Below, piece by piece: positions 1 to 64,000 of a stretch of 64,000 nt of DNA. How positions within the stretch are numbered: position 1 is the stretch's first letter; each line of letters begins with the position of its first letter. A program made the position numbers and the translations under genes. Origin of the DNA: Candidatus Latescibacterota bacterium (lineage in GTDB: Bacteria > Latescibacterota > UBA2968 > UBA8231); the NCBI GenBank assembly GCA_965223905.1, contig CBDCXV010000010.1, positions 1,632,001-1,696,000 of the forward strand, read 5' to 3'. A model generated the notes under the pieces. It was not told where the DNA came from and did no database searches. It saw nothing but the letters and a program-made list of their open reading frames with translations.

Positions 1-996
1 GGCGATCTCTCGGAGAGCTGGCTGAAGCGCGTGTCACAGCTCGGCGTGGACTGTGTCGACGTCGACACCGACCTGCCGGGGGTGAAAGAGCAGGGCTATC
101 CGGATCTGGACGGACTTCTGCGGATCGTCAAGAAAATCAAGTCCTTTGGTCTGGATCTGAATCGGTGCACTCTGCCCGCGGTGACCGATCGGTTCATGAC
201 GGATCGGGAAGGTGGCGAAGAGGAGGCGGAGCGCGCCGTGCTGGCGCTGCGGGTATACGCCGAGGCCGGTCTTCCGATCATCAGACCAGCTCTCACAGGC
301 GACCAGTTCAATCATCTCGCGAGGTTCACCAAGTCACTGCACCGAGGCGGCTACGAGACGAGGGGACTGAGCATGAATCAGCCCCCCGGTCACGACTTCA
401 CCGACGAACGGGCGCTGCGCTTCTCGTACTGGCCGCGGGTGATGGGGTGGAGGCATCCCTCGCAGGAGCAGTTGGAGGACTGGTGGGCCCACTTCTGCCG
501 GCTCTACGAGCGGCTGGTGCCGGAGGCGGAAGAGCGCGGCGTGAAGCTGGCCATGCATCCCAGCGACATCCCGCTGCCGGATACGCCGTTCGGCGGATTG
601 GGGTTCCACCGCATCATCGACGCCTTTCCGAATTCCTGCGTCGGGTATCTTTACTGCTGCGGAACGCGCGCCGAGGCCGGCGGCATGCCGCTGGTGCTCG
701 ACGAGATTCACAACTACGGACGGAAGGGCCGCATCTTCATGGTCCACCTGCGCAATCCGCGCGGCACGTTTGGCATCGACCGTGCCTTCGAGGAGTCTCT
801 GCTCGACGACGGGGGCGGAGACATGTTTACCATTCTGCGGGCATTGAGAGACGTGGGGTTCGATGGTTGCGTGAATCCCGATCACTACTATCCGCTCGAG
901 GGGGACAGCGAATCGGAAAAAGGTCGGAGCCTGTCGTATGCCGTGGGATACATCAAGGGGCTCATCGCGGCCCTCGAGTCAGGTGGATGGAGGTGA
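1..996 (+). CDS. Mannonate dehydratase (UxuA)-like TIM-barrel protein; probably starts before the window
   Basis: KLAMHPSD, VHLRN and NPDH motifs typical of the UxuA family; frame is open from base 1. Confidence 0.75.
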   Translation, partial: GDLSESWLKRVSQLGVDCVDVDTDLPGVKEQGYPDLDGLLRIVKKIKSFGLDLNRCTLPAVTDRFMTDREGGEEEAERAVLALRVYAEAGLPIIRPALTGDQFNHLARFTKSLHRGGYETRGLSMNQPPGHDFTDERALRFSYWPRVMGWRHPSQEQLEDWWAHFCRLYERLVPEAEERGVKLAMHPSDIPLPDTPFGGLGFHRIIDAFPNSCVGYLYCCGTRAEAGGMPLVLDEIHNYGRKGRIFMVHLRNPRGTFGIDRAFEESLLDDGGGDMFTILRALRDVGFDGCVNPDHYYPLEGDSESEKGRSLSYAVGYIKGLIAALESGGWR

Positions 997-1014
997 CGAA
1001 GGTCCGCATCTCCC

Positions 1015-2121
1015 TCAAGCCTCCGGCTTCTCCACAAACGCACCGGCATCCCTCAACGCCTGCACCGCAGTATCGCGGTCCTCGAGCGGCAGCGTGACCG
1101 GCTGATTTCCTGCAAGTTGCGACTGGTAGACGGCCATGACGAGCTCCAGCGATCGGCGCCCGACTCTGCCGTCGCTGCGCAGCTGCCCATTCCCTTCCAG
1201 AGCGGCGACCAGCTCTTCCAGTGCGAGCACGTAGGTCGATTCCGGCGGCGGGTGCTCGACCTCCGCTTCCTTCAACGCGCTCCACTGAAAGCCGGAATCC
1301 GGCTCGTAGTCGTCGGGCACCGCCTGTAGAAGCCTGACTTTCTCCCAGGCCATGTGGATGGTGCCGCTGTCGCCGCGCAGCTGAAAGTCGGTATCGGTGT
1401 ATCCGGTGAGCTCGGCCGAGTGCACAGCGCCGGTGATGCCGCTCCTGAACTTCATGAAGGCGGCGGCGAAGTCCTCGACGGCCCAGGGGCGCAGGCGCTG
1501 CTCGGCCATGCCGCAGAGCCACTCGACCTCGCCGGCGAACATGTCCATCATGTCGAAGTAGTGGGTGAAGTCGTGCAGCATCGGACCCTCGTTCTCGCTG
1601 CGCCACCACGGAGCCGGTTTGCCTCCGTCCCAGTAGCAGAGGATGTGCCTGAGCTCGCCGATGGCGCCGTCTTTGACGAGCTGCAGGCCGAGGGACCATT
1701 CCGGATTCCAGCGCCGGTTGTGGTTCATCTGCAGGAGCGTGTCGGTGCGGTCGCAGGTGTCTATCATGCGGTCGCACTCGGCCAGGGTGAGGCCCATCGG
1801 CTTTTCGCAGATGATCGCCTTCACGGAGGGGAATTCGGCGCAGGTCACGACCATGTCGGAGTGAAGCTCGGGATGCGTCGCGATGATGCAGATGTCCGGC
1901 TTCACCTCATCGAGCATCTGGCGGTAGTCGTGATAGAGCGCATCGATGCCAAAGCGCTTGCCGAAGTCCTCGAGCTTCTCCCTGCCGCGATTGACGCCGG
2001 CGACGAGCTCGCAGCTGTCGACTTGCTGCACGGCCTCGGCGTGATTGTCGGGGAGATCGGCGAAGCTGAACTGGTAGCCGACGCGGCCGGTGCCGATGAG
2101 GGCGATGCGGTGTTTTGCCAT
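1015..2121 (-). CDS. Gfo/Idh/MocA family oxidoreductase
   Basis: N-terminal IALIGTG Rossmann motif, CEKP, NHNRRW; start reset to MAKHR. Confidence 0.9.
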   Translation of the reverse strand: MAKHRIALIGTGRVGYQFSFADLPDNHAEAVQQVDSCELVAGVNRGREKLEDFGKRFGIDALYHDYRQMLDEVKPDICIIATHPELHSDMVVTCAEFPSVKAIICEKPMGLTLAECDRMIDTCDRTDTLLQMNHNRRWNPEWSLGLQLVKDGAIGELRHILCYWDGGKPAPWWRSENEGPMLHDFTHYFDMMDMFAGEVEWLCGMAEQRLRPWAVEDFAAAFMKFRSGITGAVHSAELTGYTDTDFQLRGDSGTIHMAWEKVRLLQAVPDDYEPDSGFQWSALKEAEVEHPPPESTYVLALEELVAALEGNGQLRSDGRVGRRSLELVMAVYQSQLAGNQPVTLPLEDRDTAVQALRDAGAFVEKPEA

Positions 2122-2132
2122 TGCAGGTCCCT

Positions 2133-3206
2133 TCAGACGTGGTAGATGTAGAGGTCCCGATTCTCCAGCGGCAGGTCCACCCAGACGCCGCCGCGGCGAT
2201 GGCTCTCGGCTGCGGCGAAGACGGCTTCGGTGGTGCGGTGGGCCAAGTCGATGTTGTTGTACGACGGCCGTTCCGACTCGCGGGCATCGACGATGTCCTC
2301 GAGGCAGGCTGCGACCGAGCTGTTCGGCGATGGGATCCTCACCGGGCGCACTTCGTACTCGTCCCACTCGCCCGTACGCAGCATCACACCGGCACCGTTG
2401 TTGAGCGCCCGAATGCTCCCCTCAGAGCCGATGACTTCGGCCTCCATCTCCCATCCAAACGCCGGCACTGACCAGCCTTCGACACCGCTCTCGAAGCGGA
2501 TCTGGAAATTGGCAAGCGGGTCCTTGGGAAGCTGCTCGCCCACGAACTGGTCATCTGGGGGGACGAGGTCGCCGCGCACGGAGACGATCCCGGGGTCGCC
2601 GATGAGGCTGGAAATGAGATCGACGGAGTGGATGTGTCCGTGCACGAGGGTCGAGCGAGCGAAGGCGACGGCAATCTTCGGCTCGCCGATGTCGCCGGCG
2701 GCGATGGCATCCCGCACCACCTGAAAGCCGCTGTTGAAGCGCTTGAAGACGCCGGTGTTGACGACGGTGCCGTTGCCGGTGCAGACATCGCGCAGCTCGT
2801 CGGCTCTCGCCATCGAGCAGGCGATCGCCTTCTCCAGATACAGCATCGGGATTCCGGCTTCGGAGACGGCGATGCCGATGTCGGCGTGGGCGTCGCCGCG
2901 GTATTCGGGATCGGGCGCCGTGTTGACGCGCTTGGGCAAGCCACCTGACGGCACGCAGACGGCGACGAGATCGAGCTGCTCCCGCGCCAGCATGTCGGGG
3001 AAGTCCTCGAACACGGTCTCGACGCCCCACTTCTCGACGAAGGCGTCGCGTTTCTCCGGTTCGGGATCGGCTCCGGCCACGACTTCGAGCCGCTCGATTC
3101 TTCGGCACGCCGAGGCGATGGAATCGGGCACATCCGGGTGCCGGCCCTCGTCGATGGTGCTGCCCATGCGGCCGAGGCCGATGATGCCGACGCGGTAGGT
3201 CTTCAT
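2133..3206 (-). CDS. Gfo/Idh/MocA family oxidoreductase
   Basis: VGIIGLGRMG, LEKAIA; RBS GGAG before MKTY. Confidence 0.9.
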   Translation of the reverse strand: MKTYRVGIIGLGRMGSTIDEGRHPDVPDSIASACRRIERLEVVAGADPEPEKRDAFVEKWGVETVFEDFPDMLAREQLDLVAVCVPSGGLPKRVNTAPDPEYRGDAHADIGIAVSEAGIPMLYLEKAIACSMARADELRDVCTGNGTVVNTGVFKRFNSGFQVVRDAIAAGDIGEPKIAVAFARSTLVHGHIHSVDLISSLIGDPGIVSVRGDLVPPDDQFVGEQLPKDPLANFQIRFESGVEGWSVPAFGWEMEAEVIGSEGSIRALNNGAGVMLRTGEWDEYEVRPVRIPSPNSSVAACLEDIVDARESERPSYNNIDLAHRTTEAVFAAAESHRRGGVWVDLPLENRDLYIYHV

Positions 3207-3260
3207 CGTCCCTGCTCCCCAGGATGCGGGCTCGTCAGAATCCAGACAAAGGAGAATTTC

Positions 3261-4161
3261 GTGAGACGCTGTACGAGAATCAAGGAAACTACGCGCCTGA
3301 CCCACCGGAATGTGCAGGCTTTTCTGAGACGTTTCGCTAAGCAGATAGATATCGATGATCTGGAGTTTGTGCCTTCGGGTCCGTACAGCGCCAGCTTTAC
3401 ATTTTACTACCAGAGAGACAAGGTGCTCAAAGTCAACAAGGTTGGATCTCGTCCTTCACTGCTGAAGGAAACGATACTTGCGGATTACCTGAGTAAGCAA
3501 GATTTGCGAGTTTCGGTTCCCAGGCCGTTGTACGTACATCCCAAAGGGTTTTACGCGGTGTTCTCTAGAATAGACGCTGCGGAGCTGGCGCCCCAGGTGG
3601 TCATGGCCATGAGTGAGAGTCAACGAGAGTCGCTTGTCCGATCGCTTGGAGAGTTTTTTACATTTTTGCACAGCGAGGATATGCCACACGAAGTCAAGAG
3701 ACACGTCCCCCAACCGAAAGCGGACTTGAAGCTCGAACTCAAGCAGGCGCGGCGCGGCTTGGAGTGTCTCAGAGAGCATGAACCAGGTTTTGAGGTGACG
3801 AGTTTCGAAGAGCGACTTCAAGAACTGGAGGAGTGTACGGACCAGGTTTGGGCAATAACGCACAGCGACTTTTCCCTCGGTAACATTCTTGTGGATGCTT
3901 TGGACGTCGAACGCTTGTCTATCATCGACTTTACCGACGCGGAGATGGCTGACCCATCGGTCGATTTTGCGTGTCTTCAAGGAGATCTGGAAGACGAGGA
4001 ACTTGAACCTGCACCCATAATAGAAGGGGTTCTGAAACACTATGAAACAGAGGACCCAGCACTCCGAGCCAAGATTGAGTTCAGGCGGCTCGTTGGGGGA
4101 AATCATGGACCAATTCAGAAGTGTCAGGCTCGCTCTGCGACGAGCTGGTAAAGACGAATGA
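3261..4161 (+). CDS. Aminoglycoside phosphotransferase/choline kinase-like (APH) protein; probable frameshift near the 3' end
   Basis: THSDFSLGNIL (Brenner motif) and IIDF; AAGGAG before GTG 3261; lower GC than flanks; removing one G from the G-run at ~4095 gives the ending GEIMDQF...GKDE*. Confidence 0.75.
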
Positions 4162-4465
4162 GGTGCGTGCCGGCCTCGCGGTCCGGTATGCGCCGTGGTG
4201 GCTGAACGTCAACGTACTCGTTCCCGCGCGAGCGCTTCGCCGCAGCCGTGCCCCGGCCCAGGACCGGATCGGTCGCGATGACCTCGACACCAGGGCGAGT
4301 ACCGCCTAGCCCTTGGTCGCCAACCCCCGATCGGTGGGCCCCATGATACCGGGAGGTGGATTGCCTGGGCTACTCCATTTCGGCCAGTTGAGGCACGACT
4401 CGGCCAGTGACGGGCGGGGGGGGGGAAGGCGACTTCCAGAGGTGGACGTGCCGCATCGCCGGGCT

Positions 4466-6352
4466 CTATCGGGCCGGCTCGAAGTCCAGGTTCTCCGTGA
4501 TCCTCGTGCCGTCCCGGGCGAAGGCCTGCGAGTACAGCCGGATCCGTTCCTTCGCCGTGGCCAGATCGTGGTTGTTGAGGTTGATGTTCAGCAGGTCGAT
4601 GTACCAGGGCGTCTTGGTCTCCCACAGGACGTAGCTCTCGACGATCTCCCGGGCGATGGGCAGGGTCGTCCCCTTGGAGTCGTCGTGCACGTCCCGGTCT
4701 CCGGCCTGCTGCAGCTTCTCGTACTCCTCCTCCAGCAGCCGGCGGAACAGCTCCAGGCCGAAGACCTCTCCCTCCCCCGCTCCGGTCTCCTCGTCGGCCT
4801 CGGTGAGGCGGCCGCCCTTGTGGAGCCACTCCCAGAGGATGCTCAGGCGGATCTCCCCCGTGGCCATGTCCTCCATGAGGTAGAGGATGTCGTCGTCGCC
4901 GAAGAAGTCGGCCGGCTTCAGGGCCGCCGCCTGGAACCCCTGGCCGAAGGCGTTGCCGTACTGGGCGGCGACGCTGATCAGGTTGCGGGCGCCCCGGACC
5001 GTGCGCGGCGCCGGCTCCAGCAGGGTCAGGCCGTCGGCGTCCTCCTCCGTGTAGGTGAGGGGCGGGAAACGCCGCCCGAGCTGGTTCTCGGCTCCGGCCT
5101 TCTCCCACACGGGGCGGACGATGTGGACCATCTTCCAGTGGGCCACCCACTTGCCGCTGGCCCCCTCGCGCTGCTCGCGCTCGGCGCCGGCCACGGCCCT
5201 CTCCATGCTGAGGGCCACGCCCTCCTCCGATCCCACCGGGATGTTCGGCTCCATGCCGCCCTGCCAGAGGGCGAAGCCCCCCGCGCGGTCGGCGGTGTTG
5301 ACGGCCCGGCGGACGCGGTCCTCGTAGTTGCGCATGTACCCGTAGGTCATGGTGATCGCCTCGATGTCGGGGTTGACGAACCCCGGGTCCCAGGCCATGG
5401 CGTCGGAGACGCTGTTGATGTAGTCCCAACGGCCGGTGTTGAAGCCGACGAAGTGGCGGCCCAGGGCGGCGCGGATCTCCATGAGCTGGAAGGTGGCCTC
5501 GAGCTGCTCCACGAGGACGTAGACCTTGACGGCGCCCTGAGCCAGCCCGAGATGGGCCTCCAGGGCGTCGAGCATCTCCGCCCACAGGGCGGCCTCCTCC
5601 GCGGTCTGGATCTTCGGCAGGTAGAGGACGATGGAGGAGCCGGCCCGCCGCAGCTCCTTGTGGTTGTTGGCCACGTACAGACCCAGGTCGACGATCGAGG
5701 CCGACAGGGCCACCCCCGCCCCGTCCCGGGTGTGCCGGTCGTCCAGGTGCAGCCCCCGGGCGCGGAAGATCTTGGTGGTGAAGCCGAGCTGTGCCTCCCA
5801 GTCCCCGACGATCGCGCGGCCGAAGAAGCCGGAGGCCCACTCGTTCATCTCCCCCGCCACCTGCTCGGCCGCCTGCAGGAAGACGGGATCGCGGCGGATG
5901 GCCAGGGCCAGGTTCCGCTGGTTGTCCAGGGACATGGTGGTGATCTGGCCGAGGGCGTCCTCGCCGTCGAACATCCAGCCGTCGGCGCCGGAGAGCAGGG
6001 CGTAGGCCACGTTGCGGATGCTGCGCTCCACCGGGGCCCGGGGCTTGCAGGCGGGGCCGGTCCCCTGGATCCACTGGCGCCGCAGGTCGGCGGGGATCTC
6101 GGAGCCGATGAAGTCCCCCCGCCGGGCCTCGCCGACGCGGAGGGGGGTCCGGGGGATGCAGTCATCCTCCTCGAGAAAGGCGATGCGCTCCCGGTACCGG
6201 GCCCGCGCCGCCCGCCGCTCCATGCGCGCCGCCATGACCGCCTTCTGCTCCGGGTTGAAGGGAGCCAGCGCTTCGAGGGCGGCCACGGCCGCGGGGGTGT
6301 ACACGTCGGGATAGGCGCTCCGCAGACCCGCACGAATCTGGATGGAACTCAT
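4466..6352 (-). CDS. aceB: Malate synthase
   Basis: MFDGEDA, LYLPK, GFNTGRWDY, GKWVAH and LMEDMATGEI motifs. Confidence 0.9.
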   Translation of the reverse strand: MSSIQIRAGLRSAYPDVYTPAAVAALEALAPFNPEQKAVMAARMERRAARARYRERIAFLEEDDCIPRTPLRVGEARRGDFIGSEIPADLRRQWIQGTGPACKPRAPVERSIRNVAYALLSGADGWMFDGEDALGQITTMSLDNQRNLALAIRRDPVFLQAAEQVAGEMNEWASGFFGRAIVGDWEAQLGFTTKIFRARGLHLDDRHTRDGAGVALSASIVDLGLYVANNHKELRRAGSSIVLYLPKIQTAEEAALWAEMLDALEAHLGLAQGAVKVYVLVEQLEATFQLMEIRAALGRHFVGFNTGRWDYINSVSDAMAWDPGFVNPDIEAITMTYGYMRNYEDRVRRAVNTADRAGGFALWQGGMEPNIPVGSEEGVALSMERAVAGAEREQREGASGKWVAHWKMVHIVRPVWEKAGAENQLGRRFPPLTYTEEDADGLTLLEPAPRTVRGARNLISVAAQYGNAFGQGFQAAALKPADFFGDDDILYLMEDMATGEIRLSILWEWLHKGGRLTEADEETGAGEGEVFGLELFRRLLEEEYEKLQQAGDRDVHDDSKGTTLPIAREIVESYVLWETKTPWYIDLLNINLNNHDLATAKERIRLYSQAFARDGTRITENLDFEPAR

Positions 6353-6479
6353 GGATTCGAACCTATGTCGGAATGGGAAGGCGAGGGAGAGGGGGGGGCG
6401 CCGCGTCAAGATGGAAGGGGCCAGCGCTTCAGGTCAAGCTGACGGGGACGCGCCACGGCCGGGTCTCCGGCAGGTGGGA

Positions 6480-6870
6480 GCCGTCCTCTCCCTGGATCTG
6501 GCCACCAACGTCGCCGCCGGCCTCGTCGGCATCGGCGGCTCTCCGGGCGAGAGCGTCTTCGTGAAGGCGGGAGCCTCCACCGTCGAACCCGTGACGCCCG
6601 AGGACGGCAGCGGATACTTCCGGATGAACATCGACAAGGGAAACCAGTCGAACGGGGGCGAGTCGATGGTCGTCGTCGGGCACGTCGCCCACCCCGCCGT
6701 GACCGGCCAGGAGTACCGCCTGAAGTCCCTCGACAACTCCGGCCGTCCGGTCTCCGTCACGGCCGACGGCGAGGGCCGGCTGTGGCTGATCGTCGGCACC
6801 GACTCCGGGTTCGAGGGGCTGAGCGCCTTCTACTACGCCCGCATCGCCTGCACCCTCACACCCGTGGCTT
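6480..6870 (+). pseudogene. C-terminal remnant of a conserved hypothetical (exported) protein
   Basis: Protein-like stretch DLATN...GGSPGESVFVKAGA...RMNIDKGNQ...LWLIVGTDSGFEG in an otherwise spurious ORF; no credible start or own stop. Confidence 0.5.
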
Positions 6871-6953
6871 CCGCCAAGAGGTTGGGCGGGTGCATGAAAA
6901 AGCGCCCGATGCCAAGGAGACACCGGGCGCTTTGCAGAGGTCGAGGACCGCGC

Positions 6954-9689
6954 CTACTTCAGGTAGAGCAGGCGCTGAGTCTGCACCCCGCCCGGATAGT
7001 GCAGGCGCACCAGATACATCCCCGCCGACACCAACGCGCCGCGCCGGTCGCGCGCATCCCAGCGAACCTTATAGAAGCCAGCGTCCTGGTATTGATCGAC
7101 CAGCGTGCGCATGGACTGCCCGAGGAGGTTGTAGATCTCCAGGCGCACGGGGCCGTCCGCGTCCAGGCGATATGGGATGAGGGTGTTGGCGTTGAACGGG
7201 TTGGGCGCGTTGGGCGCGAGGCCCGGCGGCCCGTCCGCGACCGCCGGCTTGGACGCCGGGGCCGCCGGGGTGTCGATGTGGAACCAGCGCGAGCGTTCAC
7301 TCGTTCCGGCCCCGTTGATGGCCTTGATCCGGTAGGTGTAGCGAGTCTCCGCCGCCACCGTGTTGTCGGTGTAGGTGGTGGCGGCCGTCCTCGTGTTCGC
7401 GACCAATACACTGAACTCGCCCTTCGGGTCGACCCCGGGAATGCGCCTCAGGATCACGTAGCCGGTGATGGAGTCGTCGCCGGGATCGTCCCAGGTGAGG
7501 GTCACCGAGTTGTGCGACGCCGTGGCTTCGAGGCCCGTGGGCTTGGCCGGTGCGGAGGCTGGCGGACCGGCCACCGTCGCCGAGATCGTCTCCGACAGCG
7601 CTTGGCCGTCCGAGGCGCAGATTGCCGCCGGGGTGCCGCAGGCCGCCCCGGCCGCGAGCGTCACCGTCACGTCCGCCGGCGAGTCCGGCTCGACGGTCAA
7701 CTGCCACAGGTCCCGGCGTCGGTTCACCCGGCCGGCCGCCGTCGCCCGGCCCCCGGCCACCGCCACCACGTCCTCCCGCAACCGCCGGCCGCTCATCCTG
7801 CTGAGCGGCTCGCTGAACGCGATCCTGAGCTTGAACGCGCGCTCCCCGTCATGCGCCTCCGGCAGGTCCCGGAACTCCGCCGTCAGGTCCGCCGTCGCCG
7901 TCCCGTCCTCGGTCCCGTAGTCGACCGTCACCTCCGAGCCCGGATTCCCTTCGGAGCTCACCGTCTCGTCCTTGCCCTCGGTCGCCTCCGCGTCCTCCAC
8001 CGACAGCACCGAACTCCCTGTGGCTTGGCTCCGGGCGGTCACCGTCTTCCTCGCCGATCCCCGGCTCCCGTGGATCTCATAGAGATATCCGTACGGATGC
8101 ACATTGCTCTGCCTCACCGTGGCGGTCACTTCGCTGTCCGGCTCGTCCGCGTCGCCGTCGTCGCCGGTTTCCAGCACCAGCTCCGCCGTCGTCTGCCCGT
8201 CCGCGAACTCGACGTTCCTGAGTTCCGAATTGTGTCCCCCCTTGATCATCTCGCCGGTCTCGCTGACCGTTACCAAGACGCTCAGCCTGCCGTTGGCCTT
8301 TTCGAAGGACTCATGGCGCGACACCGTGAAGCGCACCGGTTCTCCTTCGGTCACCGAGCCGGGTACCGCTTCGATCGAGATCACTCGCCTGCTGGCCGTC
8401 GTCGCCCGGATCGAGACACTCTCGCTTGTGGGGCCCCCCCTGACCGTGCGCACCTCGAACTCATAGGTGTCCCCCCAGTACAAATCCGTCACCTCGCGGG
8501 AGTTGTAGTTTCTAATCTCGGTGTTGTTGGGCGGGGGAAGGAACTCCTCCGCAACGGTCTTCCAACCCGTCCAGGTGTCCGCGTGAGAAAGGCGGTACCG
8601 GTATTGGTAGTCGTAGCAGACCGGCCGGTTACGGGCGGACTGGGTGTCCGGAGACCACCAACCGAGGTGAATCTGGCCGGGCAACGTGGGATACGCTCTC
8701 ACGCTCACAGGCGGGGAGAGCGGGTTCGGGCAAACGTCGTCGTCCGCGAACCGCGAGTCGACATAGCCGTTCACGCCGAGTCGGTGCACGTTGCTGTCAG
8801 CGGTCCCCCAAGTTGCGTCCGAAGCGTTACCGCAGAGGGGTTGGACCATTGGACTGCACCAGTTCTCATTGGGAATGTCCCACCCCTCCGCAGAAGCCGC
8901 ATCGACGCGTACGATGGTTTCAAGAGTCTGCCAATAGGGAGCGACTTCGCCGAACCTTTTGCGTTTGTCGTAGGAGACCACGACCGCGTACGTCTTGCCT
9001 GCCAAGAGCGGTGCGCCTTCAGGCGCAGTAAAGGTCGCCGTGGTCGCTTCTGGGGTGCTCGGCGGATCTGGGATGCTCGGCGGATTCTCCAAGGTGTAGA
9101 GCTGATATCCGAGGGGCACGGGTTGACAGGGCCAAGGGCAACCAACGAAACCCACATTGGTGAACAATTCGTTGTTGACCAACTCGTAATCCCACGAATC
9201 GGAATACCAGATGCTGACGCTCAACTTCTCGATATCCGCAGCCGCAATGCCTGCACTTACAAACGGGATTTCGACTGACGTGAGCGTGTAGTTGTCTTGA
9301 TCCGGGCCGACGTGGAATGGCTGCGCGGGAGTGTCCCGATGGCTCGACAGTTCCGCTCCGCTTGCGTAGCCGTCCTCGATGTCAGGGGGGTGCCCCAGAT
9401 CGCTCACCAGCACTCGGTCCTGGGCCGCAGCCGGCGGGGCGAGCGCGCCGGAGAGCAGCAGGGCGATCGTGACGAGCAGCGCGTGCGCGAACGGATGTGG
9501 ACCGACCCGGCCGGCCGCGGATACGGCATATGTATGAGGCGAGGAACCGCCGCCCCGGCGGGGCGGCCGGCGGTCAGGCGGAGATGGCGGTCTGGGGGAA
9601 CTTGATTCGGCGTTCGGCGTTCGGCGCTCGGCGCTAGCGACTGCATCCCGTCGCACGCCGTACCCGGCTATCTCTGTTCGACCCTTCAT
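6954..9689 (-). CDS. Secreted modular surface protein: FN3, Calx-beta-like and 'PEAHDG' Ig-like modules, FN3, FlgD/T9SS-like C-terminal domain
   Basis: Hydrophobic signal ending AAAQD; FN3 motifs (LTWDDP..ITGY..YTYRIKA); C-terminal PNPFN..IYNLLGQ..WDARD..SAGMY..RLLYLK; purine-rich RBS before ATG. Confidence 0.85.
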   Translation of the reverse strand: MKGRTEIAGYGVRRDAVASAERRTPNAESSSPRPPSPPDRRPPRRGGGSSPHTYAVSAAGRVGPHPFAHALLVTIALLLSGALAPPAAAQDRVLVSDLGHPPDIEDGYASGAELSSHRDTPAQPFHVGPDQDNYTLTSVEIPFVSAGIAAADIEKLSVSIWYSDSWDYELVNNELFTNVGFVGCPWPCQPVPLGYQLYTLENPPSIPDPPSTPEATTATFTAPEGAPLLAGKTYAVVVSYDKRKRFGEVAPYWQTLETIVRVDAASAEGWDIPNENWCSPMVQPLCGNASDATWGTADSNVHRLGVNGYVDSRFADDDVCPNPLSPPVSVRAYPTLPGQIHLGWWSPDTQSARNRPVCYDYQYRYRLSHADTWTGWKTVAEEFLPPPNNTEIRNYNSREVTDLYWGDTYEFEVRTVRGGPTSESVSIRATTASRRVISIEAVPGSVTEGEPVRFTVSRHESFEKANGRLSVLVTVSETGEMIKGGHNSELRNVEFADGQTTAELVLETGDDGDADEPDSEVTATVRQSNVHPYGYLYEIHGSRGSARKTVTARSQATGSSVLSVEDAEATEGKDETVSSEGNPGSEVTVDYGTEDGTATADLTAEFRDLPEAHDGERAFKLRIAFSEPLSRMSGRRLREDVVAVAGGRATAAGRVNRRRDLWQLTVEPDSPADVTVTLAAGAACGTPAAICASDGQALSETISATVAGPPASAPAKPTGLEATASHNSVTLTWDDPGDDSITGYVILRRIPGVDPKGEFSVLVANTRTAATTYTDNTVAAETRYTYRIKAINGAGTSERSRWFHIDTPAAPASKPAVADGPPGLAPNAPNPFNANTLIPYRLDADGPVRLEIYNLLGQSMRTLVDQYQDAGFYKVRWDARDRRGALVSAGMYLVRLHYPGGVQTQRLLYLK
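9606..9633. repeat. 7-bp tandem repeat (TTCGGCG)x3 + CTCGGCG in the 5' part of the surface-protein gene
   Basis: Read directly from the sequence. Confidence 0.85.
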
Positions 9690-9796
9690 TCCTCTTCTCT
9701 CCTCGATGAATGACAGCCGGGCACGGATAGCGGACGACCCGCTGACTCGGCTGCCTGCCTAACTTCCACGTGGACCCTCCTACCGCTCCTGCTCGA

Positions 9797-9828
9797 TTGC
9801 TCCTGATAACAATAGTTATCGGGAGCAA
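9797..9828 (+). promoter_or_regulatory. lox-like recombination site L (13+6+13)
   Basis: TTGCTCCTGATAA-CAATAG-TTATCGGGAGCAA; arms are 12/13 inverted. Confidence 0.75.
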
Positions 9829-9889
9829 CCTTCTCCGGACGTATATCCTTGTCCCAAAGTCAGTTATGCCAATTATGCCCGCAGGAGAT

Positions 9890-10852
9890 GTGACCGACCT
9901 TCCCGACCCGGCCACTTCCCGGTCACAAACCGGCGAGCGCCTGACCGAGTACCTGGGGGACGCCGATGGCGCCCTCAGCGGCAACACCGTGCGGGCGCTG
10001 AAAGCGGACCTGGAACGGTTCGCGGCGTGGTGCGCCGAGCGGGGGGTCGCCCCGCTGCCCGCGCGCTCGGCCACGCTGGTGGCCTACATCGAGGCGATGG
10101 CGAGCGCGCGCGCGCCGGCCACCGTGCGCCGCTACGTGTCGAGCATCGCCGCCGTGCACAAGGCGGCCGGGGAGCCCGGCCCGCTCGATCGCGTGACCGT
10201 GCGGCGGGCCCTACAGCGCATGCACCGGCGCAAGGGGTGCCGGCAGAGGCAGGTCAAGGGGCTGACCTGGACGCTCCGCCGGCGCCTGATGGAGGCTGCC
10301 GGCGACCGGGTGATCGACGTGCGGAACCGCGCCATCCTGGCCGTGGCCTACGACGCCATGCTCCGCCGCTCCGAGCTGGTCGCGCTGCAAGTCGTTGACG
10401 TGACGATGGATAGGAGCGGCTCGGCCTCGCTCCTCGTGCGTCGAGCGAAGACCGATCCGGAGGGCGGCGGCGCGATGCTCTACCTGCACCGCGACAGCGT
10501 CAAGCTGCTCTCGGCGTGGCTGAGCGCGAGCGGCATCGCCGGCGGGCCGCTCTTCCGTTCCGTGCGCAAGGACGGCACGGTGGGCGGGAGGCTCGATGCG
10601 AGCCAGGTGCCGCGCATCTACAAGGGGATGGCCGAACGCGCCGGGCTGCCGGCGCGGATCGTTGGGCGGCTCTCCGGGCACAGTCCCCGCGTGGGCGCGG
10701 TTCAGGACATGATCGCCTCGGGGATCGGGACCCCGGCCATCATGCAGGCCGGACGCTGGAAGAGCGCCCAGATGGTGCAGCGCTACGGCGAGCGGCTGCT
10801 CGCCAAGCGGAATGGCGCCGCGCAGTTGGCACGGCTTCAGAAACGCGGATGA
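9890..10852 (+). CDS. Cre-like tyrosine recombinase
   Basis: Intact catalytic set: R (LRRSEL), K (AKTD), HxxR (SGHSPR), W (GRW), Y (VQRY); N-terminal SAM-like domain; alternative ATG at 9875. Confidence 0.92.
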   Translation: MTDLPDPATSRSQTGERLTEYLGDADGALSGNTVRALKADLERFAAWCAERGVAPLPARSATLVAYIEAMASARAPATVRRYVSSIAAVHKAAGEPGPLDRVTVRRALQRMHRRKGCRQRQVKGLTWTLRRRLMEAAGDRVIDVRNRAILAVAYDAMLRRSELVALQVVDVTMDRSGSASLLVRRAKTDPEGGGAMLYLHRDSVKLLSAWLSASGIAGGPLFRSVRKDGTVGGRLDASQVPRIYKGMAERAGLPARIVGRLSGHSPRVGAVQDMIASGIGTPAIMQAGRWKSAQMVQRYGERLLAKRNGAAQLARLQKRG

Positions 10853-10898
10853 GCCCCGATGACGTCCAAGGCTTTCCGGTCACAAGATTTGCCGCAGG

Positions 10899-10930
10899 TA
10901 GCTCTCGATTACTATTGCTATCAGGAGCCA
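10899..10930 (-). promoter_or_regulatory. lox-like recombination site R, inverted relative to site L
   Basis: Reverse complement TGGCTCCTGATAG-CAATAG-TAATCGAGAGCTA is 27/32 identical to site L with the same 6-bp core. Confidence 0.7.
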
Positions 10931-10996
10931 ACTTGGAAAGTAAGCCATGTTGTGTGAGCTAAGTGTGACTTACGGGGCGAAAGCTCGTGACCATTA

Positions 10997-11025
10997 GTGA
11001 CTTCCCGCGCGAAACGCGCTATCCT
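10997..11025 (+). promoter_or_regulatory. Candidate sigma70 promoter of the hybrid kinase
   Basis: GTGACT-N17-TATCCT about 80 bp upstream of the start. Confidence 0.4.
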
Positions 11026-11103
11026 CCACTCCCGCCCGGTCCGGCGGAAACGCGGCCGGACCGATCATTCGGAGCCCAGTGAGCTCCGCCTTACCCTGCG
11101 GCA

Positions 11104-13464
11104 GTGAGTGGAGCATTGAACGATCCAGACCCGGCCGGTCCCGGGAGCGGCGCGTCCGGGGAGCGCATCTCGCGGCTGAGCGCGGCGATCCTGCGCATCA
11201 GCGCGAGCCTCGACCTGGCCACCGTGCTCAAGGAGGTGGTCGACAGCACCCGCGCTCTCACCGGCGCCCGGACCGGTGTCATCACGACGATCGACGGGCG
11301 GGGACGGGTCCAGGACTTCGTCACCTCCGGCCTCGCCCCGGAGGAGCGCCGGAAGATGGTGGAGTGGCCCGACGGGCCGCGGCTCTTCGCGCACCTGCGC
11401 GACCTCCCGGCGCCGCTCCGGGTGGCGGACGTGCAGGACTACCTTCGGTCGCTCGGCCTCTCCCCGAACCCGTGGGGCTCGAAGACGATGCAGGGGACCC
11501 CGATGCACCACCGGGGCGAGCATCTCGGCAGCTTCTTCCTGGCCGACAAGGAGGACGGCGAGGCGTTCACGAGCGAGGACGAGGAGATCCTCGTCCTGCT
11601 CGCCTCGCAGGCGGCGACGGCGATCGCCAACGCGCGCACGCACCGCGAGGTCGAGCGGGCGCGGGCCGACCTCGAGGCCCTGGTCGAGACCTCGCCGGTC
11701 GGCGTCGCGGTGTTCGACGCCGCAACCGGCCATCCGGTCTCGTTCAACCGCGAGGCGCGGCGCATCGTCGAGCGCCTCCGCACCCCCGGCCACCCCCCGG
11801 AGCAGCTGCTCGAGGTGATCACGTGCCGGCACGCCGACGGGCGGGAGGTCTCGCTCGACGAGCTTCCCCTGTCCCGCCAGCTCGGGAGCGCGACGACGAT
11901 GCGCGCCGAGGAAGTCGAACTCTCCGTGCCCGACGGACGGAGCGTCCGGACGCTCTTGAACGTCACGCCGATCCGTTCGGACGACGGAGGCGCCGTGTCG
12001 GTCGTCGTCACCATGCAGGACCTGGAACCACTCGAGGAACTGGAGCGGCAGCGGGCGGAGTTCCTCGGCATGGTGAGTCATGAACTGCGCGCCCCGCTGA
12101 CGTCGATCAAGGGCTCGGCCGCGACCGTGCTGGACGCCGCCACGCTCCCGTCCCAGGCCGAGATGGTGCAGTTCTTCCGCATCATCGGCGGGCAGGCCGA
12201 CCACATGCGGGGCCTCATCGCGAACCTGCTGGACGCGGGGAGCATCGAGGCGGGCACGCTCACCGTGCAGCCCGAGCCCTCGGACGTGGCGGTCCTGGTG
12301 GACCGGGCCCGGAACACGTTCCTGAGCGGCGGCGGCCGCCAGGCCGTGCTCATCGACCTGCCGCCGGACCTGCCGCCGGCGATGGCCGACCGCGAGCGCA
12401 TCGTGCAGGTGCTGAACAACCTGCTCTCGAACGCGGCCCGGCACGCTCCGCCCTCGTCGCCGATCCGGGTCGAGGCGGGGCGCGAGGGCGGCTCCGTCGC
12501 GATCTCGGTCTCCGACGAGGGCCGGGGGATCCCGCCCGACGAGCTTCCGCATCTCTTCGGGAAGCCCGCCCGGCCGGCCGGAGGCACCGGGCTCGGGCTC
12601 GCGATCTGCAAGGGACTCGTCGAGGCGCACGGCGGCCGCATCCGCGCCGAGAGCGGGGGCACGGGCCAGGGCGCGCGCTTCACGTTCACGATCCCCGTGG
12701 CCGGGGAGGTCGCACCGGAAGCGGCCCCGCCCCGCGGCCCGACGCGTACGCCGGGGGAGGGGCGGGAGAAGACGCGCATCCTGGTCGTGGACGACGACCC
12801 GCAGACGCTCCGCTACGTGCGGGACGTCCTCTCCGATGTGGGATACGCCCCGCTCGTCACGGGCGATCCGGACGGGCTGGGCGGCGTGATCCGCGCCGAG
12901 AAGCCCCGCCTCGTGCTCCTCGACCTCATGCTGCCGGGCACGGACGGGATCGAGCTGATGCGGCGGGTCCCGGAGTTGTCCGACCTCCCGGTCATCTTCA
13001 TCTCCGGGTACGGCCGCGACGAGACCATCGCCAGGGCGCTCGAGAGCGGCGCGGCCGACTACATCGTCAAGCCCTTCTCGCCGACCGAGCTCGTCGCCCG
13101 GGTGCAGGCGGCGCTGCGGAACAAGGCCCAGGCCGAAACCTTCGTGCTCGGGGAACTGGCCATCGATTACGGCCTGCGGCGCGTGAGCGTGGCCGGTCGC
13201 GCGGTCCCGCTCACGACCACGGAATACGAGCTGCTGCGCGTCCTGTCGGCGGGCGGCGGACGGGTCGTCACCACGGAGGCGCTCCTCCGGCAGGTGTGGG
13301 GGCGCCGCGGCTCGGACGACACCGACCGCGTGCGCACCGCCGTCAAGAAGCTCCGGGCCAAGCTCGGCGACGACGTCGCCAACCCGACCTACATCTTCAA
13401 CGAGCACGGGATCGGCTACCGCTTCGCGAGGCCGGGCAGGGCCCATGAGGCGGTAGCCGGCTGA
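11104..13464 (+). CDS. Hybrid sensor kinase-response regulator: GAF-PAS-HisKA-HATPase-REC-OmpR winged helix
   Basis: SHELRAPL H-box, NNLLSNA, DEGRG, GTGLGL, VVDDD/LLDLMLP/KPF receiver, C-terminal LTTTEYELL...GIGYRF. Confidence 0.92.
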   Translation: MSGALNDPDPAGPGSGASGERISRLSAAILRISASLDLATVLKEVVDSTRALTGARTGVITTIDGRGRVQDFVTSGLAPEERRKMVEWPDGPRLFAHLRDLPAPLRVADVQDYLRSLGLSPNPWGSKTMQGTPMHHRGEHLGSFFLADKEDGEAFTSEDEEILVLLASQAATAIANARTHREVERARADLEALVETSPVGVAVFDAATGHPVSFNREARRIVERLRTPGHPPEQLLEVITCRHADGREVSLDELPLSRQLGSATTMRAEEVELSVPDGRSVRTLLNVTPIRSDDGGAVSVVVTMQDLEPLEELERQRAEFLGMVSHELRAPLTSIKGSAATVLDAATLPSQAEMVQFFRIIGGQADHMRGLIANLLDAGSIEAGTLTVQPEPSDVAVLVDRARNTFLSGGGRQAVLIDLPPDLPPAMADRERIVQVLNNLLSNAARHAPPSSPIRVEAGREGGSVAISVSDEGRGIPPDELPHLFGKPARPAGGTGLGLAICKGLVEAHGGRIRAESGGTGQGARFTFTIPVAGEVAPEAAPPRGPTRTPGEGREKTRILVVDDDPQTLRYVRDVLSDVGYAPLVTGDPDGLGGVIRAEKPRLVLLDLMLPGTDGIELMRRVPELSDLPVIFISGYGRDETIARALESGAADYIVKPFSPTELVARVQAALRNKAQAETFVLGELAIDYGLRRVSVAGRAVPLTTTEYELLRVLSAGGGRVVTTEALLRQVWGRRGSDDTDRVRTAVKKLRAKLGDDVANPTYIFNEHGIGYRFARPGRAHEAVAG

Positions 13465-13699
13465 CGTTCAGGGATACCGTGCGAGCGGGAAGCGAGTGTC
13501 GAGGATCCCGGATCTCACTCCCGGTCCACCGCGGGAGCGCGCCGGAAGGCCCACAGACAGATCAGGAAGGCGGCGGCGGTCTCCACCAGCAGGATGGAGA
13601 TGGGCAGGTAGCTGCCGACCACGGCGGACGCCAGGGAGACCCGCACCCCCCGAAGCGGGGGATGTCCCGGTGGTCGAGAGGCCGCGGGGAGACGGCGGC

Positions 13700-14152
<453 letters not shown>

Positions 14153-14209
14153 AGGGCGGACTGCCCCTCCCCTGGGGTATTTCGAGGTTTAGGGGGGTGC
14201 AGAAAGTAC

Positions 14210-15169
14210 GTGCGGGGGAGCTGCTGCGGTCAGCGGCCCGGCACTTCGCCGGTGCTGGCGGCTCTCACCGCGGCTTCGGTGCGAGGGCTCACCGCCACCG
14301 GGGCAGGCGCCGGCCAACGCCTGCGCCGGGTCCTGAAAGATGCGGCCACCGGGGTGCGTACGGCGCCCTTGTGCTTTGCTTCGCGCGGCTTTTCCCTGCA
14401 TGCGGCAACGCGGATCGCCGGCCCTGACCGGCGCGGGCTCGAACGCTTATGCCGCTACGTGGCCCGGCCGGCCCTGGCGGGGGGGCGTCTGCGCATTCTC
14501 GATGCCGACCATCTTTCCTTCGCGCTCAAAACGCCGTGGTCGGATGGGACCCGCCCTCTCCTGCTGTCTCCGATGGAACTGCTGGAGAAGCTGGCGGCTC
14601 TGGTTCCCCCGCCCCGGTTTCATCTCCTGCGCTACCACGGGGTCCTGGCGCCCCGGGCCCGGGCCCGCGACCGCATCGTGCCGGCCCAGCCGGGTGCCGA
14701 GCCGTCGGCGGCAGACGCCTCGACGAGCGCTGCGTCCTGCGGCCATCGACTGCGCTGGGCGACCCTGCTGGCGCGGGTGTTTTCCTCCGACCTCAGCGAA
14801 TGCGCGGTCTGTGGCGGTCGCCTGAGAATCATCGCCGCCCTGACCGATCCGGCCTCGATCCGGACCTGTCTGGAGGGGGTAGGGCTGCCGGCGATGCCCC
14901 CGCCGAGGGCCCCGCCTGAGCCGCTGTTCGAGTTCGCCGCCTGACCTCCTCCGCGATTCGCTCCCTGCGCCGTGAGCCGTACGGAGGAGTACGCCCTCAA
15001 ATACCAGATTGACCCCTGAAACGCGCCGAAATCCTTTACAACGGTGCTCGGAGCAGGCCCGAACGATTCGGTGCGACGACAAGCGATTCATCAGGAACCC
15101 TGCCTAACCCTTGACAACAGTTTCAGCGAATTGATAGTACCGATATCGGTGCCCTTATTTTTCCTATAC
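14210..15169 (+). mobile_element. 5'-truncated IS91/ISCR-family rolling-circle transposase (ends 14944) with downstream oriIS-like end
   Basis: GFSLHA, LERLCRYVARP, PPRFHLLRYHGVLAP, CxxCGG motifs; TTCCTATAC at 15161-15169 resembles ISCR oriIS. Confidence 0.8.
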
Positions 15170-15189
15170 ATAGGAAGAGATTGGTCGCG

Positions 15190-15450
15190 CCCGCCGGGGT
15201 CAGCCGTCCGCCGAGTCTGTAGTTGGGCCCGCGGTCCGACATGCCGACGCCGGCCTCCGGACTCCAGGTGAAGCAGTCGTCGAAGGCGGCGAAGCCGTAG
15301 CCGAACCGCGCCTCCCACCGACGGCTCCCGAGGTCGTTCCCGTTGTCGTTGGCAGCCAGCCCCTCCAGCGTGTCGCGCCGGAGCAGCGCCTCGATCGTGC
15401 CGCTGCCCGCGCCGTCGCGGTAGCCGCCCTCACCCAGGCTGTGCGCGACC
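15190..15450 (-). pseudogene. Remnant of an autotransporter-like beta-barrel C-terminus
   Basis: ALLRRDTLEGLAANDN..RRWEARFGYGF..WSPEAGVGMS..YRLGGRL amphipathic beta-strand pattern; no start. Confidence 0.55.
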
Positions 15451-15530
15451 AAGAGCCCCGTCGTCCACCGGCCTTGCTACTGCAGGCGGTGGACGACCCG
15501 CTTTCTTCGACCTCTCGGTCAAGAAAAACA

Positions 15531-15592
15531 CCTTCAACCGTGGAACCGGGCTGCATCTGGAACCAGCAGATCAACGGTTCCACGGTTGAAGG
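15531..15592. terminator. Strong hairpin (18-bp perfect arms) downstream of the surface-protein gene
   Basis: CCTTCAACCGTGGAACCG ... CGGTTCCACGGTTGAAGG; T-rich tail on the minus strand. Confidence 0.65.
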
Positions 15593-15658
15593 GATTGGGT
15601 ACATTCTGCTGAAGCAGAGGGTTTCTCGGGCTGACGCCTCCTGCCTAACCGTTCGGCA

Positions 15659-18487
15659 CTACTTCAAATAGAGTAGCCGTTGCGTCTCCATCCGGCCGGG
15701 ATAGCTCAGGCGGATTATATACACCCCCGATGACAGCGAAGCGCCCTGCTCGCCGCGGGCATCCCATTGGACCCGGTGGGAGCCGGCGGCCTGGAACTGA
15801 TCCACCAAGGTGCGAACCGACTGGCCCAGAACATTGTAGATCACCAACTGCACCGGGCCGGGGTTCGACAGGTGGTAAGCGATCTGCGTCGAACTGTTGA
15901 AGGGGTTGGGAACACTAAGCGCCAGACCGCTGACCGAGGCCACGGGCTTGTCCGCTACGGAGAGCATCGCCGGTCCCTTGACCCGGACTTCCGCCCCTGC
16001 CTCGAGCTTCCGCCCCACCGCGTCGCACACCGCGTGGTCCTCGCTGCACTGCCCCGTGCCGTTCACATCCGCGGTCACGTCGCCGGTCCCCGAGGGCGTG
16101 ACCTGCACGCCCCACTCGCTGTTCCGCCCTTCCACCCAGCGCCACACGTGGGTGATGGTCCCGCCTTGGACGTTCACGGCGCCGCCCGCGATGGACCGGT
16201 AGCTGAAGTCGACCGGCTCGTGGCTGAATTTCAGGTGGAGGTCAAACGCGGTGCTCCCGTCGTGCTCTTCGGGAGGCTGCACCCAGCTCGCGGTGATGGG
16301 TCCCAGGGTCTCCGGCACCGGTTCTTCCGTGTATGTCTCCGGTCCCGGCACCGTGATCGAGGCGCTGCTGGCGAGCGCTTCGCCGTCCACGCAGACCGCG
16401 TTCGTCTCCGTGCATGCCCGCACCGGAAGCGTGATCGTGAGGTCTCCCTGGACCGAGGGTCTGATCGTCACCCGCCAGTCGGTGTTGCTTCCCGGGGTCA
16501 GCCGGCGCGCTTCGACGACGCTCCCTCCCGTCACATCGAGAAGGGATCCGCCCACCGTCTGGTAGCTCAGCCCCACCGGCTCCTTGCTGAACGTCAGGTC
16601 CACGACGAACTTGCTCGACCCGTCGTGGTGCTTGGGCGGGTTGGAGAACGTGGCTTTGAGCGCGGTCGGACTCACCGGGACCTCGTTGCGCGTGTTGCGC
16701 GTGTTGCGCGTGCTGCTGCCCTGCACGACCGTGCCGTTGTGGGCGAGCAGCGCGGCCGCCTGCGTTTCCGCGCTGCGGATGGTCCCGCCGTTCAAGGCCA
16801 GGCTGTTCGGCGTCACCGACACCGAGGTATAGGAGCTCTCGTTCTTGCCCAGGGTGTAGCTGAAAACCAGTGTGCTCGTGCCGCTGCCGCTCAGATATTC
16901 CGCGCTGTGCGCCGCCGAGCCGCCGAGCCGGATTTCGAGTGAGGGCGTCCCGCCCGAGGTGTTCACAGCCACCGCCTCGCTGAAGGAGAGCGTCACCTCG
17001 ACGCTCTCGCCCGCCGACCAGCTCCCGTCTTCGCCCTCACCGCTCACCTGCGGCGTCCCGTCCACCTCCGGCGGGTCCACCGCGACCTGCATCGACGTCG
17101 GCATGCTCAGCGTCAGGGTGCGCACGAGCCCATCGCTCCAAGTAAGCCCGGAGTTCTCCCAGATGTAGTGGCGGTCCTGGCCCGACCCCGCCGGCAGCGT
17201 CGTAACGCTGCCTGGACGCTTCGCACTGGCGAAGGTGAAGGCTTCGCCGCAGACATGCAGCGTCAGGCCTGCCTTCTCCGTCGCCGTCAACTCCGCGTCC
17301 GGGTTGGTCTCGCCGACCAGATGGAACACCAGCGCCCCCGGCGGCGCGGTCAGTAGCGACACAAGATCCCCGGTTTGGGCGAAGCGCATCACCAGCTCGC
17401 CGATCCGGTAGCGGTTGGTGCCGAGATCGATCGGCGCACTCCGCCCGGACAGGGTGCCGGTATCCCGGAACCAGCCATAGCCGACCAGCTCGTTCAGGCC
17501 CCCGGCCTCGTAGCGGCCCACCGTCAGTGTCTGCTGCCAGACCCGGCGGCGATTGGTGAGGGTGGGCGGGGCACACGCCGGCGTGTCGGCTACCGCCGTC
17601 ACGTCGATGGTCATGGTGTAGTCGGCCATGCTGTCCAACTCGCCGTCGTTCACCTTGAAGGTGAAGCTCGTATAGCCCGTGCCGCTGGCGTTCGCCGGCG
17701 GAACGTACTTGAAATTGCCGGCGTCAAGCTGGGCCTTCGTCACCGTTTGCGGCACGCTGCCGATCGCCGCATTGTTCAGTTGCAGCTCGCCGCTCGCCGG
17801 CAGCGTGACGATCTTCACGCTCTCCAGCTCATCGCCGGCGGTGTCGGCGAAATTGAAGTCGGACGCGGCGAATGCGTAGTCCGTGTCCTCATTGGTCGTC
17901 ACCGTCCCGTTCGAGGTAGTGGGGGCCGTGAGGATGCGGACGAGCCTGACCGGGACCACGTCGCCGTCCGACCAGGAGAGACCGGGATTCTCCCAAGCAT
18001 ACTCGCCTTTATCCGTATCAAACGTACCAGTGGGAAAGGACAATTCGACAGTACCGAGAGTCAGCTTGAGATCGGACTGACCGTCAAGAGCCGCGTTCAG
18101 CTGGTCTCCTGTCTGGCCTCCTATATTGTTATTGAGGATAAATATGAATCGAGGCGGAGTGTCCAACGAATCGTAGTGAAAACCAATCACCGAATAAAAG
18201 GTGCCGTCGTATTCGAAGGAACCTGAAGACAACGAACCAAAGCCATAGGTCCCATCCGGATCGTATCCGAACAGACCGGAGTCCTCCTCCACCGTCAAGG
18301 AAGCGCACCAGATTTCGCGGGGGTCCGTATCGTCGCAGTGGCTGAGGTTCTGGGCGAGAGCGGGCGCGCCCGCGGCGAGCAAGAGGACCGCCGCCGTGAT
18401 GCGGCGCAGCCATGTCATCACGGGTTGTCCGGTAGATAATGCAAGGGGGGTGAAAAGCGCACAGGCAAAAAGTCTTCTATACCGCAT
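15659..18487 (-). CDS. Secreted modular surface protein: cadherin/Big-like domain, two 'P..HDG' Ig-like modules, FlgD/T9SS-like C-terminal domain
   Basis: Signal peptide ..PALAQ; TNEDTDYAF..SFTFKVNDG; C-terminal PNPFN..IYNVLGQ..WDARG..SSGVY..RLLYLK; true start may be the later MTWLR. Confidence 0.85.
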   Translation of the reverse strand: MRYRRLFACALFTPLALSTGQPVMTWLRRITAAVLLLAAGAPALAQNLSHCDDTDPREIWCASLTVEEDSGLFGYDPDGTYGFGSLSSGSFEYDGTFYSVIGFHYDSLDTPPRFIFILNNNIGGQTGDQLNAALDGQSDLKLTLGTVELSFPTGTFDTDKGEYAWENPGLSWSDGDVVPVRLVRILTAPTTSNGTVTTNEDTDYAFAASDFNFADTAGDELESVKIVTLPASGELQLNNAAIGSVPQTVTKAQLDAGNFKYVPPANASGTGYTSFTFKVNDGELDSMADYTMTIDVTAVADTPACAPPTLTNRRRVWQQTLTVGRYEAGGLNELVGYGWFRDTGTLSGRSAPIDLGTNRYRIGELVMRFAQTGDLVSLLTAPPGALVFHLVGETNPDAELTATEKAGLTLHVCGEAFTFASAKRPGSVTTLPAGSGQDRHYIWENSGLTWSDGLVRTLTLSMPTSMQVAVDPPEVDGTPQVSGEGEDGSWSAGESVEVTLSFSEAVAVNTSGGTPSLEIRLGGSAAHSAEYLSGSGTSTLVFSYTLGKNESSYTSVSVTPNSLALNGGTIRSAETQAAALLAHNGTVVQGSSTRNTRNTRNEVPVSPTALKATFSNPPKHHDGSSKFVVDLTFSKEPVGLSYQTVGGSLLDVTGGSVVEARRLTPGSNTDWRVTIRPSVQGDLTITLPVRACTETNAVCVDGEALASSASITVPGPETYTEEPVPETLGPITASWVQPPEEHDGSTAFDLHLKFSHEPVDFSYRSIAGGAVNVQGGTITHVWRWVEGRNSEWGVQVTPSGTGDVTADVNGTGQCSEDHAVCDAVGRKLEAGAEVRVKGPAMLSVADKPVASVSGLALSVPNPFNSSTQIAYHLSNPGPVQLVIYNVLGQSVRTLVDQFQAAGSHRVQWDARGEQGASLSSGVYIIRLSYPGRMETQRLLYLK

Positions 18488-19157
18488 GATGAGGTAATCC
18501 CTCCTCTGTGTGACGGGTGAATCGGCCCCCTATAAAACGGGGGCCGGGCCATATCCACCTCACGCAGAGTATGTGGGGCATTCCTGCCTATTCGCCAAGC
18601 AGCGGGAGGGGAGCGACCCCTCCACCTAATCATTATGCTAGGTATAACAAGAACCCAACATGTAGGTTCATTGAGTAATCGCGCAGAATATGCAGAACAT
18701 TCCGCTTACTGGTTAGTGAAGGGGAGCGCCCCCTTCACTAAGAAGCTATTTATAGAACAAGGGACACCAACATGCGGATTCCCTACGCAAGGTGGAGAGG
18801 AAAGAATATGTAAGCGTTTACAAAAAAGCAAGTGTCCAACCATCCGGCGGCGGTGCTCGGTAGCTGAAACCGCGAGCGTCATTCCCAGACCCCAGAACAT
18901 TGCAGCCGCGGCGATGAAATAGGTGCCAGACCACATAGGAGCAGAAGCAGCAAATTGTGGCACCCGAGGCGCATTGTGAGTGCTCACCACGCCATCGGCC
19001 AGTCTTGCCGTCCGAGTACACACGAGTGTATTTAAAGAAAAATACTCCCAATAACGTGAATTCGGGTTAAGCGGCCTTCTAACTGGAATCGTGCTTCCGC
19101 CTAGTAGCATACGTTTACGATGTATATTGTATATGTTTATAAAGTACTCCAGGAGAA

Positions 19158-20018
19158 GGTACGGTCCAGGTACATGGTTTACAGATCAGTCCAGGTACAT
19201 GGTTTACAGTTTCGTCCACCTTTGGGCACCTCAAGGAGGTGCTCACATGCCCTGGAACGAAACCTCAGCCATGGACCAACGAATGCATTTCATCGCCGAT
19301 TTCCTCGAGGACTACTTCCCCTTTTCCGAGCTGTGCCGTCGCTACGGCATCAGCCGTCCCACCGGCTACAAGTGGGTGCAGCGGTATGTCGACACAGGCG
19401 CTGCCGGCTTGATGGCGCAGTCGCGTAGACCGGTCCGTTGCCCGCACGCGCTGGGACGGCTCTCCCAACTGTCGGTCTGGTGGATCCGGCTCGGCATCTT
19501 GCCCGAGCGCATCCAGCCCGGTTGCCCGCAGCAGAATGGGCGCCACGAACGCATGCATGGCACGCTCAAGCGGGAGGCGACGATTCCCCCCCCCCGCGTC
19601 CCGCTTCGGACAGCAATACCGCTTTACCCGCTTCCGTCACGAATACAACCAGGAACGACGCCACGAGGCCTTGGGACAAAGACCTCCGGTCCTCTTCTAC
19701 CAGCCTTCGCCACGTCCTTTTCCCAGAAAGCTGCCGCCCCTACACTACCCTGCGCACTGGGAAGTTCGGCGGGTCAGTACTAACGGAGGCATCCGATGGA
19801 AGACCCATCGAGTAGCCGTCAGTAACGCCTTGCGTCAACAACCCATCGGCTTGGAACCCATTGACGACGGAGTCTGGGAGGTGTGGTTCGGTCCCCTTAG
19901 ACGGGGTCGCATGGACGAACGACAGCTCACCATCACCGACGCTTTGGGTAAAGCCGCTCGCCGGAAACTGTACACCATGTTGCCGGACTATTCTGTACAG
20001 GATGTACCCGACCGCTCA
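19158..20018 (+). mobile_element. Degenerate IS481-family element (internal deletion and frameshift)
   Basis: MPWNETS..ELCRRYGISRPTGYKW HTH joined directly to PQQNGRHERMH; YNQERRHEAL in another frame; a 21-bp repeat (19164-19184, 19189-19209) is mirrored at 19965-20018. Confidence 0.88.
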
Positions 20019-20051
20019 GAACCGACATGATCCCCCTCAACCAACAGCGGC

Positions 20052-20145
20052 CTGCTGCTGTCCACGCTGTTCACCCTGTTTCTGGTGCCTACGTTCCTCA
20101 GCCTGGCCATGGATCTGAGAGCCTGGATCGGCCGCGTCGGGAGGG
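20052..20145 (+). repeat. 94-bp direct repeat, copy 2
   Basis: 93/94 identical to 14051-14144. Confidence 0.95.
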
Positions 20146-20257
20146 CGATGTAGCGAACAGATGCGGCAGGAATTCCTTCGCAGCCTGCCCGTGGGATCGA
20201 TGCCCCAAGTGGGCGATCGGAGGCGCCGACTCAGGCGATATCGGGCTGCGGTTCAGC

Positions 20258-21799
20258 TCACCGATTGCGCTGCGCGCTCATGCCTCGCACCAGACTGAAG
20301 CCGAGCAGCAGCAGCACGACCGCGAAGGGCAGACCTGTGGTCACCACCGCCGTCTGCAATGCCAGCAGCCCCCCACCCATGAGCAGCACGGCGGCGACGA
20401 CGCCCTCCATCGAAGCCCAGAACACCCTCTGGATCCGCGGCGGATCCAGATGGCCGCCTGCGGTGATGATGTCTACGACGAGGGAGGCCGAATCCGAGGA
20501 GGTGACGAAGAAGGTGATGACGATGCACACCGCGAGCGTCACGGTGAGCGACGTCAGTGGATAGTGTTCGAGCAGCTGAAAGAGGGCAACCGCGACGTCT
20601 TCTTTCACAGCCGCGGCGATGCCGCCGGCGCCGAAGAGCTCGACGTGCAGTGCGGCATTCCCGAACACGGTCAGCCACACGCAGGTGGCCAGGGTGGGTA
20701 CGAGCAGGATGGCACCGACGAATTCGCGCACTGTGCGGCCGCGCGACACACGGGCGACAAAAATCCCGACAAAAGGAGACCAGGCGATCCACCAGGCCCA
20801 GTAGAAGAGGGTCCAGCCGTGCTGCCAGCCTGTGTTGCGGTAGGCCTCGGTCCAGAGGCTCAGCCGCGGCAGCTCCTGTATGTAGATGCCGAAGTTCTGC
20901 ACGAGGGCATCGAGCAGGTAACGGGTGGGGCCGGCCGCCACTACGAACAGCAGCAACAGACAGGCCAGGATGACGTTGAGTTGACTCAGGCGTCGAATTC
21001 CCCGGTCGACGCCGAGGACCACGGAGATCGTCGCCATGGCCGTGATTCCGGCGATCAGACCCACCTGCACCGTCACGTCTTGCGGGATGTCGAAGAGGTA
21101 GGCGAACCCGGCGTTGACCTGTTGCGCACCCAGTCCCAGGGACGTGGCCAGGCCGAAGATCGTCGCCAGCGTCGCCAGTATGTCGATCACGTCCCCGGCC
21201 AAACCGTGGATTCGCTCCCCCAGGAGCGGGTAGAAAGTGGAGCGCACCGTCAGCGGCAGGCCGCGATTGTAGGCGAAGTAGGCCAGGGCCAGCGCCATCA
21301 GACCGTAGAGTCCCCAGGCGTGAAATCCCCAGTGGAAGAAGGTGATGCCCATGGCCAGGCGGGCGGCCTCGGCGGTACGCGGCTCCCCCCACGGGGGGCT
21401 GCCGAAATGGTAGATAGGCTCGGCCACACTCCAGAACATCAACCCTATGCCCATGCCGGCGCTGAACAGCATCGACAGCCAGCCCCAGTAACTGAAGTCG
21501 GGGCGCGCTTCGTCGCCGCCCAGACGAACGCGGCCGTGGCGGCTGAAAAGAAAAAACAGGACGATGGCCAGATAGACGTTCACACAGAGCACGAAGAACC
21601 ATCCCGCCTGCCCCGTGATGAACCCGAGAACAGCGTCGAAGATCTCGGTCATCCCGCTCAGGTTCAGCAGAGTGAACGCGACGAAGAGGACCACCAGGGC
21701 CGCCGAGGCCCAGAAGACGGTCTGGTTTATTTCGAGACCGAGCCGGTTCCGCCGCCCGGGCTTGGAGGGGTCTGCCAGCGAACCAGCGCTACCGCTCAT
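20258..21799 (-). CDS. BCCT family betaine/choline/carnitine transporter
   Basis: WLSMLFSAGMGIGLMFW, FHWG, WTLFYWAWWIAWSPFVG, TSSDS. Confidence 0.95.
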   Translation of the reverse strand: MSGSAGSLADPSKPGRRNRLGLEINQTVFWASAALVVLFVAFTLLNLSGMTEIFDAVLGFITGQAGWFFVLCVNVYLAIVLFFLFSRHGRVRLGGDEARPDFSYWGWLSMLFSAGMGIGLMFWSVAEPIYHFGSPPWGEPRTAEAARLAMGITFFHWGFHAWGLYGLMALALAYFAYNRGLPLTVRSTFYPLLGERIHGLAGDVIDILATLATIFGLATSLGLGAQQVNAGFAYLFDIPQDVTVQVGLIAGITAMATISVVLGVDRGIRRLSQLNVILACLLLLFVVAAGPTRYLLDALVQNFGIYIQELPRLSLWTEAYRNTGWQHGWTLFYWAWWIAWSPFVGIFVARVSRGRTVREFVGAILLVPTLATCVWLTVFGNAALHVELFGAGGIAAAVKEDVAVALFQLLEHYPLTSLTVTLAVCIVITFFVTSSDSASLVVDIITAGGHLDPPRIQRVFWASMEGVVAAVLLMGGGLLALQTAVVTTGLPFAVVLLLLGFSLVRGMSAQRNR

Positions 21800-22650
21800 G
21801 ACCGGCTCAACTTGCGAAACGCGAAAATTCCCCAGACGAGGTAGCCCCTTTCTCCGCCCTCGACCCATCGCGCCAGACCGCGCTTCATGTTACTCAGGTA
21901 GTCTTCGCTGATCTGATCGCGCAGCTCGGACTCGCGTGTTTCCGTTTGGTCCAACACCTCTCCATAATGGCGTACGAGATGATGCGTGAGGTCGGTGAAA
22001 CCGGTTTCCTCGAGAGGGTATTCCGTCGCCGTTCCCCGGTAGAAATCGGGAGAGGCCAAGCTGGTCAGGTGAATCCGCGCAAGGATCGGATCGAGGACGC
22101 CCGGGGGGCAATCGTCCGCCTGCATGATGTCGGTGAAGGCGAAAACTCCACCCGGCTTGAGCACGCGAACCGCTTCACCGACTACCCGGTCGCGCCGGTC
22201 GCTGTGCAACAGAGCGTCCTGTGAGAACACCGCATGGAAGCTGTTGTCGTCCGCCGGCACCGACTCGAAGCTGCCGTCGACGATCTCAACCCGGTCTGAC
22301 AGCCCCTGCTCGGCGTTGAGTCCCCGCGCCCGGGCGTTCTCCATCTCACTCAGGTTCAGCCCTGTGACCCGGCACCCGTACATCCCGGCTACATACCGGG
22401 CCGGGCCGCCATACCCGGAGCCCATGTCCAGCACGCGTGCCCAGTCGCCCAGCGGCTCCAGAGTGCGCGCCAGGCGTGCCGTTGCCCGACGACTCGCCTC
22501 GGCGATGCTGTCCCCTTCGCGATGATACATGCCGATGTGGATGTCCTCGCCACCCCAGATCGTCGAGTAGAAGGCTTCGGCATCATCGCTGTTGTAGTAG
22601 TCCCGGGCGGTCTGGACGACCTCGGAATATTCTGAAATCCCGGTCGTCAT
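21796..22650 (-). CDS. sdmt: Sarcosine/dimethylglycine N-methyltransferase
   Basis: YYNSDDA..FY..IWGGEDIHIG, LDMGSGYGG, SQDALLH; coupled to gsmt. Confidence 0.88.
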   Translation of the reverse strand: MTTGISEYSEVVQTARDYYNSDDAEAFYSTIWGGEDIHIGMYHREGDSIAEASRRATARLARTLEPLGDWARVLDMGSGYGGPARYVAGMYGCRVTGLNLSEMENARARGLNAEQGLSDRVEIVDGSFESVPADDNSFHAVFSQDALLHSDRRDRVVGEAVRVLKPGGVFAFTDIMQADDCPPGVLDPILARIHLTSLASPDFYRGTATEYPLEETGFTDLTHHLVRHYGEVLDQTETRESELRDQISEDYLSNMKRGLARWVEGGERGYLVWGIFAFRKLSRS

Positions 22651-23477
22651 CAGGCCAAGCTCTTTTCTGCCACATGGACGAAGAAATCGGGTTCCAGGTC
22701 GTCGTACTCCGCCTGGAAGTCACCAAAGGTCTCCACCCGCTGGAAACCGACTTCTTTCAGCAACCGCCGCGTGTAATCCCGGCGGAGCGGAAACATGTTC
22801 AGGTGGAAGGTGGAGCCATCCTTGAATCGGTATGCAAAACGAGCAAGACCGTCATCGACATGCTCGGGCTCGACCACGATGTCGTCACCGCAGTAGTAGA
22901 ACGCCTGCTTGCACCTGTACCCGCTGTCGAGGATCGCGTCGTAGTTGCGCTGATCGAGAATGAGGAAGCCGTCGTGATTGAGAACGGCGTAGAACTCGGC
23001 CAGGGCCTTGCGGCGGTCCCGCTCCTTGAAAAGGTGCGTGAAAGAGTTGCCCAGACAGATGACGGCATCGAAGGTTTCGTGGATATCGCGGTTGAGGAAA
23101 CGCCAGTCCGCCTGCACGGTGCGCAGGAGCAGTCCTCGCCGACGAGCGTTCTCGAATGCCTGGCACAACATCGCCGGACTGCCATCGGCGCTGACCACAT
23201 CGAAGCCGGCCTTCAACAGCCGCACCGAGTGAAACCCGGTGCCGGTGGCGACATCGAGGACGCGGCTGGCGCCGCGCTCCTGCAGCCGCTCGATGAAGAA
23301 GTCCCCTTCCCCTTCGGCCCGTTGTTCCCAATCGATCAGCTCATCCCACTTCTCGACGAAGCTATGGATGTACTCCGCCTTGTAATGGTCGGTCTCGCGA
23401 ACCTCGACCGGTTCGGAGCCGTATTCCTGGTGCCGGGGTGTGAGTATCGCTGCACTTGCCGAACTCATTGTGTGCAT
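22650..23477 (-). CDS. gsmt: Glycine/sarcosine N-methyltransferase
   Basis: VRETDHY..EY..FVEKWDELIDW, LDVATGTG, CLGNSFTHL, DQRNYD. Confidence 0.92.
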   Translation of the reverse strand: MHTMSSASAAILTPRHQEYGSEPVEVRETDHYKAEYIHSFVEKWDELIDWEQRAEGEGDFFIERLQERGASRVLDVATGTGFHSVRLLKAGFDVVSADGSPAMLCQAFENARRRGLLLRTVQADWRFLNRDIHETFDAVICLGNSFTHLFKERDRRKALAEFYAVLNHDGFLILDQRNYDAILDSGYRCKQAFYYCGDDIVVEPEHVDDGLARFAYRFKDGSTFHLNMFPLRRDYTRRLLKEVGFQRVETFGDFQAEYDDLEPDFFVHVAEKSLA

Positions 23478-23511
23478 TCCGTTCCGATTTGTGGTGAGAG
23501 GATAAGTGTTC

Positions 23512-23540
23512 AATGTATACACCATACGATTCGGATGCAA
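23512..23540 (-). promoter_or_regulatory. Candidate sigma70 promoter of gsmt-sdmt-BCCT
   Basis: TTGCAT-N17-TACATT in an AT-rich intergenic region. Confidence 0.45.
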
Positions 23541-23784
23541 TCCCCGGTCATTTTCATGTGTATTTCCGTAAATAACTGATTATTATTTATATACATCCAC
23601 AAATTCCCATAATGTCGGACCGAAATCACTCTTCATTCAGGGAGATATGTGTGTATATTATTTACACATACCCTTGATTGAACTGCGCAGAAAATACACA
23701 TGTGTGATATCCCCGAGATTCTCGCGGACATCCCTATGTGGGGGGATACACGGGCCTTGCGACAGGAGGAACGAAGGGGATGCC

Positions 23785-23807
23785 ATGCCTGCAAAAAATG
23801 CAGGCAT
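23785..23807. terminator. Hairpin after the NtrC-like gene
   Basis: ATGCCTGCA-AAAAA-TGCAGGCAT. Confidence 0.5.
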
Positions 23808-23811
23808 GCAG

Positions 23812-25158
23812 TCACTCGATACCGTAGCGCTCGAGTTTGTTGTACAGGGCGCGGCGACTGATACCGAGAATCTGTGCCGTCCGCTGACGGTTATTCCCGG
23901 TGGAGCGCAGGGTGCGGACGATTATTTCGCGCTCTACTTCCTGCAGAGTGGCCCCGATGCGGAAACTCACAGTCCCCGAGCCGGGTGCGGTCGCCCCGCC
24001 GCGCAGTCGGGCCGGCAGGTGGTCGGGAGAGACGATCTCGCCGGCGCACAGCAGCACGGCGCGCTGCATCACGTTGCGCAGCTCCCTCACGTTGCCCGGC
24101 CACGGGTAGGATTCCAAAAGGCCGCTGCATTCGGGCGTCAGGCCGATAACCCGCTTCTGGTAGGCGCGGTTGTATCGCTGGATGAAGTGGCCGGCGAGCA
24201 GGGGGATATCTCCATGTCGATCCCGGAGCGGGGGCATGTTGATCCGGAACACGTCGAGACGATAGAAGAGATCGTCCCGGAAGTCCCCCTCGCGGACCAG
24301 GGCGGGAAGATCGGCATTGCTGGCGGCGAGAAGCCTTACGTCGGCGGAAACAGAACGCGTGCCGCCGAGCCGGCGGAACCGTCGCTCTTCGAGAAAACGC
24401 AGGAGGCTGACCTGCTCCCGGTCGGCTACGGCGGCGATCTCGTCGAGGAAGACGGTGCCGCCTCTGGCCTGCTCGAAACGGCCGGCGTGCCTGCTGTCAG
24501 CCCCGGGGAAGGCGCCCTTCTCATAGCCGAACAGTTCACTGGCCACATGCTCAAACGGGATGGCGCCGACGTTCACAGTGACATAGGGGCCTTCGTGCCG
24601 GAAGCTCTGCCGGTGAATGGCGCGCCCGACCAGATCCTTCCCCGTTCCGGTCTCACCCTGAATCAGCACGGGGATGTCCGTTGCCGCGGCCTGGCGGATG
24701 CCGCGGTAGATCTCCTGCATCGTCGCCGATCCCCCGACGAGGTCGTCGAAGCCTTCGTCATCGCTCTTCAGCAGCTGGTTGGTGCCCACCTGGGGCCGCT
24801 GTTCCCAGGCGGTCTCGAGCAACGCCTGAAGCTCCTCGTCTGCTACCGGCGTACGGGCGTACTGATACGTGCCGGCGCGCAACACCGATCGAACCATACC
24901 CACATGGGCCTGCTCCACGACGAAGAGCACCTGCGTTACCGGACACTGGGCAGCAAGCACCTCGAGGGTTTCCAGGCCGTCCTGGCTTTCCCGGAACACC
25001 TGACCCGTCGCCAACAGGATTTCGTACGTGTCGGTCTCGAAGCGGTCGAGAATACGATCGAAGCTGCTTTCCCAGGCAACTTCGACATCCCGGTCGCGAA
25101 ACAGCTCTCCCACCCGCCGTTTCAGGTCCAAGTCCCTCGAGACAGTGAGGATACGCAT
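23812..25158 (-). CDS. NtrC/Fis-family sigma54-type enhancer-binding protein with atypical receiver
   Basis: GETGTGK, FLDEI, FRDDLFYRL, WPGNVREL, Fis HTH; GAFPGA instead of GAFTGA. Confidence 0.9.
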   Translation of the reverse strand: MRILTVSRDLDLKRRVGELFRDRDVEVAWESSFDRILDRFETDTYEILLATGQVFRESQDGLETLEVLAAQCPVTQVLFVVEQAHVGMVRSVLRAGTYQYARTPVADEELQALLETAWEQRPQVGTNQLLKSDDEGFDDLVGGSATMQEIYRGIRQAAATDIPVLIQGETGTGKDLVGRAIHRQSFRHEGPYVTVNVGAIPFEHVASELFGYEKGAFPGADSRHAGRFEQARGGTVFLDEIAAVADREQVSLLRFLEERRFRRLGGTRSVSADVRLLAASNADLPALVREGDFRDDLFYRLDVFRINMPPLRDRHGDIPLLAGHFIQRYNRAYQKRVIGLTPECSGLLESYPWPGNVRELRNVMQRAVLLCAGEIVSPDHLPARLRGGATAPGSGTVSFRIGATLQEVEREIIVRTLRSTGNNRQRTAQILGISRRALYNKLERYGIE

Positions 25159-25190
25159 GGTGTGATGGTACCCTTGCAGCGGCGGCAAGC

Positions 25191-25205
25191 GCAAGGCACC
25201 GGCCA
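25191..25205 (-). promoter_or_regulatory. Candidate sigma54 (-24/-12) promoter
   Basis: TGGCCGGTGCCTTGC: GG-N10-GC with TGGC and TTGC, 33 bp before the ATG. Confidence 0.5.
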
Positions 25206-25432
25206 GCTTCCGCCAAATGGGCCTGGGACAGCTTTGTCGGGCCGGCCTCTGCTCCCGTGCATCCGAGAAACGACGGGGTGGGAATCAACGCGACACGACT
25301 GCCGATCAAGAAGGTGCTGGCCAGCCTCAGAGCGGCGCGCTATCCGAACGAGAGCGGGACGGTCCGCGCCCTCCCTGACCAGTGACAGCCAGACCGGAGC
25401 TCCATCCACAACGATTGACGAAAGGAGGTGAT

Positions 25433-25762
25433 GTGATGATCGATTCACGCATTGCCAAGGCAACCAACCTGCTGATGGACGTCATCAACGAGCACCACGG
25501 TCCCGGTGGTGCGCGCGGCAAACACTACGACGCCCTTCGATATTACTATCAGCTCAGAGCGCATATGGAGCGGCTCGTCCAACGGTACCCCGTGTTGCCC
25601 GACATCCCGTCCAAAGAAATGACCGATCCTGACGGCGTTTTCCAACGCCTCCCGCGCGTTCGAAAACGCGGGTTCAGGAACTCAAGGGTCATCGCCCCCA
25701 GCAAGACCAGGGACGCAATCGGAGTAAAAAAGCCGTTGGCGATATCGACATTGAAACCATAG
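25433..25762 (+). CDS. Small hypothetical protein
   Basis: Strong RBS AAGGAGGTG before the GTG/ATG; no recognisable motif. Confidence 0.45.
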   Translation: MMIDSRIAKATNLLMDVINEHHGPGGARGKHYDALRYYYQLRAHMERLVQRYPVLPDIPSKEMTDPDGVFQRLPRVRKRGFRNSRVIAPSKTRDAIGVKKPLAISTLKP

Positions 25763-25858
25763 GTGCGCCGGTCCGCGTAAGAACCGTCGTATTGGCGGAT
25801 GCACTCATGTCGCCATCCAAAGAAACGACCGGAATTCGCTAGGATCTCTCCTAAAAAA

Positions 25859-26248
25859 CTAAGGCGCGGAAACACCCATCGAAGCGTGGATCTGTGAAAA
25901 CATCCACAACTGGTCAACTTTTTCGAGGACACCGGTCATTCGCATCACGAACTCCTCTCTCGTACCTCGCCATTTCAGTCGCCAGACCTGGCGCGTGTAG
26001 AACCATGCGACGTTGTCCCGTTCATGGACGTCAAGGTTGATAAACTTTATGCTGAAATCCTCTGTGCTCGCGACGTGGTTCCGGTAATACGCCGCGATCT
26101 CTGCGCTCCCCTCAACAACTTCGTCAGCGTCGGTACCGATTTTAACATAGTGAGATGCAGGGAGCATCATTGCGATGAGGGTTTCCGCATCTCCAATAAC
26201 AAGGGCGTCAAAATACGCCCGCACCGTATCATGCGCATCCGGCATCAT
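25859..26248 (-). CDS. SnoaL/NTF2-like protein
   Basis: VRAYFDAL..GD..; VAWF..MRMTGVLEK..W..QIHAS. Confidence 0.8.
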   Translation of the reverse strand: MMPDAHDTVRAYFDALVIGDAETLIAMMLPASHYVKIGTDADEVVEGSAEIAAYYRNHVASTEDFSIKFINLDVHERDNVAWFYTRQVWRLKWRGTREEFVMRMTGVLEKVDQLWMFSQIHASMGVSAP

Positions 26249-26532
26249 GGAGTCCCGTTAGATCGTTCCATATGGTGGGCTGCCACGTCCAGTGCAGCAT
26301 GTTGATCGTCTCCTCATCCGGTTTCAAAACCGCCTCCTTCATTTAATTTGCGAGTACCATTGTCCCGCACACAGGAACGATAAGGCTCCTTATCCGATAC
26401 TTTGTCAAGACGCTCGGGGGGGCTACGATCGGGGGTTCGATGCCGAGCGGACGAGGCAGGCACCCGGATCCAAGGCGGCAGAACGAGCGGTGATCTTCTG
26501 TTCTCCGGGCGGCACTCGACAACAGGAGGCAC

Positions 26533-27111
26533 ATGATGCCGAATCAATTGACCGACATCCATTTCCGCCCCCGCAGCTGCCTGGTGAGGTATCCCGGCTT
26601 CAAATGCAATTCGCTCCAGGCCCACCTCGACAACGGGAACAACTCTCTCCTGCCACCGACCGAGGACAGAACGCACAAGCAGATCTGGTTCTGGATTCAT
26701 CCCGAAGCGGTTGCAGGAGACCAGGCGCCGCTGCGGCTGATCGCTCACGAAAACGCTGGCGATTTAGAGAAAGCCGAGCACTTGGTATGCGAAGGCGGCA
26801 CCCTGTGCATTTTTCACACGCACACCTGGCACGCCGCCAGCGACTACATCCGGAAGGATGGCCAGCGTTACATCTGGGGGTTTGCCTTCGGGCACGGCGA
26901 CCATTACTGGGAGGGAGTGCGGCATTACACGGACGTCGGTCACAACAGCGACTTCCGGGAGTTCATCAGCGGCCTCCGGGCAAGGGACCGCGAGCTGTTT
27001 CGTTTCCCTCCTGCCGGACACCCGTACTACACCGTCCAGACCCTCGCAGCCCTGGAACAACAGTACCCGGGCTGGAACGCGCGGAACGAGTACCGTCCCT
27101 GCACTCCCTGA
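26533..27111 (+). CDS. PhyH-like Fe/2OG dioxygenase, probably N-terminally truncated
   Basis: AHLD (HxD) ... GTLCIF..TWHAA. Confidence 0.6.
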   Translation: MMPNQLTDIHFRPRSCLVRYPGFKCNSLQAHLDNGNNSLLPPTEDRTHKQIWFWIHPEAVAGDQAPLRLIAHENAGDLEKAEHLVCEGGTLCIFHTHTWHAASDYIRKDGQRYIWGFAFGHGDHYWEGVRHYTDVGHNSDFREFISGLRARDRELFRFPPAGHPYYTVQTLAALEQQYPGWNARNEYRPCTP

Positions 27112-27334
27112 CCGGCAAGGAAGGTTGGGACGCCAGTGGCCCGGAACACCTGTTGGGGCACAGCCCCGCCGCCATCGGCAAGCCATCCACAGCATTTGCA
27201 CTTTCGCGGGAGAGATACCACTGCCGAGGGCGGCCGCCCGAACCTGGGCCATTTCCCGAGCGGGATTCCCTGTCCGGGAACGAGAGGACGGCGTTAATTC
27301 CCCCCATCCGCAGCATCGCCAAGGGAGAACACGG

Positions 27335-28157
27335 ATGACGGACGAACAACAGTATCTCTTCGACCTGAACGGCTTTCTGGTAGTTCCGGGAGTGTTGAGC
27401 CCCGAGGAGTGCCGCAGGTTGCGCGAGTTCATCGTGACGCTGAAGAACGATCCGGAATCGCTGCCCGACCACGAGCACTACGCTTCAACCGATCCCGATC
27501 CGACGACCCTCCACCTGGTGACCGGTCCCAGCTCGGAGCTCCTGGACCATCCCGTACTCGTCGACATCCTCGCAGAGCTCGTCGCCGGGGACGAGGCGGA
27601 ACGGGTCCTACACGGGCGACGCCTACCCGTTCCGTTTCGAGAGCACGTGGTACACCATCAAGCCGGCCGGGGAGCACGGCGTGCCCCCGCACGGGGCCCC
27701 GCGGGTCGGACCGCTGTTCGCCTACCTCTGCCGGAATCAGCGCATCTACAGCGGCATGGTACGCGTCGTGTGGGAGCTCAATCCGGTCGGGCCGGAGGAT
27801 GAGGGCACGACGTTCGCGCCCGGTTCGCACAAGGCGAACTTCCCCACTCCCGATCACCTGCTCGAGCATGGGTCGGCGATCATGAAGTCCTACGATTGCC
27901 CGGAGGGATCGCTGGTGATCTTCACCGAAGCCATTACGCACGCCGGGGGCCTGTGGAACAACCCCGACAGGCCGAGAATGGCGATCCTGAACTCCTACTG
28001 CCCCATCACGGCGCAGTTTCACCGTTTCGACATGCCTCACGAGTTGATCGAGAAGCTGCCCCCCAAACGCCGGACGCTCTTCCGTGGCGTGTGGGGCACA
28101 CGGCGCTTTGCACCGACCGTCAACGACTACTACGGCCCGGACAACGTGGCGGTCTGA
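27335..28157 (+). CDS. PhyH family dioxygenase, frameshifted near 27600
   Basis: YLFDLNGFLVV N-terminus continues in another frame to PGSHKANF..GSLVIFTEAITHAG. Confidence 0.8.
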
Positions 28158-28179
28158 TCGGGTTCGCCAGCGGTTATGC

Positions 28180-28280
28180 GCCGCCACTGGCGGAAGGCAA
28201 GCTCCGGATCATTCGCGTGGATGTGACCCAATGCCCGGTCTGCGGGGGCAGGTGAAAACCATTGCCGCACTTACCCGGCC
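28180..28280 (+). pseudogene. Tiny IS91/ISCR transposase C-terminal relic
   Basis: RVDVTQCPVCGGR*KTIAALT parallels SDLSECAVCGGRLRIIAALT of the 14210 transposase. Confidence 0.55.
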
Positions 28281-28302
28281 CCTTGGCCATTCGGAGATAC
28301 CC

Positions 28303-29193
28303 ATGGTTTTGACTCAGGAACAGAAAACCCAATTTTTCGAAGACGGTTATATCGTCGTCAAAGAGCTGCTCACCACGGACGAACTCGAGACTCTACACAA
28401 CCACTACGCCGACCTCGCACTCGGTCGCGTCCCCGACTTCCCGGAAGGCAATATCTCTCACTACACTCCGGATGCGGGTCAAGCCGCCGAACCGCCCACA
28501 CCTCACGGGAGTCGACATGACCGGCGCGGCACCCAGGTTTATCCAAAAGGGGAAGTAACCGCGGCCGAGGTGCGCACACCGGTGGAGGACCCGTTGGATA
28601 CGATCAGTCATCTCATCCTGCCTTCGTACTACGATTCGGTTTTCAATGCGTTTGTTCGGAACCCCGGAATTGTCGACATCATCGAATCCCTGATGGGGCC
28701 GGACATCAAGCTCTACTACGACCAGGTCTTTGCGAAGCCGCCTTACGCGAAAGCGAATCGCTATCATCAGGATTCCGTTTTCTGGGCATTCTTTGCGAGC
28801 AACTTCCAGGTCACATGCCAGATCCTGCTCGACGATGCGACTGTCGAGAACGGTTGTGTGCGTTTTATCCCGGGCAGCCACAACTTCGGCCTCGTCAACT
28901 GGGACCACCTTCCCTACATGCTGACAGAGGATGTGCTCGCCCAAGAGGTCGCTGTTCCACTGAAAGCGGGTGATGCGACCATTCACCATAGCCTGGCTCT
29001 CCATTGCAGCGGCCCGAATACAACGCCGTACCGGCGGCGAGGCTGGTCGATTCACTACGTCTCCTCGGACACGCGTTATATCGGTACGCCGGAAGAGACC
29101 GATCAGCTCAAACAGCGCGGTTGCCTTGTCGGACCGGAACCCGTCAACGGGTGGCCCCTGATCCGGGGGCGTGAGTTCCCGGGGTGTGTATAG
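28303..29193 (+). CDS. PhyH family dioxygenase
   Basis: FFEDGYIV, FAKPP..YHQD, ENGC..FIPGSH, IHHSLALH..N..RR. Confidence 0.92.
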   Translation: MVLTQEQKTQFFEDGYIVVKELLTTDELETLHNHYADLALGRVPDFPEGNISHYTPDAGQAAEPPTPHGSRHDRRGTQVYPKGEVTAAEVRTPVEDPLDTISHLILPSYYDSVFNAFVRNPGIVDIIESLMGPDIKLYYDQVFAKPPYAKANRYHQDSVFWAFFASNFQVTCQILLDDATVENGCVRFIPGSHNFGLVNWDHLPYMLTEDVLAQEVAVPLKAGDATIHHSLALHCSGPNTTPYRRRGWSIHYVSSDTRYIGTPEETDQLKQRGCLVGPEPVNGWPLIRGREFPGCV

Positions 29194-29225
29194 TCGGACG
29201 GCAGCCGTGCCGAATTGATTGCATC

Positions 29226-38919: not shown

Positions 38920-40002
38920 CTACTCCCGCACCGGCTCGGCCTTCCCCGATGCGGCGGAACGGTACGCGGCGTCGAGCATCTCGGCTCCTCTCATCGCCGC
39001 TTCCCCGGGAGCGGAATTGACCTCCGTCTTGCCGAGAATCAGCTCGACGAAGTTCGCCGGCGGGCCGTCGCACTCGTAGAAGCCGGCGTCCTCGGCGACG
39101 TCGGCGACCTCGTGGCGGCCATCGTGCCGGCGCAGGTGCATGCGCGCCCGCTCGCAGTCGAGGAGCAGCATCCCCTCGGTGCCGAAGAATCGCAGGTCGA
39201 CCTGGAAGGTCTGGTCCATCGGCACGGTGCCGGCGCCGCTCATCGAACCGATCCCCCCGTTGGTGAAGGTGACGGCGAGGGCGTCGTACATCTCCACCGC
39301 CGACTCGGAAGAGGACATGACGCTGTAGACGGTGCGGGCCTCGAGGCCGCTGAGCCAGAAGAGCATGCCGGTGGAGTGCGACATCTGCGCCAGGGCGTAA
39401 CCCCCGCCGGCAATCTTCGGGTCGGCCCAGGTCGACGGGGCCGGGTCGAACATGTTGCCGCCCGACTGGCCGCTGACCTCGTCTATCCTGAACTCCTCGC
39501 CGCGCAGCAACGGCCGGATCGGCGAGGCCATGTGGCAGAGGACGAACTCGATCTCGCCGACGGCCCCTTCGTCGAGCAGCGCCTTGGCCTGCTGCACGAA
39601 GCTTTTGTAGTGCCACCCGTACGGGACCAGCAGGTGCAGTCCGTTGCCGTCGGCGATCTCCACCAGCCTGCGGGCGTCGGCCCCCCTGGTGGTGATCGGT
39701 TTCTCGCACAGTACGTGCAGCCCCTTTTCGAGGGCGGCGCCGGCGTGCTCGAAGTGCAGGGTGTGGGGGGAAGCGACGACCACGCCGTCGAGCTCGCACT
39801 GCTCGAGCAGCTCGTGGTAGTCCTCGGTGGCGTAGGGAAAGCCGAAGCGGTCCTGGATCTGCTTCAGCTCCGGCCTGCCGAGGCGGCAGACGCCGGCCAG
39901 CTCGACGTCGTCCCGCGCCGCCAGCACCGGCATGTGGTTGCTCGTCGCCCACCACCCGGCCCCGATGAATCCGATTCTCGCTTTTCCGTTCGTTCCGCTC
40001 AC
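38920..40002 (-). CDS. Gfo/Idh/MocA family oxidoreductase
   Basis: IGFIGAGWW, VLCEKP, GGGY..SH. Confidence 0.9.
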   Translation of the reverse strand: MSGTNGKARIGFIGAGWWATSNHMPVLAARDDVELAGVCRLGRPELKQIQDRFGFPYATEDYHELLEQCELDGVVVASPHTLHFEHAGAALEKGLHVLCEKPITTRGADARRLVEIADGNGLHLLVPYGWHYKSFVQQAKALLDEGAVGEIEFVLCHMASPIRPLLRGEEFRIDEVSGQSGGNMFDPAPSTWADPKIAGGGYALAQMSHSTGMLFWLSGLEARTVYSVMSSSESAVEMYDALAVTFTNGGIGSMSGAGTVPMDQTFQVDLRFFGTEGMLLLDCERARMHLRRHDGRHEVADVAEDAGFYECDGPPANFVELILGKTEVNSAPGEAAMRGAEMLDAAYRSAASGKAEPVRE

Positions 40003-40156
40003 GACTGTGCCCTCCTGTGCATATTTGGTGTGCGCGTTTGGTGTGCGCGCTCGATCAAAGCCCCCCGACACACACCTGTCAAGGTTTTCTGCTATACTTG
40101 CAGTGGCTTGGATTACAATCGGATCCGCAACCCATAAAGAGGAGTGAACCGACAGC

Positions 40157-41110
40157 ATGGCCGCTACCGAAAACGCCCTGACCGACCCCTTCGCCCTGAA
40201 CGGGGACGAATATTTCTGGATGAAGGGAAACCTGCACAGCCACACGACCAACTCGGACGGCCGCGTTTCCCCGCAGGAGCGCCTCGACGGGTACGTCAAC
40301 CAGGGGTACGACTTTCTGTGCCTGTCCGACCACAACAACATCACCCGCGTCGACAGCGTCGACGCCCCGGAGGATTTCGCCCTGATCCAGGGGGCGGAGC
40401 TGCACCCCTCCAACCCCTTCGGCGGACAGGTGCACCACTTCGTCTGCCTCAACATCCACGAGGACATGGACGCCAGGCGCATGCCGCCGCAGATGGTGAT
40501 CGACGAGGTCCGCGAGCAGGGGGGCTGCGTCTGGCTCGCCCACCCGCACTGGAGTTCGGTCAACATTCTCCGCGATACCGTGCCTCTGAATGGACTGGCA
40601 GGCATCGAGGTCTTCAACACCACCTGCTGCCGGGCCGGCCGCGGCGACAGCTCCGTGCACTGGGACGACTGGATGAGCCTGGAGGACCGGCTCTACCCGG
40701 CCCTCGCCAACGACGATTCCCACGCGCAGGAGTCGGAGCGCCGCGACACCTACGAAGGCTGGACGATGGTGCGCGTCAAGGAACGGACCGTCGAGGCGGT
40801 GCTCGAAGCCCTGACCAGCGGCTGCTCCTACTCCACGACCGGGCCGGAGATCCGCGATATCTCGCTGCGCCGGATGCCGGCCGGAGACGGTGAGGAAGCC
40901 GGCAAGGTGGAAGCGACGGTGCGCTGCTCCGAGGCGCAGGCGGTGCGCGCCGTCAACGACGCCTACGGAACCGAGTACCGCGAGCACGGGTCGACCTTCG
41001 AGGAGGCGACCTTCCCGCTGCGCCCCGGGTCGCGCTGGGCCCGCTTCGAGGTCATCGGACCCGACGGCCTGAAGGCCTGGTCCAATCCCCGCGACCTGAG
41101 CGAGGTGTAG
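40157..41110 (+). CDS. PHP-domain (CehA/McbA-like) metallohydrolase
   Basis: KGNLHSHTTNSDG, SDHN, AHP, NDDSH, AWSNP. Confidence 0.88.
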   Translation: MAATENALTDPFALNGDEYFWMKGNLHSHTTNSDGRVSPQERLDGYVNQGYDFLCLSDHNNITRVDSVDAPEDFALIQGAELHPSNPFGGQVHHFVCLNIHEDMDARRMPPQMVIDEVREQGGCVWLAHPHWSSVNILRDTVPLNGLAGIEVFNTTCCRAGRGDSSVHWDDWMSLEDRLYPALANDDSHAQESERRDTYEGWTMVRVKERTVEAVLEALTSGCSYSTTGPEIRDISLRRMPAGDGEEAGKVEATVRCSEAQAVRAVNDAYGTEYREHGSTFEEATFPLRPGSRWARFEVIGPDGLKAWSNPRDLSEV

Positions 41111-41331
41111 TGGCGGGTTTGTCCCCGGACCCCGGAGATTTCAATAGCTGTTCGATGCTTCCTGGGATGTCGCCGGAGGGACTTCCGCCCGCTGCCCTCC
41201 GGCGGCGCCCGGGCTCCGGGTGAGATGCAACATGGAACGCTGTATATGGAACGCTCTTTTCTGAACACATCTCCAGACAGCCCCATATCGGGTGCGGTTC
41301 GACCGGCATCCCGCAGGATGACGCAGCCGGT

Positions 41332-42886
41332 ATGAACGCTCCTCCCAATCACGTCGCGGTAATCGACCTCGGCTCCAACACCGCCCGCCTGGTTCTGATC
41401 GCCGCCATCCCCGGGTACTCGTACCGCCTGCAGGACGAGATCCGCGAGGTCGTGCGCCTGCGCCAGGGCATGACCAAGAAGGGGCTCGCCGAGGAAGCCG
41501 CGGCCCGGGCAATCTCGACCTTGAGGCTGTTCAAGCGGTTCTGCGAGAGCACCGGGGCCGATGTCGTGCTGTCGACGGCGACCAGCGCCGTGCGCGACGC
41601 CGCCAACGGGCGCGCTTTCGTGCAGCGGGTCCGCGACGAGGTCGGGCTCGACCTGCGGGTCCTCGACGGAGAGCGCGAAGCCTACTACAGCACGGTCGGC
41701 GCCCTGAACGACGTCACCCTGCGCGACGGCGCAGTCCTCGACATCGGGGGCGGCAGCGTCCAGGTGAGCGAGGTGCGGGACGGGCGCTACATCCGGGGGG
41801 AAGCGCGCACCCTCGGGGCGCTCGCCCTGACCGAGCGCTTCGTGCGCTCCGACCCGATCGCGCCCAAAGAGCGAAGGACGCTGGAGCTGGAGATCGAGTC
41901 GCAGCTCGATTCGATACCGTGGCTCGGAAAGGCCGGCGCTCTTGTCGGACTGGGCGGGACCATCCGCAACCTCGCCAAGATCGAGGCGGCGAGGCAGCGC
42001 TACCCCCTCAACACCCTGCACGGCTTCCGCCTGACCCGAAGCTCGGTCGAAAAGTCGATTGACTTCTTCTGCCGGTCCGATCTGAAGGCGCGCCAGGCCT
42101 TGCCCGGGATCAGTCCGGACCGCGCCGACATCATCCTCGCCGGGGCCCTGGTGCTGGCCGGGGTGCTCGACCGCCTCGGCCTCGACGACTTGACGATCTC
42201 GGCCTGCGGGCTGCGGGAGGGGCTCTTCTTCGAGCACTTCTGGCAGCACCTGCCCTTCCCCGTCATCCCGGACGTGCGCCGCTTCAGCGTCCTCAACGTC
42301 GCGCGCAACTACGACTACCAGAAGCAGCATTCCAACCACGTCCGCTACCTCGCCGGACGCCTGTTCGACCAGCTGGAACCGCTGCACGGGTACGGCGCCG
42401 GGGAGCGGGAGATGCTCGACGCCGCGGCCCTGCTGCACGACCTCGGCACCGTCATCGCCTACGCCGGCCACCACAAGCACTCGCAGACGCTGATCCACTA
42501 CAACGGGCTGGCCGGCTTTTCACCGCGCGAGATCGCCCTGATCGGCCTGCTGGCGCGCTACCACCGCAAGGGGCGCGCCCGATATCTCGACCTACGAGGC
42601 GCTGCTCGACGCCGACGACCTCGCCATCCTCACGCGGCTTTCCGCCATCCTCAGGCTGGCGGAAAACTTCGAGCGCGGCCGCAACGGCGTCGTCGACGAC
42701 GTCATCGTCAACTGGGGGGACGACTACCTGAGGCTGACCCTGATCGCCGACGAGTACCCCGCTGTGGAGCTGTGGGAGACCGAGCGCAACGCCCTGCCGC
42801 TGGTGGAGAAGGCCTTCGGGCGCAGGGCCCTGGTCGACAGCATCGCCGCGCCCGGGGAGTGGCCGCAGCACGGCTCGCGGCCGTAA
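41332..42886 (+). CDS. ppx: Ppx/GppA exopolyphosphatase, frameshifted near 42572
   Basis: IDLGSNT, ATSAVRDA, DIGGGS, GLREG, LLHDLG; C-terminus continues after removing one G. Confidence 0.88.
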
Positions 42887-42992
42887 GGGGTCGGCTTTCC
42901 TGCTGGAACTCTTTCGGGTGGGACGGTAGGGGCCGGGAGGTGGCATCCAGGTCGGAGGGCGCCTTCCTGAACCTGTCGTCTCCCCAACCCTT

Positions 42993-45900
42993 TCAGCGCA
43001 GCAGCATCAGCTTGCCTACCGCCTGGTACCGCCCCGCCTGCAGCCGGTACAGGTACGAGCCGCTCGCCAGGGCCCGCCCCGATTCGTCGCGGCCGTTCCA
43101 CTCCACCGAGTGGAACCCCGGCCCCCGCGCCCCACGGACCAGCACCGCCAGCTTCTGCCCCAACAGGTCGTACACCGCCAGCTCGACCGAAGCCCGGGCC
43201 TCCGGCAGGGAGAAGGAGAGCACCGTTCCGCTGTTGAAGGGATTGGGGTAGTTGGGATACAGGGCGAAGGCCGCAGGCTCCGCCTCGGACTCGATGGCCG
43301 TGGCAGTGGACGACAGAATCTCGAAGGAGACCACGGCCCCGACGTAGGTCAGATCCCCGGGCCGACCCAGGTTCACCGCCAGTCGATAAGGGCCGGTGGG
43401 GATCTCGGAAAAAAGCAGCTCGCCGTCGAAACGCCCCGCCTCTACCAACAGGCTCTGGGCGTCCGCCGCGGCCCCGGTGTTGCCTTCCTCGTCGAGGGGA
43501 TAGAGGACGAACTCCATCACGGTTGCCTCCGAATCCGTCACTTCGCCGCTGATGCGGAGGGGCTGGCCGACGTTGACCGAAGTCGGCAGGGGACGGTCGA
43601 GCCGCACCCGGTTGAAGTAGCCGGTGGGGGCCTGCAAGGGACCCTGGCCCTCGGCAATGCGCATGGGGTAGAAGCTTCCGACGAAGGGGGTCGGCTTCCG
43701 GTTCGCGACATGGACGTTGAGGGTGTAGGTTGCGGCCTCGTCGTGCCGAAAAAAGATGGTGCGCGAAAAACGCCCCTCGTCGACCAGAAGGAAAAAATCC
43801 TCGCCACCTCCTCCGCCCTCCGGGACGAATTCCAGATTCATCACCTCAACGCTGTCGGCCGTGGTTCCCTGGACGAGCAGCGGTTCCCCGGTAGCCAGCT
43901 CAAGGGGCAGGAGGGGATCGAGGGTGATGCCGTCGAAGTGGTCGGCCGCCATGGCAGCGGGAGCCGCCGCCTTGGCAACCGGCAGGACCACCGCCCCCAG
44001 TTGGGCATGCCCCTCGGTTTGAAGGCTCAGGCTTCCGGTACCGTTTCCGACCACGCGGAGGAACTGCAGCCCCCAGGGCGAGATGTGCATCTCCGGGGGT
44101 GCATCGCCCAACCGGTAGATCACCGAGGCCGGCAGGGGAAAGCCCCTTCCCTCCGGAGTCTGCAGGGTGGCAAGCCGGTAGTTGAAGCGCGGGTGTCCGC
44201 TCTGCCCGGTACCGCTGATGTAGAGCTGCGCCCCCCAGCGGGCCAGTACGTCGGCAAAGTACTCCCCGGTGGCCGCCTCGACATTGGCGCCGGCGATCAG
44301 ATCGGTCTGTACCAGGCGCAGCAGCACCCCCTCCCCCAGCAGATCGACAAGGCTGCGCACGAACAGGTAAACCCCCCCGCGCCATGGCGATAAATCCGTT
44401 GCCGTGTTCAACCCGACCGCACCCGGCTGTCTGAGAAAGCTGCGCACATACCGGTAGTTGAGGTTGTCCTGCTCCGCCACCAGATCCTGGGCCACGTGGG
44501 ACAAGCCCTCGTTGAGCCAGATAGACTCGGTGCTTGACCGGCGCACCAGAACGTGCTGGTTGAAATTGATGAGATGCTGGAAGTAGTGCGCCAGCAAAGG
44601 ACGGTACAGCTCGGAGCGGACCGGGCTCAGCCACAGCAGGTCTGCCATGTTGCCGTCTCCGCCCGACTCGGCAGGGACCACGGAAGTCGCGCGGAACAAG
44701 ACCAACCGCCCCAAATCGTGGATCAGGTGGGTGAAGAGCACGGCCATCTTGCCGTCTCCATCCACGTCCGAAGGGGTTCCGAAGGCTCCCGTCAGGATCG
44801 GGATATCCTCGGCGAACTGGTCGATAACCGTCTTCATCTGGTCTTCGTCGATGTAGTTTTCGTCTTCCCGCAGGTTCTCCTGGACGAAGGCTACGACGCG
44901 CTCGTTTACCGCCAACACCCTCGCTTCGATCGATTGGTCCGGAACCTCCCCTCGGGCAGCGAAGAAAAAGGAGCGGCGGTCTCCGACCTCGTACTGTACC
45001 CGAACCGGCTTTCCCGCTTTGCGCCCGCCCTGCTGCAGTCGCAGGGCCAGTGTTTCCTCCAGTTGGCGATCCTGTTTTTCAAGGGAATCGCGGCGATCCG
45101 CGAACGGGGCATGGATCGGTTTGGTTCGGACCGCATTGCCGTCAACCTCAATGTGGTACCTCGTCCGATCGGACGGTCCTTCGGGCGACGAATAGAGGGC
45201 GAAGACGAAATCCTGCTCCCGGAAATCGAGGTCCGCCTCCATACGCCCCGCGGCGTCGGCCCGCAGATGCACCAGGTCGGAGGCCGCCTCCCGGCGCCCC
45301 AGTCCGGACAGGGCGATGGAGACCCTGGGCCGAAAGGGATCGTCGCTGAGCACGGTCAGCAGACCCTGGTCATCCCCTGCGCCGCTGTAGCTCAGCACGA
45401 TCTCCCCGGCCTCGCCGGGCTCAAGCGCCAAGGGGTATCTCTCGACCGCAAAAGGACCTTCGATCAGGGGCGTCTCCAGCTCGACCGTCGCGTTTCCCCG
45501 GTTGAACAGGGGAATCGTCGCTTCCTTCCCGGCCAGCAAGGCCATTGAGAGCACCCCCACCTCGAGATCGGCGGCCTGCGGATCGATACCCACAATGACG
45601 TACTCACCCGCAGGCCAGAGGATACCGCCTTGCAGTTCGACCCTCGCGGCCAGGATGATGGGGCCCAGTTCCCAGGGCTCCAGCCGCACTGGGAAATTGA
45701 AGCGCCCTTCCTTCAGTTCCGGGGAGAGGACACGGGATTCCCCTCCGTTTACCGGCTCCAGCTCCAACCGGATTCCCTGCACGAACGGACGCACTTCACC
45801 GGCGAAAACCACAAGCTTGTTCACCGGCCATTGCACCGGCAGCGGCTCGTCCAGTACCAGCCCATCGAAAAACAGCCTGGGAATTACGGACGGTTCGGTA

Positions 45901-46601
45901 CCGCGCATGATTTCGAGGTGGAGGTACCAACCCATCAAGTCCGCCGTTTCTCCCCATCCAACCCCCAGGAACATGAGCACGGCATACGCTTCCTCCGCTT
46001 CCGGCGGCAGGAGAATGGTACGCTCGAACCGGCCCTCGTCGGCGCGAAAGACGAAATCCCACTGCGACCCTGTCTCGGACAGAAATCGAAAAGCGACGAA
46101 CGCGGGAAGGGGGAAGCCCTCCACGGTTCCGGCAATGTGCAGGGCCTCACCGGTGGTGATGCTGGCCGGCAGCGGCTCGTCGAGATTCACAAAGGGGAAA
46201 TAGCGCCGCGGCAGCGTCACCGGTCCCTGGCCCTGGTTGACCTGCAAGCCCTCGAAACGCCCTAAAACCCGGGCCCTTTCCCTACCCCTGTCCGCCTCGA
46301 CCTCCAGGTTGTACTGCCCAACCGCACTGTGGGGAAAAACGGCTTCGAAAACAAAAGCGCCATCACTTACAAATCCCCAGAAATCCAGTTTAAAGCCATC
46401 GTCACGGGTGAATGTGAAATTGATCTGGAAGATGTTGAAATCTTCGGATTTCCCGGACAGGGACAGGTGCTGGCCCGTCTCGAAGGTTGTGGGCAGGGGC
46501 TCGTCCAACAGGATGCGGGGGAAGAAATCCGCGGGAATGTCTTCGGCCTTCAGCAGGAGGGGATTCACCAACAGCAGGACCATCGGGAAGGCGTGGCGCA
46601 T
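42993..46601 (-). CDS. Large secreted M30/gluzincin-like protein with FlgD/T9SS-like tail; catalytic Glu replaced (HYFQH)
   Basis: Signal peptide; SDVDGDG; LAHYFQH..WLNEGLSH; YPNPFN tail. Confidence 0.85.
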   Translation of the reverse strand: MRHAFPMVLLLVNPLLLKAEDIPADFFPRILLDEPLPTTFETGQHLSLSGKSEDFNIFQINFTFTRDDGFKLDFWGFVSDGAFVFEAVFPHSAVGQYNLEVEADRGRERARVLGRFEGLQVNQGQGPVTLPRRYFPFVNLDEPLPASITTGEALHIAGTVEGFPLPAFVAFRFLSETGSQWDFVFRADEGRFERTILLPPEAEEAYAVLMFLGVGWGETADLMGWYLHLEIMRGTEPSVIPRLFFDGLVLDEPLPVQWPVNKLVVFAGEVRPFVQGIRLELEPVNGGESRVLSPELKEGRFNFPVRLEPWELGPIILAARVELQGGILWPAGEYVIVGIDPQAADLEVGVLSMALLAGKEATIPLFNRGNATVELETPLIEGPFAVERYPLALEPGEAGEIVLSYSGAGDDQGLLTVLSDDPFRPRVSIALSGLGRREAASDLVHLRADAAGRMEADLDFREQDFVFALYSSPEGPSDRTRYHIEVDGNAVRTKPIHAPFADRRDSLEKQDRQLEETLALRLQQGGRKAGKPVRVQYEVGDRRSFFFAARGEVPDQSIEARVLAVNERVVAFVQENLREDENYIDEDQMKTVIDQFAEDIPILTGAFGTPSDVDGDGKMAVLFTHLIHDLGRLVLFRATSVVPAESGGDGNMADLLWLSPVRSELYRPLLAHYFQHLINFNQHVLVRRSSTESIWLNEGLSHVAQDLVAEQDNLNYRYVRSFLRQPGAVGLNTATDLSPWRGGVYLFVRSLVDLLGEGVLLRLVQTDLIAGANVEAATGEYFADVLARWGAQLYISGTGQSGHPRFNYRLATLQTPEGRGFPLPASVIYRLGDAPPEMHISPWGLQFLRVVGNGTGSLSLQTEGHAQLGAVVLPVAKAAAPAAMAADHFDGITLDPLLPLELATGEPLLVQGTTADSVEVMNLEFVPEGGGGGEDFFLLVDEGRFSRTIFFRHDEAATYTLNVHVANRKPTPFVGSFYPMRIAEGQGPLQAPTGYFNRVRLDRPLPTSVNVGQPLRISGEVTDSEATVMEFVLYPLDEEGNTGAAADAQSLLVEAGRFDGELLFSEIPTGPYRLAVNLGRPGDLTYVGAVVSFEILSSTATAIESEAEPAAFALYPNYPNPFNSGTVLSFSLPEARASVELAVYDLLGQKLAVLVRGARGPGFHSVEWNGRDESGRALASGSYLYRLQAGRYQAVGKLMLLR

Positions 46602-46805
46602 GGGTTTCTCCACCGGTAACGATTCAACCTAACCGCGAGCCGCGGAATGGTTGATCGGGGAGTTTCCGCCAAAAGAACAGGGGCCGCCATCCCCAGCCCC
46701 TTTCCGCATCGCCTTGATCACGAACCCCCGGTAGACTCCGCGGTCACGCGCCGCGGGGACATGCGAGGCCGCCCAAGAAGCCCGCGGTAAAGCCGATGCC
46801 CTCCC

Positions 46806-49800
46806 TCAGCGCAGCAGCATCAGCTTGCCTACCGCCTGGTACCGCCCCGCCTGCAGCCGGTACAGGTACGAGCCGCTCGCCAGGGCCCGCCCCGATTCGT
46901 CGCGGCCGTTCCACTCCACCGAGTGGAACCCCGGCCCCAGCGCCCCCCGGACCAGCACCGCCAGCTTCTGCCCCAGCAGGTCGTACACCGCCAGCTCGAC
47001 CTCCGGCCTGGACTCCGGCAGGGAGAAGGAGAGCAGAGTGCGGCTGTTGAAGGGATTGGGGTAGTTGGGATGGAGCGCAAAGGCCTGCGGCCCGGTCTCC
47101 CCTTCCTCCAGGACCGCGGTGATCGGTTCGAGGACCTCGAAGGAGACCACGGCCCCGACGTAGGTCAGATCCCCCTCCGGTCCGACCTCCAGCGACAGCC
47201 AGTAGATGCCGGGGGGCACCTCGTCGAAAAGCAGCTCCCCGTCGAAACGCCCCGCCACGACCGGCAGGCTCAGGGTCTTCTCGGCCTTTCGCGAGCGCTC
47301 CCCATCCTCGTTCTGGGGAAACAGGGAGAACTCCATCAGGGTCGCTTCGGCATCCTCCACTTCGCCGCTGATGCGGAGGGGCTGGTTGGCGGAGACCGAG
47401 GTCGGCAGGGGACCGTCGAGCTGCACCCGGTTGAAATAGCGGGTCGGCGCCTGCAGCGGACCTTGCCCCTGGGTCAGGCGAATGGGGAAGAAGCGTCCGA
47501 CAAACGGGGTCGGCTGCCGCTTGTCGACGTAGACGTTGAGGGAGTAGGTCGTCGCCTCGTCGTGCTGGAAAAAAACGGTCCGCAAAAAGCGCCCTTCCCG
47601 GACCAGCAGAAAGAACCGCTGCGCATCCCCCCCGTCCTCCGGGACGAACTCAAGGGTGATCTGCTCGACGCTGTCGGCGGTGGTTCCCTGAAGGAGCAGG
47701 GGCTCCCCGGTAGCCAGCTCCAGCGGCAGGGGCGGGTCGAGGGTGATGCCGGTGAAGTGGTCGGCGGCCATGGGAGCCGTGGCCGCGGCCTTTGCCACCG
47801 GCAAGGCCACCGCACCGAGACGGGCCTGCGGCTCGGTCTGCAGACTCAGCGTTGCCCCCTGGCTGCCTTCGAGGCGGAGGAACTGCACCCCCCGGGGCCG
47901 GAGCGACAGCCCGGGGGGCTCCTCCCCCAGGCGGTAGGTCACCGAGGCCGGCGGGGGAAACCCCCGGCCCTGCGGGGTCTGCAGGGGGGATATGCGGTAG
48001 TTGAACCGGGAGTGGCCGCTCAGCCCGGTGCCGCTGATGTAGAGCTGCGCTCCCCAGCGGGCCATCAGGTCGGCGAAGCTCTCCCCGGTGGCCGCCTCGA
48101 CGTTGTCGCGGTCGACCAGGCCGGTCTGCACCAGGCGCAGCAGCACCCCCTCCCCCAGCAGGTCGACCAGGCTGCGCACGAACAGGTAGGCCGCCCCGCG
48201 CGTGGGGGAATCGACCATGTAGCCGTCGATCAACCCCACCGCACCCGGCTCCTCCAGGAAGATGCGCACCAGGCGGTAGTTGCCGCTGACCTGGTGGCCG
48301 GCCACCAGATCCTCTGCAAGGTGCGACAGTCCTTCGTTGAGCCAGGAAGCCTCGCTGATTCCCCGCCGCACGAGGACGTGCTGGTTGAAGTTGACGAGAT
48401 GCTGGAACTCGTGCGCCAGCAGGGCCCGGTAGGACTCGGCGGGAAAGACCGGATTCACCCACATCAGGTCGATCATGTTGCCGTCTCCACCTGCGTCCCG
48501 GGGCAGCAGAGAAAAGGCGCGGAATTGCCCGCCGGCGTCGACGTCTTCTATCAGATGGGTGACGAGCACCGCTATCCTGCCGTCGCCGTCGACGTCCGAA
48601 GGGGCTCCGAAGGCCTCGACCAGGAGAGGGTAATCCACGGCGAACAGGTCGATGGCCTCCTTCAGCTGGTCCTCCTCGATGTTGTCGTCGTCCTCCCGCA
48701 GGTCCTCCTGGACGAAGGCGACGGCGCGCTCGTTGACCGCCACCACCCTGGCCTCGATGGACTGGTTCGGGACCTCCCCCTGCGCCGCGAAGAAGAAGGA
48801 GCGGCGGTCCCCTACCTCGTACTGCACCCCTGCCGGCTTGCCTGCCCAGCGCCCGCTCTCCCGCAGCCTCAGGGACAGGGTCCGCTCGAGCTGCCGCGCC
48901 CGGTGCTCGACGGAATCGCGGCGGTCCGCCCGGGTTGCGACGGTCGGTTTGGCAAGGGCGGCGGAGCCTTCCAGGGAGATCTCGTACACCTTCTCCCGAT
49001 GGAAGCGCTCCAGCGGAGCCGCATAGAGGGCGAGAACCTGGTCCTGTTCCATGAGATCGAAGCCGGACTCGATACGACCTGCGGCATCGGCGCGCAGATG
49101 CACCAGGTCGGAGGCCGCCTCCCGGGCCTCCAGCCCCGACAGGGCGATCGTCACACGCGGTCGGAAGGGGTCGTCGCTGACTACGGTCAGCTGGCCCTGG
49201 TCGCCACCCGAACCTTCGTAGCTCAGCTCGATTTCGCCGGCCTCGCCGGGCCCGAGCACCGGGGGGAAAGCCGCGACTGTGAACGGCCCCTCGACTTGGG
49301 GGGGCTCCAGCTCGACCGGACCGTTCCCCCGGTTCAACAGGGGAACCCCTGCTTCCCGACCTGCCAGCAGGGCCACCGCCACCACCCCCACTTCCAGGTC
49401 CGGGGGCTGCAGATCCACCCCCTCGATGACGAACTCGCCGGCGTCCCAGGTCGTGCCGTCCTGCAGCTCGACAACTGCCGACAAACGCAGCGGACCCTCC
49501 TCGCCGGCCGCCAGGCGCACCGGGAAGCGGAAGCGCCCTTCCTCCAGCCCGGGTGAGAGCACGCGGGGTTCCCCGCCGTCGAGCCGGGCCAGATACACCC
49601 AGAAGCGGCGCACGAAGGGACGCGCTTCTCCGGACAGGACCACGGCCCGCAGCAGCGGCCATTGCACCGGCAGCGGCTCGTCCAGCGCCAGCCCGTCGAA
49701 AAACAGCCGCGGCACCTCGGCAGGTTCGGCCCCGCGACTGATTTCAAGGTAGGGGTACCACTCGACAGGGAGCAGGTTTCCCTCGCGCGGACCGGCATAC

Positions 49801-50432
49801 AGGGCCAGGGCATGCGCCCCTTCCGCTTCTTCCGGCACGAGAATGGTGCGCTCGAAGCGCCCCTCCTCGACGAGGAAAAAGGAATTCCAGGACGATTCTT
49901 CCTGAGAAAGGAATCCGAAGGCCAGGGCCCTGTGCGCCGCGGCATCCTCCACCTCCCCGGCCAGGTGCAGGGGCTCCCCGGTTGACATGCGGGTCGGCAG
50001 CGGCCGGTCGAGAAGAAACCCGGGGAAGAAGCGCCGGGGAAGCATCACCGGGCCCCTGCCCTGGAGCATCTTCAGGCCGTAGTAGCGGCCGACGTAGTCC
50101 AGGGATTCCCTGGTCTGGCCTGTGTAGATCTCGAGGCTGTACTGCCCCTGCGCCGCATGGGGAAAGACGATTTCCCTGGCGAAGCGGCCCTCCCGGACCG
50201 GGGTGATGAAATCCACCTGCTCCCCCCCGCCGATGGGGAGGAAACTGAACAGGATCCAGGCGACGCCGTCCTGGTCGACGCTCCCGGACAGGGGAAGGGC
50301 CTGACCGGTGTCGAAGGTCGTGGGCAGCGGCTCCTCGAACCGGATGCCGGGGAAGAACTTTTCGGGGATGTTCTCCGCCAGGAGCAGCTGGGGCGCCATA
50401 ATCAGCAGGACAATCGGAAGTGTTATGCGCAT
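46806..50432 (-). CDS. Large secreted M30/gluzincin-like zinc metalloprotease with FlgD/T9SS-like tail
   Basis: Signal peptide; SDVDGDG; LAHEFQH..WLNEGLSH; YPNPFN tail; colinear paralog of 42993-46601. Confidence 0.87.
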   Translation of the reverse strand: MRITLPIVLLIMAPQLLLAENIPEKFFPGIRFEEPLPTTFDTGQALPLSGSVDQDGVAWILFSFLPIGGGEQVDFITPVREGRFAREIVFPHAAQGQYSLEIYTGQTRESLDYVGRYYGLKMLQGRGPVMLPRRFFPGFLLDRPLPTRMSTGEPLHLAGEVEDAAAHRALAFGFLSQEESSWNSFFLVEEGRFERTILVPEEAEGAHALALYAGPREGNLLPVEWYPYLEISRGAEPAEVPRLFFDGLALDEPLPVQWPLLRAVVLSGEARPFVRRFWVYLARLDGGEPRVLSPGLEEGRFRFPVRLAAGEEGPLRLSAVVELQDGTTWDAGEFVIEGVDLQPPDLEVGVVAVALLAGREAGVPLLNRGNGPVELEPPQVEGPFTVAAFPPVLGPGEAGEIELSYEGSGGDQGQLTVVSDDPFRPRVTIALSGLEAREAASDLVHLRADAAGRIESGFDLMEQDQVLALYAAPLERFHREKVYEISLEGSAALAKPTVATRADRRDSVEHRARQLERTLSLRLRESGRWAGKPAGVQYEVGDRRSFFFAAQGEVPNQSIEARVVAVNERAVAFVQEDLREDDDNIEEDQLKEAIDLFAVDYPLLVEAFGAPSDVDGDGRIAVLVTHLIEDVDAGGQFRAFSLLPRDAGGDGNMIDLMWVNPVFPAESYRALLAHEFQHLVNFNQHVLVRRGISEASWLNEGLSHLAEDLVAGHQVSGNYRLVRIFLEEPGAVGLIDGYMVDSPTRGAAYLFVRSLVDLLGEGVLLRLVQTGLVDRDNVEAATGESFADLMARWGAQLYISGTGLSGHSRFNYRISPLQTPQGRGFPPPASVTYRLGEEPPGLSLRPRGVQFLRLEGSQGATLSLQTEPQARLGAVALPVAKAAATAPMAADHFTGITLDPPLPLELATGEPLLLQGTTADSVEQITLEFVPEDGGDAQRFFLLVREGRFLRTVFFQHDEATTYSLNVYVDKRQPTPFVGRFFPIRLTQGQGPLQAPTRYFNRVQLDGPLPTSVSANQPLRISGEVEDAEATLMEFSLFPQNEDGERSRKAEKTLSLPVVAGRFDGELLFDEVPPGIYWLSLEVGPEGDLTYVGAVVSFEVLEPITAVLEEGETGPQAFALHPNYPNPFNSRTLLSFSLPESRPEVELAVYDLLGQKLAVLVRGALGPGFHSVEWNGRDESGRALASGSYLYRLQAGRYQAVGKLMLLR

Positions 50433-50578
50433 GGCTCAGGTTGCCGTTTCAGTGGTGGGCGGGGGCAACCGGTTGGGAGTTTGGCCCCCGGACTGGGTAC
50501 CTGGCTACGGAAACAGGTGCATCAGTCTGACGTGCAGCCCCGGCGAATGACTAGCCCCTGCACATGTTCGCCAAGGGC

Positions 50579-50606
50579 TTGACAAATTGTTCGCTATTTG
50601 CGAACA
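50579..50606 (+). promoter_or_regulatory. TA promoter/operator
   Basis: TTGACA followed by the palindrome TGTTCGC-N5-GCGAACA. Confidence 0.55.
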
Positions 50607-50631
50607 TGATCGGGATGAATGCGAGCAAGAT

Positions 50632-50889
50632 ATGGCAATCGAATGGACAACCCGGGCGATCAGGGATATGCGACGGCTTGAGGCGCAGGATCGCGAGAGG
50701 ATCATTGTCAAGATCGAACAGTATGCTGGAGATCCGGCATCTTTGGCCAACCAGGTGATCAAACTGACCGGCAGCGAGTACAGGAGGATGAGAGTTGGCG
50801 ACTACCGCGTTATTTTCGGCATTGAACACAACCAGACCACGGTCATGGTGGTACTGAGAGTTCGGCACAGAAGGGAAGCTTATGGCTGA
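50632..50889 (+). CDS. RelE/ParE-family toxin
   Basis: IEWTTRAIRD..KLTG..RMRVGDYRVIF..VRHRREAY. Confidence 0.9.
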   Translation: MAIEWTTRAIRDMRRLEAQDRERIIVKIEQYAGDPASLANQVIKLTGSEYRRMRVGDYRVIFGIEHNQTTVMVVLRVRHRREAYG

Positions 50890-51217
50890 CACCGAAACCA
50901 TTACCATGTCCCGAGCGGAATTCGAGGCCCTGATTGTCCGCAACGAAGACCTCGAAGACAGGTTGGCTGCCCTCGACGCGGACGACGGCAGCCGCATTCC
51001 CCACGACGTCGCTCTTGTCATCATGCGCGGCGGGAACCCGGTGGCGGCATTCCGAAATCATTTCGGCGTCACCTTGCGCCAGCTGTCCCAAAGAACGGGG
51101 GTTGCCGCCAGCTACCTTTCCGAGATTGAGCGAGGGCTCAAGCCCGGTTCCGTGGCGACGCTGTCCCGGATCGCCGATGCGCTTGGCACCACCATCGATT
51201 CCCTGGTGGCCGAATAG
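50882..51217 (+). CDS. XRE HTH antitoxin
   Basis: TLRQLSQRTGVAASYLSEIERG; overlaps the toxin. Confidence 0.85.
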   Translation: MADTETITMSRAEFEALIVRNEDLEDRLAALDADDGSRIPHDVALVIMRGGNPVAAFRNHFGVTLRQLSQRTGVAASYLSEIERGLKPGSVATLSRIADALGTTIDSLVAE

Positions 51218-51336
51218 AAGTGGACGCCGGCGGGGCCCTTCCGGACCGACGGAGCCGCCATCGTCTTCCCGCGGAACACCTCTCCAAGCCATAACGCCAC
51301 CGACTCCGAACCGGTTCCCGCGCAGAGGCAACCAGC

Positions 51337-51924
51337 GTGCGCATCGTCACCGGCTCCCTGAAGGGCCGCACCATTCCGTTCAACCCCCGCAGGCAGGGGG
51401 AGATCCGCGTCACCGGCGCGCGCCTGAAGGAGGCGGTCTTCTCCATGCTCGGCCCGCTCGAAGGCCGCGCCTTCCTCGACCTGTGCGCCGGCAGCGGCCA
51501 GATCGCCCTGGAGGCGTACAGCCGCGGGGCGAGAGTCACCGCCTGCGAGCCCGACGGCAGGCGCTACCGGATGCTCCGGGGGCTGTTGCAGGCCTGGGGC
51601 GTCGATGAGCGCCTGCAGCTGTTCAACGGGAAAGCGCAGGCGCTGATCCCCCAGGGACATGGAAGATACGCCGGTATCTACCTCGACCCACCGTACGAGG
51701 CCACCCTGGGGGGGCGGCCGCTGAGCCTGGCGCTCGCCGAGCAGCTGGGGGGCGCGCGGATGCTCGACAGCGACGGCATGATGTTCGTTCAGCATGCCGG
51801 CCGCCTGCACCTTCCCGAGGCCATCGATTCCCTGCGCCTGGAGCGCCGCCGCCCGTTCGGGGACACCGCGGTCAGCGTGTACGTCGCCGCGGAACCGGAC
51901 GGCCCCGGCAGCCTGGAAGGTTGA
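51337..51924 (+). CDS. rsmD: 16S rRNA m2G966 methyltransferase
   Basis: MRIVTG..KGR, LDLCAGSG..LEAYSRGA, DPPY. Confidence 0.85.
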   Translation: MRIVTGSLKGRTIPFNPRRQGEIRVTGARLKEAVFSMLGPLEGRAFLDLCAGSGQIALEAYSRGARVTACEPDGRRYRMLRGLLQAWGVDERLQLFNGKAQALIPQGHGRYAGIYLDPPYEATLGGRPLSLALAEQLGGARMLDSDGMMFVQHAGRLHLPEAIDSLRLERRRPFGDTAVSVYVAAEPDGPGSLEG

Positions 51925-51959
51925 CCCCCTCCCGGTCCCCCGCTTTCGTTGTACTCATC

Positions 51960-52826
51960 ATGGAATTCACCCCGCTCACCGGGCAACAGCGCGACGACTT
52001 CGAACGCGACGGCTTTCTCGTGGTGCCGCAGGCCCTGCCGCCCGCAATGGCCGGACGCCTGCTCGAGGCCTGCGACCGCCTGTACGAGCAGGGTCGGCGC
52101 GCCGATGGCATGAACGAGCGCGGCTTCTGGCAGCTGCGCAACTGCCTGCCCGAGGACGACGTCTTCCTCGAGATCCTCGACTGGCCGGCCACGGTGCCGC
52201 TCGTGGTCCAGCTTCTCAACCACAACATCCAGCTGATCACCTCCCACCTCGTGGTGAGGCCGCCGATCCCCGCGGACTCCGATTCCTCGTACGGGCGCTC
52301 GGGTTGGCACCGGGACGGCGGCACCTGTCCCTCCGATCTCGGCGCCGCGCAGCCGCGCATGTTCATCAAGATCGCCTACTGGCTCAGCGACATCAGCGAA
52401 CCGGGCCGGGGCGCCATCCGGTTGCTGCCGGGCAGCAACGACACCGGGGTCGAGCCCCCCGAAGGAGACCCGGCCGGGATCGAGGACTTCGCCATGCGCT
52501 GCCGGCCCGGGGACGCCGTGTTGTTCGAAAACCGCACCATGCACGCGGTCGGTCCCAACCTTTCCGAGGTCACGCGCAAGACCCTCTTCCTCGGGTACGG
52601 GTACCGCTGGCTGCGCCCGATGGACTACCTGCGCATGCCGGAGGAGCTGCTCGACCGCTGCGACCCGGTCCGCCGGCAGCTCCTGGGGGATTGCAGCAGC
52701 GCCATGGGCTTCCAGATCCCCGAAGCAGGTGAGGTTCCCCTGAAGGAGTGGATGCAGGAGCACACCGGCGTCGGGATCGAACGCAGCGACGAGATCCCCG
52801 CCCTCAAGGTCGGCGCCGCGCGCTAG
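51960..52826 (+). CDS. PhyH family dioxygenase
   Basis: FERDGFLVV, WHRD, LPGS, GDAVLF..MH. Confidence 0.9.
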   Translation: MEFTPLTGQQRDDFERDGFLVVPQALPPAMAGRLLEACDRLYEQGRRADGMNERGFWQLRNCLPEDDVFLEILDWPATVPLVVQLLNHNIQLITSHLVVRPPIPADSDSSYGRSGWHRDGGTCPSDLGAAQPRMFIKIAYWLSDISEPGRGAIRLLPGSNDTGVEPPEGDPAGIEDFAMRCRPGDAVLFENRTMHAVGPNLSEVTRKTLFLGYGYRWLRPMDYLRMPEELLDRCDPVRRQLLGDCSSAMGFQIPEAGEVPLKEWMQEHTGVGIERSDEIPALKVGAAR

Positions 52827-52841
52827 CGTCCCGGCCGAGCC

Positions 52842-53606
52842 ATGCGCTTCCGCCCCTGCATCGACCTGCGCGACGGCAGGGTCGTGCAGATCGTCGGCGA
52901 CACCCTCGACGACCCGTCGCGGGGGACGCAGACCAACTTCACCAGCCCACAGCCGCCTTCCTGGTTCGCCCGGCGCTACCGCGACGACGGGCTCTCCGGC
53001 GGACACGTGATCATGCTGGGCCCCGGAAACGAGGCGGCCGCCGCCGAGGCCCTCGAAGCCTTTCCCGGAGGGCTGCAGATCGGCGGCGGCATGAACCCCG
53101 GCAACGCCCCCGGCTGGCTGCAGCGCGGAGCGAGCGCCGTCATCGCCACCTCCTGTCTCTTCGAGAATGCCGCCTTCTGGCCTGCCCGTGCCGAACAGAT
53201 GGCCGCGGCCGTCGGCGCCGGCAACCTCGTCCTCGACCTGAGCTGCGCCGCCCGGGACGGGCGCTACTTCGTGGCCGCGGACCGCTGGCGGACCCTCACC
53301 GACTTCGAGATCACCGCAGCCAACCTCGAAAGCCTCGCCCCCTGCTGCTCGGAGTTCCTCGTGCACGCGACCCAGGTCGAGGGAAGGCAGGGGGGAATCG
53401 ACGGGGAGCTGGTGCGGCTGCTAGCCGACGCCAGTCCGCTTCCGTCTACTTATGCGGGAGGCATCGCCTGCATGGGGGACGTCGAGCTCGTCGCCGAGCT
53501 CGGACAGGGCCGCCTCGACTTCACGGTGGGCTCGGCGCTCGACCTGTTCGGGGGAACGGGGGTGAAGTACCGCGACCTCGTCGAGCAGTACGGCGGCGGC
53601 CGCTGA
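52842..53606 (+). CDS. hisA: ProFAR isomerase, His6 (eukaryotic-type) subfamily
   Basis: FRPCID..G.V.QIVG, GGHVIMLG, LQIGGG, VLDLSC, TVGSALDLFGG. Confidence 0.9.
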   Translation: MRFRPCIDLRDGRVVQIVGDTLDDPSRGTQTNFTSPQPPSWFARRYRDDGLSGGHVIMLGPGNEAAAAEALEAFPGGLQIGGGMNPGNAPGWLQRGASAVIATSCLFENAAFWPARAEQMAAAVGAGNLVLDLSCAARDGRYFVAADRWRTLTDFEITAANLESLAPCCSEFLVHATQVEGRQGGIDGELVRLLADASPLPSTYAGGIACMGDVELVAELGQGRLDFTVGSALDLFGGTGVKYRDLVEQYGGGR

Positions 53607-53827
53607 AGCGAAGGCCCTCCCGGCGCCGGGGGATTCCGGGACCGAGGCGGTTCCCAAGCGCTTGGACCGTACTACCTGACGGGTCGGGTGCATGTGCCGG
53701 AGACCGATGGCGGATTCGCCTGCCGCAATCGCCGGCGCTGCTTCCCGCGGCGAAGTCGGGCTCCGGCCGCATATCGTTTTTGTCTCTACCCACTGATGCG
53801 CCCCTGTCCTCGCTGCGGAGGTGTTTC

Positions 53828-56497
53828 ATGAAACGGATCCTCATCTCATTCACCCTGCTGCTGCTCGCCAATTCAGCTCTGTCCGCGGCCGCGCTCAAGG
53901 GCAGGGTGCGCGATGCCGAGACCGGGGAGCCCCTGCCGGGGGCGAACGTGTACCTGGAGAACGCGGACCAGGGCACCTCCACAGGTCTCGACGGGGAGTT
54001 CGAGATTCCCGGCGTCGCCGAAGGCAGCCATACCCTGGTCGCAAGCTTCATCGGATACGAGGAGTTCCGCCTCCCCCTTCTCGTAGCGGCGGGTGCCGTC
54101 GACCTGCTCGTCGAGCTGGTGCCCGAGGTGTTCCGGGGCCAGGAGATCGTCGTCGTAGCCGACCGGGCCCGGCTGCGGGAAACACCGGTCGCCTTTTCCG
54201 ACATCCCCAAGGCGGAGATGGACCGCAAGCTCGGCTCCCGGGACCTGCCGCTGATCCTCGACGACACGCCGGGTGTGTACGCCACCGGGCAGGGCGGCGG
54301 CTCCGGCGATTCCCGCATCAGCGTCAGGGGGTTCGACCAGCGCAACGTCGCCGTCATGATCAACGGCGTTCCCGTCAACGACATGGAGAACGGCTGGGTC
54401 TACTGGTCCAACTTCGACGGGCTCGGGGACGCGACGTCGTCGATCCAGGTGCAGCGGGGACTGGGGGCCTCGAACCTCGCCATCGCCTCGGTCGGGGGCA
54501 CCCTCAACATCATCACCGACATCGCCGGGGCGAGGCGCGGATTCCAGGTCAGGCAGGAGGCGGGGAGCAACGCCTTCTACAAGACCAGGGTGGGCCTTTC
54601 CTCCGGGTTGATGAACGGAAGAACCGCCTTCGCTCTCGGGCTGACGCGCAAGACCGGCGACGGCCTTCCCGATCAGGCATGGGCATCGGCCTGGTCTTAT
54701 TTCGGTGCCCTGAGCTTCCTGGCTTCCGACACGCACAAGATCGATCTGTTCGTCGCCGGCGCCCCGCAGCGGCACGGACAGCGCCTCTACAAGCAGCCGA
54801 TCGCCACCTTCGATGGCGACTACGCCCGCTCCCTGGGGATCGACACCACGGACTCGGAAAGCCGCGGCGCAACCTACAATCCCAACTGGGGGCGGTCGCC
54901 GTTTCCGTCCTACCGGGAGCACTACAACGGCAAGCTCCACGACGCGCGCGACAGCGCCGTCATCATGGAGCGCGAGAACTACTACCACAAGCCGCAGGTC
55001 AACCTCAACTGGTACTGGACGCCCGGGGAGCAGCTGATCCTGTCCAACGTCTTCTACTTTTCCCGCGGCAAGGGGGGCGGCACCGGGCGCCTGGGATCCA
55101 ACCCCGGCCAGCTGGCCGACGGCAGCATCGACTGGCAGCGGGTCGCGGACGAGCTCAACACCCGGACCGCGGCGGAAGCGGATCCCGACCTGGTGGATGC
55201 AGGGGAAGTGGGGGAAAGCGAAATCGCCGCGCAAACCGTCCTCCGCAATTCGGCCAACCACCACTTCTGGTACGGATACCTGGGGACGGCCGAATACCGT
55301 CTGAGCAGGGCCTTCAAGCTGGCGTTCGGCGCGGACCTGCGATACTACCAGGGCCAGCACTGGCGCGAGCTGCGCAACCTTCTCGGCGCCGACTACTTCG
55401 TCTATCCCTGGGACGCCAACGCCGTGACTTCGGTCAAGCGGCTCGGAGACAAGGTCTCCTACCACAACGACGGCCTGACGCGCTGGGGCGGCGGTTTCGC
55501 GCAGCTCGAGGGGCGGTTCAACGACCTGACCGCGTTTTTGAGCACCTCGGGATCGGCAACCGGATACAAACGCATCGACTATTTCCGCCCCAAGGTCGGC
55601 GGCGAGTGGGATCAGACCAGCTGGGCGAATTTCACTGGCTACACCGTGAAGCTGGGAGGCAACTACAACCTGACCCCGGCGGTCAATCTGTATGCCAATG
55701 CCGGCTGGCTGTCGGCGGCGCCGAAGTTCGACTCCGTCTACCACTACGACAACAGCCTGTACGACCCGACGTTCAACGAGAAGGTCGCATCCTTCGAGCT
55801 GGGGGCCGGTTACCTCGAGCGCGGCCGCTTGACCGGCAACGCGAACCTCTACTACACCCGCTGGATGGACCGCTCCTGGCCCAAGAGCATCTACAGCGAC
55901 AAGCTCGACCAGAGCTTCCGGTTTCTCCTCAACGGCATCGACGCCCTGCACAAAGGGGTCGAGCTCGACCTCAAGGCGCGTCTCCACTCGATGCTCGAGC
56001 TGCGCGGCATGGTATCGCTGGGCGACTGGGAATGGCTCAACGACGTCGACGTCACCTTCTCACCCGAAGAGGATCCGGAAGCGATCGGCAGCTTCCAGAT
56101 CCATTCCAGGGGGCTGAAGGTCGGCGACTCGGCGCAGAAGACACTGGCCCTGAGCGCCGCGCTGTTTCCCGCGCGCGGCCTCTATGCCTCGCTGGGCTTC
56201 AGGCGGTTCATGGATCACTACGCCCGGTTCGATCCGGCCAACCGCACCGACCCCGGCGACCGCAGGCAGTCCTGGAAACTGCCGGACTACAACCTCGTCG
56301 ACCTGCACGCGAGCTGCAGGCTGCCCGGCGATGCCTTCGGCAACGGCAGGGCGAGGTTGCGTTTGCACGTCTTCAACCTGCTCGACGAGCTCTACGTGTC
56401 CGACGCGGACGACGGGGACGGGCACGATGCGGCGAGCGCCCTGGTGTTCCTCGGGCTGCCGCGGCGCTGGAACATCTCACTGTCGTACGAGTACTGA
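53828..56497 (+). CDS. TonB-dependent receptor with N-terminal carboxypeptidase-regulatory-like domain
   Basis: GRVRDAETGEPLPGANV, ISVRGFDQ, IQVQRG, C-terminal WNISLSYEY. Confidence 0.92.
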   Translation: MKRILISFTLLLLANSALSAAALKGRVRDAETGEPLPGANVYLENADQGTSTGLDGEFEIPGVAEGSHTLVASFIGYEEFRLPLLVAAGAVDLLVELVPEVFRGQEIVVVADRARLRETPVAFSDIPKAEMDRKLGSRDLPLILDDTPGVYATGQGGGSGDSRISVRGFDQRNVAVMINGVPVNDMENGWVYWSNFDGLGDATSSIQVQRGLGASNLAIASVGGTLNIITDIAGARRGFQVRQEAGSNAFYKTRVGLSSGLMNGRTAFALGLTRKTGDGLPDQAWASAWSYFGALSFLASDTHKIDLFVAGAPQRHGQRLYKQPIATFDGDYARSLGIDTTDSESRGATYNPNWGRSPFPSYREHYNGKLHDARDSAVIMERENYYHKPQVNLNWYWTPGEQLILSNVFYFSRGKGGGTGRLGSNPGQLADGSIDWQRVADELNTRTAAEADPDLVDAGEVGESEIAAQTVLRNSANHHFWYGYLGTAEYRLSRAFKLAFGADLRYYQGQHWRELRNLLGADYFVYPWDANAVTSVKRLGDKVSYHNDGLTRWGGGFAQLEGRFNDLTAFLSTSGSATGYKRIDYFRPKVGGEWDQTSWANFTGYTVKLGGNYNLTPAVNLYANAGWLSAAPKFDSVYHYDNSLYDPTFNEKVASFELGAGYLERGRLTGNANLYYTRWMDRSWPKSIYSDKLDQSFRFLLNGIDALHKGVELDLKARLHSMLELRGMVSLGDWEWLNDVDVTFSPEEDPEAIGSFQIHSRGLKVGDSAQKTLALSAALFPARGLYASLGFRRFMDHYARFDPANRTDPGDRRQSWKLPDYNLVDLHASCRLPGDAFGNGRARLRLHVFNLLDELYVSDADDGDGHDAASALVFLGLPRRWNISLSYEY

Positions 56498-56525
56498 GGC
56501 CAGAATCCGCAGAAGGAGTGCTCCC

Positions 56526-56909
56526 ATGGCACTGATTTTTCTAGCCATCGACATCGCCAACCCCGCCCGCTCCGAACACTTCCATACCGAACGTTTCCTC
56601 GTTGACTCGGGCGCCGTCTATTCGGTCGTCCCGCAGCAGGTCCTCGACGCCCTGGGAATCCGGCCGCACTCTCGCCGGACCTTTACCCTGGCCAATGGCG
56701 ACGAGATCGAACGCCAATTGGGGGATGCGCTGTTTCGCTACAAGGAACAGCGGGGGGCCGCGCCGGTAATCTTCGGGGAACCCGGGGACAGCAATCTTCT
56801 CGGCGTGGTCACACTCGAAGCTTTGGGGTACGTGCTGGATCCCCTGAAACGAGAGCTGCGTGCGCTGCCGATGCTGTTGGCAGGGCAGGAAAGTGAGGAG
56901 CGGGGGTAG
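56526..56909 (+). CDS. Clan AA retropepsin-like aspartic protease
   Basis: FLVDSGA ... LLGVVTLEALG. Confidence 0.85.
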   Translation: MALIFLAIDIANPARSEHFHTERFLVDSGAVYSVVPQQVLDALGIRPHSRRTFTLANGDEIERQLGDALFRYKEQRGAAPVIFGEPGDSNLLGVVTLEALGYVLDPLKRELRALPMLLAGQESEERG

Positions 56910-57011
56910 TCGGGGCGCAGGAATTGCGCGACTCCAAGTCGAGAGCGGAACCGAGGTTTTCGGGATCGGCTTCCCGATGCTCAACCGAAGCCTGACCCGC
57001 CAGTTGCGGGG

Positions 57012-58367
57012 TCAGTGCCCCCCGCCGCCGCCCCAGAGCTGGAACAGGTTGAACCCGGTGAACATCGTCACCGCCCAGATCGTGGCCATCAACCCCAGCT
57101 CGATCGACATCGGCATGCGCACGCGCCCGTCGAGACGCATGGCGAGGTGCAGTACGCCGAACGCCAGCGGGATCAGCAGCAGGTTGTTGCAGTTGGCCCC
57201 GATCCGGAGAAGCAGGAACGGCGTCTTCGCATAGACCAGCTCGCCGATCAGCCAGAGCAGCGGGATGCCGATCTGCAGCACTCGCAGCAGGCGCATCCGC
57301 TGCTCGCGCGTCTCCGGCGCCACCGCCCCGGTCTGGCGCAGGAAATCGAGCATGATCCGCCCGGAGCTGGCGGCGAACACCAGCAGCGTCGAGAACAGGG
57401 TGCAGAAGGCGCCGAACATGAAGAGGTTCTTCGCCCATCCGCCCAGGGACTCGGTGAATATCAGCGATACGTTGTCGACGACCTCGTAGCCCTCGGGTAC
57501 CACCTCGAGCTTGTTGAGGATCGACGCCCCCAGCAGGTAGTAGGCGCAGGTGATGACGACGGCGATTCCGGTGCAGACGCCGGCGTCGACCGCAACCACC
57601 CGCATCCAGCCGCGGTAGCGCTCGCGCCACTCCGGGGAATCGTCGCGCGGCCCTATGAACTGCGGGTACCCCTTCTCCCTGATCCAGTAGGGATACATGA
57701 ACAGCTCGACCGCGGTGGCCCCGACCGAGCCCATCACCGCCAGCGCGGTGAAGGCCCCTTCGACCGGCATGGCGAGTCGCAGCCCCGAGGCGATCTGCCC
57801 CCCGGTGATGGCGTGCTCCGTGCCCTGCAGGGCGAGGACGCAGAAGATGACGACGAGGCTGAAGGCGGCGACCAGGAAGGAGACCATCTTCTCCAGGTCT
57901 TCGTAGAGGCCGCGGTAGAGCAGGACGCTCAGCAGCGCGAAGATGACGCAGTTCCACGTCCACTTGGGAAGCCACGGGAACACCGAGCTCATCATCCCGC
58001 CCACCGAGCCCAGGATGCCGACGAGGGCAACCATGACGCCGAGGAAGCCGGCGATGCACAGCCAGGCGTTCCAGGAGGTGTCGCGCAGCCTGAACCCCCT
58101 GACCCGGTCGAGCGACTGGATGGTGGTCTCGTCCTTGAGCAGGCACTGCCTGCCGAGCTCGAGCTGGATGAAATACTTGATCACCGAGGCGACGATGACC
58201 CCCCACAGGAACACGAAGCCGACCTCGGCCCCCATGCGCGTGGTCACCAGCAGCTCCCCGGAGCCGACCACCGATCCGGAGACGACGATCCCGGGGCCGA
58301 TGTTGCGCAGCAGGCCGCCGAAGCCTCGGGGCGCTTCCCTGATTTGGTGTGACGATTCGTTGTCCAT
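57012..58367 (-). CDS. Nramp/APC-superfamily transporter
   Basis: IGPGIVV..VGSGEL; about 11 hydrophobic segments. Confidence 0.75.
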   Translation of the reverse strand: MDNESSHQIREAPRGFGGLLRNIGPGIVVSGSVVGSGELLVTTRMGAEVGFVFLWGVIVASVIKYFIQLELGRQCLLKDETTIQSLDRVRGFRLRDTSWNAWLCIAGFLGVMVALVGILGSVGGMMSSVFPWLPKWTWNCVIFALLSVLLYRGLYEDLEKMVSFLVAAFSLVVIFCVLALQGTEHAITGGQIASGLRLAMPVEGAFTALAVMGSVGATAVELFMYPYWIREKGYPQFIGPRDDSPEWRERYRGWMRVVAVDAGVCTGIAVVITCAYYLLGASILNKLEVVPEGYEVVDNVSLIFTESLGGWAKNLFMFGAFCTLFSTLLVFAASSGRIMLDFLRQTGAVAPETREQRMRLLRVLQIGIPLLWLIGELVYAKTPFLLLRIGANCNNLLLIPLAFGVLHLAMRLDGRVRMPMSIELGLMATIWAVTMFTGFNLFQLWGGGGGH

Positions 58368-58393
58368 AAGCGTTTGATTTTCCCCGGGTTAGG

Positions 58394-58870
58394 TCATGAG
58401 CCGTCGCGGCTGCGGGCTCTCAGCATGTCGACGATGCGCTTTGCCCGCCGGCGAATGAACCAGGCGACCAGGACTCCAATGAGGACCGTGGATACCCACA
58501 CGGCCTGGAAAAGAAGACCATCTGCAGCTGCCGAAACGATCACGGCGGCGAACCAGCCGAGAAACAGCCAGCCTGTCCAGCGGACAAAGCCGGATTGCCG
58601 GGCACCGTGCGGAAGGGGGTCCGCCGACTCGACAAGGTCGCGTCGGATCTGCCCGATTTCCTCCCTGAACATGGCGGGAGCTTCGAGATGGCCCCAGCCG
58701 CGGTGGTTCTGGAAGACCCCCGCGTACGCTGCGTCGCGATACGATTTCAACAAGTGGGGGATGTTGCGGCTCTGAAGCTCCGATTCCACCCGGCGCGCTT
58801 CGAGCTCGTTTTCGAAGGTCGCCAGTCTGACGAAACCGGCCGGGGGTGTGCGCAGCTGATTTTCGGTCAT
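58394..58870 (-). CDS. DUF2007-like membrane protein
   Basis: FENELEA..L....IP..; two C-terminal transmembrane segments. Confidence 0.55.
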   Translation of the reverse strand: MTENQLRTPPAGFVRLATFENELEARRVESELQSRNIPHLLKSYRDAAYAGVFQNHRGWGHLEAPAMFREEIGQIRRDLVESADPLPHGARQSGFVRWTGWLFLGWFAAVIVSAAADGLLFQAVWVSTVLIGVLVAWFIRRRAKRIVDMLRARSRDGS

Positions 58871-58931
58871 ATCCGACTCGGGCAACAAATGGCTGGGCGA
58901 GCCGGTAACCTAGGGGAATGGGTATCCCCTC

Positions 58932-59757
58932 TCAACCGGTCGGGGACGCGGCCAGCCGCCGCAGCTCGCGGGCGTGCTGGGCGAGAACGGCTTCGGCATC
59001 GCAGCCGCTACCGGGGCGGTGTATCACCTCAGACCGACACGTACCCTTCGAAGCCGGCGCGGCGCAGCAGCTGCAGGGGGCTGGAATGGTCGATCTCCCC
59101 GCCGCCGAGGCGGTCGAGCAGCTGCAGCCTGCCGTCGACGCAGCGGCCGTCGTGGGCGTGGGCGTGGCGGGTGAGCATGCCGACGGCGAGGAAGGACTCG
59201 GCCGGGGTCTCCATCATCCGCTGGGGATGCATGAAATCCCAGAGCACTTGCAGGCCGGGGTCATCCACCGCTTCGATCACGGCGCGCACCGGCGCGGTGG
59301 CGGACCAGTCGTCGTGGGTCTCCAGCAGCAGGGTGACGCCGGCGTCGCGGGCATGGTCCACCACCTGCCTGTAGCCGGCGGCGACGTAGTCGACCACCGC
59401 GGGCCATTCCGCGTCGCGGTCGCGGCGGCCGCCGAAGGTGCGCACCAGGCCGCACCCGAGGTCCGCGGCGAGATCGAGGTAGCGCCGCAGGTCCTCGATG
59501 TGGCCGGCGCGCTCTGAGGCATCCGGCTCCGCCATGCGAACCCCGGTGGCCAGGCAGCAGATCTCGAGTCCCTCGGAGGCGAGCAGGTCCCGGGTCTCGC
59601 GGCGGCCCCCCGCAGGCAGGTCCGCCTCGATGCCGCAGAGGTGCCCCCATTCGACGCGCGGCTCGAAACCGGTGTAGCCGTACTCTCTCATGGCGCCGGC
59701 AATCTCGCCGAGGGTCCAGTCGGGACAAACGCTGCTCATGAAGGCGAGCTTGATCAT
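58932..59757 (-). CDS. Sugar phosphate isomerase/epimerase (xylose isomerase-like TIM barrel), frameshifted near 59031
   Basis: LLETHDD, LWD, HAHD; the conserved S.E motif is restored by removing one base. Confidence 0.8.
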
Positions 59758-59881
59758 GGATTTTGCAGTTCAACTCCACATACCGGGGTGAAGGTCGCCC
59801 TGCCGGCGAGACTGGCAACCGGCGCGACGAAGGTAGGCCACCTCGGGCGGAAATGCAGGCCCCTCCCCTGGCACAGGTCTC

Positions 59882-64000: not shown

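Follow-up and report, generated by a model that had tools for sequence, protein, structure and literature searches.

A probable self-contained Cre-type inversion switch between an adhesin-like gene and a hybrid kinase gene in a Candidatus Latescibacterota genome

The window analyzed here is a stretch of 64,000 nucleotides on a contig (C10) of the 7.9-Mb genome of a Candidatus Latescibacterota bacterium (G000). On its minus strand lies the gene for a large surface/adhesin-like protein with fn3 and FlgD_ig domains (6954-9689; 911 aa from the ATG at 9689), and on its plus strand the gene for a hybrid sensor kinase-response regulator (HKRR; 11116-13464) with GAF, PAS, HisKA, HATPase, receiver and OmpR-type DNA-binding domains, its probable start being a TTG (11116) with which the GTG chosen by the ORF caller (11104) is in frame. 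Between them is a cassette of 1.1 kb (9797-10930), from which both genes point away. It consists of an intact ORF on the plus strand for a Cre-type tyrosine recombinase (REC; 9866-10852, 328 aa), bracketed by two lox-like recombination sites to which no strand is assigned, site L at 9797-9828 and site R, inverted relative to L, at 10899-10930.

Site L, read directly from the sequence, is composed of a 13-nt arm, a 6-bp core (9810-9815) and a second 13-nt arm, TTGCTCCTGATAA-CAATAG-TTATCGGGAGCAA, with the arms complementary at 12 of 13 positions; an alternative parse, 12/13 + 8 + 12/13 as in loxP, is equally good. The core of site R reads CTATTG on the plus strand (10912-10917), and the reverse complement of the whole site, again by direct reading, is TGGCTCCTGATAG-CAATAG-TAATCGAGAGCTA. 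In inverted orientation the two sites are identical at 27 of 32 positions, with a fully matching core (6/6) and all five mismatches in the arms. They form the longest inverted repeat found by a repeat search of 9300-11400 (33 nt, 88%; the runner-up measures 30 nt at 70%). When the 300 nt 5' of the ATG were compared with the 300 nt 3' of the stop, the top inverted 32-mer match was 28/32; over 300 shuffles the mean was 19.1 and the maximum 22, and none reached 27. The exact sequence of site L occurs twice in the genome, each time within a copy of the cassette. In a genome-wide scan with a weight matrix, only four sites, those of both cassettes, scored 33.9-42.6, with the next best at 19.9, and neither a solitary site away from a cassette nor an empty target site was detected in G000. 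Site R is the more degenerate partner, its arms being palindromic at only 8/13 positions and its matrix score in the window being 33.9 vs 42.6; together with the five mismatches, this means that the window's copy may recombine slowly or be locked. Taken over 184 arms, the half-site consensus reads T-W-G-C-T-C-N-C-G-A-T-A-A.

The ORF caller starts the recombinase gene further upstream, at GTG 9770, and the reading frame would then cross site L; because the homologues are 328 aa long, the start was taken at the conserved ATG at 9866. The protein contains the Pfam domains Phage_integrase and Phage_int_SAM_1, and its residues 12-317 align to residues 14-333 of Cre (phmmer against PDB, E 6.1e-29). 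The catalytic residues R167, K195, H272, R275, W298 and Y307 correspond to R173, K201, H289, R292, W315 and Y324 of Cre, and all six are invariant among 27 aligned sequences. An AlphaFold2 model built from this 27-sequence alignment was of low confidence (mean pLDDT 52.7, pTM 0.36) and too poor for a fold comparison. A scan of viral contigs revealed no close relatives of the recombinase, only distant ones (28-31% identity, 5 loci). By its residues and by the form of its sites it is highly probable that REC belongs to the simple tyrosine recombinases of the Cre type, with catalysis and independence from accessory proteins inferred. The original prediction, which had claimed inverted 13+6+13 sites matching at 27/32 and sharing the core CAATAG, with an intact Cre-type recombinase between them, held in full on the evidence of the sequence, the Pfam domains and the Cre alignment, as did its placing of the surface-protein ATG 108 bp from site L.

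That prediction had also suggested looking for paired inverted sites and for both orientations at homologous loci, and on both counts the outcome was positive. An inverted lox-like pair, one site on each side of the recombinase gene, is present in 60 of 69 homologous loci (53-100% amino acid identity), in a census whose weight matrix was itself derived from the pairs. The 6-bp cores are identical within the pair in 58 of these 60 loci while the arms drift, the exceptions being L073 and L080, which mismatch at core position 1. Among the first 34 distinct pairs, mismatches numbered 0/204 in the cores vs 105/884 in the arms (Fisher p 1.7e-10), although this test overstates independence since the loci are kin to one another; at the two positions flanking the core they numbered 13/68 in the same pairs. 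Across loci, by contrast, at least 16 different cores occur. Both the conservation of inverted pairs and the identity of cores within them are thus directly observed, and core identity despite arm drift is the pattern expected if partner sites must recombine across a 6-bp overlap. The idea that a genome keeps different cores to prevent recombination between its copies was considered and rejected: it fits L002/L003 and L045/L063 but fails in genomes G422 and G907, in each of which several cassettes share both arms and core (L082, L083, L087, L088).

Both orientations of the cassette are found among relatives. Of 42 kinase-linked loci, 39 have the orientation of the window, with the kinase gene downstream of the recombinase gene on the same strand, and three (L018, L066 and L077; in the pairwise comparisons the locus given beside L018 and L066 is L097) are flipped, with breakpoints within the sites. 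The three are independent and come from three different core classes. Flipped L097 compared with L096 has a colinear cassette (92.0% over 1144 bp) and reversed flanks (88.4% over 370 bp and 96.6% over 385 bp), and likewise L018 is colinear at 88-91% with the cassettes of L053, L067, L078 and L055 while both flanks are reversed. L066 and L093 occur in one and the same genome, G417, where the cassettes are colinear at 99.4% and the kinase flank is reversed at 98.6%. L066 sits at a contig end beside the near-identical unflipped L093, of which it could be a minority form; it could also be a second copy. When the ends of contig C1 of G417 were joined into a circle, the recombinase still did not extend beyond residue ~320 and no right-hand site appeared, and L066 therefore stays a junction at a contig end. 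Opposite orientations with breakpoints in the sites thus exist across genomes and also, in G417, within a single assembly. The count of 39 vs 3 indicates that inversion is infrequent or strongly biased, or that many lineages have lost it.

For the window's own genome the evidence is less direct. A 3.9-kb unit on the plus strand comprising both sites, the recombinase gene and the kinase gene (9711-13604) has a second copy at C10:475617-479510, 1.17 Mb from the first on the same contig, 99.67% identical and in the same orientation; the duplicated unit reaches from 86 bp outside site L to 2.7 kb past site R. Because both copies share one orientation, inversion in G000, and with it the notion that these copies still flip, remains inferred. 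Nineteen sequencing runs are listed, all as assembled contigs, and four of them (X1-X4), whose contigs are short (mostly 120-270 nt), were compared with 9000-11800; among the other runs, the RNA runs X10, X12, X16 and X17 cover only small portions of the stretch. In the reference orientation, site L is spanned by contigs X2 record 11 and X4 record 26, and site R by X1 record 7, X2 record 14 and X4 record 31, and no strand-changing joint over 9000-11800 was seen in the X1-X4 contigs among 15 of 19 joints. Since assembled contigs drop rare variants, this absence is uninformative on rare flipped molecules. Four other paralogues of the hybrid kinase in this genome (55-67% amino acid identity) have no cassette adjoining them.

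The ends of the cassette and the region beyond site R are conserved as well. The inner-left end (9829-9865, plus strand), the 5' region of the recombinase gene, carries a conserved ACGTATATCCTTG block in an alignment of 23 loci, with TATATC (9842-9847) resembling a -10 element, and the GGAG-type position for ribosome binding has the degenerate form AAAG in the window; a promoter for the recombinase in this segment is inferred from sequence alone. A GTCAC-like box at the start of the recombinase gene was considered as a regulator site and discarded, as it proved in the 23-locus alignment to be the spacer between the GGAG ribosome-binding site and the ATG. In the inner-right end (10853-10898, plus strand), where the same alignment shows a conserved GGTCACAA block, a weak outward promoter-like motif, ATGACG (10859-10864) and CAAGAT (10883-10888) at a spacing of 18 nt, stops 10 nt short of site R. 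Such an outward motif matches at 8/12 or better in 16 of 58 loci vs 5% of shuffles, and in 2 of 58 on the opposite strand, with the window itself at 7/12. Outside the cassette, a conserved region on the plus strand (10931-11115) contains repeated GTGA/GTGAC boxes, a promoter-like motif composed of GTGACT (10997-11002) and TATCCT (11020-11025) separated by 17 nt, and a 5'-leader stem (CTCCACTCC ... GGAGTGGAG) that terminates at the ribosome-binding site of the kinase gene; its function is inferred. Motifs of this GTGACT/TATCCT type reach at least 8/12 in 35 of 58 loci vs 8% of shuffles. The kinase gene, with its own conserved promoter-like region outside the cassette, may consequently not depend on the cassette at all. 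A promoter and terminator scan of 9400-11300 gave no sigma-70-type promoter, hence none in the inner-left end either, and no terminator-like site.

The setting of the cassette is constant: it lies at the start of a large, variable adhesin-like gene and usually upstream of a hybrid kinase gene. Of 18 loci inspected, 15 have an adhesin-type gene beginning next to site L, its domains ranging over fn3, Calx-beta, cadherin-like, LRR, SRCR, CARDB, SWM and SdrD_B. In 27 of the 69 loci no kinase gene adjoins the cassette. Within the window's own phylum the recombinase was found in 1 of 168 genomes, i.e., G000 alone, and it was present in 21/301 and 27/301 genomes of two sampled groups around G168 and G422 and in 3/401 in the phylum of G169, with up to 7 matches in one genome. 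The window and L001, from a record titled as a Longimicrobiales MAG, share 87.9% DNA identity over 5.6 kb. Transposase or integrase genes occur near several loci. Homology between loci continues past site R through the kinase promoter to the kinase gene itself, and for L001 it takes in the adhesin gene as well. An insertion sequence or transposon with terminal inverted repeats was rejected as an explanation, as homology passes both sites in G000 and site R in most loci.

Taken together, we consider it likely that the cassette is a self-contained Cre-type inversion switch between the adhesin-like gene and the hybrid kinase gene. In the proposed mechanism REC would bind the four half-sites of L and R, and strand exchange within the identical 6-bp cores would make it flip its own gene. 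Transcription would leave the 3' end of the cassette by read-through from the recombinase gene and, in some relatives, may also start at the outward promoter before site R. Outgoing transcription would enter the kinase gene in the assembled orientation and the adhesin gene in the inverted one, and the predicted outcome is phase-variable expression of the adhesin, with the assembled state as the majority state. REC as the catalyst is inferred, and so is any effect of the flip on transcription. As regards the remaining claims of the original prediction, the geometry of a surface-protein gene on one side and a hybrid kinase on the other, both reading outward, held across loci; inversion of the segment is supported by the flips of relatives and for the G000 copies only inferred; redirection of transcription is likewise no more than an inference, given the empty promoter and terminator scan and the 7/12 motif; and a new orthogonal recombinase/lox pair is plausible, without orthogonality data.

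Three other explanations deserve consideration. The paired sites could serve chiefly for mobility, i.e., integration or double-crossover cassette exchange, with flipping as a by-product. This would accommodate the patchy distribution of the recombinase across phyla and its up to 7 matches per genome, the close match of the window to L001, the duplication of the 3.9-kb unit in G000, the 27 of 69 loci without a kinase, and the neighboring transposase and integrase genes. However, homology overruns the outer edges of the sites, the duplicate in G000 extending 86 bp and 2.7 kb outside them, recombination between two inverted sites that share an asymmetric core cannot release a circle, and no empty target or solitary site was found in G000; we therefore regard mobility as an unlikely main role. 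It also seems improbable that the sites in G000 are binding sites only, through which REC regulates itself or its neighbors and at which the window's copies no longer recombine. In favor of this, site L ends 37 nt 5' of the ATG, so that the -35 element of any promoter of the recombinase must overlap its inner arm; moreover, the window's site R is degenerate and both G000 copies have one orientation. Against it, a core matching at 6/6 between L and R beside five arm mismatches is the family-wide signature of partner sites, REC keeps every catalytic residue, and close relatives have flipped.

The least probable alternative, in our view very unlikely, is that the relevant reaction takes place between the two cassettes on C10, producing large chromosomal inversions or deletions instead of a local flip. 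Both copies do carry identical sites with the same core, genomes with several copies sharing arms and core exist (L082, L083, L087, L088), and exchange between copies could have left the hybrid cores seen at L073 and L080. However, like sites of the two copies are in direct orientation, so that recombination would cost the genome 1.17 Mb, what is conserved across 60 loci is a local pair bracketing a single gene, also in genomes with a single match, and all three observed rearrangements are local flips. A local inversion switch remains our preferred reading.

Such a switch shares features with several known systems. Cre/loxP of P1 and other simple Cre-type systems resemble it in the full-length similarity of the recombinase and its six catalytic residues, and their sites in having two inverted arms of ~13 nt, a short asymmetric spacer and a GATA block beside the spacer. 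Active Cre-type sites are reported to share a G(T)-A-T(G)-A motif near the spacer, and native sites to be located no more than about 1 kb from the gene (PMC10250229). The natural role of Cre in P1 is dimer resolution and cyclization. Unlike in Cre/loxP, two inverted sites, each of 32 nt in total as 13+6+13, here bracket the enzyme's own chromosomal gene, and this arrangement implies that the native reaction is inversion of that gene. Hin/hix of Salmonella is comparable in having the recombinase gene inside the invertible segment, short inverted end sites and an adjoining surface-protein gene; it is a flagellar phase switch, in which the segment holding the recombinase gene switches that adjoining gene. 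Hin, however, belongs to the serine recombinases and depends on Fis and an enhancer, whereas REC is a Cre-type tyrosine recombinase, and the promoter logic of the cassette is only inferred.

FimB/FimE acting on fimS, RecV of C. difficile, including its signal-transduction switch cmrRST (PMC6837544), and pneumococcal PsrA with cod (PMC7096588) are tyrosine recombinases that also invert short segments between inverted repeats, and the effect of these switches is heterogeneity in surface or signaling genes (PMC6837544, PMC7096588); the gene for PsrA is located within its cod locus (PMC7096588). In those systems, however, the segments are a promoter or part of a coding region, whereas here it is essentially the recombinase gene alone, and their enzymes are not close relatives of Cre, nor are their repeats lox-type 13-6-13 palindromes. 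Flp/FRT of the yeast 2-micron plasmid is alike in that a simple tyrosine recombinase inverts a segment with its own gene between two inverted sites. Flp inverts without accessory factors, on a eukaryotic plasmid with 599-bp repeats, and this inversion serves copy-number amplification, whereas gene switching is proposed here. The arrangement was not described in the literature searched, although the ~500 predicted recombinase/site pairs in the supplement of PMC10250229, a search that targeted single palindromic sites near the gene, may include relatives.

A bolder reading is that the cassette and the linked hybrid kinase form a horizontally transferable phase-variation module. Judged jointly with all its parts, we find this clearly less likely than not. 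It would comprise joint travel between phyla and placement before diverse adhesin genes or genes for eukaryote-like repeat proteins. It would further hold that the kinase-regulator binds the GTGAC-type boxes, for which there are no binding data, and that it may make flipping, or the read-out of flipping, respond to a signal from the environment. Lastly, nature would offer in this family dozens of Cre/lox-type pairs that are orthogonal to one another, with at least 16 cores.

Cre-type recombinases are central to genome engineering, and the natural roles of most of their chromosomal relatives are little known. In the cassette described here a close Cre relative appears to serve as a minimal inversion switch, composed of two 32-nt sites and one gene, and the arrangement is conserved at dozens of loci spread over several phyla of uncultured bacteria. 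If this interpretation is correct, the many natural enzyme/site pairs with different spacers would be candidates for orthogonal tools, and the family would constitute a widespread added class of phase-variation switch in poorly studied lineages, in which such switching would be linked to a dedicated sensor-regulator.

Direct reading of the sequence upheld the original prediction's description of a Cre-like recombinase gene lying between paired inverted sites with a shared core. Site L (9797-9828) reads TTGCTCCTGATAA-CAATAG-TTATCGGGAGCAA and site R (10899-10930), in reverse complement, TGGCTCCTGATAG-CAATAG-TAATCGAGAGCTA; the two are inversely oriented, identical at 27 of 32 positions and have the asymmetric core CAATAG in common, although site R is degenerate. 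The pair is the top-ranked inverted repeat in a repeat search within 9300-11400, and the inverted match is far above chance, since comparison of the two gene flanks gives an inverted 32-mer match of up to 28/32, against a maximum of 22 over 300 shuffles. An equally valid parse of the site is loxP-like (12/13 + 8 + 12/13) with GATA adjoining the spacer, a feature reported for active native sites of Cre-type enzymes (PMC10250229). Between the sites, the one gene with family support (9866-10852) encodes a tyrosine recombinase of 328 aa, which aligns to Cre along its full length (E 6.1e-29) and keeps the equivalents of R173, K201, H289, R292, W315, and Y324.

Relatives of this recombinase are numerous (2048 protein matches); the best 120 share 70-92% identity, and most of them have a length of 328 aa. 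Homologous loci were gathered by whole-genome searches as well as from reference genomes and metagenome contigs; after leaving out those identical in sequence to another entry (L022, L023, L026, L027, and L090) and further duplicates (L006-L010, L012, and L014), the census set comprised 69 loci with 53-100% protein identity. The search for paired sites at homologous loci proposed in the original prediction was positive: at 60/69 loci the gene is flanked by two inversely oriented lox-like sites, one to either side. Four loci have a single site downstream, two a single site upstream (one of these, L066, being truncated by a contig end), one has both sites downstream, and two lack any lox-like site. 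The weight matrix used for the census was derived from the site pairs themselves. At the locus with both sites downstream (L024:2143-2531), which carries a 56%-identical relative, inverted sites with the core CTGTGA flank 325 bp of non-coding DNA just downstream of the recombinase gene, and an AT-rich promoter-like stretch adjoins the first site; judging from this layout, it would represent the classical arrangement in which an invertible promoter lies next to an invertase. A group of 58-63% identity (L015, L020, L021, L058-L061, L069, L071, L072, L089, L094, and L095) has ~145-310 nt between stop codon and site R, compared with 47-82 nt in close relatives, and its cassettes therefore carry extra non-coding DNA. 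The kinase gene adjoins the cassette in none of these loci; on the site-R side L069 has a GerE/LuxR-type regulator gene and L015 another integrase gene. In one assembly (G951) identical cassette sequences lie at the ends of two contigs (L090, C3:1-4506; L091, C5:1693112-1700080), and it is possible that repeated cassettes cause assembly breaks.

The 6-bp cores vary between loci, with at least 16 different ones, and are nearly invariant within pairs. Among the first 34 distinct pairs no core mismatch occurred in 204 positions, vs. 105 mismatches in 884 arm positions (Fisher p 1.7e-10), and 13 mismatches in 68 at the two positions directly flanking the core; the Fisher test ignores kinship among the loci and thus overstates their independence. 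In the full set the cores are identical within 58 of 60 pairs. Such a pattern is expected of recombination partners between which strands are exchanged across a 6-bp overlap, in the manner of Cre acting on loxP. That mechanism is well established; PMC10250229 contains its own description. Both exceptions, L073 and L080, come from one genome (G907) and differ at core position 1 (CTGTAG at site L, TTGTAG at site R). The G907 genome group also has cassettes with each pure core and with arms matching these two loci, which could conceivably be hybrids from exchange between copies.

The original prediction also proposed looking for both orientations at homologous loci, and these were found: at three loci the cassette is flipped relative to homologous flanks, with the breakpoints inside the sites in each case. 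At L097 (G886) the 1144-bp cassette is colinear with that of L096 (G452) at 92.0%, and the left flank of each locus matches the right flank of its partner in reverse (88.4% over 370 bp, 96.6% over 385 bp). L018, on a metagenome contig, has a truncated kinase N-terminus upstream, divergent from the recombinase gene, and a Calx-beta/SWM surface-protein gene downstream, co-directional with it; alignment with L053, L067, L078, and L055 shows a colinear cassette (88-91%) between two reversed flanks. In L066, compared with L093 from the same genome (G417), the cassette is colinear at 99.4% and the kinase flank reversed at 98.6%; L066 lies at a contig start, and its far end is unseen. Each of the three cases has its own core (TTGTAG, TTGCAT, and CTGTAG), and they are, therefore, separate events. 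L096, the unflipped partner in the best matched pair, is a decaying locus, in which a DDE transposase gene (DUF772/DDE_Tnp_1; 5710-7131) interrupts the cassette-adjoining adhesin gene and the kinase gene is shortened to about its first 226 residues.

The cassette is placed between two genes that both read outward from it. A hybrid kinase-regulator gene (11116-13464, + strand, in the window) lies on the site-R side at 39 loci. A conserved region outside the cassette, 5' of this gene, contains GTGA/GTGAC boxes in several copies, a promoter-like motif (GTGACT-17-TATCCT), and a leader stem that reaches as far as the ribosome-binding site. This leader (11026-11118) can fold into a long stem (CTCCACTCC ... 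GGAGTGGAG), which an alignment of 23 loci shows to be conserved and which stops at a GGAG ribosome-binding site; the TTG at 11116 is probably the gene start rather than the GTG at 11104. Four paralogues of the kinase-regulator in the same genome (C10:50777-53083, C2:564970-567297, C9:463627-465732, and C9:873682-876015; 55-67% aa identity) lack an adjoining cassette. The DNA upstream of them is AT-rich and contains GTGA/TGAT-type repeats, and two of the four have, 4-5 kb upstream, genes sharing the C-terminal sorting-type domain of the window's surface protein. On the site-L side the nearest gene encodes a large adhesin-type protein in 15 of 18 examined loci, with domains varying by locus: fn3/FlgD_ig in the window (6954-9689, - strand), fn3 in the second cassette copy of this genome, L001, and L097, Calx-beta with cadherin-like (L002), Big (L016), SWM (L018), or SRCR (L021) domains, LRR (L003), CarboxypepD_reg/SdrD_B (L004, about 900 bp from the cassette), fn3 and SWM (L094), CARDB (L069), cadherin-like (L071), SWM and Big_5 (L011), and fn3/Calx-beta/cadherin behind the inserted transposase gene (L096). 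L089 and L015 have long ORFs without a Pfam match on this side, and at L005 no adhesin-type gene is nearest, the nearest called ORF being an aminotransferase 1.75 kb away.

In the 7.9-Mb assembly (64% G+C) the window occupies C10:1632001-1696000. A 3894-bp unit of it (9711-13604), comprising the recombinase and kinase-regulator genes together with both sites, recurs in the same orientation at C10:475617-479510 with 99.67% identity. Scanned throughout with a weight matrix, the genome gave only four high-scoring sites (33.9-42.6), all from these two cassettes, and no further lox-like site, the next best score being 19.9. The window is located in a heavily rearranged region: an IS91-type transposase fragment (Pfam Y2_Tnp; 14210-14944) has dozens of repeats on C10, C11, C1, and C2 at 85-97% identity, and a stretch resembling the C-terminal part of an RND-type transporter (13496-14152) is likewise repeated beside such fragments. 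The G+C-rich stretch 9470-9657, with GGCGTTCGGCG-type repeats, has a summed contig depth of ~3,700-27,000 in four runs vs. tens alongside, and is common to many other sequences in the samples of those runs. Within the window's own phylum the recombinase gene occurs in only one of 168 genomes, the present one (E <= 1e-60). It was found in 3/401 genomes of the phylum of G169 and in 21/301 and 27/301 genomes of the groups sampled around G168 and G422, with up to seven matches per genome, and homologous loci include Longimicrobiales and Vicinamibacterales MAG records. The window and L001 are 87.9% identical in DNA across 5.6 kb (7889-13451), a stretch that spans the kinase gene, the cassette, and the N-terminal part of the adhesin; the whole block has therefore moved between distant lineages.

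Hin is a known inversion system, and PsrA (PMC7096588) is another. The present cassettes differ from such systems in four respects: their recombinase is closely related to Cre and is paired with minimal lox-type sites; the segment that can invert consists of little besides the recombinase gene; core diversity is high; and the three-part architecture is conserved and transferable. This arrangement was not found described in the full-text literature searched (supplements not covered).

We propose that the recombinase would flip its own cassette between sites L and R. Any promoter driving the recombinase gene must have a -35 region that overlaps the inner site-L arm. Because this arm travels along when the cassette inverts, recombinase expression should persist in either state, and the enzyme could damp its own expression by binding there; this step is inferred. 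Also by inference, a transcript running out of the cassette at its 3' end would continue into the kinase gene in the assembled orientation and into the adhesin gene once the cassette has inverted. A sequence scan of 9400-11300 predicted no terminator-like site, which fits read-through from the cassette. Proposed outward transcription also fits an outward promoter-like motif ending 7-16 nt before site R at 16 of 58 loci (vs. 5% of shuffles and 2/58 on the opposite strand), although the window's own motif matches only 7/12. Against a switch speak the absence of any predicted promoter in a sequence scan of the same interval, the single orientation of both copies in this genome, and its degenerate site R; the data for this genome consist of contigs only, without read-level evidence. 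A further point against is that the kinase gene, with a promoter-like region of its own, may not depend on the cassette. To return to the proposed switch, 39 of the kinase-adjoining loci have the window's orientation and three are flipped, a census compatible with a majority state in which the adhesin would be uncoupled and a minority state in which it would be coupled, the direction of the effect not having been shown.
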